64,000 nucleotides of DNA from an uncultured bacterium (GTDB lineage Bacteria; JAGOEH01). This document shows positions 1 through 64,000 of the stretch, piece after piece. The stretch's first letter is position 1; the number at the start of each line of letters is the position of its first letter. The notes below the pieces were generated by a model. It did no database searches. It saw nothing but the letters and a program-made list of their open reading frames with translations, and was not told the origin of the DNA. Location: NCBI GenBank assembly GCA_964632485.1, contig CAZWDO010000008.1:1-64000 (forward strand). The letters run 5' to 3'. Both the position numbers and the translations under genes were made by a program.

Positions 1-227
1 CGGTGGTTTACCGTCTAAAAACAGCCGGCAAGGCGCGGGTGGAGATTTTTAATTCACTGGGGCAGGTCTTGTCGGTGCTGGACGACCAATACCGGGCCGC
101 CGGCGAATACCGTGTGGTCTGGAACGGCCATGACGCAACCGGACGCGCCATGCCCACGGGCGTCTATTTCTACCGTATCATCTGCGATACCGAAATTTTT
201 GTCCGTAAGATTTCTTTGGTAAAATAA
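1..227 (+). CDS. 3' end of a secreted protein: FlgD-Ig/T9SS-type C-terminal domain (5'-truncated by window edge)
   Basis: VEIFNSLGQ...WNGHDATG...PTGVYFYRI...RKISLVK is the typical FlgD-Ig/secretion CTD pattern; ends at TAA 225-227. Confidence 0.8.
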   Translation, partial: VVYRLKTAGKARVEIFNSLGQVLSVLDDQYRAAGEYRVVWNGHDATGRAMPTGVYFYRIICDTEIFVRKISLVK

Positions 228-242
228 TAGCCTTTTTTCCCA

Positions 243-363
243 CCCTCGCCCCCTTTGGGGGAGAGGTTTTTCAACTTTACCCTCACCCCCTTTGGGGGAG
301 AGGGCAGGGGGAGGGGGTACTCCAACTTTACCCTCGCCCCTTTGGGGAGAGGGCAGGGTGAGG
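243..363. repeat. Three tandem REP-like palindromic units, CCCTC(G/A)CCCC(C)TTTGGGG(G)AGAGG
   Basis: Units at about 243-266, 272-316 and 323-363; units 2 and 3 share the CAACTTTA prefix and a GGCAGGG(G/T)GAGG tail; each can fold into a hairpin. Confidence 0.85.
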
Positions 364-396
364 AGATTCTGGCAGGGGTCGGCGCGGAAAATTTGC

Positions 397-425
397 TTGA
401 CATTTTTATTAAAATTAATTAGATT
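397..425 (+). promoter_or_regulatory. Sigma70-type promoter upstream of the YkgJ-like gene
   Basis: TTGACA(397-402)-N17-TAGATT(420-425). Confidence 0.55.
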
Positions 426-485
426 TCAGGGGATGAAAAAATATATCCACTTTAAGATTAAGTTTAAATCAGTCAGCGGCTATTT

Positions 486-1013
486 ATGAGTCACTGGGAA
501 TTTATTAAACAGGATGCGTTGCGGGAATTTAAAAATGCCCGGAAATCATGGGACTATTATGAATTATTTTATCAGGGACTGAGTAGCCAGGCTAAAGAGT
601 ATTTGCAGTCTCAATCACGGGAATACAAACAATATCTGAATGAACTGCAGGCCATAGTCTTGCCTGTAGTGAGCGAGACCTGCCCGGTTTGCGCCACCCA
701 GTGCTGCCATTTGGTTACACCCGAATTGTCGATTTGGGTTGCCGGTTTGGTAGGTTGTTTCCGCATGGTGGATTACTTGTTGGCTCGCTGTGATACGGAA
801 TTTCCTGTACCAAAGTTGGAGAACGCGGAATCAAACCTTTGTCCGTTTTGGGATCAGGGATGTGTACTACCGATCGATAGCCGAAGCTGGCTTTGTATTC
901 AATTTTTTTGCGATCCCTTGAAAACAAGACTCGATATGCAAAAAGTCGATCCGCTATTAGAGAAAATTAATGCCATTATCATTAATTTTTCTTTACAAAA
1001 ATGTATGGTTTGA
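486..1013 (+). CDS. YkgJ/CxxCxxCC-like cysteine-cluster protein (putative Fe-S or Zn binding)
   Basis: CPVCATQCC motif followed by CPFWDQGCVL...RSWLCIQFFC, matching the CxxC..CC / CPFL..GC..RP..C..F.C layout of this family. Confidence 0.65.
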   Translation: MSHWEFIKQDALREFKNARKSWDYYELFYQGLSSQAKEYLQSQSREYKQYLNELQAIVLPVVSETCPVCATQCCHLVTPELSIWVAGLVGCFRMVDYLLARCDTEFPVPKLENAESNLCPFWDQGCVLPIDSRSWLCIQFFCDPLKTRLDMQKVDPLLEKINAIIINFSLQKCMV

Positions 1014-1056
1014 TTTAAAAAAAATTATTGAATTAGTATTTAGAAAAAATATGCCC

Positions 1057-1701
1057 TTAGGATCCGGAAATGCATTCGTCTTGTGGGTGAGCTCCATGGG
1101 CGCAATCACTTTTATCGTCGCGGGATGCTTCGTAACCATTGATGCAGTCCCCGGCGGCAAAATTGCCGTATTCGCAGAAACTGCCTTTCAATGAATCGGT
1201 ATTCTCATAGATTCCCGGTTCGCTGCTTTGTAACCACGTAGCCAGGGTTCCAGTACCGCAACTGCTTGCATTATATCCGCCATCACACTGGTTAAAGGCG
1301 TTGGCTCCGGTTCCACAATGGGGTCCGTTTGTGGCAAATCCTCCGTTACAAATATTTGCATAGTTTCCACCCTTGCAGTTGGCGCCAACACCGCCCGAGT
1401 TTGTACTAGAGCCTGTATTACATTCTGCCGTTCCTGGTCTGCTTCCGGTACCGCATTGCGGAACATCGCCCGTTTCGGCGTTATCCCCGGTGCTGCAATA
1501 ATTCCCACCAGCCTGATCCCCGGAAACGCAATCCCCGCTTGCATGATCACCCGAATTACATTGCAGCGCCGCAGCGTTGCCGGCGTTGCAACCCGCCGGA
1601 ACTGTGCCCGCGTTACAGCCGGGATAGGTGGAGCCTTGAGCATAGGCGGCAGTCAGCATCTCAAAGGATATAATTTCGGGGGACTGATATTGTTTTTTCA
1701 T
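1057..1701 (-). CDS. Cys-rich CxxG-repeat protein with YxxP leader (putative RiPP-like precursor A), 214 aa
   Basis: Leader MKKQYQSPEIISFEML; 16 Cys, all as CxxG; Gly/Ala/Asn/Ser-rich; no signal peptide; own promoter. Confidence 0.75.
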   Translation of the reverse strand: MKKQYQSPEIISFEMLTAAYAQGSTYPGCNAGTVPAGCNAGNAAALQCNSGDHASGDCVSGDQAGGNYCSTGDNAETGDVPQCGTGSRPGTAECNTGSSTNSGGVGANCKGGNYANICNGGFATNGPHCGTGANAFNQCDGGYNASSCGTGTLATWLQSSEPGIYENTDSLKGSFCEYGNFAAGDCINGYEASRDDKSDCAHGAHPQDECISGS

Positions 1702-1708
1702 ACTATTT

Positions 1709-1736
1709 AAGATAATACATTTTTTTTTTTTGTCAA
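1709..1736 (-). promoter_or_regulatory. Sigma70 promoter of precursor A (predicts leaderless mRNA)
   Basis: Minus strand TTGACA(1736-1731)-N16-TATCTT(1714-1709)-N7-ATG(1701); no SD. Confidence 0.65.
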
Positions 1737-1788
1737 TAGTTTTTTTAAAATTTGGAATTTTATTAATTGGCGGGATTATAAATTCCGC

Positions 1789-1816
1789 TTGACATTTTTT
1801 AAAACTATTCTATATT
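1789..1816 (+). promoter_or_regulatory. Sigma70 promoter of HprK-like gene 1, divergent from precursor A (predicts leaderless mRNA)
   Basis: TTGACA(1789-1794)-N16-TATATT(1811-1816)-N6-ATG(1823). Confidence 0.65.
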
Positions 1817-1822
1817 CAATCA

Positions 1823-2800
1823 ATGCGGCCAATGGTTTACTTCAGGATACATCATTATTTTTTCCGGTTTTTCTATCCCGAACAAACCTTTTTGCGAATC
1901 AAGAACCAGCAAATCTACGATTTTTTAACCCCTGATCAGCCGATAGGACAAAGCTCACTCGAGTCCATTGATATCGATATTCATATCCATATCGTGGAAG
2001 GTTTATGGAATGAGAACCTTTTTCCGTATGGATTCGAGATTTATCCAGCCATCAGTCATCCGGACGGGTCTCTCCCTTTGGAGAAAATTTTAACATCGTC
2101 CGATGTTTTATTTCATCTGTCTGCAATCGATATTCATACCCCTTTAGATAAAAAGGTTATTGTTTACCAATACCAGAATCATGTTTTGTTTCTCAATACT
2201 CAGACGCAGAAAGGGGTCTTGTTTATATTATCCAAAAACAAGCGCTATGTGCGTATCCATGATAATATATTTTATATATTGGTCAGCTATCTGTTTTTAA
2301 TCAATGATGGCATCGTGTTTCACGGAGTTGGCTTTTCACACCGGCAAAACGGTTATATCTTCCTGGGTTCTTCCGGATCCGGCAAGAGCACACTCCAGCA
2401 GATGAATTCCGGTAAAACGTGTTATGCCGATGATGGCGTTGTTATTGCCCGTCGGTGTAATGCCTATGGGTTATTGCCCAATCCCTTTTACCAGTTTCCG
2501 TATCAGCCCGATCATTCCAGATTAAAAGAAGCCCAACTCAGGGCGATATTTTTCATTAACCAATCCCCGGATACTTATATCACCCCGTTTGAAGATAGAA
2601 TGCGGGTGTTGCCGATGCTATTGATGCAGTTTCAACAGTTTTATCCCTTTTTTAAAGGGGCATTACGCCTTCGGGCGATCGATTTTACTCAGGAAATGCT
2701 CAGGCATATCCCTTGTTATCATCTATATTTTTCTAAACAAGACGCGGATATATTCCAGCTAATCGATCAATTGAATTTAGAAACTAATGATGTGGGATGA
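1823..2800 (+). CDS. HPr-kinase-related P-loop protein 1 (ScmC-like)
   Basis: IVFHGVGF...IFLGSSGSGKSTL (Walker A)...YADDGVVI acidic motif; typical H-x(n)-GxSGxGKST-x(n)-DD layout. Confidence 0.75.
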   Translation: MRPMVYFRIHHYFFRFFYPEQTFLRIKNQQIYDFLTPDQPIGQSSLESIDIDIHIHIVEGLWNENLFPYGFEIYPAISHPDGSLPLEKILTSSDVLFHLSAIDIHTPLDKKVIVYQYQNHVLFLNTQTQKGVLFILSKNKRYVRIHDNIFYILVSYLFLINDGIVFHGVGFSHRQNGYIFLGSSGSGKSTLQQMNSGKTCYADDGVVIARRCNAYGLLPNPFYQFPYQPDHSRLKEAQLRAIFFINQSPDTYITPFEDRMRVLPMLLMQFQQFYPFFKGALRLRAIDFTQEMLRHIPCYHLYFSKQDADIFQLIDQLNLETNDVG

Positions 2801-3030
2801 ATGCAGTCGGTGTTAAGGTTCAGTACTTAAGTAAATAATCCCGGTAATCGGTAAAATTTCAAATGAACCCTGAAAATTTCGAATAATAAATGCCATGAAC
2901 CTAGAAAAATGCCAGTCAGGATAATCAGTGAAACCTTTATAGGGAGATGCCATGACTGAACAGAATGTCTTATCTTTTTAATTGATAATGAATTGCTAAT
3001 GTGTACCATTGGTAAATATAATTTTTAAGA

Positions 3031-3936
3031 TCACAAGTTAGTGTTATTAAATTGGGCGAATAGATTTTGCTCCTGGGGATTGATGATAGCTGTATAGTAT
3101 TGCGCCTGTTTTGCCATCCTGATTAATAACTCCATCGTTGCTAAATAAATAGGGGGATTCATCAAACTAAAAAAAAATACATGGGTGATTAATTTTTCTA
3201 ATATTTGATGAGGTAACATATCCAGTTTAACCAACTGAGTAGTTGTTCCCTTTTCCAGAAAGCAGACGGCTTCAACCGGGACTGGACTTTTCGATGGGAT
3301 ATCCGCCTGGAATTGAAATTGATAAAATGGATTGGGAATGAGCCAGAATCGGTCGTTCCAATATTTAAGCAGAATTGATTCATCGGTATATGGATTTTGT
3401 AAAGGATAGGTATTGACGAGAGTGGATTTACCGATACCCGATTGCCCGAGAAAAAGTAAGCCTTTCTTTTCGGGGGCAAAAGCGGCGCCGTGCAGGAAAA
3501 TGGCCTGATTTAAGGGAGCGCTCATGGCGCAATGAAAAAATAAACTGTTGCTGTCCAAATAAATCCCATTGTTGGAAGTAATCGCATGGTAAAATCCAAT
3601 TTTGTTTTTGGGAGATATAAAATTGTCGAAGCGGCCTTTTTGAATATTTCGATGCAGATAGTGAATAGTATCCTGAAAAGCAACTGATTTGTGAGCCTTT
3701 GCGCTGAGTTGGGAAAAGAGTAATGGCGGAAATTTTTTCGATTGTTCGAGATTGGTCCCGAGAGCTTCTTTAACTGATGCATGAGCGTAGCAATTGAGTT
3801 CAAGCGCATTTGAAAAACGATTGGACATGGTATGATGAATAAACGGGCGTATTTTAGGGGGGATCAGTAATTTTTGGTCAGTGAAAACCGTGAGTTTTAA
3901 CTGCAGATCATAGAGCCGGAAATAAAGATCAGTCAT
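3031..3936 (-). CDS. HPr-kinase-related P-loop protein 2 (ScmC-like), paralog of 1823-2800
   Basis: IFLHGAAF...LFLGQSGIGKSTL...YTDESILL; shares PNPFYQF with protein 1; starts 14 bp after the precursor B stop. Confidence 0.75.
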   Translation of the reverse strand: MTDLYFRLYDLQLKLTVFTDQKLLIPPKIRPFIHHTMSNRFSNALELNCYAHASVKEALGTNLEQSKKFPPLLFSQLSAKAHKSVAFQDTIHYLHRNIQKGRFDNFISPKNKIGFYHAITSNNGIYLDSNSLFFHCAMSAPLNQAIFLHGAAFAPEKKGLLFLGQSGIGKSTLVNTYPLQNPYTDESILLKYWNDRFWLIPNPFYQFQFQADIPSKSPVPVEAVCFLEKGTTTQLVKLDMLPHQILEKLITHVFFFSLMNPPIYLATMELLIRMAKQAQYYTAIINPQEQNLFAQFNNTNL

Positions 3937-3950
3937 GAGGAGTGGAAAAA

Positions 3951-5084
3951 TTAATCAGCGAAACTGCCGTAACTGCAATTAGATCGCGGTGAGCTGCCAG
4001 TTTGACAGGGGAATGAGGTGGGCATAGGACCCAGGGAACAACCCCCTATGGGATTGCTGCCCAATTCGCAATAGTTTATGCCAGCTTGTCCGCCGGATTG
4101 ACATAGATTAGGGTCGATGGTAATGGTATTGCCGGGATAAGGATCGAAGAGCGGGTGGCTGCCTTGCTCGCATAAATCGCTTTGTGTCGGGGCGGGGATA
4201 ACCTGATTGGTAGCGCTGCCGACACTGCACGAACCCGCTGCAGTACTGCCTGAGCCGCATTGCCAGCCTTTAGCGGCAGTTCCGCTTTGGCAGGCGTTAG
4301 CGGCATAGCTGCCCGTTCCCTGGCAGGCGCCTACGCTGGCATTGCCCCCTGGTTGACACTGACCGGCGGCAGTATATCCTTGGAGACACTGAGAACCGGT
4401 CGCAATATTCCCATATTGGCATTGGCCGCCGGCTTCGCCGCCCGAAAGACACTGGTTGGCGCCAACCGCGGCATCATATCCGGTTTGGCATTGACCCTCG
4501 GCGTTGCCTCCGCTTAAACAATGATTGTTGCTGGCATTTTCGCCATGCTGGCACTGGCCGTTGCTGGCCTGATTCCCATATATACATTGGCCAACTGCGT
4601 TGTATCCATGATCGCAATATGAACTCGGATCAGCGCCAATCGCACATATCCCTGAACCGACGTTGTTATTGCCATTGTGGCACCACCCGGGCCCGCTGGT
4701 GTTGTTATTGCCATTAGAACAACCATTGTTGCCGGTATTGTTGTTTCCATTGCTGCAACTTCCCGTAGTCGCGCTGTTCCCATTGGAACATATTGCGATA
4801 GTCATCGGCGCATCGCCGATAGAACAATCGAGTTCCGGCACCGCCCCGCTTTGACAGTTGCTGTTGACATCTGCCGCTCCGGTCACACAATCCGGATCAA
4901 CGGTGCCCGTAAAGCACCCGTCTTCCGCGGTCGTACCATTAGTGCATTGCATGGTGGCGACTGCTCCAATCGCGCAAGTCGCTGCAATGTTGCCATTGGT
5001 ACAATCGCCCAAGGTCTGGCCCAGGGTCTGGTTACTCAATATATTAAAATCGAAGATTTCCGGATTAACGTATTTTTTCTTCAT
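3951..5084 (-). CDS. Cys-rich CxxG-repeat protein with YxxP leader (putative RiPP-like precursor B), 377 aa
   Basis: Start moved to ATG 5084 (MKKKYVNPEIFDFNIL) because the ORF-track TTG start is the -35 box; 31 Cys, 30 as CxxG; no signal peptide. Confidence 0.8.
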   Translation of the reverse strand: MKKKYVNPEIFDFNILSNQTLGQTLGDCTNGNIAATCAIGAVATMQCTNGTTAEDGCFTGTVDPDCVTGAADVNSNCQSGAVPELDCSIGDAPMTIAICSNGNSATTGSCSNGNNNTGNNGCSNGNNNTSGPGWCHNGNNNVGSGICAIGADPSSYCDHGYNAVGQCIYGNQASNGQCQHGENASNNHCLSGGNAEGQCQTGYDAAVGANQCLSGGEAGGQCQYGNIATGSQCLQGYTAAGQCQPGGNASVGACQGTGSYAANACQSGTAAKGWQCGSGSTAAGSCSVGSATNQVIPAPTQSDLCEQGSHPLFDPYPGNTITIDPNLCQSGGQAGINYCELGSNPIGGCSLGPMPTSFPCQTGSSPRSNCSYGSFAD

Positions 5085-5091
5085 GATGACT

Positions 5092-5120
5092 ATTATATAT
5101 TTTTTTCTAGTAAATGTCAA
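5092..5120 (-). promoter_or_regulatory. Perfect-consensus sigma70 promoter of precursor B (predicts leaderless mRNA)
   Basis: Minus strand TTGACA(5120-5115)-N17-TATAAT(5097-5092)-N7-ATG(5084). Confidence 0.8.
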
Positions 5121-5134
5121 GTACTAATTTAAAA

Positions 5135-5166
5135 AAAAGGCGGAGATAAATTTGTCTCCGCCTTTA
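5135..5166 (-). terminator. Intrinsic terminator after the 5190-5723 gene; separates it from the precursor B promoter
   Basis: AAAAGGCGGAGATAAA-TTTGTCTCCGCCTTTT hairpin; the A8 run at 5131-5138 gives the U-tract on the minus strand. Confidence 0.8.
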
Positions 5167-5189
5167 TTGACACGCCCAAAAAAGAAAAA

Positions 5190-5723
5190 TTAGCGCTCTT
5201 CTTCTTCCTGCTCTTCTTCGGTGTAGGGTTGGAGACTTTTGACAATCTTCATCAAGTCGTTAACCCATTTTTTAAATTCTTTAGGATTGGCAATAGTAAC
5301 GGCAGTCAGCACTTGCGCGTTCGGAGTGATCACCAGGTCAATGGAGACTTCGAGTTTACCTTTTTCCGCGGTACCCGACAATGTGACCATTGGCATCCCA
5401 TTGATCTCTGTTTCGGAGACATCTTCACTGAACTCAAGGTCATTGAGGGATTCTTCTAAATCTTTTTGTACTTTTAGAATGGCTTTTTCCACATCATCGG
5501 CGTCAATCACGAAGAAAACCATGGCAATGTGATCACCGGGCGATGAAACGACCAGAGTATCGCCTTCAGTGGCATTGGGAACTCCGTCGAGGGTTTGAGA
5601 CCAACCTTCCGGGATGTCGAACTGAACTTGCGCGGAGGACCAGATGTAGGTTTCGGCCTGAGCAAACGAAACGAGGAAAAACATACAGAATAATGCGGCA
5701 CACAACACTCGGCTTAGTTTCAT
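5190..5723 (-). CDS. Secreted hypothetical protein (possibly a PsbP/DcrB-like fold)
   Basis: SD AGGAG before ATG 5723; signal peptide ending AQA; FDIPEGW motif; acidic tail. Confidence 0.65.
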   Translation of the reverse strand: MKLSRVLCAALFCMFFLVSFAQAETYIWSSAQVQFDIPEGWSQTLDGVPNATEGDTLVVSSPGDHIAMVFFVIDADDVEKAILKVQKDLEESLNDLEFSEDVSETEINGMPMVTLSGTAEKGKLEVSIDLVITPNAQVLTAVTIANPKEFKKWVNDLMKIVKSLQPYTEEEQEEEER

Positions 5724-6107
5724 GCTTGAAACTCCTGTTAGATTGTTTTTTTTTTGCGCCATACATAACGCTCTAAATATATCATAAACAATTCTGTTTG
5801 TCAAGTTCATTTTTAAATAGGAGCGGGTTAAAAATTTATCGGAACCCGTATATTTTATCTCATACCTCTAGTTACAGAGAGCGGACGCGCCGTCATGATA
5901 GAAATTCCTTTAACCTTGGTTTTTCTTCCCGCCGGGAATAGTCAAAGCAGTCAATAGGTGCTTTTGAGGTATTTTCAACGGGCTTGCGGGGGATGGGTAG
6001 AAGCCGATTTTTAAAAAATGGTTCTTAAGACCCGGTTTTTTTATTGCTTTTAATGCCTTTTTTTTGTATATTCTATCATCAAATCTTAACTGAAGCGAGG
6101 TAAAGTC

Positions 6108-7685
6108 ATGAATTTTTATAGTCGGATCAGCGTTTTAATGCTTCTTGCGGTATTTGGATTGAATACCGGGTGTTTTTCGACTAAACGAAGCGCTATCGAG
6201 GAGAATTCGCCGAACCAACCGGCGGCGCGCCGCGAATTCCGCGCGGCTTGGGTCGCCACGGTGGATAATATCGATTGGCCCAGTAAAAAAGGGCTCACAA
6301 CGGCCGAACAGCAAGCGGAAATTTTAGCTATTCTCGATACCGCTGCCGCATTGAAGCTGAACGCGATTGTTTTTCAGGCGCGGCCTCAGTGCGATGCTTT
6401 TTATAAAAGCGATCTGGAACCCTGGTCCTATTTTTTGACCGGAAAACAGGGAGAAGCCCCGGAACCCTATTATGATCCGCTGCAATTCTGGATAACGGAG
6501 GCGCATAAGCGAGGATTGGAACTTCACGCCTGGTTCAATCCCTACCGCGCGCATCATCCGCAGGGCGGCGAACTCAGTTCCCATTCCATTGTTAAACAAA
6601 AACCAGAATTGGCGCGCGAACTCAATGATGGATATTATTGGTTGGAACCGGCGGATCCCCGCACCCGGGAACATTCGTTGGCGGTTATTTTGGATGTAGT
6701 TCGGCGCTATGATGTTGACGGCGTTCATTTAGACGATTATTTTTATCCGTATCCGGATTACCATAACGGCCGAGATTTTCCCGATGATGCGAATTGGCAG
6801 AAATATCAGCAGGGGGGTGGCAAACTCTCCCGCGGAGATTGGCGTCGCGACCAAGTCAACTGTTTTGTAGAGGAACTCTATCGCCGGGTAAAAAATGAAA
6901 AGAAATTTGTCAAGGTCGGGATCAGTCCCTTTGGTATCTGGCGCCCCGGATATCCGGATGGTGTCGAGGGCTTTGACCAGTACAACCAGCTTTACGCCGA
7001 TGCGCGGTTATGGCTGAATCAGGGATGGATCGATTATTTTACCCCGCAAATCTATTGGCGCATCGACCAGTTTCAGCGAAGTTTTCCGGTGATTCTGAGC
7101 TGGTGGCATCGGGAAAATCAGCAAAAGCGTCATCTCTGGCCCGGATTGGCGATTTTCAATATGCGCGATAGCAGCGGTGTTCAGGAAAATATCAACCAGA
7201 TCATGGTGACGCGCGGAATTGAAGCTGAATCGGCGGGCGAAATCCTTTTTAGTATGAAACAGTTGCTCCAGAACCGGTTTGGAATCACCAGCGCTTTGCA
7301 GGCCGGCCCCTATCGCGATGATGCGTTGGTTCCCCCCAGCCCATGGCTGGACCAGCAGGCGCCGGCCATGCCGGTCGTTTCGCTCAATCGATTGGAAGAT
7401 AAACTGAAAATTCGCTGGTCCCCGGCATCCGACAATAGCGTGTTCCGGTGGGTGATCTATTACCATTACAACCATACCTGGCGGTATGAAATTTTAAATG
7501 GTGGGATGAGGGAATATACCCTGGAAGCGCAATACCCATTAGCGCGCCGTCAACGTAACAATGGCCTGGAGGCCGATAGTTCCAGCATCGAAATGCGGCC
7601 GGTGACCCAAATCGCCGTGTCCGCCGTCAGCCGTACCGGAGTCGAAAGCCCCCGGCGGATTTTATATCCCGCCCGTAACGAATGA
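6108..7685 (+). CDS. GHL10/YddW-like glycoside hydrolase lipoprotein
   Basis: Lipobox-like LNTGC; REFRAAWVATVDNIDWPS, LHAWFNPYR, YDVDGVHLDDYFYPY, DYFTPQIYW; FN3-like C-terminus. Confidence 0.9.
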   Translation: MNFYSRISVLMLLAVFGLNTGCFSTKRSAIEENSPNQPAARREFRAAWVATVDNIDWPSKKGLTTAEQQAEILAILDTAAALKLNAIVFQARPQCDAFYKSDLEPWSYFLTGKQGEAPEPYYDPLQFWITEAHKRGLELHAWFNPYRAHHPQGGELSSHSIVKQKPELARELNDGYYWLEPADPRTREHSLAVILDVVRRYDVDGVHLDDYFYPYPDYHNGRDFPDDANWQKYQQGGGKLSRGDWRRDQVNCFVEELYRRVKNEKKFVKVGISPFGIWRPGYPDGVEGFDQYNQLYADARLWLNQGWIDYFTPQIYWRIDQFQRSFPVILSWWHRENQQKRHLWPGLAIFNMRDSSGVQENINQIMVTRGIEAESAGEILFSMKQLLQNRFGITSALQAGPYRDDALVPPSPWLDQQAPAMPVVSLNRLEDKLKIRWSPASDNSVFRWVIYYHYNHTWRYEILNGGMREYTLEAQYPLARRQRNNGLEADSSSIEMRPVTQIAVSAVSRTGVESPRRILYPARNE

Positions 7686-7846
7686 TGTTTTAACTATAAC
7701 GCGCGCCTTTTTATCTGTTAAAACGACGCTATTTCTCCCTATACGAAATGTTATGGTGCATGGATGACTTATCCAAGGAGCCTATCGGAGTTTTTTTGAT
7801 CCTCTTACCCGGAAATTTTCCGGTCTTAATCGGCTTATTTGCAGCT

Positions 7847-10800
7847 TTAATCGGCCGGATCGCTGTTCATTTTTCTGGTTTGCAATTCGACGAGCTGATG
7901 TTCCCGCAGGGTCTGCAGATCATGTTGGGTTGCAATGACGGGATGGATGGAATGCCCGGTGGGAATAACCCCGACCCAGGTATCGCGGCCCGAGTTTTTA
8001 GCAATATAGAGCGCTTCATCGGCAATGTTCACGACTTGTTCCCAGTTCATTAATGTGAGATTGGCCGGGAAGAAGGGGAAAATTGCATAACCGATGGAAC
8101 AGGTCTGCTTGAGAATCTCCCCGTCGGGAAGTTCGAATGGATGGGCCGAGACGGTGGATCGAATCCGTTCTGCAAATGCCGCCGATTGGGAAAGCGTCGA
8201 GGGATGAGTGGTTACAAGAAACTCTTCACCCCCCCAACGTACGATCGTATCTGATTCACGGCATAGGGACGTCAATATATTCGATAGCTGGATGAGCACC
8301 TGATCCCCGGCAAGATGGCCATAGGTATCGTTGATCCGTTTGAAAAAATCCAAATCAATCATCAGGAAAAGTAAGCCCGTATGCGCTACGGATGACTCCT
8401 GTCCTGTATGCTGGGCATAATCCCGCAGAACCCGCGCTATTTCCTTGTCAATAGTCTGTTGAAGATAACGCCGGTTGCGTAATCCAGTCAGCGGATCGGT
8501 GAGGCTGATTTCCTCTAATTTGCGGTTAGCCTGGGTCAGTTCATTGTTCAGATGTCGTTGTTTTTCCAGCAGAAGCGCTTTTCCAACGGCCGAAATCGCG
8601 TGGCCGCGAAATCGTTTCAGCATGGCGAAATCGGATTGATTGAACAACTCTCTTTTTTGAAAATTTTCAAAAATTAAAAATCCCGTCAAATTCTGGTCGA
8701 TTTCAATAGTCATATAGAGTACCGATTGAGGTCCCGGGAGTTTTGTCTCACGCCAATGAGCGTTTAATGCGGTGAGCGAGTGGACTACGAAAACACCTTC
8801 GTCCACCTGCATCGATTCGGCGGCATATACCTGGATAATTTCATCATAGCTGAGATTGTATGGGTTATGATCAGCGATATCCAATCCGGCGCTGTCGAAA
8901 ATTCGAAATCTATCTTCCAGTTGCTCCCGCTGTAAGAATATACAGCGTTGGGCTTGCGGGAAAATAATCAGCCCTTTGTCAACTAAGGCTCGGATTACGT
9001 TTGGATATTCAATTTCCTGATTGATCAGCCGGATAATGCTGTTGAGGGTTTCCAGTTCCTGGTTGCGTTCATTGAGCGCCAGTGTGCGTTGTTCAACTTT
9101 TAATTCCAGATTGCGATTGATATCTAATAATTCCAGGTGGGTTTTGACGCGCGAAACCAATTCGTTCTTCGAAATGGGTTTACTAATAAAGTCATTGGCG
9201 CCGAGACTGAACCCTTCAACGATATCGGAAACCTGGTTTTTAGCTGTTAAAAAAATGATGGGCAGTTCATACATGGAGTGTTTTTTTCTGATTTTTTGAG
9301 TAACCTCAAATCCCGATATTTTCGGCATCATGATATCCAATAAAATGAGGTCGAAACGGGTATCCGATTCAAGGTAATCAAGAGCTTCCTGTCCATTCAC
9401 CGCTTCGTAGATATTATAGTTTTGCATCGATAGAAAATTAAGCAGGACTTGACGATTGACCGCTTCGTCATCGACGATCAGCACATTGAAGTCGGCTTTC
9501 TTTATGGCTGAGGCAGGATTTTGGTTCGGCAGGGCAGTCAGACTCTCTAATATCGGCTCGGGAAGCAGATTGACGGTTTCATAGCGTACTGAAAGTGAAT
9601 CCAGGGGTTCGGCCGAAAGGGAGAGAGTAAAGGTGAACGTTGAACCGCGGTTAAGTTCCGATTCGACCCTGATTTCCCCTTTATGAAGTTCCACTAACTG
9701 TTTGGTGATCGTCAATCCCAGTCCAGTGCCGCCGTAGAGTCGGGTCGTATCGCCTTCTGCCTGTTCAAACGATAGAAAAATGCGCTGAAATTTGTCCGGG
9801 GCAATGCCGATACCTGTATCACTGATGTGAATTAAGGCGCGTTGACCTTCTGTTTCAGCGCTGATTGTAACTCTGCCGCTATCGGTGAATTTGATGGCAT
9901 TGCCAATCAGGTTGAAGAGAATTTGCTGAAGTCGTTCTTCATCGGCTTCCACCGGGGGAAAATCATGGCTGATTTGATTGATAAATTCAATTTCTTTTTT
10001 TCCCGCCAAGGGTTTGGAAAGGTTCAGAATCACTTCGGCCAGCGAATGTAAATCGATTGGACGTAATTTCAGAATCATACCGCGGTTTTTCAGTTTGGAA
10101 AAATCGAGAATATCGTTAACCAGTCCGGCCAATCGTCTGGCGCTGGATACGACCATCGCCAGATTCTTGCGGGTCAGATTGTTTAATTCTCCCGCCACTC
10201 CTTCCATCAGCGATTCGGCTATTCCGATGATTCCGTTGAGCGGCGTACGCAGTTCATGCGAGGTATTGGCCAAAAATTCATCCTTCATTTGATCCAATTG
10301 TTTAAGCCGTTTGGTTACTTCCTTTTCTCGTTCCAATTCTTTTTGTTTAAGCGCGACCTTGCGTTTCTGTGAACGGATAAAGAGAAGCGCCGCGCCCAGC
10401 AGGGAAATAACATAAGAGGTGTATGCCCACCAGGTTTTCCAGGGCGGCGGCGTTATTATAATACTTAGAGCGGTTCCGGATTGATTCCATATCTGGTCAT
10501 TGTTTGACGCTTTAACCCGAAAAGTGTAAACACCCGCCGGTAGATTGGTATAAGTGGCATAGCGACGCTGAGCATCGGTATAGTTCCATTCTTTATCAAA
10601 ACCTTCCAGCTTATAAGCATAGCGGTTTTTAGCGGGAGAAACGTAATCCAGAGCGGCGAAACTGAACGCGATGACGTACTCCTGATAGCTGAGTTTCAGT
10701 ATGGATGTATAGTCGATGGTACGCGTCAGGAGTGTTCCATTGGCAGAGGGGAAAACAGGTTCGTTGAACAGCCGGAACTCGGTCAGCGCTACCGGTGGGA

Positions 10801-12920
10801 TATTCTGATTTTCCCGGATAGTGTCCGGGTGAAAGCAGTTGAATCCATTAATTCCGCCAAAAAAGAACCAGCCCTTCTCATTTTTGTAATAGGCGCCGTT
10901 ATTGAATTCCGCGCTTTGCAAACCGTCCGCGAGGTCATAGCATCTAAATTCATTTGTTTCGGGATTGAAGCGGCAGATGCCGTTGTTGGTGCTCATCCAT
11001 AGAAACCCGTGGCTGTCTTCCAGTATGCCATAAACCACATCATTCGGTAACCCCTCTTGAGTAGTGAAATGCTGGAATGTTTCGGCGATTGGATCGAAAA
11101 GCGCAAATCCGCTGCCGGCAGTTCCGATCCATAACCGCTTCCGGCTATCTTCCATAATCGAGGTAACATTCTGGTCACGCAGGCTGTGTGGATTTTGAGG
11201 GTCGGGACGATAATGGATGAAATCGCCCGTGGAACGGTCCATCTTGTTCAGCCCGCCCCCCCAGGTAACGACCCAGAAATTGCCATGGCGATCGTCCAGC
11301 ATGTCGCGCACATCGTTGAAACTGATACTGCGCGGATTATGCATCTCATTCTGATAGCGGATGAAACGTCCGGTTGTGGGATCAAATCGGTTGAGGCCTC
11401 CGCGAAAGGTTCCGACCCAGATGGCGCCGCCGCGGTCCTCATAAATGGATCGGATTTGGGGATGGCTGAGTGAATAAGGATTTTCCGGATCATGGCGATA
11501 GGTCTTAAAAACCAGTTTCGGGCGAGATTCTCTCTGCCCGGGAAGTTGTATGATCTCTACCAGCCCTTCGTAGCTCCCGGCCCACAGGCGTCCTTTAGAG
11601 TCACGCAACATAGCTCGGATATCATTGCTGGGAATAGTTCGTGGATCGTTCGGATCATTGAGATAATGGTAAAAACGATTTTCCCGACAGTCGTAAAGAT
11701 TCAACCCCCCGCGTTCGGTACCGATCCACAGCAGATCGGACGAATCCTGCAGGAAACAGCGGACCGAATTAATATTCAGGCTGTTGGGATTGGTGGGGTT
11801 GCGCTGGAATAAGTTGAATTTGATGTTTTTATAATTNNNNNNNNNNGTACTTGCTGATACCCGTCAGAGAAGTTCCGACCCAGATAATCCCGGATCGGTC
11901 TTCTAAAATAGATAAAATTTGGTCGCCGCTGATGCTGCTGAGGTTGGTCGGGCAGTGCCGGTAATGGTGAAATAGTCCCGTGGCTGGATCATACCGGTCC
12001 AGTCCGCCGCCGAAAGTGCCCAACCATAATTGACCGCTCCGGTCTTTCAGAATACGATACGCATCATTATTGGCAATACTGTTCGGATTGTCCGGTTCGT
12101 TTTGCCATATTTGGGCCGTATCTGCCGCAAGGTTGTAACGGATCAATCCCTGGCCAAGAGTGCCCACCCATAGATTTCCATCGTCGTCTTCCAGAAGGCT
12201 TGAGATTCGGCTGATATCCACGCGCGTTGCGCCGCTTTTTATTGATTGATAATGGGTGATCGTTGAGCGGGATGTATCAAATTTGTTCAGGCCTCCCGTA
12301 TATGTGCCAACCCAAAGGTTATGCGCGCGATCTTCGATTATCGAGCGGATTTTATTATCACTGATTGAGTTTGCATTATCGGGCTGATGAAAATAATGGG
12401 TGAATGTACCGGTTTCCCGGTTGAAACGGTTCAATCCGGAGTCGAAACTACCCACCCAGATGGCGCCGGTATGATCTTCCAACAGGTTACTGCCGATGTC
12501 ATGGCTGATGGATAGTGAATCGTCCGGATTATGCCGGAAAGATGTAAAGGTTTCCGTGGTGGGATCGAAACAATTCAATCCGCCCCCATAGGTCATGATC
12601 CAGAGTTGGCCCAGATGATCTTCAATTATTGTTGTGGTAAAACTATGGCTGATGCTGTTGGGATTATTCGGTTCGTGGCGGTAGATTTTGAACTGATATC
12701 CGTCATAGCGGTTCAGTCCATCCTGGGTGCAAATCCATAAAAAGCCCCGACTATCTTGAAATAGGTCCATGATCGATCCTTGCGAAAGCCCATGTTCGAT
12801 TGTAATCCGTTCAAAGCGTAAGTTGTCCGCATGAGTCAACGGGCCTGCGGATATCCATAAGGCCATGATAGGGATCAGGGTTCCCCAGGTGAAAAAACGA
12901 TGTAAGGAGTGTTTTTTCAT
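7847..12920 (-). CDS. Hybrid sensor: periplasmic Reg_prop propellers, Y_Y_Y, TM, HisKA/HATPase, REC, GAF-like and GGDEF domains (one gene crossing an assembly gap)
   Basis: Repeated D..G.LWxGT..GGL motifs on both sides of the N gap, with the frame open from the gap to 7847; YTNLPAGVYTFRVKA; SHELRTPLNG; NLIGNAIKFT; GGTGLGL; LLDIMMP; RESDTIVRWGGEEF. Confidence 0.85.
11837..11846. other. Assembly gap (10 N)
   Basis: Run of N splitting the hybrid sensor ORF. Confidence 0.99.
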
Positions 12921-13110
12921 AAAAATGTTACTTTCGACATTCGAGTGTAATTTTTTTTGCGGCAATCATTGCATGGCGAGTATTCAGATTCACAGAACTG
13001 GCGCTGATTCGTTTTTTTCATACGTGTTTCAGCGCTGCTTGACGCTAAGGCGCGCCACCGGACGTGTTGCGTGGGCCTGCTCTCCGGGCCGGTTTCGGCA
13101 GTTCATAATA

Positions 13111-15783
13111 TTATGAAAAATTAATAGATATTTTCGCATAGATGTAGCGGCCGTTGTAGCCGAAGGGCGAGAAGAAATTATAGACGAAAATTCCGTTAAA
13201 GCTTAAATCCTGGCGAATTTTATCGGGATAGACATCGAACAGGTTTACGGCGCCGAGGGATAGCTTGATGCGCGATTGGAAGGTGTAGCTCAGATCCGTA
13301 TCGGTGGTCCATTTCGCAGCAAAAGTCTGGTCGAATTCTTCTTTGGAGGGGTGGACGCTGGTCACTTCACCGAAACGGATGGCGCGTATCATCAGGGCAA
13401 ACGGTCGGTAATCGTAATTCAGCATCAGATTGACGGTGTTGCGGGGCTGGCCTTTTTCGATGCGGCCTTGTTCCCGTCTTCCGAAAAGGGTTTGCGCCGC
13501 GCCGGAAATAGTGGCGAGTTCAGGGGGTGTAGGAGCGATTTGAGTCACTGTGGTATGGGTGAAATTGTACCCGCCGGTGAATTTAATGCGGCCCAGTTTA
13601 TGAAAATCCAGGGCATATCGCAGCACCAGGTCCCCGCCTTCGGTGCGGGTATCAATGGCATTGGTGAAGTATCGGCCGCCATTGACGCCTTCGATGCCGT
13701 GCGTCTCCAGAATTTCACGGATTCCGCTACCCACGAAATTGTCCGAAAACACGATGCGGTCATCGATTGTAATATGATAATAATCAAAGGACAATGAGAA
13801 ATTGGCAATCGGTTGCAGGATGAATCCCCCGCTAAGGGATATCGATTTTTCAGCTTTCAGATCGCTGGCGCCGAGGGCTTGAGCGGCTGGATGGCTGACG
13901 GGAAAGGTTTTGACTTCAAACGGTAAGAGCAGGCCGTCAACGCCGATGAAGGCGGTGGAAGTGGTGGAGTACCAGGACTGGGCTAATGAGGGCGCGCGAA
14001 ATCCGCTGTTGAATGCGCCACGCAAGGCCAAACCCGGGATAGGTTCGTAGCGGGCGGCGATTTTCCCGTCGAGATTCGATCCGAAATCAGTGTAATGCTC
14101 GAATCGACCGGCAGCGCCAATGAGCAGGTTTTTCAATACAGAAGTCTCTAAATCGACGAATAGCCCAATATTTTGGCGCGATTCATCGACATTATCACTG
14201 GATGTGAATCCGGGAAATCCCTGCGAGCCGACTGCGGCAAGGCTACCCTGGCTGGGTCCGTCGAGTACCGCAATCCAGCCGTTTTGATATGATGCCGCTT
14301 CCCCGGCTTCGATCCAATAATTTTCAACGCGCCATTCGGCTCCCATAGCCATACTGACCGGATCTGGCAAACCCAGGGGGATCGACCGGAAAAAGCTGAG
14401 ATTGGCGATGATCTGTCGGAAATTGAGTGATCCGCAATCGAATTCCGTGGGACTCTGCGCCCCGAACGATGTGTTCAGGCTGTTATCAACGCCAAAAGCA
14501 AAGCCATTTTGTCCCATACCGAAACTGAGGTCCCAAAACCAATTCCTGATGATCCCTTCCAGTCCGCCCATAATGGAGAAATCAGTAACTGTTGACTGGA
14601 TCAGGGGTAAAAACCCGTCGGGATAGATTTCGCGTACATTAGCGTTATCTAACGAGCGACGGTACATGGCGCCGGCTTCGCCGTTGCGCCGGGAGAATCC
14701 CTCGTAAAGATAGAGGCGGTTATTGGCGCCGAATTTATAGGAACTATTGATAAACATGCCCAGGTTCTGGTAATCCGCATCGCCGATCCGGTGGTTGAGA
14801 CTGTCGAAAGTCAGCTCACGCGGATCAGGAGACCCGTCGGCGAGGGTAAGGTATTGTTGACGCGGGTCTTTACCGGCGCGGTTGGTCGGGCCGCGATCCC
14901 TGAACTCGGCGCTGAAATGGATAAATCCTTTATTGCCGAGTTGCCGGCCATAATTGGCGCTGCCCAGAAAAGTTTTGCCGTCGCCTTCGGCGGTTTGACC
15001 CGCGCTGCTGATTAATTCAAGGGTTGCGTCGGAACGCAGGATGATATTGATCACGCCCGCAATCGCGTCCGAACCGTATTGAGCCGCGGCGCCGTCGCGC
15101 AGGATTTCAATCCGTTCGATGGCATTGGCCGGAATGGCATTGAGATCGGTTCCAGTGGAACCTCGGCCAACGGTGGCGTTGACGTTCACCAGCGCGCTGG
15201 TGTGGCGCCGCTTGCCATTCACCAACACTAATACCTGGTCCGGTCCCATTCCGCGCAACATCGACGGCCGTACATGATCCGTGCCGTCACCCAGCGTCGG
15301 GCGCGGATTGTTGAACGAAGGCGCCAGCATCTGTATAATTTCACTCACTTCGGTTAGTCCGGTTTGTTCAATATCCGCCGCCGTGAAAACATCGATGGGT
15401 ACTGGAGTTTCCGCAACCGTGCGGTCAATCCGCCGGGAACCGACGACCACGGCTTCCTGCATCCCGATTAGATTCTCCGTCATGGGAATCGCTATAGTTG
15501 TTTTTTGGCCGGAACTGATGGCTATGGGCTGATCGGTAGGATTATAGCCCATAAAATACGCCCGGATTATATACTCCCCCTGGGGCAGACTTAGCTCAAA
15601 TGCCCCGGCTTTATCTGAAATTGTTCCCCAGCGGGAATCAATCACCACTATATTGGCGCCGATCATGGGTTGCCCTGTATGAGCGTCCCGCACTGTCCCC
15701 TGAATTATGCCTTTTTCTGCGGCCTGTATTGAAAATAATGCGGCGGTGAGTATTATGATCACTCCGGGCCAAATTGATCTCAT
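13111..15783 (-). CDS. TonB-dependent receptor with N-terminal carboxypeptidase-regulatory-like domain
   Basis: Signal peptide; LRGMGPDQVLVLVNGKRRH and IERIEILRDGAAAQYGSDAIAGVINII plug motifs; GFRAPSL; NLFDVYPD; SD AGGAG. Confidence 0.92.
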   Translation of the reverse strand: MRSIWPGVIIILTAALFSIQAAEKGIIQGTVRDAHTGQPMIGANIVVIDSRWGTISDKAGAFELSLPQGEYIIRAYFMGYNPTDQPIAISSGQKTTIAIPMTENLIGMQEAVVVGSRRIDRTVAETPVPIDVFTAADIEQTGLTEVSEIIQMLAPSFNNPRPTLGDGTDHVRPSMLRGMGPDQVLVLVNGKRRHTSALVNVNATVGRGSTGTDLNAIPANAIERIEILRDGAAAQYGSDAIAGVINIILRSDATLELISSAGQTAEGDGKTFLGSANYGRQLGNKGFIHFSAEFRDRGPTNRAGKDPRQQYLTLADGSPDPRELTFDSLNHRIGDADYQNLGMFINSSYKFGANNRLYLYEGFSRRNGEAGAMYRRSLDNANVREIYPDGFLPLIQSTVTDFSIMGGLEGIIRNWFWDLSFGMGQNGFAFGVDNSLNTSFGAQSPTEFDCGSLNFRQIIANLSFFRSIPLGLPDPVSMAMGAEWRVENYWIEAGEAASYQNGWIAVLDGPSQGSLAAVGSQGFPGFTSSDNVDESRQNIGLFVDLETSVLKNLLIGAAGRFEHYTDFGSNLDGKIAARYEPIPGLALRGAFNSGFRAPSLAQSWYSTTSTAFIGVDGLLLPFEVKTFPVSHPAAQALGASDLKAEKSISLSGGFILQPIANFSLSFDYYHITIDDRIVFSDNFVGSGIREILETHGIEGVNGGRYFTNAIDTRTEGGDLVLRYALDFHKLGRIKFTGGYNFTHTTVTQIAPTPPELATISGAAQTLFGRREQGRIEKGQPRNTVNLMLNYDYRPFALMIRAIRFGEVTSVHPSKEEFDQTFAAKWTTDTDLSYTFQSRIKLSLGAVNLFDVYPDKIRQDLSFNGIFVYNFFSPFGYNGRYIYAKISINFS

Positions 15784-16288
15784 AGATATGCTCCTTATTT
15801 GATTTTAGATAGCCAAAGTTTAAATTACTTAGCTTTGTTTTAAAGTCTCAGTATTGATCTTTTATAATCGGTTTACCATACATTTTACTCCGGCCAGCAT
15901 CGAATTTGTTTTCGCGGCCATACACTGTTATTTTACTGACAAATCGAAGCAAACCCACGGGGAACATTAGCGGTAAAACCGATAATCGGGCGCTATTCTA
16001 ATAATATAAAAAAAAATGCCCGGAGTCAAGTATAAAATTAATTTAACCGTTTTTTACTGATTCTGCAGCTCTATTTTATTTTCCCTGAAAACACTGTATA
16101 AGTTGATCTATGGTAAACAAATCGATAAAGAAATAAAACGAGTTGTGAAAATTGTTACTATTAATAGCAATGCGAGATTTATGAAAAATTTTTAAGTTTT
16201 TTAAAAACTTGACAATTTTCAGTTTGCGGAGTTATATTAATGTTAGAAACAGACACTATATAAAGGCAATCCCTAAAAAGGAGCAAAG

Positions 16289-17684
16289 ATGAAACACATT
16301 ATTTTTATAGTGATGTGGAGCGCGTTTGTGTGGGTAATCGGCCCGGAAGCGNNNNNNNNNNGCGCAAACTCGGCCGATGCGGACAGAAGAAGCGCTGACG
16401 CCGGTTATCGGCGCTGAAATTGATTCGCTCGAACGTAACCGGTATGGCCTGTTTCCCGATATTCAGTGTTTTAAAAAGGCGGTTTTTTATCGCTTGAAGG
16501 ATGGCCGCTACGAAGTTGAGTATTATTTTTTGAATTCGGCGGGGGAGATGGAAAACCGGCGAAGCCTGATGGACGAGGAATCACTTGAACAAACACGCCG
16601 CCATATCGCCCTGGGAGATCGGTATCTGGACTTGACACATGATACCCGGAGGGATAGCGTTCAGGAACCGCGGACGATATATAAACTGGGTCTGCGTTAT
16701 GCCTTTCGCAACCAGTATCAAACCGCATTAATGCTATTTCGTGATTTATCGGCTGAATTTTCGGAAAGTGAATAGGCGGCCGAATCGCGTGAATGGATTC
16801 CCCGGATTCAGGGTCTGCAAAAAAGCCGGCGGGGATTGTTCAAATCCGGCGCCTTGCGGGACCAACGCGGTCGGACTGAACTGCTGATTTTCAGCGGGTA
16901 TTATGGATTGTGGCTCGGTATTGCCACCCCGGTCGCCCTGGATGCGACTTTGCCTCAGGGTGTAGCCCTGGGATTGCTGCTGGGAGCGCCGGTTTCATTT
17001 GTTGCTGCCCGGCAATTGACCCGGGAAGCCGAAATGAGCAGGGGGCGTTCCATTATTATTCTTTTGGGAGGGTATTGGGGAACCTGGCAGGGGATTGGAT
17101 GGTCAATCGTCGCCAAACAGGAAGCCCGCTTTGCAGTGGGGATGGGTGAATTGCTGGGATTGGCCGGTGTGGGTTTGAGTAGCCTGTTGACGCGTGATCG
17201 GGTACCCTCGGAAGGCCATGCCGCTCTCACCAGCGCCGGTTTGGAATGGGGCGCCTGGTTTGGTGTGATCGGAGCGATTCTCGCTAAAGACGATTCTGAA
17301 GATAAAAATATGCTGCGGGATATGTTGATTGGCAGTAATCTCACGATTTTGGCCAATAGCTGGTTTTTCCGCCATACTCAAATGAGTCAAACGCGGGTCA
17401 GACTGATCAATCTGGCCGGGGTCGCCGGCGCGATTACCGGTTTCGGAGTGGACTTGCTATTCGAAATTTCTGATCTCCGTACGGTTTTTTCTATCGCCGG
17501 GACCGCCAGTGTTCTTGGATTGCTGGCCGGTAAGCGCTGGACCCGGAATTTTGACGCTCCCGAAGCGGTGGCGCGTATTTCGGCGGCGCGTAAAATTGAA
17601 CTGAGCCCCATGATCACCCTGCGATATGCGCGGAATACCGGAACAGACCCTACCCCCATGGCCGGTTTCCAGCTCAGTTTCTGA
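16289..17684 (+). pseudogene. Exported/membrane protein (TPR-like segment plus Gly-rich multi-TM region), crossing an N gap and interrupted by an in-frame TAG at 16773-16775
   Basis: SD AAGGAG and ATG 16289 with a signal-like N-terminus; ORFs 16377-16775 and 16836-17684 are in the same frame and the intervening codons are open (AAESREWIPRIQGLQKSRRG). Confidence 0.6.
16352..16361. other. Assembly gap (10 N)
   Basis: Run of N. Confidence 0.99.
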
Positions 17685-17840
17685 CGGTTTTTGTCCTATT
17701 GGGGACTGTTTTTATTAATAAAAAAAAATAACTTGACAAGAGATGCGATTGACCTTATATTGTCTCTAAAAAGAAACCGGATCATCCGGTTTTCGCAATT
17801 TTAACCAGAGTGGACGCTTTAACCCCTGTAAGGAGGCGCT

Positions 17841-18404
17841 ATGGATTTAGTATCACGCGCGAAACAGATACTGATGGACCCCAAGTCGGAATGGCAGGTT
17901 ATCAAATCTGAAGAAGCAACGGTCGGTAGTTTATTCACCCAATATGCGGTAATTTTGGCCGCAATTCCCCCCATTGCCGGTTTAATCGGTAATTCGTTTA
18001 TGCTGCATTTAGGCATGAATTTTGCCATACAAACCGCTGTGGTTCAATATGTGGTCAACTTGTTAGGCGTTTATGTCATGGCGTTTATTATCGATATCCT
18101 GGCTCCGAATTTTGGGTCCAATAAAGACATGGTAGCCAGTTTGAAAGTTGTTGTGTATGCCTATACCGCTTCCTGGGTGGGCGGTATTTTAATGATTGTT
18201 CCCGCCATCGGTTGGCTGGGTTCTTTAGCCGGAGGTATCTACTCGTTGTATCTGCTGTATTTAGGCTTGCAAAGCGTTAAAAATACCCCGCAGGATAAAC
18301 TGATGACTTACACGGTGGTATCCATCATTGCGGCCATCGTTGTTTCCATGGTGATTGGCGGTATTGTTGCCGCCGTGATTATCCGGCAGGCTTTTTTTAT
18401 GTAA
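17841..18404 (+). CDS. Yip1-family membrane protein
   Basis: RAKQILMDPKSEWQVI, LAAIP, ILAPNFG, VVYAYTASWV, YSLYLLYLGL; about 5 TM segments; SD AAGGAGG. Confidence 0.85.
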   Translation: MDLVSRAKQILMDPKSEWQVIKSEEATVGSLFTQYAVILAAIPPIAGLIGNSFMLHLGMNFAIQTAVVQYVVNLLGVYVMAFIIDILAPNFGSNKDMVASLKVVVYAYTASWVGGILMIVPAIGWLGSLAGGIYSLYLLYLGLQSVKNTPQDKLMTYTVVSIIAAIVVSMVIGGIVAAVIIRQAFFM

Positions 18405-18586
18405 ATGATGGAGTAGGTTTTTTTACAGCTCGCTGACCTTGAACTCTTTTATAAGTAAAAGATCGCGGCGCTATTGTTAAAGCGGTTTGAAATGTTCGCA
18501 TTCAAAAAAAGGAGGGTGCGGGAATTGAAATTAAATCGCCTAATATCAATTGTCATGGTGAATCTTTAACCTGAATGGAGAAAAAA

Positions 18587-19114
18587 ATGAAGAAAACCTT
18601 GTTCTTGATGTTGATTATCCTGGTTGCCTTAAGCTCGTTGATTTCTGCCAAGGGAATGCAAGTCGGCGGCGCTATTGGTTTATATCTGCCGACCGGCGAT
18701 GCCGGAGATGTTTTCGATCCGTCGATTGGACTGAATGGTTTATTTTTGTATGACTGGAAAGAAAAGATGCAGTTGGAAGGGCAGATCGGATTTTGGATGC
18801 TAAGCAACGGTACCGATTATAAAGGCTTCAGCGCTCGTTACATTCCGATTCTGGCTGGTATCCGTTATTTTCAGAGTCCCCAATTGCATTTCGATGGCGG
18901 CGCCGGTATTTATGCCTGGTCCTTTGAGTGGGATTTAGCTGATTATGGCTGGGGATTGGGTAAATATAGCGATTCCGGATCCGATATCGGTATCTATGGC
19001 GGCGCCGGCTATTTGCTGAACAATAAAATTGATCTTAATGCCCGTATCCATTTCCCGGATTTTGATGATTTCTTTTTAGGTGTAACCGTGGGTTATCTTT
19101 TCGATATCCAATAG
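18587..19114 (+). CDS. Small outer-membrane beta-barrel protein
   Basis: Signal peptide MKKTLF...ISA; amphipathic strands (YIPILAGIRY, GIYGGAGY, GVTVGYLF). Confidence 0.75.
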   Translation: MKKTLFLMLIILVALSSLISAKGMQVGGAIGLYLPTGDAGDVFDPSIGLNGLFLYDWKEKMQLEGQIGFWMLSNGTDYKGFSARYIPILAGIRYFQSPQLHFDGGAGIYAWSFEWDLADYGWGLGKYSDSGSDIGIYGGAGYLLNNKIDLNARIHFPDFDDFFLGVTVGYLFDIQ

Positions 19115-19204
19115 GTTCATTTTCCGTTTCTGTCGGCTTGTTTTGTCAGGTGAAGCGGACATACAGGATTCGTCCCTGTCATAAACCGGTTCACCGCGTA
19201 TCTG

Positions 19205-19243
19205 AAGACGCTCGAAAAAAAAATTTCGGGCGTCTTTTTTTTT
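19205..19243 (+). terminator. Intrinsic terminator between the OMP gene and cas6
   Basis: AAGACGCTCGAAA...TTTCGGGCGTCTT followed by a T-run. Confidence 0.8.
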
Positions 19244-19337
19244 CTTGATTTTTTTTAAATTCCGATTATATATTGATTGATGAATTGATGAGATTTTTCA
19301 GGCTCGGTTGAATCAGCATTCAGAAGGAGATCGCAAT

Positions 19338-20306
19338 ATGGGAGAAAATTTTCAGGATTCTCTGAATAAGCTTTATTTTTCGCAATTTATTATAACCTAT
19401 TTACCGCATAGCGAGTTGCAACTGCCGGTTTTGAAAGAAAATATTTTCAGGGGCCAGTTCGGCAGCCATTTGCGAACTCTTTTTTGCGTGTTTCATTCCC
19501 CCCGGCCTTGCAAGGATTGTATTGTACGATTTAATTGCGTGTATGCCCGACTGTTCGAAACATTCCCTAATTTTCATCAAAACAGCGCCTATAGTCTTGA
19601 AAAAGCCCCCCATCCCTATGTTTTTTCTATGGTTGACCCCCATAAGCGGCTGTTTAAAAAAAATGAACCGATCGAAGTACTCATGACGATCATCGGCAGC
19701 GCCTTGGAATATATTCCTTATTTTATCCTGGCTCTGGAGAATATGGGGAAAAGCGGAATCGGAAAATTTCGCATTGAGATGGATCTGAAGCGGATCGTCA
19801 GCGGGCAGAACGTTGTCTATAACGGCGATCATCAGCATATCGTCCAAAAATTTGAACAAATCGGGGCTAATTACTGGTCCGGCGCAAATGACACCCCCGT
19901 CAGTCAACTGGAACTTGAGCTGCTGACGCCGCTGAGGATTGAACGTCTGGGCAAAATCGCCGAAACCATTGACTTCGAACTGCTCATGCGCAATGTCTAT
20001 CGCCGTCTCTATCTGCTTTCAGCGTTTTTTTGCGGTGGACCTCATCACCCGGATATGACCGATGCGTTAACGGGTCTTGATCGTGTTAAGGTTGGGGTTC
20101 ATGATGTAGAATGGCAAAAAATTGAACGGTATTCCGGCCGACAACATGCGACGATGAATATGTCGGGTTTGCTGGGACGCATCGTGTATCAGGGCGAACT
20201 GGATGCCTACCGTTCGGCGCTGCTTGCCGCCGAATACCTGCATATTGGTAAATGGACTACCTTCGGACTCGGTAAATTCAAACTCCGCTTTAATCATTTC
20301 TCATAA
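19338..20306 (+). CDS. cas6: Cas6-family RAMP endoribonuclease (orphan)
   Basis: FRGQFG, Cys cluster C..CKDC...C, PHPYV, LTPLR, RYSGRQ...GLLG and C-terminal Gly loop HIGKWTTFGLG; SD GAAGGAG before ATG 19338. Confidence 0.85.
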   Translation: MGENFQDSLNKLYFSQFIITYLPHSELQLPVLKENIFRGQFGSHLRTLFCVFHSPRPCKDCIVRFNCVYARLFETFPNFHQNSAYSLEKAPHPYVFSMVDPHKRLFKKNEPIEVLMTIIGSALEYIPYFILALENMGKSGIGKFRIEMDLKRIVSGQNVVYNGDHQHIVQKFEQIGANYWSGANDTPVSQLELELLTPLRIERLGKIAETIDFELLMRNVYRRLYLLSAFFCGGPHHPDMTDALTGLDRVKVGVHDVEWQKIERYSGRQHATMNMSGLLGRIVYQGELDAYRSALLAAEYLHIGKWTTFGLGKFKLRFNHFS

Positions 20307-20643
20307 ACGATTTGGGAATAATGGGCATATCGATCGGAGTCTCTATAATGTTCCCTTTTTTACTCCGGACAACAGCTTGAAAATATTCAGGGGACCAGAC
20401 CCTGCTGATGTAAATCTTGTTTGCCAAAACAGTTCCGCCATGGTTGCTGAAATATTCAGTATTGTACCCGATGCCGTTCGTACTGCCCTGAGTGGACCTG
20501 AAAAATAGTTCAAAAGTGAGTCCGCAACAATAGCAACTTTTGCTTCCATCCGGATTCGCCCGGGCAATCCGTTCTCCCTTGTAATAGAGATCGCGGGCTT
20601 ACATTGAAAAAGATTTTAAAATTCGTGAAGTAATTGCTTTCAT
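20290..20643 (-). pseudogene. Probable gene remnant missing from the ORF track
   Basis: ATG 20643, in-frame TAA at 20601-20599, then about 100 open codons that read like protein (DLYYKGERIARANPDGSKSCYCCGLTFELFFRSTQGSTNGIGYNTEYF...) to TAA 20290. Confidence 0.45.
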
Positions 20644-20737
20644 CCTCCCTGATTTTTACTCTCATAAAAATATAGTTGACAACATGGAAAAATCATCTAT
20701 ATTGAAATTAGAACCTGTTTTTTAACGGAGGTAAGCT

Positions 20738-23700
20738 ATGCGATATTTTTATTTTTCCTTGGTTTTCATTATAATAGTTGCGATTAGTTCTATTTTTGCC
20801 CAGAATACCCGTCAATTTTTGTTTTCGGATGATTTTGATGATGGATATGATGATCGTTGGGATCTGGAACAACCCTGGTGGTCGATAATGCGCGATGGGT
20901 CATATATTCTCAAGGGTGAAGGATCCGATCATTCGGCGATTCCCTATATTTCCATCCTGAAAAATTATTCGCTCTCATTTAAACTGAACCTCAAGTCGGG
21001 TGGAATGAAGTTGAAATTTCATACGCGTTCTTTTTATGAATCGGAGTCTGAAGGATTTTATTATCAATTGGCTATCACCAACAATCAAATTGAATTAAGT
21101 AAATCAGGGGAATCTATATCCAGTCAACTTTGTCAAATCCCCTCCAATACATGGATGCAATTTATTTTAAATTGTATGGACAGCACATTTGAAGTTATGA
21201 TTGACAGCAATCGGGTATTTATTTATACTGATAAAGAAGAACCTTATCGTTATGGACGTTTTATGTTTTCTCTGATGAATGAATCCCTGGTTGAAATTGA
21301 TGATATTCTGGTGTATGGGGAAGCTCCCGGGCAGAATACAAGCCAGTGGATTCGAACAGGAGGCCCCAGTGGGGGATTGGGTTACGATGTACGCATCAGC
21401 CCCATGGATAGAAATGTAATATTTGTTACCGATGATCCCAGCGGAGTAAATAAAAGCGTGGATGGTGGCCTGACCTGGAAGCCTCAGAACACGGGAATAA
21501 TTGGAGAAACCAATGTAACGGGGGGTATGCCGATTTTTTCCCTGACAATCGATCCCAATAATCCCAACATTATCTGGGCTGGGTTTAAAGATAAGCTGGG
21601 TTTATTTAAATCAGAAAACAATGGTGAATCATGGGTAAAAAAGGTGAATGGGATTGCCTTGGAAACGACGTCCGATTTGACGATCCGGGGAATCGGCATA
21701 CATCCCTTCTGCTCTGATACACTGTTTGTTGGCTGTGAGTTGGGTACGGGGAATGCCGAATTTGATAAAAGTCGTGGCTTGATTTTCCGTAGCTACGATC
21801 AGGGGGAAAATTGGGAAAAAGTTTGGGATGGCAGCGCGTTGGCGCGGTTTGTGTTGTTCGATCACCATAATCCTCGAACGGTTTATGCTTCCACTGGCAT
21901 CTTCGATCGGAACCCCGAGCCGGAAGATTCTCTGGGAGTGGGGTTGCTGAAAAGTATTGACGGCGGAGATACCTGGTTCAGGATCAATCATGGAATTATC
22001 AATCTGTTTACTGGTTATTTAGTAATCCACCCGATTGACCCGAATATTTTGTATGCAGCGTCAGGGGGGCAAAACGATTGGCTAAAAAAGCGCTACAATT
22101 TAGAACATGATGCCGCCGGAGGAATTTTTCGCACAACGAATGGCGGCGCATCATGGGATACTCTGCTATTGGGGTATGAATTCACCGTAGTGGATTGCGC
22201 CCCCTCTAATCCCAATATTATTTATGCCGGTTGCTCCCAGGCGATTTTTCGTAGCGATGACAATGGGCAAACCTGGAATAAATTTTATACCATAGAGATG
22301 AGCGATGGGCGAACCGGCTGGGGACCTCCCGGAATTCGAGCTGGAAATCCGATTGGTATCGCCATTGATCCTGATGACCCGATGCGGATTTTTATCAATA
22401 ATTATCAAGGCGGAAATTTTTTAAGCGCAAACGGGGGATTGACCTGGGTCAATTCAAGTAAAGGATATGCGGGAGTAGCAACCTATGATCTCGCGATCGA
22501 CCCAGTCAACCCGGCCAATATCTACTGGGTCGGTCGGGGAAGTCCCTGCTACAGCCGCAACGGCGGCGAAGATTGGTATGGAATGGCATATCCTCCGGTA
22601 TTCGATGTCGAATGGATGTTGGTCCGAGTCAATCCACATAATCCGGACGAAATCATCATGTCCAATCAGGGCGGTATCATTTATCAGAGCCATGATAGGG
22701 GCGGGAATTGGGAAGTTTCCCTGGAAAGGCGCGGAGCCGGATTTACAGCTCTGGCCTTTGCGCCATCGGCGCCTGGGATTATCTATGCCGGACTTTATAA
22801 ACAAGGCGATCTGGATTTTGGATTTTTTAAAACAATCGACGGGGGGGATTCCTGGAGGCAAATACTGACGGTTCCGGATGCTCTTCAATCGATTCTCTAC
22901 CTTGAAGTATCGCCTACGCATGCCGATAGTGTATGGGCCGCCACGCGGGGAGACGGTATCTGGTTCAGTTCAGACGGCGGCGAGACCTGGCAGGCTAAAA
23001 ATTCCGGACTGGGTGGTTCCTATGTGGCTTGCTTAGCCATTGATCCAGCCAATTCCCAAATCCTTTACGCCGGACTCGGGGAAGGCATGGGAATCTATAA
23101 AAGCGTCAATAGCGGTAATAGTTGGAAGGGAGTTAATACAACCCTTAATCTGAAATGCCCATCCTATCTTTCTCCCATCGGCCAACACCGGGGATTTTCC
23201 CTGGCTAAACCTCCCGCTACACCCATTAGCGCGCTCAAACATCAGCGTAAAACCTATAATCCCGGAACTCCCTGGACCCATATTTCCAGTATTGCGATTA
23301 ATCCGGTCAATTCCAATGAAATCTATGCTTCCGATTACGAGGGAGGTGTCTGGGTCAGTCTGGACGGGGGTGAGAACTGGCAACAAAATACTTTAGGTCT
23401 GAATAATCATCGGGTGGAAAAATTAGCCATCTCTGGAGATGGGAATATTCTCTACGCTGGCACTATCGGTTCGGGTGTGTTCCGTTTGACGAAATCCAAT
23501 ATCCCACCGGAAATTCTTTCGCTCACTCCCGCAAAAGACAGCCTTGTACAAGTACTTAAAAACGATACTCTCGTATTGGCTGTGGATGCTTATGATCTCA
23601 ACGGCGATATGCTTGATTTTTTTTGGAGGTTTAATCAAAATCCACTGTCCGATACAACTTCATTTCTTTACCTATATACGGAAAATTATAACGCAGGAAC

Positions 23701-24103
23701 GCATGAAGTAAAAGTCGGAATTACTGATAGGACCGATACTGTTTATGCGGACTGGCAAGTGAAAATTGAAGATCCCGCCGCGATTCGCCAGATACCCGGG
23801 GACTTTGGAGCGGAATATGTAGTTTTCCCGGCTTCGCCCAATCCATTCGATAAATTCACTCAGCTTAGCTTTCATAACAACTCTCCGGTTGTGGTTACGG
23901 TAGAAATTTTTAATATTTTGGGCGAGAAAGTCTATGAAAGAGTATACCCACTTCTAAACGTTGGATATCATTATTTTATTTGGGATGGAAAGAATATGCG
24001 AGGGATTCCGGTTGGTAGCGGCATTTATATGTGTCGGTTTCAGTTTGCATCAAATGATCGTTTGCGAGAGATTCGCTCGCAAAAAATTTCCCTGTTCCGC
24101 TGA
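20738..24103 (+). CDS. Secreted BNR/Asp-box (VPS10/YCF48-like) beta-propeller protein with N-terminal lectin-like domain and FlgD/T9SS CTD
   Basis: Many S.D.G.TW Asp-boxes and AIDP.NP..IY repeats; C-terminal PNPF...IFNILGE...WDGKN...SGIY. Confidence 0.85.
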   Translation: MRYFYFSLVFIIIVAISSIFAQNTRQFLFSDDFDDGYDDRWDLEQPWWSIMRDGSYILKGEGSDHSAIPYISILKNYSLSFKLNLKSGGMKLKFHTRSFYESESEGFYYQLAITNNQIELSKSGESISSQLCQIPSNTWMQFILNCMDSTFEVMIDSNRVFIYTDKEEPYRYGRFMFSLMNESLVEIDDILVYGEAPGQNTSQWIRTGGPSGGLGYDVRISPMDRNVIFVTDDPSGVNKSVDGGLTWKPQNTGIIGETNVTGGMPIFSLTIDPNNPNIIWAGFKDKLGLFKSENNGESWVKKVNGIALETTSDLTIRGIGIHPFCSDTLFVGCELGTGNAEFDKSRGLIFRSYDQGENWEKVWDGSALARFVLFDHHNPRTVYASTGIFDRNPEPEDSLGVGLLKSIDGGDTWFRINHGIINLFTGYLVIHPIDPNILYAASGGQNDWLKKRYNLEHDAAGGIFRTTNGGASWDTLLLGYEFTVVDCAPSNPNIIYAGCSQAIFRSDDNGQTWNKFYTIEMSDGRTGWGPPGIRAGNPIGIAIDPDDPMRIFINNYQGGNFLSANGGLTWVNSSKGYAGVATYDLAIDPVNPANIYWVGRGSPCYSRNGGEDWYGMAYPPVFDVEWMLVRVNPHNPDEIIMSNQGGIIYQSHDRGGNWEVSLERRGAGFTALAFAPSAPGIIYAGLYKQGDLDFGFFKTIDGGDSWRQILTVPDALQSILYLEVSPTHADSVWAATRGDGIWFSSDGGETWQAKNSGLGGSYVACLAIDPANSQILYAGLGEGMGIYKSVNSGNSWKGVNTTLNLKCPSYLSPIGQHRGFSLAKPPATPISALKHQRKTYNPGTPWTHISSIAINPVNSNEIYASDYEGGVWVSLDGGENWQQNTLGLNNHRVEKLAISGDGNILYAGTIGSGVFRLTKSNIPPEILSLTPAKDSLVQVLKNDTLVLAVDAYDLNGDMLDFFWRFNQNPLSDTTSFLYLYTENYNAGTHEVKVGITDRTDTVYADWQVKIEDPAAIRQIPGDFGAEYVVFPASPNPFDKFTQLSFHNNSPVVVTVEIFNILGEKVYERVYPLLNVGYHYFIWDGKNMRGIPVGSGIYMCRFQFASNDRLREIRSQKISLFR

Positions 24104-24290
24104 TTCAAGGGGCGGAGAGAGGCACAAAATATTTTTATCCATTAATTTTTTGTTAGCCTTCCCATTGAGCAGCTAAAATATTCGCAATTGCGCGCTTGCC
24201 AATATTTATTTGATTTCAAGTAAAAAATGCTATTAGGTGTTCCATACTAAAAATGGATACTACGAAAAATTTTTGGGTGATTTGAATCTC

Positions 24291-27200
24291 TTAGCGCAGG
24301 AGGAGCATTTTTCCGTTTTCATTGCCGATGCGGAATAAATAAATACCCGAGGGCCAGTCACGCGTATCAATACTATATTCTATAGGGTTGGCCGCTTTGA
24401 GGGTAATGCCCTGATTGAATCGCCTTTGCCCCAACAGGTCATAGATTTCAAGCGTCACTTTTTGATTGTGGCTGGAGAGCAGGTGAAAAACAGTGAAATC
24501 ACCAAACGGATTTGGAGTGTTCTGAACGATCTGAAAAACCCGCTTAGCCGAATTTATCCTGGGTTCATTGATGGCGGTGATAGTTGCCCATAAGGTGTCG
24601 CTTTCATTGCCGGCGTAATCACACGCGCTGATGCCCCATCGCGGCGCGCCTTGCGGAACTTCGTCCTGCCAGGCTGTATGCGGGAACTGGGTAAAAATAA
24701 TAGAAATCTCTTCGTTTTCGATGCGGTATAGATTGTATCCCAGGATATCTTCATATCCTTCTTGCGGCGGGTCCCATTTGAGCGAAACGAACCCATCATC
24801 AGCCGGTTGTATCGTTAAATTTTGAGGAATCCCGGGAGTAATTGAATCGGTGTAGAGCGAGTCCTGAGTCGTCCAAGCGAGCATATCGGAAGCCGTATCC
24901 CCGCTCAGTGTGTAAATTCCGATGCGGACCTGGTAAGTTGTTGCGGGAGATAATTCTTGTAGCAGAAGTGAATGGGATCGGTTGTAATTTGTCGTTCCGC
25001 TCTGAAAGATTATGTCTTCATCTCCGGACTTGACGTATGCCATAGAATAGTTACTGAGCAGGTTGGTTTGCCAGGCCAGTTTGGCCCTCAATGGGTCGCT
25101 AAAAACGAGTTGCGGTTGGAGTGTAAACCGGAGTCTGGCCGTATCCTGAGCATCGGGAATTGTGAAGGTTTCGATGGCGCTTTCGAGACTGACGCGCTGC
25201 AGGGCGTCCCACCCGGTCAATTGGTAATAAATAGCCAGCGATGGATTTAAATTGGTAACAACCATGGCATGGTTGCGGGACAGTTGCGCTTCGGTGATTA
25301 GAAATGCCGGATTTAAATCGGGAAGCAGGCTCAACCACAATCCGCCTTGAAGGGGAATATCGCTTTCCCATTGTAGTAGAGCATATTCCGGAGTTAGAAA
25401 AAATTCTGTCGGTCGCGTAAGAATCGCTGCTTGCGGAGGTGTTTTCAAGGTTGTCCGCCAATGGGTGATTCCCTGAACGGAATCGCTGTTTTCCGCTAAA
25501 TCAGTAATAACAAACAAAGCTTCATAATCCGTTCGGGGATTGAGCCGGGTTAACGTTGCGGTATGTTCATAATCAAAGTTGTTGCTTTCAAACCAGAGTA
25601 TGGTTTGGTTGGCGGCGTTGTTGACGCGAACACTCCAGCGGGTTTGCTCGCTGGTCGTGAAAGTGAACAGGGTTACCGAGTCCATGATCGCGAGCGGGTA
25701 GGGATAAATCGTGAAGGCAGGGGGGCGCGTGTCCGCCGAATTAGACGTAGTAAAACTGTTTGTTCCGCCATAGCCAGAGAGTATTGAGTTGGGAATGCGA
25801 TAATGCCGGTTTAGAAGCGCGGGTTCTCCCGACCAATGGCGCTGATTGCCCGAACGATCCGCCAGATCAATGGTGTAACGGTATTCCGTTATAGAGTCAA
25901 GCCCGGCTAACAGGAATTGATGACGGGTCAGGTAAGACGAATGGTAGATAGAGTCGATGGGTTGACCGGCGCGGTACAGGATGAGCAAGGCGCGCGCGGC
26001 TTCATCGGTTGAAAATGTCGCCAGTGCGCAGTTCTGCAATATGCTGAGGTCCGGGCCGTTGAGTATTAATGGCGCCTGGCGGTCGCTTTCCCCGCGCGTG
26101 GTAGCCGAAAATGTATCGGCATGGAATACCGGCGGGTCAATTCCGTTCCAGTTGCCGATCCGGTATTGAAAGGGGGTAGCGGGTTCCAGCGAATCAATGA
26201 TAAATAATTGGCGCTTTAACGACCAGGGATAAAAAATTGATCGTATATACGTTTCGCGGGCGACTCCGTCTTTCAATACCTGACAAATACCTTTGATCGG
26301 TTCATCAGTCCCGCAATAGATAATGGCCTGACGATCGCTGATATAAATGGGTGTCGGGCGACCCGTTAGTTGAAAGGGTTTTGCTGTGTAGCTCCATAAT
26401 GTCAATAAAGCATTAAAATGGTGGGTCTCATTGGCAAAATGATGGTCCCCATCGTATAGTCGTATATAATAGAAATAAATGGTAAATGGATTCAGATCAG
26501 TCAGTTCAATTTGAAAAAAATTACGGAGCGTATCGTTGTTGCCGCTAGCGGAGCGCCATTCAAACACACCACTTTCGCTGTTCTTTATATAGTAATAAAG
26601 GGAACACGCGCAGTTTTTATTTGTTTCCCATTGAATCAGCGCTTTACGGTCCGTCACAAATGGTACGAAGGGCCCTTCAGTCAGATAATATTCCGGAGGA
26701 ACTGTTTTAAATGACCCGATGCTGTCGTGGATTTGATAGTAGGTTTCTTTCCACCAGGAGAGTTTGTATTGATAAAATGTATTCGGCAGAAGGTTCTCAA
26801 TTTCCGCACGGTATTCCTGGCGGTTGGCCGCGCTGTTGCCTTCCCAGGAGAGCCAGTCAGTAGTAAACAACTGACGGTAATATAACGAGCAGATACTGGG
26901 CTTGTTCATACTCCAATTTAAAGTGATTGATGTGGCATGGAGATCGGTTGTCTCAGGAGGGATCAGAATATACGGATCCAGGATTTCAGGGGTGATGAAC
27001 CATTGGCGGATGGTTTGCCCGCCCGGCGGGATCGGTATTTCTTCGGTAAATTCCAGTGTATCGGTATGATAGAGCGAATGGGCCAGTAATAAATGCGCTG
27101 TATATTGGTCGGGTTCGAGTCCGATAAGCTGTTTGATGGTGGCGTTGTCTTTGTTATTAAAAAGCAGCCAGTGATAGCAATCGATGGCGGGCTTCTGTAT

Positions 27201-27644
27201 CCAGGGGATAATGATGGGATTGCCGCCGATTTGATTGATTAGCTGGATACTGACTGAACCGTAATCGGGGAATTCCATATCCAAATCCGACCGGTTGCCC
27301 GAGATTTCAATAGTATCGGATTGAGGGCCGAAACAACTGCCTTGCAAACGGTTTGGGTGATAGCAGGTAAGAATGCCGTCACTCCCGAAAATTCCCGATT
27401 GAAATGTGTAGGAACCGGCGGGGACATTATCTAATTGAAAAGTGGGTTGAGCTGGGGTGATGGTCTTTTGAAAGCGGTTTTGGCTGGCGATCTCCTCAAG
27501 AATTACATTGCCCCAGTACCAGGTGATTGTTTCGGGGATGGTTATTGCGCCTGAAATTTGGTAGTACGTTTGGGCCGCCGATGGCCGCTGAATAGAGGTA
27601 AGTAAAAGGATGAATATTAAAAAGCGAATAGATACGGGTCTCAT
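24291..27644 (-). CDS. Secreted multi-FN3 (purple acid phosphatase N-terminal-like) repeat protein with T9SS CTD
   Basis: Repeats of A.I.W.T......H...L..L.P.T.Y.Y; C-terminal QNTPNPF...IYDLLGQ...SGIYLFRI; start ATG 27644 inferred from signal peptide and promoter. Confidence 0.75.
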   Translation of the reverse strand: MRPVSIRFLIFILLLTSIQRPSAAQTYYQISGAITIPETITWYWGNVILEEIASQNRFQKTITPAQPTFQLDNVPAGSYTFQSGIFGSDGILTCYHPNRLQGSCFGPQSDTIEISGNRSDLDMEFPDYGSVSIQLINQIGGNPIIIPWIQKPAIDCYHWLLFNNKDNATIKQLIGLEPDQYTAHLLLAHSLYHTDTLEFTEEIPIPPGGQTIRQWFITPEILDPYILIPPETTDLHATSITLNWSMNKPSICSLYYRQLFTTDWLSWEGNSAANRQEYRAEIENLLPNTFYQYKLSWWKETYYQIHDSIGSFKTVPPEYYLTEGPFVPFVTDRKALIQWETNKNCACSLYYYIKNSESGVFEWRSASGNNDTLRNFFQIELTDLNPFTIYFYYIRLYDGDHHFANETHHFNALLTLWSYTAKPFQLTGRPTPIYISDRQAIIYCGTDEPIKGICQVLKDGVARETYIRSIFYPWSLKRQLFIIDSLEPATPFQYRIGNWNGIDPPVFHADTFSATTRGESDRQAPLILNGPDLSILQNCALATFSTDEAARALLILYRAGQPIDSIYHSSYLTRHQFLLAGLDSITEYRYTIDLADRSGNQRHWSGEPALLNRHYRIPNSILSGYGGTNSFTTSNSADTRPPAFTIYPYPLAIMDSVTLFTFTTSEQTRWSVRVNNAANQTILWFESNNFDYEHTATLTRLNPRTDYEALFVITDLAENSDSVQGITHWRTTLKTPPQAAILTRPTEFFLTPEYALLQWESDIPLQGGLWLSLLPDLNPAFLITEAQLSRNHAMVVTNLNPSLAIYYQLTGWDALQRVSLESAIETFTIPDAQDTARLRFTLQPQLVFSDPLRAKLAWQTNLLSNYSMAYVKSGDEDIIFQSGTTNYNRSHSLLLQELSPATTYQVRIGIYTLSGDTASDMLAWTTQDSLYTDSITPGIPQNLTIQPADDGFVSLKWDPPQEGYEDILGYNLYRIENEEISIIFTQFPHTAWQDEVPQGAPRWGISACDYAGNESDTLWATITAINEPRINSAKRVFQIVQNTPNPFGDFTVFHLLSSHNQKVTLEIYDLLGQRRFNQGITLKAANPIEYSIDTRDWPSGIYLFRIGNENGKMLLLR

Positions 27645-27794
27645 AATTGAAAAATAATCAATTATCGCCAATATGCAAGTTTAAAAAATTATAAATTATT
27701 TTTGGAAATGATTAATCGAACGCGTAATATTATATCGTATTTTATCAGTCAAAAGCGCAAATTGAAAAATCCAAACGGAAAATCGGGATCAGTT

Positions 27795-28340
27795 CTACTT
27801 CGTTCCTGTTTGAGCGCTGTACTCCGTATCGATGGTTAGCCGACGCGCGCTTACATAGCGTTTGCGCCAATATTCGCTGTCCAGGTGGCTGATACCGATT
27901 TTATTTTTGTGGGATTCAGCCGAAACAAAATAGCCGTTGGACAAATAGATTCCAACATGCCCGATGTTCCGCCCCATGCGAAAAAACAACAGGTCCCCGG
28001 CTTTTAAATCCACTTCGGGGATATCCTTACCCAGGTGAATTTGATTGCGCGATCCCTGCGGTAAATTCATATTAAAAAAATTCTTGAATACTAAGCAAAC
28101 AAAACCGGAACAATCCACACCCTTTTCAGAGCGTCCACCGTACCGATAGGGGATATGACTGTATTTTTCAACTGCCAATATCAATTTTTCAAGAATGATC
28201 TGTTCTTCACTATTTTTATCGTTTATCTGAGGTTTAATATCATCAATATCCCCGCGGATAAAATAAGAACTTGCGAAGTTTATCGATAACAAAATTAACA
28301 GATTGCCAAAAATTCCGAAAATTATTCTCCTAAAATTCAA
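27795..28340 (-). CDS. NlpC/P60 (C40) peptidase
   Basis: PYRYGG...GVDCSGF...GDLLFF...GHVGIY. Confidence 0.9.
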   Translation of the reverse strand: MNFRRIIFGIFGNLLILLSINFASSYFIRGDIDDIKPQINDKNSEEQIILEKLILAVEKYSHIPYRYGGRSEKGVDCSGFVCLVFKNFFNMNLPQGSRNQIHLGKDIPEVDLKAGDLLFFRMGRNIGHVGIYLSNGYFVSAESHKNKIGISHLDSEYWRKRYVSARRLTIDTEYSAQTGTK

Positions 28341-28656
28341 TATGTTCTCTCCTTATCAAGTATGTTAAACTCTCTCCGCATACATGTTACCTATTTTAAA
28401 AAACTTTAATTAGTTTGTCAAGTGTTTTTTTATAAAATATCACTTTTTACTAATTTTTTTTTATAATAGCGCCGGATATTCAAAATTACTGATAATATAT
28501 GTTCAAGATATTGTAAACCAATAAGTTGTGATTGTTTACGGAGTGTATTTTTTCTTCCAATAGTCCAAATGCTCAGTTTATTGTTAATTTTAATCGTTTT
28601 CTAAGGATCAATATGGATTATATTTTGAGACGCGCTTCTGGACAGAGCGCGGGAGT

Positions 28657-29133
28657 TTATATTTTCTTCAGCTCGTTGAGGACTTCTTCGCCATGGTTTT
28701 CCGGTTTGACTTTATGATAGATTTTGGCGATTTTGCCTTGCATGTCGATGATGAATGTTTTACGGATTATTCCCATGCTGGTTTTGCCGTAGAGTTTTTT
28801 TTCACCCCAGGCCCCGTAGAGTTCAGCGACTTTATGGTCACTATCCGAGAGCAGGATGAAATTTAAATTGAATTTGGCGATAAATTTTAAATGGGATTGG
28901 ATTGTATCCGGGCTGATACCGAAGATAATCGTATTCTCATTTTCAATTGAGGGAAAGAAATCGCGAAATGAGCAGGCTTCTTTCGTGCAGCCGGGCGTAT
29001 TATCGCGTGGATAGAAGTAGAGGACAATTTTTTTTTTGCCGAGATACTCATTCAGAGAGATCCGGGTTCCATTTGAATCATCCAGGCTGAATTCGGGGGC
29101 CGGATCACCGATTTGTAAGTGTTCTGCTGACAT
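28657..29133 (-). CDS. bcp: Thioredoxin-dependent peroxiredoxin Bcp
   Basis: VLYFYPRDNTPGCTKEACSFRD, GISPD, YGAWGEKKLYGK. Confidence 0.93.
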   Translation of the reverse strand: MSAEHLQIGDPAPEFSLDDSNGTRISLNEYLGKKKIVLYFYPRDNTPGCTKEACSFRDFFPSIENENTIIFGISPDTIQSHLKFIAKFNLNFILLSDSDHKVAELYGAWGEKKLYGKTSMGIIRKTFIIDMQGKIAKIYHKVKPENHGEEVLNELKKI

Positions 29134-29148
29134 TTAGAATCTCCTTTT

Positions 29149-31104
29149 TTAATTTTTAATCAGTTTCCCCTGGCGCGAGATAGTCCCTAATTGAAAATAA
29201 TAAATATAGACGCCGCGCATAAGTCCCGACAATTCTGACGGGTTCAGGGCAACATGGTTTTCAGCCGCAGCGCCGCGCGTTTCATACACGATTTGGCCGT
29301 TGATCGTATAAATTTGAATATGCCAGGGTTCAGCCTGGGGATAATCGTAAGGCTGATAATAGCCAAAGGTGATTTCATCGTGAAATGGATTGGGCCAGGC
29401 GCCGATCTGTTTATCGGAGAGTTTATTCACAGTAAACGTGAGGGTCGTGTCATCAACTTCACCGGGTATGACCGAAGGTATTTCGACGATCTCATATCCG
29501 GGGGCTTCAATATGTAAACTTAGGGATTGATGGATAAAGGATTCGATCACCGGCAGAGTGAATTGTCCAGCCGCATCCGATTCCGTGAGACTGATTACAT
29601 ATTGGCTGAGGGGTTCAAAGATTTTTATTTTGGCGCCGGCTAAGGGTTTCCCGCTATGAGAAAAGACCGTACCCTTGATATAGAGGAGATTAATCAGAGT
29701 GGAGTCAAATTCAAGAGTGAAGGCGCTGTTGATGCTGGTAGTTGTGGGATTCACCAAGCCGATAATCACTTCGCGATAGAGGCTGAGATTGGGGAAAATG
29801 GCGGGGGGGACGGCGCTCAGGGTTTGATTGAAAAATAGAGTATGGTACGAACCGTCAAACATCACGCCCTTAAAAAATCCCGCGCAATCGGGATAGTAAT
29901 GCAGGCGTAATCCGCCGTTTTTAATGGGTGTATAGACATAGTATTTGGTTGCCAGCGAATAAATAACGACGGGAATAGTTCCCGGCTGGGACCAGGGGAT
30001 CAGGTTCAATTCCGGATAATTGGAGCCTTCGCTGTAGAAGCTGTCGGCTCGGGTCTGAATACCCGTAAAAGTGTTCCAATAGGCGAATTGGATGAAATTC
30101 GGCGTAAACCCGCCCGGCAATACCGTTTCAAAACATTCCAGCGGCGTTCGGCCGGGGTGGGCAAACTCTTCCCAACATTGCCGAATCAGTTCGGGTGAGT
30201 ATTTCTCGCTGATATAAAAATTCCAAAGCGCTTTGGAATACTCGGCGCTACCGTTTGCGGTTGTCAATGAATTGTTGGGATTGTCGAAATAGGTATCCAG
30301 ATACTGATAGTAATCATTGATTTCATCATAAGCCATATCTTCCATCCAGGTGGATGATACTTCATACCAGTAGATATTGGAATTGTTGAGACCCGCGTCC
30401 CAGCGATACCCCAATTGCAGGGCATGAAAAAATTCATGAGCCGCCGTAACTTTAAGTCCTTCGATCCCGCTGGTTGAAAAATGCGCGGGATTATAGTCGT
30501 TATCGATACGAATCCAGGGGGTGCATTGGGCGCAACTGAGTTCATCCCATTCAGTCATGCCGTAGTATGAGCTGCTGAGTTCAAGGATGTAAACATCAAA
30601 TTGGGGGCCGTCGATGTTATCCTGTTTATACTTTTGATAGCCAAAGCTGTCGATTTCCAGATGATACGCATAATCGAAGATTTCGGCGACCTGTTCCACA
30701 TAATCCGGAATCTGGTTGGCATTGATATCGGCAGAATCCGGAGCATCCCTTCCCACGCGGGCATAGTGGATAAGAAAGTTACCGACCGGAGAGCTATAGC
30801 TATGGGGCAGGCCGCCGGGCCGGGTGTTCAGGACCTTACTCATGCGCGACCGGAAGGGTTCATCCACTTCATTTAGGTGTTCTTTAAGATAGGCGTTGAG
30901 GGCGAAACCGCTGCGCAGGGGACGGCGAAAGGGGGATGTCAGCGCCGCAGGCAGTTCCTCTGGCGCCCGCAAATCTAAAAATAAATTGTAGAGTCGTTCA
31001 CTTTGCGTGAGTTCTCCCCGTTGCCAGGCAGTTTCGATTTTTTGCCAGTCGGCCTGGACGGTAACCGATACTAAACACAGTACTATTATCCAATAACGAT
31101 ACAT
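29149..31104 (-). CDS. Secreted zinc metalloprotease (MXAN_6640-like) with T9SS-type CTD
   Basis: Signal peptide; TAAHEFFHALQ (HExxH) and WYEVSSTWMED; C-terminal WPNPF...IYTINGQ...GVYIY...GKLIK. Confidence 0.8.
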   Translation of the reverse strand: MYRYWIIVLCLVSVTVQADWQKIETAWQRGELTQSERLYNLFLDLRAPEELPAALTSPFRRPLRSGFALNAYLKEHLNEVDEPFRSRMSKVLNTRPGGLPHSYSSPVGNFLIHYARVGRDAPDSADINANQIPDYVEQVAEIFDYAYHLEIDSFGYQKYKQDNIDGPQFDVYILELSSSYYGMTEWDELSCAQCTPWIRIDNDYNPAHFSTSGIEGLKVTAAHEFFHALQLGYRWDAGLNNSNIYWYEVSSTWMEDMAYDEINDYYQYLDTYFDNPNNSLTTANGSAEYSKALWNFYISEKYSPELIRQCWEEFAHPGRTPLECFETVLPGGFTPNFIQFAYWNTFTGIQTRADSFYSEGSNYPELNLIPWSQPGTIPVVIYSLATKYYVYTPIKNGGLRLHYYPDCAGFFKGVMFDGSYHTLFFNQTLSAVPPAIFPNLSLYREVIIGLVNPTTTSINSAFTLEFDSTLINLLYIKGTVFSHSGKPLAGAKIKIFEPLSQYVISLTESDAAGQFTLPVIESFIHQSLSLHIEAPGYEIVEIPSVIPGEVDDTTLTFTVNKLSDKQIGAWPNPFHDEITFGYYQPYDYPQAEPWHIQIYTINGQIVYETRGAAAENHVALNPSELSGLMRGVYIYYFQLGTISRQGKLIKN

Positions 31105-31248
31105 GTATGCTCCTTGAGTCTGATTTATAGTAAAAATAGCGGTTTATCCGTGAAAAGTCAACCCCAAAAATTCAAAATTAATCCAGCCCGGTAAAAAAGC
31201 TTGACTTTCGCTTTAAAAATTATTATTCTAAATCAAATTTAGCAAAGG

Positions 31249-33156
31249 ATGAAAATGAGATTATACTGGAAGATTATACGATTTATTTTCCCGTTTTGGA
31301 AATTGGTGATTGTTTCCGTATTTTTGACGCTTTTTTTCATTTTTTTCGATAGTTTGTCGCTATGGGTATCCGTCGATCTGGTGGGTGAATTGTTCCGCCA
31401 GGAAGGTCAGCGTCCCGTCATTACCCAGCAGGCCGATTCACTTGAAGTGGCTGCGCAAAACGACAGCAAAAGCAATATGCTGGAATCACTGGGCTTAGGG
31501 AACGCTAACAAGTTCTATAAAAAAATTACCCTTTCGATCCGCGGCTGGCTGATTCGCCCCGATCGAATGAGTACACTGAAAAATATCTGCTTCATTATTA
31601 TTCTGACCTTTTTTTTAAAAAACATATTTTCCTATTGCCGCCGATTACTCAGCAATTATATCGGTCAGCGTATGTTGATCAATATCCGTAATTTTCTGGG
31701 TGAGTCCATCATCCGCTTGCCGTTAAGCTTTTTCGAGCGGCATCATTCGGGGGAGTTCGTTTCGATTGTCTTTAATGATGTAAATGCGATGAATATGATT
31801 TTGGAGGATAGCTTTTGAAAATTTGTGCTGGTTCCTCTCCAAATCACTTTTAGTCTTATAATTTTGCTGTTAATCAGTTGGAAATTGACATTGATTACTT
31901 TGTTGATTTTACCCTTGAGCGGATTTATGATAATGATGATCGGCCAGAGCATTCGTCGTCGCAGTCGGCGCGTTTTCAAGCAAATTGCCAATGTAACGGC
32001 CTTGTTCCAGGAAATTGTGACCTCGATTCGCATTGTGAAAGCGTTCAGCAATGAGCAATTTGAAACTGAAAGATTTCGCAATGCCAATATGGGGTATTTT
32101 AAAATGCTGTTCCGAGCCAATCGATTGAATTATATGACCTCGCCCATGAACGAGACGGTAGCTTCTTTGATAATGGTGGTTTTGCTCTGGATTGGCGGAC
32201 AGATGGTTTTTCAGGGGAATGAATTGTCTGCCAATGGTTTTATTCGCTATATCGTTTTTCTCCTCGCTCTCTTTAATCCGCTAAAGGAATTGTCGAAATT
32301 CAACAATGAGATACAAACGGGAATGGCGGCCGCTGAGCGTATTTTTAATTTGCTGGAAGAACCCCAGGAAACCTATTTGCAAGCGGGAGTCCGTCCTTTA
32401 AAAACGTTTGAGCGGGAAATCTGCTATGAACAGGTTTCATTCCGGTATCAGCCCGATTTGCCGGATGTTCTGAAAGAGATGAATTTAACGATCCATAAAG
32501 GTGAAATGGTGGCATTGGTGGGACCCAGCGGGGCTGGTAAATCGACATTGGTTGATTTGTTGCCCAGGTTTTATAATGCGACCAGTGGCGTCATTCGTAT
32601 CGACGGGATTCCTATTCAGGACTTTAATCTGGAGTCGTTGCGTTCTCATATAGGTGTTGTGACCCAGGATACAATTCTTTTCAATGATACGGTCCGTCGG
32701 AATATTGCCTACGGTATTGAGAATATCGATGATGAGACCATTATAACGGCGGCGAAAATCGCTAATGCCTGGGATTTTATCCAGGAAATGGAAAATGGAT
32801 TGGATACTATAATTGGCGAACGCGGGATCAAGCTTTCCGGGGGCCAAAAACAGCGTCTTTCCATTGCGCGCGCTGTTGTGAAAAATCCGCCAATCCTGAT
32901 TCTTGACGAAGCAACCTCCTCACTCGATACGGAATCGGAAAAAATGGTGCAGGCGGCTATCGACAATTTGATGCAAAATCGTACGGTTATTGCGATTGCG
33001 CATCGGCTTTCCACTATTATTCACGCCCATCAGATCGTCGTACTCAATCAGGGACGGATCGTCGATATCGGCCCACACTCCCTGTTGCTGGGACGTTGCC
33101 CTGATTACCAGCGGTTGTACGCTGTTCAGTTCAGCTCCCAGGCTAAGGATCAGTAA
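31249..33156 (+). pseudogene. MsbA-like ABC exporter (fused TMD and NBD) interrupted by an in-frame TGA at 31816-31818 (true nonsense mutation or base-call error)
   Basis: ORFs 31249-31818 and 31825-33156 share a frame (ILEDSF*KFVLVP); GPSGAGKST, LSGGQKQR, ILDEATS, IAHRLST. Confidence 0.8.
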
Positions 33157-33377
33157 CCGCGCTCTGCAGGGGAAACTCCCTCATAATGCAGGAAGCCCCT
33201 CACCCCACTAAACCCAAGGGCGAGGTGTACCCGCATGTTATTATTTCATAGTAGTTAGTATTCCGCGCTTGTTTTTTTACTGCATTCGGCGTTTAAAAAC
33301 TATTGACAAAAAGTGAAAATATACTTATATTGGCTAAAATTTTGACTTTTTGTTAAAATCCACAAGGAGGAATTTGT

Positions 33378-34643
33378 ATGAACCGTTTCTTTGGTGTCTG
33401 TGTGTTGCTGTGTTTGTGGTTCTCATTGACGTGGGGAGCCGGATTCGCATTGTATGAAATGGCTGGCCGCGCGACAGCGATGGGCGGGGCTTTCACGGCG
33501 ATCGCCGATGATCCCTCAGCCCTCTATTTCAACCCCGCCGGAATTGCTTTTCTGACCCGGCCGGCAGTCATGGCCGGCGTCCATTTCATCATGCCGCAAA
33601 CCAAGTTTACTCCGTCAACACCCTTTCCCGGGGGCAATGAGGCCGAATCAGAAAGTCAGACTTTCACGCCGATACATTTTTATGCGGCTTACCCGGTGAT
33701 GGAACGTTTATCCCTGGGATTAGCTCTCTTCAATCCGTACGGACTGGGATTGAAGTGGAAAAATCCCGAAACATTTACCGGGCGCTTTGTTTCCTATGAC
33801 GCAGCCCTGCAATACTTCGACTTTGCTTTTTCCGCCGCCTACCGGGTGACGGATTGTCTGGCATTGTCCGGCGGGTTGGACATGATTGTTGGTAGTGTAA
33901 AATTGAACCGCTATGTAGAGTTATTTCCTGAGAGTCCCAATTCAGAAGTGGGCACAATAGAGCTTTCCGGAACCAGCAAACCGGCATTGGGGTTCCATGG
34001 CGGCGCACTATATAAAAAAGGCCCTCTGGGAGTCGGTATCAGTTACCGCCATCAGGTTAAAACCGAATTCGAGGATGGCGATGCCGATTTTACGGTCGAT
34101 ATGACCAGCCCAATCGCTGGTATCGCGGCGCGCAATATGGTCGATCAATCAATCAATACGGAGATTACCCTGCCTTCAACGCTAGCCTTCGGCGTGGCGT
34201 ATCAATTAATGCCGGCCTTGCAGATCGGCGTTAGCATGAATTATGTTACCTGGTCCACCTTCGATAAACTGCCGATGACCTTCGATAGCAGCGCGATCAA
34301 TACCGAAGTAATTGAAAACTATGAAGATGTGATGATCTTTCGTCTCGGCGCGGAGTATGCCTTGAACGATGCCATGCGCCTCCGAGTGGGATATTTATTC
34401 GATCAGACGCCCCAGATAAAGGAATCCATGAGCTCGCTGCTGGGTGATGCCAATCGCCAAAATCTGGCGTTGGGCTTCGGGTACCGCTGGAACCGCATGA
34501 CGTTTGACGTTAATTATCTGGTGATTCTTTTCGAAGAGCGGGATACGTTTAAAAACGGCGTGGGCGTGCAATATGACCGTTTGAACGGTCGCTACAACTC
34601 CGTTGCTAATATCTTCGGTTTCAGCATGGGTTATACGTTTTAA
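33378..34643 (+). CDS. FadL/OmpP1/TodX-family outer-membrane transporter
   Basis: Mature N-terminus AGFALYE...AMGGA...ADDPSALYFNPAG; PYGLG; RLGAEY; C-terminal YTF. Confidence 0.9.
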   Translation: MNRFFGVCVLLCLWFSLTWGAGFALYEMAGRATAMGGAFTAIADDPSALYFNPAGIAFLTRPAVMAGVHFIMPQTKFTPSTPFPGGNEAESESQTFTPIHFYAAYPVMERLSLGLALFNPYGLGLKWKNPETFTGRFVSYDAALQYFDFAFSAAYRVTDCLALSGGLDMIVGSVKLNRYVELFPESPNSEVGTIELSGTSKPALGFHGGALYKKGPLGVGISYRHQVKTEFEDGDADFTVDMTSPIAGIAARNMVDQSINTEITLPSTLAFGVAYQLMPALQIGVSMNYVTWSTFDKLPMTFDSSAINTEVIENYEDVMIFRLGAEYALNDAMRLRVGYLFDQTPQIKESMSSLLGDANRQNLALGFGYRWNRMTFDVNYLVILFEERDTFKNGVGVQYDRLNGRYNSVANIFGFSMGYTF

Positions 34644-34677
34644 AGCGGACATCGTCTAAATGAAAGGATAGAATAAC

Positions 34678-35901
34678 ATGAAAAAATATTTATTGATAAC
34701 AGGTTTATCGGCGTTGATCTGGATGCTGGCGGGATGTAGCGCCAAGCAACCTACCGCCCCGCAACAACTGGCTTCCGATGCCTACTTCCATCGCTACGTA
34801 GCCTTAGGCAACAGTCTGACCGCCGGATTCCAATCGGGCGGGATGCGTCAGGACTGGCAGGCTGTGAGCTATCCGGCATTGATCGCTCAGCAACTCGGGA
34901 TCGAAGGATTCCAGCAGCCCTTGATCGCGGCTCCGGGTATCGGCACGAGCAAAACCGCTGAAGGATATCCCATGACGCCTATGTATCTGGACCCCGCTAA
35001 AGGGATCACCGCCGATCCCCTGACGGTTAACCCCCTGACCTTGCTGGTCAATGCATTAGTAGCGCAACCCTATCATAATCTGGGGATTCCCGGCGCCACG
35101 ACTCGCGATTTGCTGATGACTACCAGTAGCCAAAATTCTCAGGTTGTGGGAAATTCATTCTTTGATATGATCCTGCGCAATCCCAATTTAAATAACACAA
35201 CCGCTCTTAAGCAGGCGATTTTAATGTCCCCGGGTCTTGTAACGCTGTGGATCGGTAATAATGATATTTTAGGCGGCGTTTTAAGCGGAACCATCGTTCC
35301 GGGTACTACGGTTACCCCGTCCGCCTATTATCAGCAATTCATGGAACAAATTTTAGATTCCTTATTACTGCAAACCCAGGCTGAAATTTTTATGGCCAAT
35401 ATTCCGCCGATCACCGCCATTCCGTATGTAACAACCCTGCCAACTATACTGATCGACCCGGTCACCTTTCAACCGGTACCCGGTAATATCCTTCTGGATC
35501 TCCAGGAAAGCGACGTCCAGTATGTATTACTGTCGGCTATGTCCCTGATGCAGCAGGGATATGGGATTCCAGGCAATAATAAACCCCTGCCGGGGACAGT
35601 GACCCTGACAACCAGTGAAGCCGCATCTGCCCAGCAATTGGTAAGTGAATACAATCAATATCTGAGCGCTAAAGCGGCCGAAGAAGCCCGAATTCATCTG
35701 GTGGACACGTATCAGTTGATGGTTGATTTGGCAAATGGTTCCGTGAGTGGTTTATCCTCAAATTTTATCCTGGTTGATTCTCATTCGGCATTCAGCCTCG
35801 ATGGCGTGCATCCTAATTCAGCGGGATACAAACAGGTGGCGAATCTTTTTATTGCAAAAATTAATGAAGTGTTAGGCACCCAGGTCGTGTCGGTCCCCTG
35901 A
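34678..35901 (+). CDS. SGNH/GDSL hydrolase lipoprotein
   Basis: Lipobox LAGC; YVALGNSLTAG, NLGIPGA, WIGNND, DGVHP. Confidence 0.88.
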   Translation: MKKYLLITGLSALIWMLAGCSAKQPTAPQQLASDAYFHRYVALGNSLTAGFQSGGMRQDWQAVSYPALIAQQLGIEGFQQPLIAAPGIGTSKTAEGYPMTPMYLDPAKGITADPLTVNPLTLLVNALVAQPYHNLGIPGATTRDLLMTTSSQNSQVVGNSFFDMILRNPNLNNTTALKQAILMSPGLVTLWIGNNDILGGVLSGTIVPGTTVTPSAYYQQFMEQILDSLLLQTQAEIFMANIPPITAIPYVTTLPTILIDPVTFQPVPGNILLDLQESDVQYVLLSAMSLMQQGYGIPGNNKPLPGTVTLTTSEAASAQQLVSEYNQYLSAKAAEEARIHLVDTYQLMVDLANGSVSGLSSNFILVDSHSAFSLDGVHPNSAGYKQVANLFIAKINEVLGTQVVSVP

Positions 35902-35993
35902 GGCCATTAACGCGGAACTCTTTAAATTTTCCGCGATTAATCTGTTTTAAGCAATTTTCATTTATTCTGGTATATTTATCTGCATGAGTGTTT

Positions 35994-36020
35994 CAACGGC
36001 GCGGTTCGACTGCGCCGTTG
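35994..36020. terminator. GC-rich hairpin downstream of the GDSL gene (possible terminator)
   Basis: CAACGGCGCGGT-TCG-ACTGCGCCGTTG; the U-tract is displaced by about 12 nt. Confidence 0.45.
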
Positions 36021-36159
36021 CGATATGATGAATTTTTTTTTTTAAAAAAAAAATCTTGACAAGCCGCTGAAAATCATTTATTATTTCTTTAGCGAGGTTA
36101 TGCCCGCAATGTTGCTATTGTCGTGGAGACTGTTTTATGGCTCGTGAAAGGAGACCAGC

Positions 36160-36390
36160 ATGAAAGAATTGATCGTACTGATTGCCAAAACACTGGTTGA
36201 TAATCCTGATAATGTCAGCGTACAAAAAGTTGAGGGCGAAAGCACTATTGTTTATGAATTGCAGGTGGAAAAGACTGATGTGGGAAAAATCATTGGTAAA
36301 AAAGGAAATACCGCGCGCGCAATACGCACGATTCTCAATGCCGCCGGTCGTAAAAACAACAAACGCGTGATGCTGGAAATTATTGAATAA
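36160..36390 (+). CDS. khpA: KH-domain RNA-binding protein KhpA (UPF0109)
   Basis: MKELI..IAKTLVDNPD.V...DVGKIIGKKGNTARAIRTIL. Confidence 0.9.
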   Translation: MKELIVLIAKTLVDNPDNVSVQKVEGESTIVYELQVEKTDVGKIIGKKGNTARAIRTILNAAGRKNNKRVMLEIIE

Positions 36391-36411
36391 GTTTATTTAA
36401 TCCGAGGTTTC

Positions 36412-36446
36412 AGGATGGAATCTTCTGGATTCCATCCTTTTTTTTT
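36412..36446 (+). terminator. Intrinsic terminator after khpA
   Basis: AGGATGGAATC-TTCTG-GATTCCATCCT followed by a T-run. Confidence 0.85.
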
Positions 36447-36457
36447 AAGGAGGAATT

Positions 36458-37993
36458 TTGGCGGAATCCGTTTTGATTCTTGCCCCGCCGGTCGCCTCGC
36501 CCTCCGAGCCTCCCGCGGGAGCTCTTTTTTTTGCCAGTTTTTTGCAGGGCCAGGGGATTGAAAGCTATTTTTGGGATTTATCTATTGAATTTTTTAACGA
36601 GCAGTTGAAATTGTTGGGGACGTCGGCCCGTCACTTATGGCATTATTTTCAAACTCAGCCTCGATATCCGGCTTCTCGCTATAGAGGCGCCATGTTGAGG
36701 CTGCAGAAGGAATTTCAATCCGGATTTCGCGAATTTCCCGAATGGCATATCACATTTACGAATTGTAGCTACCGGCCAATATCTGTTCATCAACCCGGAA
36801 CTTTTTGGAATTTTTTAGCGGCGGGAGGTTTGACTCCTTTCACAGCGTTCTATTTACAGCGGGTGATTCCGCGTATTCGTGAATTGAAACCGGATGGTGT
36901 TGGAATATCCTTTACTTTTTTATCTCAACTTTATGCGGGTTTGGAATTAGCATATTATCTCCAACAGGAAAAGATTGACGTTAGCGCCGGCGGCGCGCTT
37001 ATAGACGCTTATCGCCGCACTGGCCAGCCCTTACCCGCCATTTTTCGAGAGTTGTTCGGTTTGACTGAAAATGATCCCCGAGCCCGGCTGGGCCATCACT
37101 ATTGGCCGGAAGACGCTCTCTATCGGCATTGGGCGGTTCCGAACCTGCTTAATCCCGTTGAATCCTATTTAACTCCAATCCCAGTGGTACCTCTGCTAAC
37201 AGCCAAAGGATGCTATTATCATGGATGTCGGTTTTGTCCGGATCGTGATACTCCCTATTACCCATTAGATTTGGATTTTTTACCTGAATGGATGCGCGAA
37301 TGGGAAAAGAAGAATTGTCAGTCCGTCCCGGCGATTCTCTGGCATATCATTGACGCCGCCATCCCCCCCCGGCATCTGCGTCAACTGATTCGTATTCGCC
37401 CCTCACATTACTATTATTATGGTTTTGTCCGCTTTGAGCCGGTTTTTGAGAACGATGAGCTGATGGCCGAACTGTCAACAAATGGCTGCGGAATGCTGCA
37501 GTGGGGTTTGGAATCAGCTTCCACGGCTATCCTTGACGCGTATCATAAAAACCAAAATCCGGAGAGGATTGCCGCTATTCTTAAAGCTGCGTCTTTAGCC
37601 GGAATCCGCAACTATCTGTACGTATTGATGGGATTACCAGGAGAAACGGAAAATGATCGGCAACTCACCTTAGAATTTTTACAATCCCACTCTTCATTTT
37701 TTGAGTATTTGAATCTTTCTTTGTTTAATCTTCCCATCCTGGGGAATCCGGAATCGGATGAAACACGATGGATAGTAGAATTCAGCCAGGAACCGCATTA
37801 TCAGGGAGATTTTAATTTTTATCGTTCCTGGAGCGAAAATGGTATGAAAATTCGTCACCAGGCGCGGCAATTTATTTTAAAAAAAATGCAAACGGATAGG
37901 ATTATCCGGTCCAAATTATTGCAAACACCGGTGGTACTACGCTCGGATCACGCATATTTTATGGAAGGCGGCCGATGGGATCATTTGTCGTAA
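36458..37993 (+). CDS. Radical SAM protein with B12-binding-like N-terminal region
   Basis: ILAPP...GISFTFLSQL...AGGA; GCYYHGCRFC; GFVRFE; WGLESAS; GLPGET; TTG start with SD AGGAGG. Confidence 0.8.
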   Translation: MAESVLILAPPVASPSEPPAGALFFASFLQGQGIESYFWDLSIEFFNEQLKLLGTSARHLWHYFQTQPRYPASRYRGAMLRLQKEFQSGFREFPEWHITFTNCSYRPISVHQPGTFWNFLAAGGLTPFTAFYLQRVIPRIRELKPDGVGISFTFLSQLYAGLELAYYLQQEKIDVSAGGALIDAYRRTGQPLPAIFRELFGLTENDPRARLGHHYWPEDALYRHWAVPNLLNPVESYLTPIPVVPLLTAKGCYYHGCRFCPDRDTPYYPLDLDFLPEWMREWEKKNCQSVPAILWHIIDAAIPPRHLRQLIRIRPSHYYYYGFVRFEPVFENDELMAELSTNGCGMLQWGLESASTAILDAYHKNQNPERIAAILKAASLAGIRNYLYVLMGLPGETENDRQLTLEFLQSHSSFFEYLNLSLFNLPILGNPESDETRWIVEFSQEPHYQGDFNFYRSWSENGMKIRHQARQFILKKMQTDRIIRSKLLQTPVVLRSDHAYFMEGGRWDHLS

Positions 37994-38098
37994 GTAAGGC
38001 TATATGAAACCTATATTAGTCAATGGTCCGGATTTGAAACAGCCCCGGCGGTATACTATTTATCCTACATAATTTGAATTTGAAAAAAAGGCGGATTT

Positions 38099-40276
38099 AT
38101 GAAAACCATCATCCGTGTGAACGGCATGCATTGCGTCATGTGCGCCCGCGCGATTGAATCTGCGCTGGGCAAACTGGCGGGAATGGAGCAGGTTTCAGTT
38201 AATGTCAATACCGGCAAAGTATCGCTTGAATATAATGAAACCGCGCTGAATATGGAGAATATTGCTCTTGCCGTGCGCGAAACCGGATATGAATACGCAG
38301 GAGAGGATCATTATTCGTCTCAGCCTCGGGAAAATGACGCCGCCAGCTTGAACAAACAGCGCTTGAGAATGGGACTTGGGATTGTTACCGGTATATTTTT
38401 GATGATTTGGGGACATATCAGCCAGTCTGATCTGTTGATTGATGGGGTTGTTACGATGGTTATGCTACCGGTTTTTATTTTTATAGCATATCCGATTTTT
38501 CGGGGAGCCTGGATAGCGCTATGCAACGCCAGTCTAACCATGGATTCCATGTATGCTTTGGGCATGAGCGCCGCGTTGGCGGCTACTTTGGGTTCAGTTG
38601 CCGGCTATTTTCCATCTCAGTATCGTTTTTTTGACGCGCCGATTTTACTGGGAACTTTTTTGACGATTGGCCGGTATTTGGAAAATAACGCGCGCAATCG
38701 GACATCGGGAGCCATCGAGTCACTGATTAAGCTTCAGCCAGTCATTGCCCACTTGGAACGGGATGGCGATGAAGTTGATATCCCGTTGGGAGAATTGAAG
38801 AAACATGATCGTTTCCATGTTTATCCTAACGAAAAAATTCCGACTGACGGCGTCATCATCCACGGCAGCAGCTATATAGATGAATCCATGGTTACCGGTG
38901 AAGCTCTGCCGGTACTAAAAAAAATGGAAGACTCTGTCATTGGTGGGACGATAAATCGAAATGGTTTACTGATAGTTGAGGCGCTGAAGCTGGGAGAAGA
39001 AACGATGCTGCGTCAAATTATCCGGCTGGTTTCGGAAGCTCAGGGATCGCGCCTTCCATTGCAGCGTGTTGCAGATAAATGGGTCGGCCGTTTTATTCCC
39101 ATTATACTTGGATGCGCCGTGATAACCTTCATTATTTGGATCTGGTTTGTTCAGGCCCCTATGATTGTCGCTTTTACAACCACGTTGGCGGTCTTGATGG
39201 TCGCATGTCCTTGCGCCCTGGGGCTGGCGACTCCCACTGCCATAACGGTTGGCCTGGGTCGGGCCGCTAATTTTGGGATTTTAATCCGCAATGGTGAAGT
39301 GATCGAATGGGCCGAACGTGTTTCAATAATTGTTTTTGATAAAACCGGAACACTCACGCTTGGAAAACCTGAGGTGCGTAATCTAATCGCTTTGGATATC
39401 GATGAAAATCGATTGCTCCAAGTCAGCGCCAGTCTTGAAAAATATGCCGGCCATCCCTTGGGCGATGCCGTTGTTCAAAAATCGATTGAGCTGAATTTAC
39501 CCCGATTACCGGTCGAACACCCTCAGGTCTTCGAAGGTAAAGGCATTTCCGGTACGGTCGATGGCAGTCAAGTTGTGATTGGAAATCGGCGCTTGATGGC
39601 CGAGAAAAAAATTGAATATGCCGGTTTTGAGGATCGGATCAGTCATTTCGAGCAAGATGGAAAGACTACGTTGCTGGTGGCTATTGAACAACGTCTGGTG
39701 GGAATTATTTCGATCGCGGATACGCTCAGAGAGAATGCCAAACCCATGATTGCCGCATTGAAATCCCTGGGCTACAAAACAATGATCTTGACGGGCGATC
39801 ACGAGTTGGCCGCTCGCTCTATCGCTCATGTTTTGGGTATCGACCAGGTCAGCGCAGAGTTGTTGCCGGGAGAAAAGCAAGCGGCCTTGCGGGACTTAAT
39901 GAATCGGGGCGAAATTGTGGCCTTTGTAGGTGATGGTATCAATGACGCGCCGGCATTGGCGACGGCGCAGGTCGGCATCGCGTTGGGAAGCGGTACCGAT
40001 GTCGCTATGGAAAGCGGCGATATTGTCCTGATCCGCGATGATTTGATGTCGCTGCCACGGCTGTTTAGACTGGTCAATCGGCTTATGTCGCGTATCCGCT
40101 TGAACCTTTTCTGGGCTGCCGCTTATAACCTGGTATTGATTCCTGTCGCCGCCGGGGCGTTTTACCCTTTGACCGGGATCACCTTCCAACCCCAATGGGC
40201 GGCTTTGGCTATGATCGCCAGCTCACTTACCGTGATTATGCTTTCGTTGCAACTCAAACGTTTCAACCCTGATTGA
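38099..40276 (+). CDS. copA: Cu(I)-type P1B heavy-metal ATPase
   Basis: GMHCVMC HMA domain, TGE, CPC, DKTGT, HP, GDGIND, YN and MIASS motifs. Confidence 0.9.
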   Translation: MKTIIRVNGMHCVMCARAIESALGKLAGMEQVSVNVNTGKVSLEYNETALNMENIALAVRETGYEYAGEDHYSSQPRENDAASLNKQRLRMGLGIVTGIFLMIWGHISQSDLLIDGVVTMVMLPVFIFIAYPIFRGAWIALCNASLTMDSMYALGMSAALAATLGSVAGYFPSQYRFFDAPILLGTFLTIGRYLENNARNRTSGAIESLIKLQPVIAHLERDGDEVDIPLGELKKHDRFHVYPNEKIPTDGVIIHGSSYIDESMVTGEALPVLKKMEDSVIGGTINRNGLLIVEALKLGEETMLRQIIRLVSEAQGSRLPLQRVADKWVGRFIPIILGCAVITFIIWIWFVQAPMIVAFTTTLAVLMVACPCALGLATPTAITVGLGRAANFGILIRNGEVIEWAERVSIIVFDKTGTLTLGKPEVRNLIALDIDENRLLQVSASLEKYAGHPLGDAVVQKSIELNLPRLPVEHPQVFEGKGISGTVDGSQVVIGNRRLMAEKKIEYAGFEDRISHFEQDGKTTLLVAIEQRLVGIISIADTLRENAKPMIAALKSLGYKTMILTGDHELAARSIAHVLGIDQVSAELLPGEKQAALRDLMNRGEIVAFVGDGINDAPALATAQVGIALGSGTDVAMESGDIVLIRDDLMSLPRLFRLVNRLMSRIRLNLFWAAAYNLVLIPVAAGAFYPLTGITFQPQWAALAMIASSLTVIMLSLQLKRFNPD

Positions 40277-40289
40277 AAGGCCGGATTCT

Positions 40290-40439
40290 ATGCTGACAAC
40301 TATTCTCGGGATTCTGATCGTTCTGATCATTTTTGTTCTTTTGGCTAAATTTTTAAGTTTTATTTTCAAAATCGGTTGCATTATCCTCTTGATATTTTTA
40401 GCAATCTCATTTTTGTCCAAAGGAGGTTATTTCCACTGA
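40290..40439 (+). CDS. Small hydrophobic membrane protein, 49 aa (below the ORF-track cutoff)
   Basis: MLTTILGILIVLIIFVLLAKFLSFIFKIGCIILLIFLAISFLSKGGYFH; begins 13 bp after the copA stop, GAAAGG upstream. Confidence 0.6.
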   Translation: MLTTILGILIVLIIFVLLAKFLSFIFKIGCIILLIFLAISFLSKGGYFH

Positions 40440-40658
40440 AAATAATTTCCTGTAAGGTATTGAACTCCTTCATCTGCGCTTAGAAAATTTGCAGCATACT
40501 TTGGATTGGCAAGGATGACGGTCACCCCTCATCCATTACTTTTTGGAAGATGCCGGGTTGAATAGTATAATTTTTCTTGACATTTTGTTTGAATTGGTTT
40601 ATTATTGGGTGTTGAAGTGGTATTGTCGGATCAATTGAATCCATAATATTTACAGAAC

Positions 40659-40949
40659 ATGAATCGATTGGATCACATAAAAAAGGACAAATCAATGGAA
40701 GATTTGCTGGATGGACAACTTGCTGAGCTAAAATCGCTGTTGGGAGTTCCACTGCAAACTGTTTTGGAACGTTTGGAACAATTGGAAAAAGAAGTTCGGC
40801 AATTGAAACGAACGATCAAGCGCCTTGAGAAAACCGTTGTTGAAGAGCATCGCCCACTCTCAGAGAGAAAACCGGCAAAAGCGAAAATGGATCGTTTTCA
40901 AGACGGTGAACCGGAAAAGCTGGGTGTGATTCAACCCAGTTTGTTTTAG
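40659..40949 (+). CDS. Small coiled-coil hypothetical protein
   Basis: Heptad stretch LERLEQLEKEVRQLKRTIKRLEK; ends 10 bp before the OmpA-family gene. Confidence 0.6.
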   Translation: MNRLDHIKKDKSMEDLLDGQLAELKSLLGVPLQTVLERLEQLEKEVRQLKRTIKRLEKTVVEEHRPLSERKPAKAKMDRFQDGEPEKLGVIQPSLF

Positions 40950-40959
40950 AAAGGAACTA

Positions 40960-42057
40960 ATGCCCTTCAATCTTTCGAAATCAGCGGAACATCCCTTTAG
41001 AAAGATACAGCGTTTGCTGCTGGATGAGAGTAATCAACGGATCAGTCAATTGGAAACCCGTCAAAAAAAACTTGAGAGCCGGGTAGGGGATGAACAAGAG
41101 CGCAAAGAAGAATTAAAGCGTTTTCTGATGGATGAACTTCACCATTATGGCGGATTGTCGGGTTTGTTGAAGAATTACGGATTAGGGGAGGATCGTTACT
41201 TTATTCGAAGAACCCTGCGTTATTCGATAATGTTTAGTTTGATCTTTTCCATGATTTTTATTGTAGTGGCCACTTGGATAATCCTGAATTGGTTTCGTCC
41301 GCTGACCATGGAAAAGCATTCCATCGCAGGGGATAATAATTCGGCGCTGTATATTAACAGGGATTCCACCCGAAACGATCGACTCAATCGTTTAGTTCAA
41401 CAGGAAGGAATTACCCTGGAATGGAAAGAGTTTCCCGATAGCTCCGTTGCCTATTTCAGGGTTTATACATTACGGGATCCGATTGTGTTTTACGATTTAA
41501 TCAACAAGTTGAATTTATGGGATAAACCCTGGCATTTTTATTTTCCGGTAGATTTTATATCTCAATTGGAAAATCATCAATTTGCGATAGTCGGCCACTA
41601 TTTGCCGGTTAAGCTGGTTCCCCGGCTGGATGAGAACCGATTACAGATAGTGTCGATACAAGATACGCTGCCTCTGCCTTTACGACGGATGTTAGCGCAG
41701 ATGGCAGGACCGGCGCTCGAACTGGACTATCAGATTTATCAACCCGAGCCGGTTTATTTTGAGGCCGGTTCGGATCAATTGTCTGATCAGGCGCAACAAA
41801 CTCTAACCGAGATCGCTCACTTTATGCAATCGTTTTTTCGATTGCGGTTAAAACTGATCGGCCATGCCGACCAAACCGGCTCTGAACCGCTTAACAAGGA
41901 GCTCTCGTGTCGTCGCGCAGAAAACGCCCAGCAATTTTTGATGTCCCGTCAGATATCCGCCAATCGTTTATTGATCGAGTGTTTTAGTAATTTGCAAACA
42001 GTCCGGGGAGACCCGGCCATAAATCGACGGGTCGAATTTGAATGGATATGGGAATGA
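40960..42057 (+). CDS. Membrane-anchored OmpA/MotB-like peptidoglycan-binding protein
   Basis: N-terminal coiled coil, one TM, C-terminal VYF...IGHAD..G...N..LS.RRA...NRRVEF. Confidence 0.82.
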   Translation: MPFNLSKSAEHPFRKIQRLLLDESNQRISQLETRQKKLESRVGDEQERKEELKRFLMDELHHYGGLSGLLKNYGLGEDRYFIRRTLRYSIMFSLIFSMIFIVVATWIILNWFRPLTMEKHSIAGDNNSALYINRDSTRNDRLNRLVQQEGITLEWKEFPDSSVAYFRVYTLRDPIVFYDLINKLNLWDKPWHFYFPVDFISQLENHQFAIVGHYLPVKLVPRLDENRLQIVSIQDTLPLPLRRMLAQMAGPALELDYQIYQPEPVYFEAGSDQLSDQAQQTLTEIAHFMQSFFRLRLKLIGHADQTGSEPLNKELSCRRAENAQQFLMSRQISANRLLIECFSNLQTVRGDPAINRRVEFEWIWE

Positions 42058-42184
42058 GCCACCCTCTCTGAAAGAGTTCGGGGGCGATCTCCCGGGAAGT
42101 TTCTAAATGGTTTAAAAAATTTTTATTAAAAAAATCTTGACAAATCGTTTTATTTTGTTCATATTATAAGAAAAGGAGTTTCGA

Positions 42185-42415
42185 ATGAGTAATCTGACAG
42201 GAAGTAAATCGTACCGTTATTTGAAGGATAATGTTCCTTATTTCCCTTATTCGTTGATTGTTATCCCGGTTCTAATTGCCGTAGCCGTTATTTTACTTTT
42301 TTTCGTATTCCGGGAATCGACAATGGCCCAACTGGACAGTTTGAAACGTAAATTTTATCGATTGGAAAATAAGGTTTTTAACCGGGGTGAGGAAGACGAA
42401 GACGAATCGCTATAA
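42185..42415 (+). CDS. Small single-TM hypothetical protein
   Basis: TTGACA promoter and SD AAGGAG; hydrophobic segment; acidic tail overlapping the convergent gene. Confidence 0.6.
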   Translation: MSNLTGSKSYRYLKDNVPYFPYSLIVIPVLIAVAVILLFFVFRESTMAQLDSLKRKFYRLENKVFNRGEEDEDESL

Positions 42416-42997
42416 ATCGAAAATATCCTGATCGCCATAAATAGTTTTTTGGTTTTGACCGAAAACTGTTTTCCATAGGATTTTAATGTCGAGCATCAAT
42501 GAATAATGATCGATATACCAGATATCCAATTCGATACGCGCTGACCACGGAATGCTATTGCGTCCATTAACTTGCGCCCAACCGGTGATCCCTGGTTTAA
42601 CATCCAGTCGGCGCAGTTGTTTCATGTTATATTTTTCGACTTGGTAAGCTAAAGTAGGGCGAGGGCCAACAAAACTCATTTCACCTTTGAGGATATTGAA
42701 GAGTTGTGGTAATTCGTCCAGACTATAGCGTCGCATAAAATTGCCCATACGGGTAATTCGAGGATCATTGGCTTGGCAATAGATACCACTACCCTGATTT
42801 TCGGCATCTATCACCATGGTTCTGAACTTGATGAGATTAAAAAGCGCGCGATTTTTCCCCACACGTTGCTGGATATAAAAAACCGGTCCACGGTCATCAA
42901 TTTTGATCAGAAAACCCAGGATGATAAATAGTGGCCAGAGGCACAACGCCATGATCAGCGCCAGGCTATAGTCAAATACTGTTTTAATAAAATTCAT
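42410..42997 (-). CDS. Bacterial sugar transferase (monotopic phosphoglycosyl transferase, PglC-like)
   Basis: KFRTM, DPRIT, SLDELPQLFNILKGEMSFVGPRP, KPGITGWAQVNGRN. Confidence 0.93.
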   Translation of the reverse strand: MNFIKTVFDYSLALIMALCLWPLFIILGFLIKIDDRGPVFYIQQRVGKNRALFNLIKFRTMVIDAENQGSGIYCQANDPRITRMGNFMRRYSLDELPQLFNILKGEMSFVGPRPTLAYQVEKYNMKQLRRLDVKPGITGWAQVNGRNSIPWSARIELDIWYIDHYSLMLDIKILWKTVFGQNQKTIYGDQDIFDL

Positions 42998-43089
42998 TGT
43001 TCAAATATAATCGGTTTTTTAAAAAAGTCAACAGGTTTTCAACAGATACATGTTGACAATTCAGCAGTATTCAGTTATTTTTAACTAAT

Positions 43090-44115
43090 ATGAGATTCTA
43101 TTGGGAAATTAAAAAAAAATACCGCTTTTTAAGGCGCTGGATAAATGACCATTCGAGCTTGATCTGGTGGTTTCACAGTTTCTATGCCCTGTTTTTTGGT
43201 ATTGTTTTTATGTGGTTGGGAAATAAACATATTCACTATCTACAGGCAGCTCTGTGGTATCTGGCATTTATTTGGATCAGCAGTTTGCTGATGCCGAAAA
43301 TTCAGTGTTACCTACTGTTATCTGATATTTGGCGGCATCGGTTGCAGCTATTCATCAATTATGTTCATCGTAATTTTTATCAACAGATTCTGTTTTTCCT
43401 ATTACCCATTTACTATAAAAGCGCTTCGGTCTGGGTGGTTCATGGCTGGTTTTTATCGATTCTGGCAATATCCGCTCTCTTATCCACCTTAGACTTGATC
43501 TATGATCATCATATTTCCAGGAAGTGGTCCTATATGGCGCTTTTCTTTTCATTCAACATGTTTGTTTCTTTTTATGCCATGATTCCTCTGATGTGGAAGG
43601 TTTCCTGTATAGTCGCGCTTTGGTTGAGCGGTCTTCTTGCGGTTATTTGTTTTGCTTCATTCGTCTATCATGGATCGGGGCTTCCAGTGAGCCGGCAAAA
43701 GCGGATCATATTAGCGGCGGCATTGCTGGTGATTGGCTTGGCGCTATTTGCCCGCCGGTATATCCCTGCCGTTCCCTTGCAGTACAATGGGGGTTGGTGC
43801 GGTATGAATTTTAACTATACAAATAAGGTTCTAGTTGATTCTATGGTTATACTACCGCAAAGTATCCAGGGCCGAGTCTATTTTTTTACACGAGTCGACG
43901 CCCCTGTCGGCATGGTGGAAAGTTTAGTTCATATTTGGTATCTGGATGGCGTTCTGATTTATCGTTCCGCTTCTGTTGAGATCAAGGGGGGGAGGCCGGG
44001 AGGGTTTCGATTTTGGTCGTACAAAAACCTGGCGCTGACAAGTTGCGATCAATCATTAATTATTGAAACTATTACCACCAGCGGGCAACTGGTAGGGCGT
44101 TCCAGAATACACTAA
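43090..44115 (+). CDS. Multi-TM membrane protein with DUF2914-like C-terminal domain (DUF5924/DUF2914-like)
   Basis: QQILFFLLPIYYKS, IPAVPL; C-terminal FTRVDAP...HIW...GGRPGGFRFWSYK...T..GQLVGR. Confidence 0.7.
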   Translation: MRFYWEIKKKYRFLRRWINDHSSLIWWFHSFYALFFGIVFMWLGNKHIHYLQAALWYLAFIWISSLLMPKIQCYLLLSDIWRHRLQLFINYVHRNFYQQILFFLLPIYYKSASVWVVHGWFLSILAISALLSTLDLIYDHHISRKWSYMALFFSFNMFVSFYAMIPLMWKVSCIVALWLSGLLAVICFASFVYHGSGLPVSRQKRIILAAALLVIGLALFARRYIPAVPLQYNGGWCGMNFNYTNKVLVDSMVILPQSIQGRVYFFTRVDAPVGMVESLVHIWYLDGVLIYRSASVEIKGGRPGGFRFWSYKNLALTSCDQSLIIETITTSGQLVGRSRIH

Positions 44116-44382
44116 ACACACCCGTTCATCAATACTCCTGAAATTCTCTATCGTTTCATGGGCCGAATCGCCAGCAGCGGATATAATGATTAATCGGGAC
44201 AGAGGATTTCCATTTTAAAATAAAAAAAATTTTATTTGTTTGTTTTATAAAAAAATTATCTTGACAAGCCGGATTTTTGGTGTTAATATTAAATTTGAGT
44301 TGCTGCGTGTTTTATTATGTTTTTTCAACATAGGATGGCCAAACTACAGATTGGTCGTATTTAACTTTTCAAAGGAGTCGCT

Positions 44383-46683
44383 ATGAGACGTTGGTGGTTG
44401 ATTTTGTTGTGTTTGTTGCCGGTAACGCTGATTTGGGCCGAAGGGTATCACTCTACTGATCACGTGTATGTGATTTCGTTGAATGGCCGTCCCGTGACGA
44501 TTGACGGAGAGTTGGGTGATTGGGCGGATGCTGAGTTCATTTATATCAGTAAAGATATGACGCCGCTTTATAACAGTTTGCTGGAATTTGGCGCGGATTA
44601 TGGCGATCTCGTTGAATCGCCTGACGATTTTAGCGCTCATGTGGCCATTAAAATGGACAATGAGAATATCTATTTTGCCGTGCATGCGCATGACCAGGGC
44701 GGTATTTTGAATCATGGTATGCTCACGCGCGATAAAGCCAATCTGTTGGGTTCGTTTGACGCGTTCACTCCCTATCTGGGTTTGTATGATATCGGCGTTT
44801 TGCCGCATAGCCCGCATGAAGATTTGGTGGATATCGTCATGCCGGAATTTCCGGATTCGGTATTGCAGAGCGGCCGGACCTATCGGATTCGTCCGGGTTA
44901 TGACCGGTTGATGGAGGACACGACGGGAAGTGAAACTGGAACATTGGGTCCGGATTTTCAATTCGGAGTCCACGCCCAGGAATATAGCAACATGTTGCCC
45001 AATGGCGCTTACTATGCATCGGGTGATGATGTTATCAATTATAACTGGGGATATGTTGATACTCTGATCGCTAATACGGAAGTGGCGATTCTGGTTTGGC
45101 CGGAGGAAGACGGCTATACGTTGGAATGGAAAGTGCCGTTCGCCTCGATGGCGGGTAATATCGCCAAGGCCTCCAAGCCCCAGGCCAGTATTGAATGGCC
45201 ATTATACACGCCGAAAGATGGCGATGTGCTGCCATTCGATTTTGATATGCTGGACAATGACCGCAATACGGATATCGCCGACTGGGGAAATAATTTCCTG
45301 CGCTATAGTTCTGGCCAGGATTATCCGGGATCCCGCGGTTGGCGGGCATGTTGGCGAGATTCCTATCGCTGGGGCGGACGCGCTGTGGTTAAAGAGCTGA
45401 CTCTGGAAGATACCACCGCCTCCAATTATTATCATACGCTCTATTCTCCCCAGGGCTCCAATATTGTGATCGACGGTGAAATTGATTCCTCGGAATGGTC
45501 AAACTCGCAGTTTATTGGAATTAACTATAGAAGTCCCAACCATATAGCGGGTTGGTACGAGTTTAATCCCTTAGCGTCCGCCTCCGACTGGAGTGGTCAT
45601 GTCGCTATTCAGATGGATGATGAAAACCTCTATTTCGCCGCTAATATGCATGATGAGGGAGGCGTTCTCAATCATGAGCCGCGCAATCCTCTCGATCCTG
45701 AAAGTTGCAAACGTATGTGGTTTCAGGATTGCTTTCAGGCGTATCTCGGACTTTTCGATATGGGCGATTTGCCGGGGAGTCCCCACAAGAATGTAGTAGC
45801 GATTTTGAACCAGGAAACGGGCGATACGATCATTCAAATCGCCAATGACGAATGGGCGGATCGCACGTATCGCGTGGTTCGCGATTATGATGGTATCCCT
45901 TCCGATACGGATCCCGATCAGGCGACTTTGGGACCTGATTACCAGATCGGCGTGGCCCTGCATGAATATCCGGTTATACTGGCCAATGGCGCTTACTATG
46001 GCGCTGATTCCCAGGTAGTCACCTATAATTGGGGCTGGGTCGATACTATGATGATGAATACCGAAGTGGGTATAAGGGTATGGGACAATGAGGATGGATA
46101 TACCATGGAATGGAAGGTGCCGTTTGCCTCATTGGCCGGCTATATCGCCAGTGATGCGTGGGGTACGGGTAAAAATGCGCTGCTATGGCCGCTCTATGAG
46201 CCTAAACATGGCGATGTGATTCCCTTTGATATTGCTCTCACCGATGAAGACCGTATCGATGGGAATAACGCCGAAGGACCCAGTTATCAATTCGGAATGT
46301 TGACGGATGGTTGGCGCTGGTCTTATCGATTTGGTATGCGCATGAAGGTCGTGGATACCCTCGGTATGATACCACCCGTTGTCGCTATCGATGAATCGGA
46401 CGCGCAACACTCCGCTCCAAAGCAACAGGCCTTGTTAGATAACTATCCGAATCCGTTCAATCCTCAGACAACGATCCGTTTTCAGGTGCAACAGCCGGGT
46501 AAAGTTACTTTAAAAGTGTACGATATTCTGGGCAAAGAAGTGGCGACTGTTGTCAATCAGGAAATGAATTCCGGAACCTACTTGGTGAACTGGGATGCTT
46601 CGGCGCAACCCAGTGGTATGTACTTCTATCGGCTACAATTGCAAAATCAGGTCATTTCGAAGAAAATGATGTTGTTAAAATAA
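44383..46683 (+). CDS. Secreted protein with two tandem CBM9/DOMON-like sugar-binding modules and T9SS CTD
   Basis: Duplicated IDG...W, D.EN.YFA, DGYT.EWKVPFAS and GDV.PFD motifs; NYPNPFNP...KVYDILGKEV...SGMYFYRL...KKMMLLK. Confidence 0.8.
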   Translation: MRRWWLILLCLLPVTLIWAEGYHSTDHVYVISLNGRPVTIDGELGDWADAEFIYISKDMTPLYNSLLEFGADYGDLVESPDDFSAHVAIKMDNENIYFAVHAHDQGGILNHGMLTRDKANLLGSFDAFTPYLGLYDIGVLPHSPHEDLVDIVMPEFPDSVLQSGRTYRIRPGYDRLMEDTTGSETGTLGPDFQFGVHAQEYSNMLPNGAYYASGDDVINYNWGYVDTLIANTEVAILVWPEEDGYTLEWKVPFASMAGNIAKASKPQASIEWPLYTPKDGDVLPFDFDMLDNDRNTDIADWGNNFLRYSSGQDYPGSRGWRACWRDSYRWGGRAVVKELTLEDTTASNYYHTLYSPQGSNIVIDGEIDSSEWSNSQFIGINYRSPNHIAGWYEFNPLASASDWSGHVAIQMDDENLYFAANMHDEGGVLNHEPRNPLDPESCKRMWFQDCFQAYLGLFDMGDLPGSPHKNVVAILNQETGDTIIQIANDEWADRTYRVVRDYDGIPSDTDPDQATLGPDYQIGVALHEYPVILANGAYYGADSQVVTYNWGWVDTMMMNTEVGIRVWDNEDGYTMEWKVPFASLAGYIASDAWGTGKNALLWPLYEPKHGDVIPFDIALTDEDRIDGNNAEGPSYQFGMLTDGWRWSYRFGMRMKVVDTLGMIPPVVAIDESDAQHSAPKQQALLDNYPNPFNPQTTIRFQVQQPGKVTLKVYDILGKEVATVVNQEMNSGTYLVNWDASAQPSGMYFYRLQLQNQVISKKMMLLK

Positions 46684-46691
46684 TGAATTGT

Positions 46692-46724
46692 AAAGGCCGG
46701 GGGAAATTCCTCCGGCCTTTTTTT
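46692..46724 (+). terminator. Intrinsic terminator
   Basis: AAAGGCCGGGGGAA-A-TTCCTCCGGCCTTT followed by a T-run. Confidence 0.85.
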
Positions 46725-46856
46725 GATTTTGCGTTTAGGTTTTTTTGATAATTTAATGCTGCCTGATGAATTTAGGCATCAGATTTTGGCGTGACGGGGT
46801 CTTTCACTCAGTGTATAATGCCCTACATAATATCTATGATATAGAAAAGAGTCGAG

Positions 46857-48119
46857 ATGAAACCCATCCGTGAATACCATGAGGTTTTAGTTCTTCGAGC
46901 GATCCGGACAGAGAAATCGATTTCCCGTATTGAATTAGCCAGGAAGCTGAAACTTTCCCGGTCAACAATCACCCTGATCACTCATCGAATGGTGTCCGCT
47001 GGTTTATTATTGGAAGTGGGAAAAGGACGATCAACCGAAAGAGGCGGGCGGCGGGAGGTCTTATTGGCGCTGAATCCGAAAATGGGAGTGATTATGGCGG
47101 CGGAAATCGAACGGAATTACACCCGCTTGGCCTTATTAGATATTTTTGCCAATGTAATTGCATCCCGGTCCATTGAGTACTCAAAGGAATCAAAGGCTGA
47201 ACATCTTATGTCAAAGATCGTTCAATCATTTAATGAATTATTGGCCGAGCAACGGTTTACGAAGGAGCAGGTTATTGGGATCGGTTTAGGAGTACCTGGC
47301 ATTATCGATTATGCAACGAGAATGGTGAAGGAGGGATATAATACCAAACGCTGGGAGGGATATCCAATCTGTGAAATATTGTCTCATATTTTTCAGGTCC
47401 CGGTTTTTTTGGAAAATAATGTGAAATCGGTTACTTTAGGTGAGCATCATTTCGGCAGTGGTCTCTCTTTTGATAATTTAGTTTGTTTTTGGTTTGGCGA
47501 TGGAATTGGTGTGGGCATTATGAATCATGGACAGTTGTTGCGGGGAGAAAATAATAGCGCCGGAGAGATCGGGTTTACCGAACTGTTTCCGGGTATCCAA
47601 TCAAACTTGTCTTTTTTGGCTGATAGTAATAATCGGATTTGGGGCGATCTCCTGTCTTTAGCCAATATCCAGGCAGCGGTTGCCAAGGGAATTGCCAGTG
47701 GTTGGTCAACCCGGCTGGAGGTCGGATGCGATGTCGCGGCTTTTTTACGGGCGGCTGAACAAAGTGATCCGTTAGCGCTGCATTTGCTCAAAATTCTGGG
47801 GCAGTTGGTTACCCATATCATCAGTCAGGTCGTTTATTTTTATAATCCATCAGTTTTTGTCTTGTCAGGTCCTCTTTTCTTCACCTCACATCTGTTATAT
47901 CATGAACTGCTGAATAATATCGAACATAATGTCCTGATAGAACCGATTCAGCGAACGGATTTTAGAATGAGTAGCCTGCGAGAAAACGGAGTGCTGATTG
48001 GAGCCGGTTCGCTGGTAATTGACGATCTGTTTCGTCTGCCGGATGGAGAAAATCGCAGTTTGACGCGTGATGCGCTTGTTCCCCCTGAGTCTCCAGGGGA
48101 TCGGTCCCGGGGGCTATAA
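46857..48119 (+). CDS. ROK-family transcriptional regulator
   Basis: HTH ISRIELARKLKLSRSTIT; GGRR; GIGLGVPGIID; LENNV; GDGIGVG; AGEIG. Confidence 0.92.
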   Translation: MKPIREYHEVLVLRAIRTEKSISRIELARKLKLSRSTITLITHRMVSAGLLLEVGKGRSTERGGRREVLLALNPKMGVIMAAEIERNYTRLALLDIFANVIASRSIEYSKESKAEHLMSKIVQSFNELLAEQRFTKEQVIGIGLGVPGIIDYATRMVKEGYNTKRWEGYPICEILSHIFQVPVFLENNVKSVTLGEHHFGSGLSFDNLVCFWFGDGIGVGIMNHGQLLRGENNSAGEIGFTELFPGIQSNLSFLADSNNRIWGDLLSLANIQAAVAKGIASGWSTRLEVGCDVAAFLRAAEQSDPLALHLLKILGQLVTHIISQVVYFYNPSVFVLSGPLFFTSHLLYHELLNNIEHNVLIEPIQRTDFRMSSLRENGVLIGAGSLVIDDLFRLPDGENRSLTRDALVPPESPGDRSRGL

Positions 48120-48176
48120 TTTGATTTTCGGAGCTTGAATCAATCATATAGTGTATAACTGTTATTACTAAAAGGA

Positions 48177-50882
48177 GTGAGTATGCCTGAGTTTTTCAGT
48201 TCGCATGTTCCGCGTTCGTTTCTCAGTCATGTATTAGTATGGATTTTCCTTGGGACTGTTGGAATACAGGCCGGGACATCCGGAAAAATCGCCGGACGAA
48301 TTTTTGATCAAAGCAATGGAGACCCTTTGCCTTATGCGCAGGTGATGGTTACCGGCCAGATCATTGGCGGTTCTGAAATAGCTTTGTCAAGTCCCATGGG
48401 AACAACCAGTGATGGCGATGGACGCTATTTTATTATCAATATCTCCCCTGGAGTTTGGAAATTGGAAGTATCTTTTATGGGCTATGGCAAACAGGTTAAA
48501 AAGCCGATTCGGGTGGAAGTCGATCGCACAACTACGGTGGATTTTGCCATGCAGGAAGAGACGATCCAGGGTGATGAGATTATTGTCGTGGCTGATCGCT
48601 CTCTGGTTGTCAAGGATTTGACATCGTCTTCATCGAAGGTCTCCGGCGATGATATCAAGGCCTTGCCAGTGGAGAGTTTTGCGGAAGTGCTGGAGTTAAA
48701 AGCCGGTGTTACTACCGGAATGGGAGGTGAACTGCATATTCGCGGCGGCCGGGCATCAGAGATTCAATATTATGTGGATGGCATTGCCATTTCTAATCCG
48801 TTTTCCAATTCCTTGGCGGTTCCGGTGGAAAATAATGCGATCCAGGAGCTGGAAGTGATTAGTGGGACTTTCAATGCTGAATATGGCCAGGCGATGAGCG
48901 GTATTGTCAATATTGTCACGCGGGATGGCACCGAAAAATTTCAGGGGAGTTTCTCAACCTATTTCGGCGACTTTTTTTCTTCGCGGGATGAAATATTCGC
49001 GCATATCGACCAGATCAGCCCCCTTTCCCAGAAATATTTCGAAGGATCGCTCAGCGGTCCAGTCTTTAGCAAGAAGCTTTCGTTTTTTGCTTCCGGAAAA
49101 ATTTCTGACCGGGAAAACTGGTTGTATGGACGGCGAGTGTTCCTCCCTTCCGATTCATCGGCGTTTATTTCACCTAATCCGGACGAATACTATATCGAAC
49201 GCCATGGCGATTCTGCCTGGGTGCCGATGAATCCCGGCAAAAGCTATTCCGGCCAGATTAAGCTGACCTATCGTCCGGTTGGATCGCTCAAATTTTCTTA
49301 CAACTTGATGCTGAATCGCGCAGAAAGTCAAAGTTATTCAAACTTTTACCAATTGAACCCGGATTACCGTCCAACGGGATACTCCCATAGTTCCAATCAT
49401 TTGTTTAAATTCGAACATTCTCTAAATCCGGCGATGTTTTATAATGTCAATATTGCATATTATGAAAATGATTATAAAAGTTACGTCTATGAAAACCCTC
49501 AGGATGCGCGATACGGTTCTATTTTTGGGCGCGGCAATCAACCCCAATTTGTTTTCTCTACAGGTAGCGTGGATCCTTCCCACTATTATCAGAATAGTAA
49601 GACACTGGCATTGCGTAGCGATTTCAACTGGCAATTCAATAACAACCATCTTCTGAAATTAGGGCTGGAAAGCCGCTTTCATACGTTGGAAATGGAGTAC
49701 TTTTCCCTTGATGTGGACCCTTTTCGCTATAGCGATTTAACGCCTGTCGTTCCTCCGTTGACATCGATCGATCATAACCAATACACTAAAAAGCCGATGG
49801 AGCTTGCCGCCTATTTTCAAGATAAAATTGAAATACAGGATTTGATTGTCAATGTTGGCATTCGGTTAGATTATTTTAAGCCTAATTCTGACATACCCAC
49901 CGATTTTAGGGACCCGGCCAACAAGCTCAGGCCCCGTGATGTCGATTCGGCTTATACTGATGTGGATTCAAAAGTGCAGCTATCCCCGCGGTTGGGCTTG
50001 GCCTTTCCCATTACTGATCGCGGCGTATTCCACGCTTCTTATGGCCAGTTTTTTCAAATTCCTGAGTTTTCGCGTCTTTATGAGAATCCTGAATTCGAAG
50101 TGGCCGGTAATTTGGGTTCTTTTATCGGTAACGCAGATTTAAAAGCGCAACGCACGGACATGTATGAAATAGGCCTTCAACAGCAACTTACCAATTTCCT
50201 GGCAGTGGATGTTACGATGTTTTACCGTAATATCCGCAACTTGCTGAGTTCCGAGTTGCATATTACATATCAAAATGATATCATTTACGGCCGCTATGTG
50301 AATAATGACCATGGTAATGTGCGGGGCGTAACTTTGGCAACTAAAATCCGTTTGGCTGAAACCGGGATTTCCGGAGGAGTGGATTATACGTACCAAGTGG
50401 CCAAGGGAATTGCCAGTGATCCCAAACAGAAATTATGGGATGCCCAGGGACGTAGCGAAAGTTCAATCCTGCTCAATCCGTTGAGTTGGGATTTACGGCA
50501 TTCCGCCAATGGATATGTCAATTATAGTCAAACCGGATGGGGCGGCAGTCTGATCGCCCGCTTGAATTCCGGTTATCCGTTCACTCCGGCAGGGTATCCC
50601 GAACTGCCGAATGCGGGCCGGCTCAAAGGCGATTTCTTTATGGATTTCCAGATGTACAAGCGTTTTCAGATTGATCGATGGGGTATGGAACTCTTTATTC
50701 GAATTGAAAACCTCCTCGATAATTATCGGAATTATTTGTTGCCGGAAGTCGATCCGCGCGATGAACTGGCCCAACAGCAAAACGGATTGGACCAGATCAA
50801 CACCCGTTACGAGTATGAATTGAACCCCGGCGCGCAACCAAAACCGCGGGAAATCAAACTTGGCATCAAAGTCGATTTTTAA
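48177..50882 (+). CDS. TonB-dependent receptor
   Basis: GTSGKIAG; LHIRGGR...YYVDGI; ELEVISGTFNAEYGQAMSGIVNIVT; SPRLGLAFPI; C-terminal F. Confidence 0.92.
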   Translation: MSMPEFFSSHVPRSFLSHVLVWIFLGTVGIQAGTSGKIAGRIFDQSNGDPLPYAQVMVTGQIIGGSEIALSSPMGTTSDGDGRYFIINISPGVWKLEVSFMGYGKQVKKPIRVEVDRTTTVDFAMQEETIQGDEIIVVADRSLVVKDLTSSSSKVSGDDIKALPVESFAEVLELKAGVTTGMGGELHIRGGRASEIQYYVDGIAISNPFSNSLAVPVENNAIQELEVISGTFNAEYGQAMSGIVNIVTRDGTEKFQGSFSTYFGDFFSSRDEIFAHIDQISPLSQKYFEGSLSGPVFSKKLSFFASGKISDRENWLYGRRVFLPSDSSAFISPNPDEYYIERHGDSAWVPMNPGKSYSGQIKLTYRPVGSLKFSYNLMLNRAESQSYSNFYQLNPDYRPTGYSHSSNHLFKFEHSLNPAMFYNVNIAYYENDYKSYVYENPQDARYGSIFGRGNQPQFVFSTGSVDPSHYYQNSKTLALRSDFNWQFNNNHLLKLGLESRFHTLEMEYFSLDVDPFRYSDLTPVVPPLTSIDHNQYTKKPMELAAYFQDKIEIQDLIVNVGIRLDYFKPNSDIPTDFRDPANKLRPRDVDSAYTDVDSKVQLSPRLGLAFPITDRGVFHASYGQFFQIPEFSRLYENPEFEVAGNLGSFIGNADLKAQRTDMYEIGLQQQLTNFLAVDVTMFYRNIRNLLSSELHITYQNDIIYGRYVNNDHGNVRGVTLATKIRLAETGISGGVDYTYQVAKGIASDPKQKLWDAQGRSESSILLNPLSWDLRHSANGYVNYSQTGWGGSLIARLNSGYPFTPAGYPELPNAGRLKGDFFMDFQMYKRFQIDRWGMELFIRIENLLDNYRNYLLPEVDPRDELAQQQNGLDQINTRYEYELNPGAQPKPREIKLGIKVDF

Positions 50883-50897
50883 GCAAGGGATTACATT

Positions 50898-53800
50898 ATG
50901 AATCAATTGAAATGGATAATATGCTGGCTCTTTTTCAGTGGGTGGCTCTGGGCTCAGAATAATGGAACCATCTATATCGATCCGAATAAAAGCAATCCGG
51001 AAAAACGCCGGGTTCTGATTATCAATTCAAACCAGGTATCCACTGATCTGACTAATTACGGAACGGTGGGCCGCGGTAACGACAGTGATGTCGCCAGCGG
51101 CGGCGGCGGAGTTTGGCCCCGGGGTACCGGGCATGACCATATCCATGAAGTAACCGGTTTTATCGCCGGCCGGGTTACTACAACCGACTCGCTTGGAGCG
51201 TCCCAACCCATTTATATTATTTCCGACGGATATCGGGATGCCGGCGGATCACAAAGCGAAATCGACCCGGTTACAAATATTCTTTGGAAATTCCATCCAA
51301 TTGGCGGATATTTCAATGATGAATTGGCCCAGGAAGATATCGCCAATAGTCTCAATCCCTCCTCCTGGCCTTCAAGCTGGCCGGGTAAGGACGCAGGATG
51401 GAACAACACCTGGGACGGCTATTTCGGACTGAATCAATTTAACGCCGATCAGGAAGTCCTCTATGTTATGGATGATGTTTGGAATAAGGAATACCCATTT
51501 TACCCCTATGCATCTGATACAACCCGGCGCGGGTTAGGTATGCAAATTGAGACCCGTTTGTTTCAATGGGCGCATCCGCTCGCTAAAGATATCCTCTTTA
51601 TTCATTTCCAGGTATCCAATGCCGGCGATCATACCTATCATGTATCGGAAGATAGCATTGTTTTCGGTGGCTATGGCGATATCGGCGTCGGAGGGCGTGG
51701 AACGACCGATGACGATGCCGGATATAATTATGATATGAACATGGTATATGGCTGGGACCATAACAACCAGGGCGTTTGGACCAAGTACCGCGATATCCCG
51801 CCCGGGTACTGTGGCTGGAAATTTTTGGAATCCCCGGGTATCGGAAACGATTGGAGGGATAATGATAATGACGGCATGACCGACGAACTGCGCGATAATG
51901 ATGCCGGGGTGTTGATTAGCGGTCAAGATGCCATTCGCGCCTATGTACAGGCCAATTATGATTTCGCGAAATTCGAGCAGCGTTATGGCAAGCTGGAAAA
52001 TTTGCCAGCCTATCAGAAAGGGGAGTGGTGGAACGGCGATGAAGATCTGGACTGGAATCCGGACGTAGATGATGTGGGGACCGATGGAGCGGATTCACTG
52101 ACGGAGAATTATCCCGGTCCCGATAGCGACGGTTCGGAAGGTAATGGAAAACCGGATCAGGGAGAGCCCAATTTTGGTAAGCTGGATAACGATGAAAGCG
52201 ACCAGGTGGGTCTGACCAGTTTTACCGCCCCGATGTTCGGCTCGGTGTTTATCTCGGATGAGCACGCGATGTGGCAACGGATCAAGCCCGGCTATTTCAC
52301 CGTTCCCCAACAGAATATCAACCAGTACTGGATTTTCGGCAGCGGCCCGTTTAATCTGGATCCGCAAAAAACCGAACGGTTTTCTACTTGTTGGGTATTC
52401 GGCTATGATGAACGGGCCATTTTTCAAACCGGTTCAGTGGCCCAACGAATTTACGATTCTGACTACCGTTTCGCCCGCCCACCCCGTCAACCGAAACTCA
52501 CGGCCGTTCCCGGCGACAATAAAGTGGTTCTAATTTGGGACGATCTATCGGAACAGAGCCGGGACCCTATCTATGGCTTCGATTTTGAGGGATATCGCAT
52601 CTATAAATCAACCGATCCCCAGTTCCTGGATGCGAAGGATATTACGGATATGGTGGGAAATCCGGCATTTAAACAACCGATCGCTCAATACGATCTGGCA
52701 AACGGACTCAAAGGCCCTCATCCCCTTCAGTTCGGCGAAGAAATCAACAGCCCCACGGGTATCCATTTTTATATGGGAAATGATACCGGATTGCGGCACT
52801 ATTACGTCGATTCAGACGTGATTAATGGGCGGACCTATTATTATGCGGTCACCGCTTATGATAAAGGCTATGATTTGGATTTTTATGAACGGGGTTTGTC
52901 CGATAATGCATACCTTTTCCCGATCACCCCCAGTGAGTGTCCCGCTGCCATAATCGTCAGCAATGGCCAGGTATCGCGGATGGATCCGAATACAGCGATG
53001 GCGACACCCAATCCTGCTTCCTCGAATATTGAGATCGGGCGCACGGATGTGGATGAAGAACTCGATCACGTTGAAGGATATGCCACAGGGAAAATTGAAA
53101 TCCAGGTCATTGCCCCCGAACTGCTGGAAGATTCGACATATATGGTAATTTTTTCCACCATTGAAAGCAATAGCCCGGTGGAATATGAAACATCGACCTT
53201 TTCGTTGATCAATTTCAACAGTGGAGATACCATTGCCCGTAACTGGCCGGTCATCCAGGATTTTTCTACTGGTAATTACCTGCGCTCATGGTCGGCGGAG
53301 TTCCTTACTCGGGGGTTTATTTTGACCTTCGATAACCAATTTCCTGATAAAGATTCGGTAATCTTGAACTCGGACTGGCTGGACGAAACGGCAACGAATT
53401 TTGTTTTTTCAGTGGCGCCGGTCTATGAAACTTCTCCGATTCAACCCATTTCCTTCATGGTCGAATTTTTTGATTCCACCCAGGTGGGCATTGATTCCGC
53501 TTATACTTCGACGCGCGGCACCCTGACTCGTCCGGTAAATTTTAAAGTGTATGAATACGGATCCAATCAGCGATTGGATGTGTGGTTCCAGGAAGGAACG
53601 GGCGCGCGGCAAAATGGATTAATTGATCTCGGAGAGACGATTAATCTATTGTATAAAGAGATTCCGACGGAAAAACGTTTTAAAGCCTCCTGGGGGATTA
53701 AGATCGATGCGCCTGTTGATGAACAGGGCAATCCGATCGCCGATTCTCTTCTCATCCGGCCGGGTTCAGGGGATAAGTATCTGGTGAAAAACCGGATACC

Positions 53801-54182
53801 CTATGAGTCTCGTGATGTTTACCAGTTTGCCACTATTAAGGGCAGGGCAGTGGAACAGAGTTCGGATGAAGTACTGAAAGAGATTCGTGTCGTACCCAAT
53901 CCTTATATCGTTTCATCCATTCTGGAACAGCAAGCGTATCTGAGCGGACGTGGAGAGCGGTTTATCCGCTTCACGCATTTGCCGGCAGAATGTACGATTC
54001 GTATTTACACTATCAACGGGGATTTGTTGCAGACATTGACCCACAGTGGTGTGAATGATGGAACAGCCCGTTGGGACCTGCGGTCCCATGAAGGTTTGGA
54101 AGTGGCTTTTGGACTTTATATTTACCATGTTGAAGCTCCTGGTATTGGGAATCATATCGGTAAATTTGCCATCATCAACTAA
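50898..54182 (+). CDS. Large exported protein with Ca-binding DxDxDG-like repeats, FN3 and a C-terminal sorting domain (partner of the TBDR)
   Basis: Signal peptide; DNDNDGMTDE; PGDNKVVLIWD..FEGYRIYKS; IRVVPNPY...IRIYT..G...WDL...GLYIYHV...GKFAII. Confidence 0.75.
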   Translation: MNQLKWIICWLFFSGWLWAQNNGTIYIDPNKSNPEKRRVLIINSNQVSTDLTNYGTVGRGNDSDVASGGGGVWPRGTGHDHIHEVTGFIAGRVTTTDSLGASQPIYIISDGYRDAGGSQSEIDPVTNILWKFHPIGGYFNDELAQEDIANSLNPSSWPSSWPGKDAGWNNTWDGYFGLNQFNADQEVLYVMDDVWNKEYPFYPYASDTTRRGLGMQIETRLFQWAHPLAKDILFIHFQVSNAGDHTYHVSEDSIVFGGYGDIGVGGRGTTDDDAGYNYDMNMVYGWDHNNQGVWTKYRDIPPGYCGWKFLESPGIGNDWRDNDNDGMTDELRDNDAGVLISGQDAIRAYVQANYDFAKFEQRYGKLENLPAYQKGEWWNGDEDLDWNPDVDDVGTDGADSLTENYPGPDSDGSEGNGKPDQGEPNFGKLDNDESDQVGLTSFTAPMFGSVFISDEHAMWQRIKPGYFTVPQQNINQYWIFGSGPFNLDPQKTERFSTCWVFGYDERAIFQTGSVAQRIYDSDYRFARPPRQPKLTAVPGDNKVVLIWDDLSEQSRDPIYGFDFEGYRIYKSTDPQFLDAKDITDMVGNPAFKQPIAQYDLANGLKGPHPLQFGEEINSPTGIHFYMGNDTGLRHYYVDSDVINGRTYYYAVTAYDKGYDLDFYERGLSDNAYLFPITPSECPAAIIVSNGQVSRMDPNTAMATPNPASSNIEIGRTDVDEELDHVEGYATGKIEIQVIAPELLEDSTYMVIFSTIESNSPVEYETSTFSLINFNSGDTIARNWPVIQDFSTGNYLRSWSAEFLTRGFILTFDNQFPDKDSVILNSDWLDETATNFVFSVAPVYETSPIQPISFMVEFFDSTQVGIDSAYTSTRGTLTRPVNFKVYEYGSNQRLDVWFQEGTGARQNGLIDLGETINLLYKEIPTEKRFKASWGIKIDAPVDEQGNPIADSLLIRPGSGDKYLVKNRIPYESRDVYQFATIKGRAVEQSSDEVLKEIRVVPNPYIVSSILEQQAYLSGRGERFIRFTHLPAECTIRIYTINGDLLQTLTHSGVNDGTARWDLRSHEGLEVAFGLYIYHVEAPGIGNHIGKFAIIN

Positions 54183-54198
54183 GGAAAGGCCGGCGAAT

Positions 54199-55194
54199 AT
54201 GAAATCAATTATTTATAGTTTACTAATAATGTGCCTCTTATCCGCGGTGGTAGTCGCTCAGTCTAAGGTGGGCACAACGGCTGCGCCGTTTTTACAGATT
54301 TCTCCCGGCCCCCGCGGCCAATCGATGGGCGAAGCGGGCGTTGCCCAGGGAGATGATGTGGCGGCTCTTTTCTGGAATCCGGCGCTGGGCGCGGGGCTAA
54401 ATTCCAATCAGGCCTATTTTTCTCATATCTCCTGGTTTGCGGGCATTGATCTGAATTACGGCGGTGTGCTGTTCAATAGCGGGAACTGGGGGAATTTTGG
54501 CGCGTCGTTTTTTATTATGAATTCCGGTAATATTGAAGTGACGACTGAAGAACGCCCCGAAGGTACCGGCGATCTCTATGATGTGCAGGATATGGTGGTG
54601 GGACTCTCCTATTCCCGGATGCTTACGGATCGGTTCGCCATTGGGGGAACATTCAAAATGATCCGTTCCTCGATCTGGAATCTGAGCGCATCGACGTTTG
54701 CCCTGGATGTGGGTTTGACCTATCATACTCCCTTGCAACCCCTTGTTCTGGGACTCAGTATTACCAATTTTGGGGGCGAAATGCGGATGTGGGGCACTGA
54801 TAATGCGATCCGTTTCGATCCCGACCCCCGGGTCAACGGCAATAACGATGGGATCGTCGCCTACCAAATGACCCATGCCTGGGATTTGCCCGCTTGTTTC
54901 CGCTTTGGGTTTTCCTGGACTGTTTGGCAGACGGCCAATCACCAACTCCTCATGAATTCGGAACTATTATATCCCAATAATAACGAGAATTTTGTCAATA
55001 TGGGTATGGAATACGGTTTGAACCGGATTTGGTTTTTACGAGCTGGATATCGCCAGATATTTCTTGCTGACCGTGAAGGCGGATTGTCCTTAGGCGCCGG
55101 ACTTAAATTCAAAAATGTTTGTTTTGATTATGCCTTTACTGACCGTAATCGATTGAATAGTGTCCAATATGTGGCGCTTGGTGTGTCTTTTTAA
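54199..55194 (+). CDS. PorV/PorQ-family outer-membrane protein
   Basis: Start moved to ATG 54199; KVGTTAAPFLQI..GPRGQSMGEA...LFWNPA; FALDVG; LRAGY; C-terminal F. Confidence 0.85.
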   Translation: MKSIIYSLLIMCLLSAVVVAQSKVGTTAAPFLQISPGPRGQSMGEAGVAQGDDVAALFWNPALGAGLNSNQAYFSHISWFAGIDLNYGGVLFNSGNWGNFGASFFIMNSGNIEVTTEERPEGTGDLYDVQDMVVGLSYSRMLTDRFAIGGTFKMIRSSIWNLSASTFALDVGLTYHTPLQPLVLGLSITNFGGEMRMWGTDNAIRFDPDPRVNGNNDGIVAYQMTHAWDLPACFRFGFSWTVWQTANHQLLMNSELLYPNNNENFVNMGMEYGLNRIWFLRAGYRQIFLADREGGLSLGAGLKFKNVCFDYAFTDRNRLNSVQYVALGVSF

Positions 55195-55226
55195 AACTTG
55201 ATGAATTCACTTTCATCAGCTAAAAT

Positions 55227-55256
55227 AAAAAAGGGAGCGAATTTCGCTCCCTTTTT
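55227..55256. terminator. Bidirectional intrinsic terminator
   Basis: AAAAAGGGAGCGAA-T-TTCGCTCCCTTTTT between convergent genes. Confidence 0.85.
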
Positions 55257-55276
55257 CTATTGGCGTTAAGTAACTA

Positions 55277-55789
55277 TTATTTTCTTTCCGCTATTTTTAA
55301 GAGTTCCGCGGCGAATTTCGCCCCCTCTTCGTCTGCTGATTCGAGGCTGATCAGAATGCGCGGTTTACCGTCCACAAGATGAAATGTTAAAGTCAGCGCA
55401 AAATCCAATACATATTGAGGATCGCCACCCACGGTAAGAACCTTGTTGGCCACAGCCGCCTCTTTGATTTTTTTAATTAGCTCGGCAGGAGTGCCTTTAG
55501 GAACATAGACAACATTGACACTACTGATATTGTCGAGGCTGACGGTTGATACCGTAATTTTATCAGTTGTTTTTCCCGCTGCCTGCTCGAGTTGAGCTTT
55601 GATTTCGCTACTGCCGAATACCCCCATCTTTACTTCTCCCTTGGTAGCGCCACCCAATTCGCGCGTAAAGGATATGACTTTCGTCAACATCACTGCCTGG
55701 ACGTTATAAGGGCAGAATTCTCCAGCATAGATAGGCATCCCGATCAGCATACTTAACAACAAAGAGAGTCCGATCATTTTTTTCATCAC
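55277..55789 (-). CDS. YfiR/DUF4154-like periplasmic protein
   Basis: Signal peptide; VQAVMLTKVISF; VLTVG; GKPRILISLE.A..EG.KF..ELLKIA; SD AGGAGG. Confidence 0.75.
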   Translation of the reverse strand: MMKKMIGLSLLLSMLIGMPIYAGEFCPYNVQAVMLTKVISFTRELGGATKGEVKMGVFGSSEIKAQLEQAAGKTTDKITVSTVSLDNISSVNVVYVPKGTPAELIKKIKEAAVANKVLTVGGDPQYVLDFALTLTFHLVDGKPRILISLESADEEGAKFAAELLKIAERK

Positions 55790-55902
55790 GCGCCTCCTGG
55801 CTAAGGGATAAAAGGTTTAGGTACTTATAATAATACTGAATCGACGGGCAAAAGTTCCCTTGAGATCGTAGGGTTCGATCATTTTAGCAAAGCTCGTACT
55901 TA

Positions 55903-57270
55903 TTATAATTGATGCGCATTTTGGGAAAAACGCATATCAATGAATTTTTCAACATCGATAAGAACCCCGATTTCCATTTTTTCGTGCATATAGCGCTGAA
56001 TTGTATCAAAATCCTCGTGGATTGGCGATAGGTCGTTCAAGGTAATTCCACCGGGTTCGTTCAAAACGCGTCCCAGAACTTCTATCGTCAGGCCAATCTT
56101 TTTTTCGGGATCGAGAAAATTGACGGCAATCGCGGCAGCTTCATCTTTATGGGATTCGATAAACTTGCCGGCCTGGACTAATAAAGCAACAAACTCATGC
56201 ACAGCATCGGGATACTGTTCGATAAATTCCTGGCGAAAGGTCACGATACAGCAGGGATGATTGGGCCAGATTTCATGAGACAAAAACTGGCGCACGGCGA
56301 TTTTTTTAGCAATGGCATTGGAACCAATCGGTTCAGCGACTATAAATCCTGCGACTTCATCATTCTCCTTCATGATTTGCGGCATCTGAATCGGCGGAAC
56401 GACTTCGAAACGCACATCAATCGCCTTTTTCCCAGGAACTCCCGGACGCAGGCCAAGCTCGCTTAAATATTTATGAGCTAACATATTATGAATTGACATC
56501 TTGTGAGGAATATTCACGACTTTGTACTTAAATAAACTTTTTGGGGAGGCATAATCATCCTCGGAATGTCGGGATGATCGCACAAAAATACTACCGTTTT
56601 TATGAGCCAATAAGACCAGTTTGATGGGAGCGCCATAGCCGAATAAATCCATGGCAATGGGCGCTAAAACAAACGCGCCATCAATATCGCCCTTTTCCAG
56701 GGATTGCTGAATCGGATTCCAACCAGGATTGCATAGTGTATCCAACTCAAAATATTTTGGCGTTACCTTGCCTGTTTGGATCCAATGTTTCAGAACCCCC
56801 AAAAGCAGGTGGTCCGTAATTTGGATATGCGCTACTTTCATAACTACTTTCCCATTTACAAATCGGCGGGTTTCGGTGGGTTCTGTTTCTTTTTTCATTC
56901 CGAAAACCTCATCGATACATTCTTTTAATTGTTCTGCCGTAAATGGTTTGGCAATATGGTTGTTAGCGCCGGCATCGCGGGCGATTTTCTGTTGGGTTTT
57001 ATCTCCTTGCGCGGTCGCCATTATGAAGGGGATCGCTTTATATTTGTCATTGGCCCGCATCCATTTGACCAGATCCAGTCCATCCATGCGCGGCATGTTC
57101 CAATCACTGATCACCAGATCAATACGCTGCAACTCGAGTTTTTCAGTAGCATCTTGCCCATCGGTGGCTAATATGATATTTTCAAATCCAACTTGCTGCA
57201 AATTTTTTTTAAACAACATACGCATAGTGCCTGAATCATCGACGACTAAAACTGTCATTTTAATATCCAT
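55903..57270 (-). CDS. CheY-like receiver fused to an NrtA/CmpA (NMT1-like) solute-binding domain
   Basis: VLVVDDS, ISDWNMPRMDG, MATA, IAKPF; then HIQITDHL, DGAFVLAP, AHKNGS, PHKMSIHNML, VAEP, WPNHPCC; no signal peptide. Confidence 0.85.
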   Translation of the reverse strand: MDIKMTVLVVDDSGTMRMLFKKNLQQVGFENIILATDGQDATEKLELQRIDLVISDWNMPRMDGLDLVKWMRANDKYKAIPFIMATAQGDKTQQKIARDAGANNHIAKPFTAEQLKECIDEVFGMKKETEPTETRRFVNGKVVMKVAHIQITDHLLLGVLKHWIQTGKVTPKYFELDTLCNPGWNPIQQSLEKGDIDGAFVLAPIAMDLFGYGAPIKLVLLAHKNGSIFVRSSRHSEDDYASPKSLFKYKVVNIPHKMSIHNMLAHKYLSELGLRPGVPGKKAIDVRFEVVPPIQMPQIMKENDEVAGFIVAEPIGSNAIAKKIAVRQFLSHEIWPNHPCCIVTFRQEFIEQYPDAVHEFVALLVQAGKFIESHKDEAAAIAVNFLDPEKKIGLTIEVLGRVLNEPGGITLNDLSPIHEDFDTIQRYMHEKMEIGVLIDVEKFIDMRFSQNAHQL

Positions 57271-57570
57271 TCTATCCTCTCCTTTTGGCTGAGTTGTTAT
57301 CTTTAAACTTTATTATAATGAAAAAGTCTGCCGCTGTCAATAAAAAAAAAGACTTATATATATTGTTTTTTTATTTAAAAAAAAATATTGGGAGTTCAAA
57401 AAAATTGCTACCAGCTAATTTTGAGTTCAAATTGGACCGGAAAAAATTTTTATTATTCAATGCTTGACTTTTAAAAGTTTTTGGTGTATTCTTGGTAGAT
57501 GCCTGGATATCGAAGTTTTTAGCTTTAAGTCTGATTTTTTTAGTAACGGTTTTATTGAAAGGGATATAGA

Positions 57571-59457
57571 ATGCGAAACATTATGATATATATTGGAACC
57601 ATTTTATTTTGGGGGATTGTTGCCACTTCTGGAAAAGAGATGCGGGGCGTATGGATTCCCGATATCGGTTCGTCGATTTACGATAGCAAGGAAAATATCG
57701 CCCACGGGATTGATTCATTGCGGGCATACGGTATTAATACGGTTTTTGTGGGAGTGTGCGGAAATGGCTACACGTTTTATCCAAGTGACGTCATGGAATC
57801 GGTTACCGGTTATCCTATTTATCCAGCCTACCAGAACCGCGATATCCTGGCTGAGTTTATTGCAGAATCCCATCGGGTGGGTATCGAAGTGCATGCCTGG
57901 TTTGAATATGGATTTGCTGCCGCTTATGGCGGGGCGGGACCCATCCTCCAATACAATCCGGCTTGGGCGGGTAAGCGCTTATCGACGGGTAGTTATATGT
58001 GCGACGACAATTTTTCCTGGATGAGCCAGGCCCATCCTGAAGTTCAGGAGTTCCTACTGGATTTGATTCTGGAAATTGTCGATCGCTATGATGTGGACGG
58101 TATCCATCTGGACCGGATTCGCTATGGCAATCGCAAGGTGAACAATAATATGACCTATTCCGATTTTGGATATGACGATGCCCATCTCGAACGGTACCGG
58201 GCAGAACATGATGGGCAGGATCCACCCGCCAATCCGGCAGATAACAATTGGGTCCAGTGGAGGTCTCAAGTCGTCAATCAGTTTTCAAAAATAGTCTATG
58301 ATTCAGTTAAAGCCCGTAATCCTTATTTGCAGGTTTCGAATACTCCTATTGTTTACCCGTATGGCTATCAAAATTTTATGCAGGATTGGCCTCAATGGAT
58401 TCGCGATCAATCGATAGATTTTGTTGTTCCTCAGTTTTATCGCTATGATATTAATTCTTATATCAATGAATTGAACCGTCTCTATTCCCAACATCTGATC
58501 AGCGCTGATTATAAAGGAGTTTTTTCAGGAATTTTATTGGGTGAGGGATCCAACCCGGTTTATAATCAGGCTCTGGCGGCGGATTTTGTAAAAGAGTACC
58601 GTAAACGGGGTTTTGAAGGGGGAGTATTTTTTTATTATGAAGGTGTGCGGCGTTTGGGACCAGAGTTGAAAGCCGAAGTTTTTCAGGAATGGGATGAACC
58701 GCCATTCAGATCGTTCACCTGGCGTCCTCCCGCGTTTATTGTCGACGAAAACAGCGCAATACTTGAAGGGAACTGGTCGACTCTGGCCGCTTCCGGGTCC
58801 GCCGGTTACTACAGTTACGATGGTTGCCTGCTGACAACTCAGGGTACATATTCCGCCGCCATTACGTATGAACTGGACGTTGCGATTCCCGCCTATTATG
58901 ACCTTTATTTCTATCAACCCTATCATAATTCTCTGGTCGCGAATTTAACGATTCAATGCGGTCCCTGGTTGGACCAAACCACTGTGATTCATGAAAATAC
59001 GTCCACTCATCGCGGTTGGATCCATCTGGGAACCTTTTTATTAAATCAGGGACGACAAACCCTGGCCCGCATCAGTTCGCAGGGTGTGCCTGCTTCCCAG
59101 GTTCTGGCAGTGGATAATATGATGGTGGCGATTAATCGCCAATTCAGTCCCGATGTAGTTTCTATCGATGGCGCTTCAACCGATATCCCCGTTCAAATGC
59201 CCCTGGAAATGATCTGTTTCCCAAATCCAGCGGTTGACTTTCTGCATCTCAAGCTTCGTATTCCCTATTGCGGAATCTACTCTCTGGATTGTTACGATAT
59301 TTCCGGACGTCACGTCTTCGGTTCATCGATTCCCAGTTCGCAGGAATTGATGGAATGGACAGTGAAACTCGATTCTGAGTTGGGAAATGGCATCTATTTT
59401 TTAAGAGTACATGGCGCCGGTCTGACGAAATCCGGAAAATTTGTTCGTCTGAAATAA
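57571..59457 (+). CDS. GHL10-family glycoside hydrolase with CBM-like domain and T9SS CTD
   Basis: EMRGVW, EVHAWFEYG, HPEVQEF, YDVDGIHLD, QDWPQW, PQFYR; C-terminal FPNP...YDISGR...GIYFLR...KFVRLK. Confidence 0.85.
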   Translation: MRNIMIYIGTILFWGIVATSGKEMRGVWIPDIGSSIYDSKENIAHGIDSLRAYGINTVFVGVCGNGYTFYPSDVMESVTGYPIYPAYQNRDILAEFIAESHRVGIEVHAWFEYGFAAAYGGAGPILQYNPAWAGKRLSTGSYMCDDNFSWMSQAHPEVQEFLLDLILEIVDRYDVDGIHLDRIRYGNRKVNNNMTYSDFGYDDAHLERYRAEHDGQDPPANPADNNWVQWRSQVVNQFSKIVYDSVKARNPYLQVSNTPIVYPYGYQNFMQDWPQWIRDQSIDFVVPQFYRYDINSYINELNRLYSQHLISADYKGVFSGILLGEGSNPVYNQALAADFVKEYRKRGFEGGVFFYYEGVRRLGPELKAEVFQEWDEPPFRSFTWRPPAFIVDENSAILEGNWSTLAASGSAGYYSYDGCLLTTQGTYSAAITYELDVAIPAYYDLYFYQPYHNSLVANLTIQCGPWLDQTTVIHENTSTHRGWIHLGTFLLNQGRQTLARISSQGVPASQVLAVDNMMVAINRQFSPDVVSIDGASTDIPVQMPLEMICFPNPAVDFLHLKLRIPYCGIYSLDCYDISGRHVFGSSIPSSQELMEWTVKLDSELGNGIYFLRVHGAGLTKSGKFVRLK

Positions 59458-59601
59458 TTGGTTTTTTAATTTATTTTACAATCCCTTAAATGCGAGGAGG
59501 TTCTCTATTGATTGATCGCTCCGCTTATTGAAAACGGCGCTGAAGAATATCCAGCAGCGGATCGACGTTAACCTTTAATTCTATTACTCAAAGGAGTTCG
59601 T

Positions 59602-60150
59602 ATGCGAAACATTTTCCAACTCTCATTAATGGTCATGATTTTTTTCGGTTCCCTGGCGGCTGAAAGTTTCCCTCCCCAGTATCGCGCGGGGGAATCCAAT
59701 CTGGTTTTGAACGGTATCGGATTACGAAAAAAAATGTTCTTCAAAATTTATCAGGCGGGTCTTTATTTACCTAAAAAAAGCCAGAATTTCCGTCAGATTA
59801 TCCAGGCTGATGAACCGATGATCATCCGCATGGTTTTTATTTATGATGAAGTAGAGAAGGAAAAGTTGATCGGTGCCTGGAATGAGGGTTTTGAAAAATC
59901 TACTGATGGAAAAACAACGCCCTTGAAGCCGTCTATCGACCAATTCAATGCCTGTTTTTCCCGATCGGCTTTTAAAGATGATGTATATGATTTAATATAC
60001 CTGCCCCAGGAGGGAGTGAAGGTCATCATGAATGATACATTGAAAGCGACGATTCCCGGCCTGAATTTTAAAAAAGCCTTATGGGGTATCTGGTTGGGGG
60101 ATAAACCGGTAGAAAATAACTTGAAAGAAGGAATGTTGGACGTGGATTAA
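59602..60150 (+). CDS. Chalcone-isomerase-like periplasmic protein
   Basis: LVLNGIGLRKKMFFKIYQAGLYL...FKKALWGIWLGDKP..NLKEGML. Confidence 0.88.
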   Translation: MRNIFQLSLMVMIFFGSLAAESFPPQYRAGESNLVLNGIGLRKKMFFKIYQAGLYLPKKSQNFRQIIQADEPMIIRMVFIYDEVEKEKLIGAWNEGFEKSTDGKTTPLKPSIDQFNACFSRSAFKDDVYDLIYLPQEGVKVIMNDTLKATIPGLNFKKALWGIWLGDKPVENNLKEGMLDVD

Positions 60151-60306
60151 TGCCGTTATGTCTCTTGAATCTCTTTCCTTTCCAGGAAATGAGGGTTTGG
60201 CAGGCTATATATTTTTTGGAAAAGCGATAGTTTATGAAAAAAAATGAAACTTTAGAATTCAATATACGTATAAGAAACAGTTTAACACTAACTGTAAGGA
60301 GGACCC

Positions 60307-62232
60307 GTGAGAAATGTGAAACTCTGTATCGATTGTTTGATGTTCGTCATCGTTTTTAGCTCGTTGAATTGGGCTCAATCCGGCAAGTCGTCGGCTATTC
60401 CTGATTTTTCCAATATTCCGCGAAAGGATATTCCGGTCGAATATACCTGGCGGATCGAGGATATCTATGCGGATATGGATGCCTGGAACAGCGATAAAAA
60501 AGCGGCTGAAGTTCTGATCGCCCAATTGGACGACAAGGCAAAAGGCTGGACTGAATCCACTGGCGCTATGTTGGCCTTTTTGGAGCTGAAAAATGAAATC
60601 AGTTTAAAATTGTATATGCTGTATAGTTATGTTTACAGTCAGAGCAATATGGACTTGGGCAATACCGAGTGGCAGAGTCTGAAAGGCGATATCCGCACGG
60701 TACTGGTCAATCTGAATACGAAGCTGGCTTTTGTGAATAATGATATTTTAGCGCTGGGCCAGGAAAAGTTCGATACTTATCTCAAGAGTGAGCCGAAACT
60801 CGAGCCCTATCGGTTTTCAATTGCGGAAGTCTTGCGTAGCCAATCGCATATTTTGCCTGAAGAACAGCAGCAAATCGTTTCGATGACCGGATTATTTACG
60901 ACGGGTTTCGATCAGGCCGCCGGTATTTTGCGCGATGTTGAAATACCGTCCGTTGAATTAACTCTGCCCGATAAAACGACCATTCTCTTGAATTATGCCA
61001 ATTATAGTATGCTGCGCGCATCAAAGGATCAAACCGTACGCATGCAATCCATGAAGGCCTATTTCGAAAATATGAAGAAATTTGAAAATACGCTGGCAAC
61101 CTTGCTGGATTCAGAAATGAAATCGCAGTTTTTTCAGGCAAAATCCCGCAAATACGAAGATTGTCTCGCAGCCCGTCTTTTTGGCGATAACATCGATCCA
61201 TCAGTTTATTATAATTTGATTTCGGTCGTCAAGGAAAATTTGGCGCCTTTGCACCGCTATGTTGCCTTGAAACAGAAAATGCTGAAATTGGATTCCTGTC
61301 ATTATTATGATCTCTATGCATCCTCTGTTAAATCCGTAAATAAGGTGTATCCCTGGTCAGATGCAAGCCAGATAATTCTTGGGGCATTGAAACCGTTGGG
61401 TGACGATTATCAAAAAGGTCTGCAGCGCGCTTTCGGCGAACGCTGGATCGACGTCTATCCCAATAAGGGAAAGGAAACGGGCGCCTATTCTATGGGTGTT
61501 TATGGCGTCCATCCCTATATTAAAATGAATTATGACGGAACCTACAGCAATCTGTCAACCCTGGCGCATGAACTGGGTCATACCATGCATTCCTGGTATT
61601 CCAGCCAGGCTCAACCTTACGTCAATTCCGATTATGCTACGTTTCTGGCGGAAATTGCTTCCACTTTTAATGAAAATCTGCTGATGGATTATCTTTTAAA
61701 AAGCGAAAAAGATGATTTATTCAAACTTTATATCATGGATAACTATCTTGAACGCGTTCGGGCAACAATTTTCCGCCAGGTTATGTTTTCGGAATTTGAA
61801 TTAAATATGCATCAAATGGTAGAACAGGGCCAGACTCTAACGGCTGATTGGCTGAATAATCGGTATTTGGAATTGACCCGCGAGTATTATGGACATAGTA
61901 AGGGCTTGGTTGATGTGGGTGAATACATTCAGAATGAGTGGAGCGTTATTCCCCATTTTTATTTAAATTATTATGTGTTTCAATATAGCACAGGGATCAT
62001 TGCCTCCATGGCCCTGACCGATCAGGTGTTGAAAAAAGGCAAACCCGCGCAGGAAAGCTATTTGACGTTTTTAAAAGCCGGCGGAAGCGATCACCCCATT
62101 GAGATTCTTAAACGCGCTGGGGTCGATATGACAAAACCGGAACCCTATCATGCCGCTCTCAAACGGATTGATACGATGGTTGGCGAGATGGAAAAAATTG
62201 TGGCTCGCTTAGAAAAAGCCGGAAAAATTTAA
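60307..62232 (+). CDS. pepF: Oligoendopeptidase F (M3B), with signal peptide
   Basis: RWIDVYPNKGKETGAYS, HPYI, LAHELGHTMH, AEIASTFNE, IPHFY.NYYVFQYSTG. Confidence 0.92.
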   Translation: MRNVKLCIDCLMFVIVFSSLNWAQSGKSSAIPDFSNIPRKDIPVEYTWRIEDIYADMDAWNSDKKAAEVLIAQLDDKAKGWTESTGAMLAFLELKNEISLKLYMLYSYVYSQSNMDLGNTEWQSLKGDIRTVLVNLNTKLAFVNNDILALGQEKFDTYLKSEPKLEPYRFSIAEVLRSQSHILPEEQQQIVSMTGLFTTGFDQAAGILRDVEIPSVELTLPDKTTILLNYANYSMLRASKDQTVRMQSMKAYFENMKKFENTLATLLDSEMKSQFFQAKSRKYEDCLAARLFGDNIDPSVYYNLISVVKENLAPLHRYVALKQKMLKLDSCHYYDLYASSVKSVNKVYPWSDASQIILGALKPLGDDYQKGLQRAFGERWIDVYPNKGKETGAYSMGVYGVHPYIKMNYDGTYSNLSTLAHELGHTMHSWYSSQAQPYVNSDYATFLAEIASTFNENLLMDYLLKSEKDDLFKLYIMDNYLERVRATIFRQVMFSEFELNMHQMVEQGQTLTADWLNNRYLELTREYYGHSKGLVDVGEYIQNEWSVIPHFYLNYYVFQYSTGIIASMALTDQVLKKGKPAQESYLTFLKAGGSDHPIEILKRAGVDMTKPEPYHAALKRIDTMVGEMEKIVARLEKAGKI

Positions 62233-62251
62233 ACGCTGGGTAATTTCTGTC

Positions 62252-62285
62252 AGGCGGATGGAATTTGTTTCATCCGCCTTTTTTT
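62252..62285 (+). terminator. Intrinsic terminator after pepF
   Basis: AGGCGGATGGAA...TTTCATCCGCCT followed by a T-run. Confidence 0.85.
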
Positions 62286-62535
62286 ATTTATCCTTTTTTT
62301 TAACTTGACAATTAAATTAAATCAATTATATTTTTTCTATGGATCAAGTGGCAGACTCGATGACCTCTCTCATCCTGAATAATACTGATGCTAAAAACGA
62401 TTAATCGTCATTTCCGGCATAATACCGGGCCTGAAACATGCGGGACGAATCTATCGGCCGCAGTTGTATAATCATTAAAAGTAGATGCATGGTTATTGAT
62501 GATAATGAAAATGAAAACTAAAAAAGGAAACCAAG

Positions 62536-64000
62536 ATGAATTTTGATGTGTGTTGGGATTCGCTATTCCCTCAATGGGAAACCACTCCGGATGCTTATCG
62601 CCGTTCAGTTCCTTTGAATCAACGGGAATATTTAATAAACGGCGAGATTAAACAATGGCAGGGGCCTTTTCAGGATGTGCATTCCCCCATCTATATTCGT
62701 AATCATGAGGGACAGGCAGAACCTTTCTATCTCGGCAGTTACCCGTTGCTATCAGTGAATGAGGCGATGATGGCCCTGGATAGCGCTGTTAAAGCTTTTA
62801 ACCAGGGACGTGGAAAATGGCCGACGATGCCGGTGGAAGCCCGGTTGGAACGTCTTCAAACATTTATTGCTTTAATGAAAGAAAAACGTTCGGAAGTGGT
62901 CAATCTTCTAATGTGGGAAATCGGTAAAAATTTGAAAGACGCGGAGAAAGAGTTCGATCGGACTGTATTGTACCTACTGGATACGATTGAGGCAGTTAAG
63001 GAGTTGGACCGGGTATCCTCGCATTTTACGATAGAACAAGGGATTATTGCGCAAATCCGACGAGCGCCATTAGGTGTCACACTTTGCATGGGACCTTATA
63101 ATTATCCGTTGAACGAAACCTTTACGACCATGATCCCGGCCCTGATCATGGGCAATACGGTGGTATTTAAACCCCCTAAATATGGTGTCTTGCTGCATTA
63201 CCCCTTGTTGGAACTATTTCGCGACGCTTTCCCTGCCGGAGTCGTTAATACGGTATATGGAGAGGGTCGGGTCGTTATTCCTCCCATGATCGCTTCCGGT
63301 AATATTGATGTGTTGGCATTTATCGGATCCAGCCCGGTTGCCGATAGTATCAAAAAGCAGCATCCTAAACCCCATCGACTCCGATCGGTGTTAGGATTGG
63401 AAGCCAAGAATCCCGCTATTATTTTAGCGGATGCCGATCTGGGACTGGCGGTTGACGAAACGGTTCTGGGGTCTTTATCTTTTAATGGACAACGATGTAC
63501 GGCGTTGAAAATTGTGTTTGCGCATGAAGATATTGTTCAGGAATTTTTAGACCGTTTTTGCGCGGCAGTGGATACTCTAACCTTTGGCATGCCCTGGGAT
63601 AATCCATTTTTGACACCATTGCCTGAACGGGGCAAATGTGATTATCTGCGGGATTTAGTCGTTGATGCTCAAAATCATGGGGCGCGTATTTTGAACCGCT
63701 ATGGGGCAAAGGAGCAGCATTCATTTTTTTATCCAGCGGTTTTGTTTCCGGTTAATTCGCAGATGAAAATTTTTCATGAAGAACAATTCGGGCCTATTGT
63801 TCCAATCGTTCCATTTCGTGATTTGGAAGAGCCCATCGAATATATGCTCAATTCCAATTACGGTCAGCAAGTCAGTATTTTTGGCGCCGATTCGGAGACG
63901 ATTGCCCGTTTAATCGATCCGATGGTCAATCAGGTTTGCCGGGTGAATATCAATTCACAATGTCAGCGGGGACCCGATACGTTTCCATTTACCGGACGGA
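62536..64000 (+). CDS. gapN: NADP-dependent non-phosphorylating glyceraldehyde-3-phosphate dehydrogenase (ALDH family), 3'-truncated by the window edge and absent from the ORF track
   Basis: Manual translation from ATG 62536 (SD AAGGA): LLMWEIGK..EKEFDRT, MGPYNYPLNET, FKPPKYG, FIGSS, LGLEAKNP, SFNGQRCTA, EEQFGP. Confidence 0.85.
   Translation, partial: MNFDVCWDSLFPQWETTPDAYRRSVPLNQREYLINGEIKQWQGPFQDVHSPIYIRNHEGQAEPFYLGSYPLLSVNEAMMALDSAVKAFNQGRGKWPTMPVEARLERLQTFIALMKEKRSEVVNLLMWEIGKNLKDAEKEFDRTVLYLLDTIEAVKELDRVSSHFTIEQGIIAQIRRAPLGVTLCMGPYNYPLNETFTTMIPALIMGNTVVFKPPKYGVLLHYPLLELFRDAFPAGVVNTVYGEGRVVIPPMIASGNIDVLAFIGSSPVADSIKKQHPKPHRLRSVLGLEAKNPAIILADADLGLAVDETVLGSLSFNGQRCTALKIVFAHEDIVQEFLDRFCAAVDTLTFGMPWDNPFLTPLPERGKCDYLRDLVVDAQNHGARILNRYGAKEQHSFFYPAVLFPVNSQMKIFHEEQFGPIVPIVPFRDLEEPIEYMLNSNYGQQVSIFGADSETIARLIDPMVNQVCRVNINSQCQRGPDTFPFTGR

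Follow-up and report, generated by a model that had tools for sequence, protein, structure and literature searches.

The window analysed here, a stretch of 64,000 nucleotides from an uncultured bacterium, carries two precursor-kinase gene pairs, which probably represent an expanded and dispersed form of the SynChlorMet (Scm) cassette that is specific to this lineage. The first-pass annotation had described five adjacent genes as a single candidate system, and all five ORFs were confirmed at their positions and strands, but the conserved unit comprises two genes only, one coding for a giant CxxG-repeat precursor and the other for a P-loop protein with the HPr-kinase/PEPCK fold. The features of the locus are as follows.

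242-370, no strand: three hairpin-like direct repeats (ACCCTCGCCCCCTTTGGGGGAGAGG type; repeat search, families D3/D4/D6); left boundary, outside the system
486-1013, plus strand: Cys-cluster protein (CxxCxxxCC), 175 aa; neighbouring ORF, probably a bystander
1057-1701, minus strand: precursor A, ScmA-like giant precursor, 214 aa, 16 Cys; 27-aa YxxP leader, then 16 CxxG repeats
1709-1736, minus strand: promoter-like sequence TTGACA-16-TATCTT; its end lies 7 nt upstream of the precursor A start codon
1789-1816, plus strand: promoter-like sequence TTGACA-16-TATATT; its end lies 6 nt upstream of the kinase-like 1 start codon
1823-2800, plus strand: kinase-like 1, ScmC-like HPr-kinase/PEPCK-fold P-loop protein, 325 aa; divergent to precursor A, its partner
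3031-3936, minus strand: kinase-like 2, ScmC-like P-loop protein, 301 aa; follows precursor B on the same strand after a gap of 14 nt
3951-5084, minus strand: precursor B, ScmA-like giant with 31 Cys/CxxG repeats; 377 aa when translated from MKKKY
5092-5120, minus strand: promoter-like sequence TTGACA-17-TATAAT (12/12 consensus positions); its end lies 7 nt upstream of the precursor B start codon
5133-5168, no strand: perfect hairpin with T-run, predicted terminator; right boundary

The repeats on the left (three copies within 242-354) had been taken as REP-like, but there are only five copies genome-wide at ≤3 mismatches and they do not form a classical, abundant REP family. On the right, the hairpin at 5133-5168 scores as a terminator on the minus strand. 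The gene it closes off is the neighbour at 5190-5810, so that the hairpin marks the boundary of the locus.

As had been proposed, the two precursors are paralogs (BLASTP, 30% identity, E = 4e-11) and, at 214 and 377 aa, abnormally long substrates. Nine such giant precursors were found in three genomes of this phylum, all of 198-377 aa and all beginning with MKKxYxxPEI. A leader of about 27 residues (MKKxYxxPEIFSFNxLSSQAxGQTS) is common to the nine and is followed by 16-31 copies of a repeat unit of 10-11 residues, CxxGxx(A/P)xxx, the first Cys lying at residue 28-29 in every case. Y5 and P8 of the YxxP motif are invariant in the six paralogs of this genome and kept in 9/9 giants. Gly stands at +3 from the Cys in 95% of repeats and Ala or Pro at +6 in 73%, Cys-to-Cys spacing is 10 or 11 residues in 128/190, and within the repeat it is Cys and Gly that are invariant. 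This regularity of leader, Cys and Gly is far beyond chance. The giant precursors contain no CxC or CxxC clusters, having one Cys per 10-11 residues, and AF2 gave no confident fold for precursor A (pLDDT 34.7). In the orthologous pairs shared with the sister genome G001 both genes are kept (53% and 50% identity), every aligned Cys of the precursors is retained, and a single indel of 34 residues corresponds to three repeats.

The two kinase-like proteins are also paralogs (25% identity over 219 columns, E = 4e-19), and their suggested link to HprK-related proteins and ScmC held, ScmC being their best named relative. The ScmC model TIGR04249 is the best match of kinase-like 1 (30.9 bits, E = 1.7e-7) and gives 13.6 bits with kinase-like 2, both below its cut-off of 125 bits; a match to ScmC was found in 41 of 50 family representatives, all below threshold. 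By HMM score the kinase-like proteins are closer to ScmC than to the HprK-related families. A His, a Walker A motif (GxSGxGKST) and a DD motif are invariant in all six paralogs of the genome, where H167, G187-K188-S189-T190 and D203 never vary, and also in the 50 family representatives. In a Foldseek search, the AF2 model of kinase-like 1 (pLDDT 86, pTM 0.86) hit both PEPCK and HprK/P at probability 1.0 (E = 1e-6 to 3e-4); motif and predicted fold together place these proteins in the HPr kinase/phosphorylase superfamily (PEPCK-like P-loop). A PDB profile search with a kinase-like protein returned 1knx at E = 0.2, and Pfam Hpr_kinase_C scored 19.5 bits on the paralog K3 (cut-off 33.3 bits). ScmC-like genes occur in 62 of the 401 sampled genomes.

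The pairing of the two genes extends well beyond the window. A search for further MKKxYxxP ORFs elsewhere in this genome (G000) had been advised, and it contains six precursor-kinase pairs in total, on contigs C8, C11 and C3; the two other genomes sampled from the phylum carry one pair and two pairs. The linkage of kinase homologs to CxxG/YxxP ORFs, which had been suggested as a check, was found: 9/9 full-length-type kinase genes in the three phylum genomes adjoin a giant precursor. In another MAG (L146), one giant-type precursor has no kinase gene within the 8 kb examined. Pair 6 and its G001 ortholog both adjoin genes for a GT2 + B12-radical SAM + methyltransferase protein of 922-928 aa and GT1 genes. 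Pair 3 adjoins a GT1-DUF218 gene and three extra small rSAM/SPASM genes, the latter specific to G000.

The Cys-cluster protein is probably a bystander. It had been called YkgJ-like, with a CxxCxxCC motif, but the actual motif is CxxCxxxCC (CPVCATQCC), and no Pfam or NCBIfam model matched it at E ≤ 1, PF03692 included. In the Atlas it led to unnamed clusters, PF03692 clusters appearing at a score of 0.80 or TM 0.33-0.47, a weak lead. Its distribution does not support the supposed membership in the system: it is single-copy in a genome of six pairs, no homolog was found in G001, G002 or the other 400 sampled genomes, and there is no look-alike in the other cassette loci fetched.

Nor is the system wholly new, as short CxxG-repeat precursors with the same leader, homologous to the giants, occur in complete Scm-like cassettes of other phyla. 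Three of these cassettes (G261, G103 and G098) have short precursors of 80-99 aa with 5-6 CxxG repeats, accompanied by ScmE/F-like enzymes (266-376 bits), PqqD, an S24/S26-like peptidase and an HprK-like protein; in the cassettes whose short precursors are homologous to the giants, a peptidase and an ABC exporter are present. Profiles of giant and short precursors align over 84 columns (hhalign probability 98.6%, E = 1.1e-15), and the short-precursor profile includes the best ScmA-like ORF, a 93-aa repeat precursor from G324 that is the best match to the ScmA model among the 401 genomes (26.6 bits). In a phylogenetic tree, the nine kinases linked to giants fall together with the one from the G098 cassette (support 95/86). 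SynChlorMet is defined by NCBIfam/TIGRFAMs models (ScmA TIGR04252, ScmC TIGR04249, PqqD-related TIGR04248, ScmE TIGR04250, ScmF TIGR04251). With ScmA (cut-off 35 bits) there was no significant match in G000 (best E = 0.84), although three of the five best non-significant genome-wide matches fall inside precursor B; hmmscan of ten precursors gave no match to this model.

A search of the genome for PqqD and SPASM genes, as the first-pass annotation had recommended, uncovered an operon of two PqqD genes, an ScmE-like and an ScmF-like gene (C2:171972-174964). ScmF and ScmE are the best matches of the two enzymes (316.6 bits, E = 2.5e-94, and 219.4 bits, E = 6.6e-65, respectively; both below the 400-bit cut-off of each model), with PapB and StsB models as secondary matches. 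The two PqqD proteins exceed the Pfam PqqD cut-off of 23.4 (43.7 and 37.2 bits), and the best scores in the genome with TIGR04248 (cut-off 100 bits) are 25.5, 22.7 and 13.1 bits. Orthologs of the ScmF-like enzyme (67-72% identity) with ScmE-like and PqqD neighbours are found in 3/3 phylum genomes. The option that maturases act in trans fits these data: in G000 the maturase contig, C2, is not among the three that carry the pairs (C8, C11, C3), and in G001 the operon abuts a pair in the order PqqD, ScmE-like, ScmF-like, precursor, kinase, with all cassette components adjacent. For G000 itself, the sister genome and co-occurrence in only three related genomes suggest a link between operon and pairs.

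Considering all of the above, the two pairs in the window probably belong to a dispersed, expanded SynChlorMet-type maturation pathway in which each long protein would be an ScmA-like substrate. Leader recognition would fall to the PqqD-type proteins of the one maturase operon, on C2, after which the ScmE-like and ScmF-like enzymes would modify the invariant Cys of each repeat, most likely closing a single small thioether ring in each. The HPr-kinase-fold protein, a diverged paralog for each substrate, would use ATP to act on its own substrate, by phosphorylation or in some other way, either ahead of Cys modification or alongside it. Neither an S24/S26-type peptidase (one query) nor an exporter was found near any pair, and the sampled genomes of this phylum likewise yielded neither a leader peptidase nor an exporter. 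In contrast to a classical RiPP, these proteins may thus undergo neither cleavage nor export. A bolder version, possible but on balance doubtful, is that RiPP machinery works here on protein-sized substrates to give six thioether-stapled proteins that stay uncleaved in or on the cell like chains of beads, each with its own HPr-kinase-fold chaperone or kinase. If true, they would constitute a new class of cross-linked structural or protective proteins rather than secreted peptides.

It seems unlikely that the HprK-like protein is instead the sole modifying enzyme, the long proteins being cytoplasmic phosphoproteins (on Ser/Thr within or after the repeats) and ScmE/F serving another substrate. 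In favour of this, the pairs are units complete in themselves that have promoter-like sites of their own, the kinase-like proteins have kept their catalytic residues, the maturase is absent at 5/6 G000 loci, and kinases and precursors stand 1:1, against one kinase per two precursors in WOR-3-type cassettes. However, the ScmE/F genes immediately precede a pair in G001, there is no other candidate substrate at the C2 operon, and it is Cys and Gly rather than Ser/Thr that the repeats keep invariant.

Somewhat less likely still, the long proteins could be unmodified cytoplasmic proteins for metal or Fe-S binding and storage, or redox buffers, with an ancestral leader and a kinase-like protein that regulates or loads them. 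Such a role would suit the 16-31 regularly spaced Cys, the acidic low-complexity composition without a signal peptide, the disorder predicted by AF2 and a phylum in which protease and exporter were not found. It sits poorly with single Cys lacking CxC/CxxC clustering and with homology to precursors from cassettes that do have a peptidase and an ABC exporter, and the retention of the YxxP leader in all nine argues for continued recognition by maturation proteins. Other fates of the Cys, for instance an anSME-like oxidation, or S-glycosylation or methylation through tailoring enzymes encoded nearby, with no thioether rings, have a similarly slim chance. The glycosyltransferase and radical SAM genes beside pair 6, its G001 ortholog and pair 3 speak for them, but the synteny is confined to two same-family genomes, those genes are on the opposite strand, and nothing comparable lies beside the remaining four pairs. 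Finally, the long Cys-rich ORFs might be artefacts that do not code for protein and reflect the low complexity and high GC content of the DNA; long overlapping ORFs exist in other frames, and a large protein database lists just one of the six paralogs among its called proteins. This reading is effectively refuted by leader and Cys/Gly positions conserved across nine proteins and three genomes. The DNA also has no tandem repeats, and 4/5 population SNPs of precursor A are synonymous in this frame (at low depth, hence weak evidence).

The Scm cassette family is widespread, yet no description of its chemistry or product was found in the literature: searches for SynChlorMet or its TIGR accessions returned no paper, and the results listed for the Scm gene names were unrelated. 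SynChlorMet is catalogued in NCBIfam, with no experimental description found. The system described here bears on the substrate size limit of leader-guided radical SAM maturation. With up to 31 sites of the same type per substrate, a modification should be easy to detect by mass, the clean 1:1 pairing of kinase and substrate allows tests of the role of ScmC-type proteins, and the compact five-gene version of G001 is suited to heterologous expression.

Among known systems, HprK/P and ATP-dependent PEPCK share with the kinase-like proteins the fold and the His / Walker A / DD constellation; sequence similarity is confined to the P-loop, the N-terminal domain is another one and there is no HPr context. 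Sactipeptides and ranthipeptides also combine a SPASM maturase, PqqD-type recognition and a Cys-bearing precursor, and in freyrasin, a ranthipeptide made by PapB, a repeated Cys motif carries one small ring per repeat. The system in G000 differs in its two distinct maturases, its added kinase-fold protein and its CxxGxxA/P motif repeated 16-31 times in a protein-sized substrate, on which the thioethers are only presumed. In the lasso clusters of the paeninodin type, according to PMC8498205, HPr-kinase homologs (PadeK, ThcoK and SyanK) are likewise found beside precursors with a MKKxYxxP-type leader, and phosphorylate the C-terminal Ser of these linear precursors. Their substrate is a lasso precursor of about 40 aa, and the Asn-synthetase-like cyclase and transglutaminase-like B2 protease of lasso clusters are absent from the ORFs flanking all six pairs. 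In the non-repeat class of Scm-like cassettes the short precursor ends in Ser in 8/8; among the nine giants only precursor A does (P6 ends in Ser-Ser-Thr, the other seven otherwise), and the analogy with lasso kinases therefore does not transfer directly.

The closest likeness is to SynChlorMet, with an HprK-like protein nearest ScmC, two radical SAM/SPASM enzymes nearest ScmE and ScmF, PqqD, and a precursor that combines YxxP leader and CxxG repeats as in the best match to the ScmA model. Every Scm model score is nonetheless below its NCBIfam equivalog cut-off (ScmD 13-25 of 100). The pairs are spread across three contigs, none of which is that of the maturase operon, no peptidase or exporter was found, the precursors measure 198-377 aa with 16-31 repeats instead of about 50-100 aa, and the ScmC-like gene has been multiplied, 1:1 with the precursors.

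The five adjacent ORFs that the first-pass annotation had described in the window are all present:

486-1013, + strand: ORF of the Cys-cluster protein
1057-1701, - strand: ORF of precursor A (214 aa, 16 Cys)
1823-2800, + strand: ORF of kinase-like 1
3031-3936, - strand: ORF of kinase-like 2
3951-5084, - strand: ORF of precursor B (377 aa, 31 Cys)

The two precursors, long CxxG-repeat proteins with a YxxP leader, are paralogous as had been claimed (E 4e-11), and so are their two partners of the HPr-kinase/PEPCK fold (E 4e-19). The proposal that all five genes form one system has to be revised, as the conserved unit is a pair of genes, precursor plus kinase-like protein, present in six copies in this genome (G000; 4.45 Mb in 66 contigs, with the window at C8:1-64000). 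Scanning the genome for this motif of the leader and running tblastn, a check that the annotation had itself suggested, added four pairs to the two already seen:

within the window: pairs 1 (precursor A and kinase-like 1) and 2 (precursor B and kinase-like 2)
C8:142191-144001: pair 3, precursor and kinase-like protein
C11:53150-55239: pair 4, precursor and kinase-like protein
C3:92328-94086: a further pair, precursor and kinase-like protein
C3:79158-80987: a further pair, precursor and kinase-like protein

The anticipated linkage of kinase homologs to CxxG ORFs extends beyond this genome, with three additional giant precursors in G001 and G002, the remaining genomes of the phylum in our collection; the kinase profile matches all three phylum genomes. 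A pair in G001 is orthologous to the pair at C3:79158-80987 (53% and 50% identity), with a single 34-residue indel, equal to three repeats, between them. On C11, a tRNA-Val gene (CAC; L002:5073-5146) ends 4 nt ahead of the start of the pair 4 kinase gene, a possible insertion hotspot.

The Cys-cluster protein, counted by the annotation as part of the system, is rejected as a core component: it has a single copy in a genome with six pairs, searches did not find it in G001, G002 or 400 other sampled genomes, and no look-alike was found in the other cassette loci compared. Its motif is CxxCxxxCC; no Pfam or NCBIfam model matches it, and in the Atlas it falls into clusters without a name, YkgJ being a weak lead only. 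On this comparative evidence we treat it as a neighbour, the chance of a loose accessory role leaving a small doubt.

The genes for precursor A, kinase-like 1 and precursor B each have a promoter-like site (TTGACA plus a -10 box) that ends 6-7 nt 5' of the ATG, which suggests that these mRNAs are leaderless or nearly so. The repeats on the left, read earlier as REP-like, are a local triplet, and their total of just 5 copies across the whole genome rules out an abundant REP family; the hairpin on the right is a terminator, as proposed, and belongs to the neighbouring gene. An 18-codon ORF (434-490, + strand; MKKYIHFKIKFKSVSGYL) likewise begins MKKY. It starts 9 nt past a promoter-like site at 397-425 and ends in a stop codon that shares bases with the start codon of the Cys-cluster gene (ATGA). 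The kinase-like 1 gene is bracketed by a 30-nt inverted repeat (1750-1779 and 2835-2864, 80% complementary), and the contig begins within a gene (1-227, + strand) whose C-terminus resembles, by eye, a T9SS sorting domain. Comparison of the DNA contigs of three runs with the locus found near-identical DNA in a second sample, and no repeat-number variants among those contigs.

The six G000 precursors share a set of invariant leader positions (K2, Y5, P8, I10, F13, L16, G23 and T25), followed by Cys and Gly columns. In all nine giant precursors the first Cys lies at residue 28-29; across the same nine, Gly occupies Cys+3 in 95% of repeats, Cys+6 is Ala in 53% and Pro in 20%, 128 of 190 Cys-Cys spacings are of 10 or 11 residues, and Lys plus Arg is low (1.3-6.7%). 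No tandem repeats are found in the precursor DNA; recent slippage is thereby ruled out as the source of the repeats, and the periodicity is therefore maintained at the protein level. The AF2 model of precursor A, built on a shallow 6-row alignment, has no confident fold (pLDDT 34.7) and is neutral on whether the protein forms a beta-solenoid. When the precursor profiles were run against a word-indexed protein database, precursor A itself was the sole match, with nothing among longer proteins, a weak measure of rarity for low-complexity proteins as five of the six paralogs were likewise missed. Among the 80 of at least 119 stretches listed from a DNA scan for the leader, there is at least one further giant-type ORF (200 aa, 16 CxxG), with no kinase beside it within the available 8 kb, as well as a WOR-3 pair of the class 2 type defined below. 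At least 12 contig loci, mostly Prevotella/Bacteroidales (L079, L097, L109-L111, L121, L124, L126, L136, L137, L142 and L152), carry many ORFs of 39-68 aa that have an MKKxYxKPxIxxF leader, no more than one Cys and an acidic C-terminal half; apparently these are a separate precursor family using the same type of leader.

The closest catalogued relative is the SynChlorMet (Scm) cassette of NCBIfam (precursor ScmA, HprK-like ScmC, PqqD-related ScmD, and the radical SAM/SPASM proteins ScmE and ScmF). ScmC-like genes are present in 62 of 401 sampled genomes, and when 30 such loci with 1.5-kb flanks were searched strictly for the leader, 11 gave a plausible precursor and the other 19 gave none. Scm-like precursors split into two classes. 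Those of class 1 (L025, L028, L043, L044, L048, L059, L063 and L064) are non-repeat peptides of 49-83 aa with a K-x-Y-x-x-P leader and 2-4 Cys; all eight, two of which are from one family, end in Ser, which may hint at a role for ScmC in that class. Class 2 precursors (G261, G103 and G098) are 80-99 aa long and combine this leader with 5-6 CxxGxxA repeats. Their cassettes are complete, encoding ScmE/F-like enzymes (266-376 bits), PqqD and an S24/S26-like peptidase, plus an ABC exporter in G098. The ScmA model reaches its cut-off in none of the 401 genomes; the highest-scoring sequence, at 26.6 bits, is a class 2 precursor of 93 aa followed by a PqqD and an rSAM gene. A profile of six class 2 precursors matches the giant-precursor profile with 98.6% probability (E 1.1e-15).

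As the annotation had indicated, ScmC is the best NCBIfam match of kinase-like 1, but at 30.9 bits it falls well under the 125-bit cut-off. Pfam gives sub-threshold P-loop matches throughout, the precomputed Pfam label being PF27840, and the kinase profile, compared with PDB sequences, gives P-loop-level matches only. The AF2 model (pLDDT 86, pTM 0.86) matches ATP-dependent PEPCK and HprK/P in Foldseek. All six G000 proteins keep an invariant His, GxSGxGKST, Asp-Asp and PxPF, while their N-terminal ~140 residues differ widely. When 1.84 billion representatives were searched exhaustively with the profile, 12,367 proteins passed E<=1e-3 and 2,641 of them E<=1e-10; full-length matches at E<1e-40 number only nine (the six of G000 and three others). 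Of the 50 top representatives, 41 match ScmC below threshold. This is thus a large ScmC-like family, without a name in print, of which the giant-linked members are a small branch. A maximum-likelihood tree covering 41 kinase-like proteins (row L012, a marginal match, was left out) groups the nine giant-linked kinases with the G098 kinase (95/86), with class 1 kinases on the opposite side (82/82) and long branches among the G000 paralogs. Complex prediction for kinase-like 1 and the leader end of precursor A (residues 1-60), with a score of 0.00 (mark 0.32), counts neither for nor against an interaction.

Maturases acting in trans had been offered as one explanation for a locus without them, and the suggested survey of the rest of the genome (5 PqqD-type ORFs and 11 SPASM proteins in total) fits this:

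C2:171972-174964: four-gene maturase operon (138-aa PqqD, 99-aa PqqD, ScmE-like, ScmF-like)

The best matches of its two enzymes are ScmE (219.4 bits) and ScmF (316.6 bits), each under the 400-bit cut-off. Each of the three phylum genomes has an ScmF-like ortholog (67-72% identity) flanked by these neighbours, and in G001 the operon adjoins a precursor-kinase pair, the order on one strand being PqqD, ScmE-like, ScmF-like, 236-aa precursor and kinase. It is this G001 pair whose G000 ortholog lies at C3:79158-80987.

Other enzymes lie near individual pairs. Downstream of pair 3, on the same strand, are three rSAM/SPASM genes of 268-303 aa (C8:138492-142087; L001:3493-7088), accompanied by a 319-aa ORF without family match; the middle one (L001:5257-6162), used as query, has no match in G001 or G002. 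Upstream of the pair 3 region are a GT1-DUF218 gene and a T9SS-tailed C39-like peptidase. A fusion of GT2 glycosyltransferase, B12-binding radical SAM domain and SAM methyltransferase (922-928 aa; C3:81027-83795, L003:5028-7796, - strand; G001 ortholog at L022:4781-7567) is oriented convergently with the precursor-kinase pair in G000 and G001 alike and is followed by GT1 genes; it could be a tailoring enzyme or merely conserved gene order. Two other PqqD loci, C5:133123-135861 (L035) and C4:200685-204138, would represent a second, different kinase-linked peptide system: beside the C5 PqqD-like gene are a 402-aa ORF and a gene resembling HprK-related kinase A at a sub-threshold 32 bits, and a 402-aa ORF is also near the C4 locus.

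Gene families, architecture and homology are what these comparisons establish. Following established RiPP logic, PqqD/RRE proteins would bind the YxxP leader and SPASM enzymes would act on the precursor core. The repeat itself points to its one invariant Cys per unit as the probable modification site, most simply by a thioether from Cys to a nearby carbon that would give one ring per repeat. Lasso-type HPr-kinase homologs phosphorylate the C-terminal Ser of the linear precursor (PMC8498205), and by analogy with these and with the Ser-ending class 1 peptides the ScmC-like protein would phosphorylate its precursor in linear form. A conserved C-terminal Ser cannot be the target in the giant class. 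There, the 1:1 pairing and the variable N-terminal domains suggest that each kinase-like protein recognizes its own core. A single query with the S24/S26-like peptidase of distant cassettes found no match in G000-G002, a weak test, and neither a peptidase nor an exporter was seen in the phylum, likewise weak evidence, so that the products may stay full-length.

In searches that had most subscription journals outside their scope, no publication was found for the SynChlorMet name and TIGR accessions or for HprK together with SPASM and PqqD, and the listed matches to the Scm gene names were unrelated; the one paper found to join HPr kinase, radical SAM and RiPP mentions the kinase in lasso clusters only. 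The finding is real, and Scm is a catalogued but uncharacterised kind of system. Relative to it, what is new here is the protein-sized substrates of 16-31 repeats, the six-fold dispersed pairing of precursors with private kinases, and the separation of these pairs from the maturase operon.
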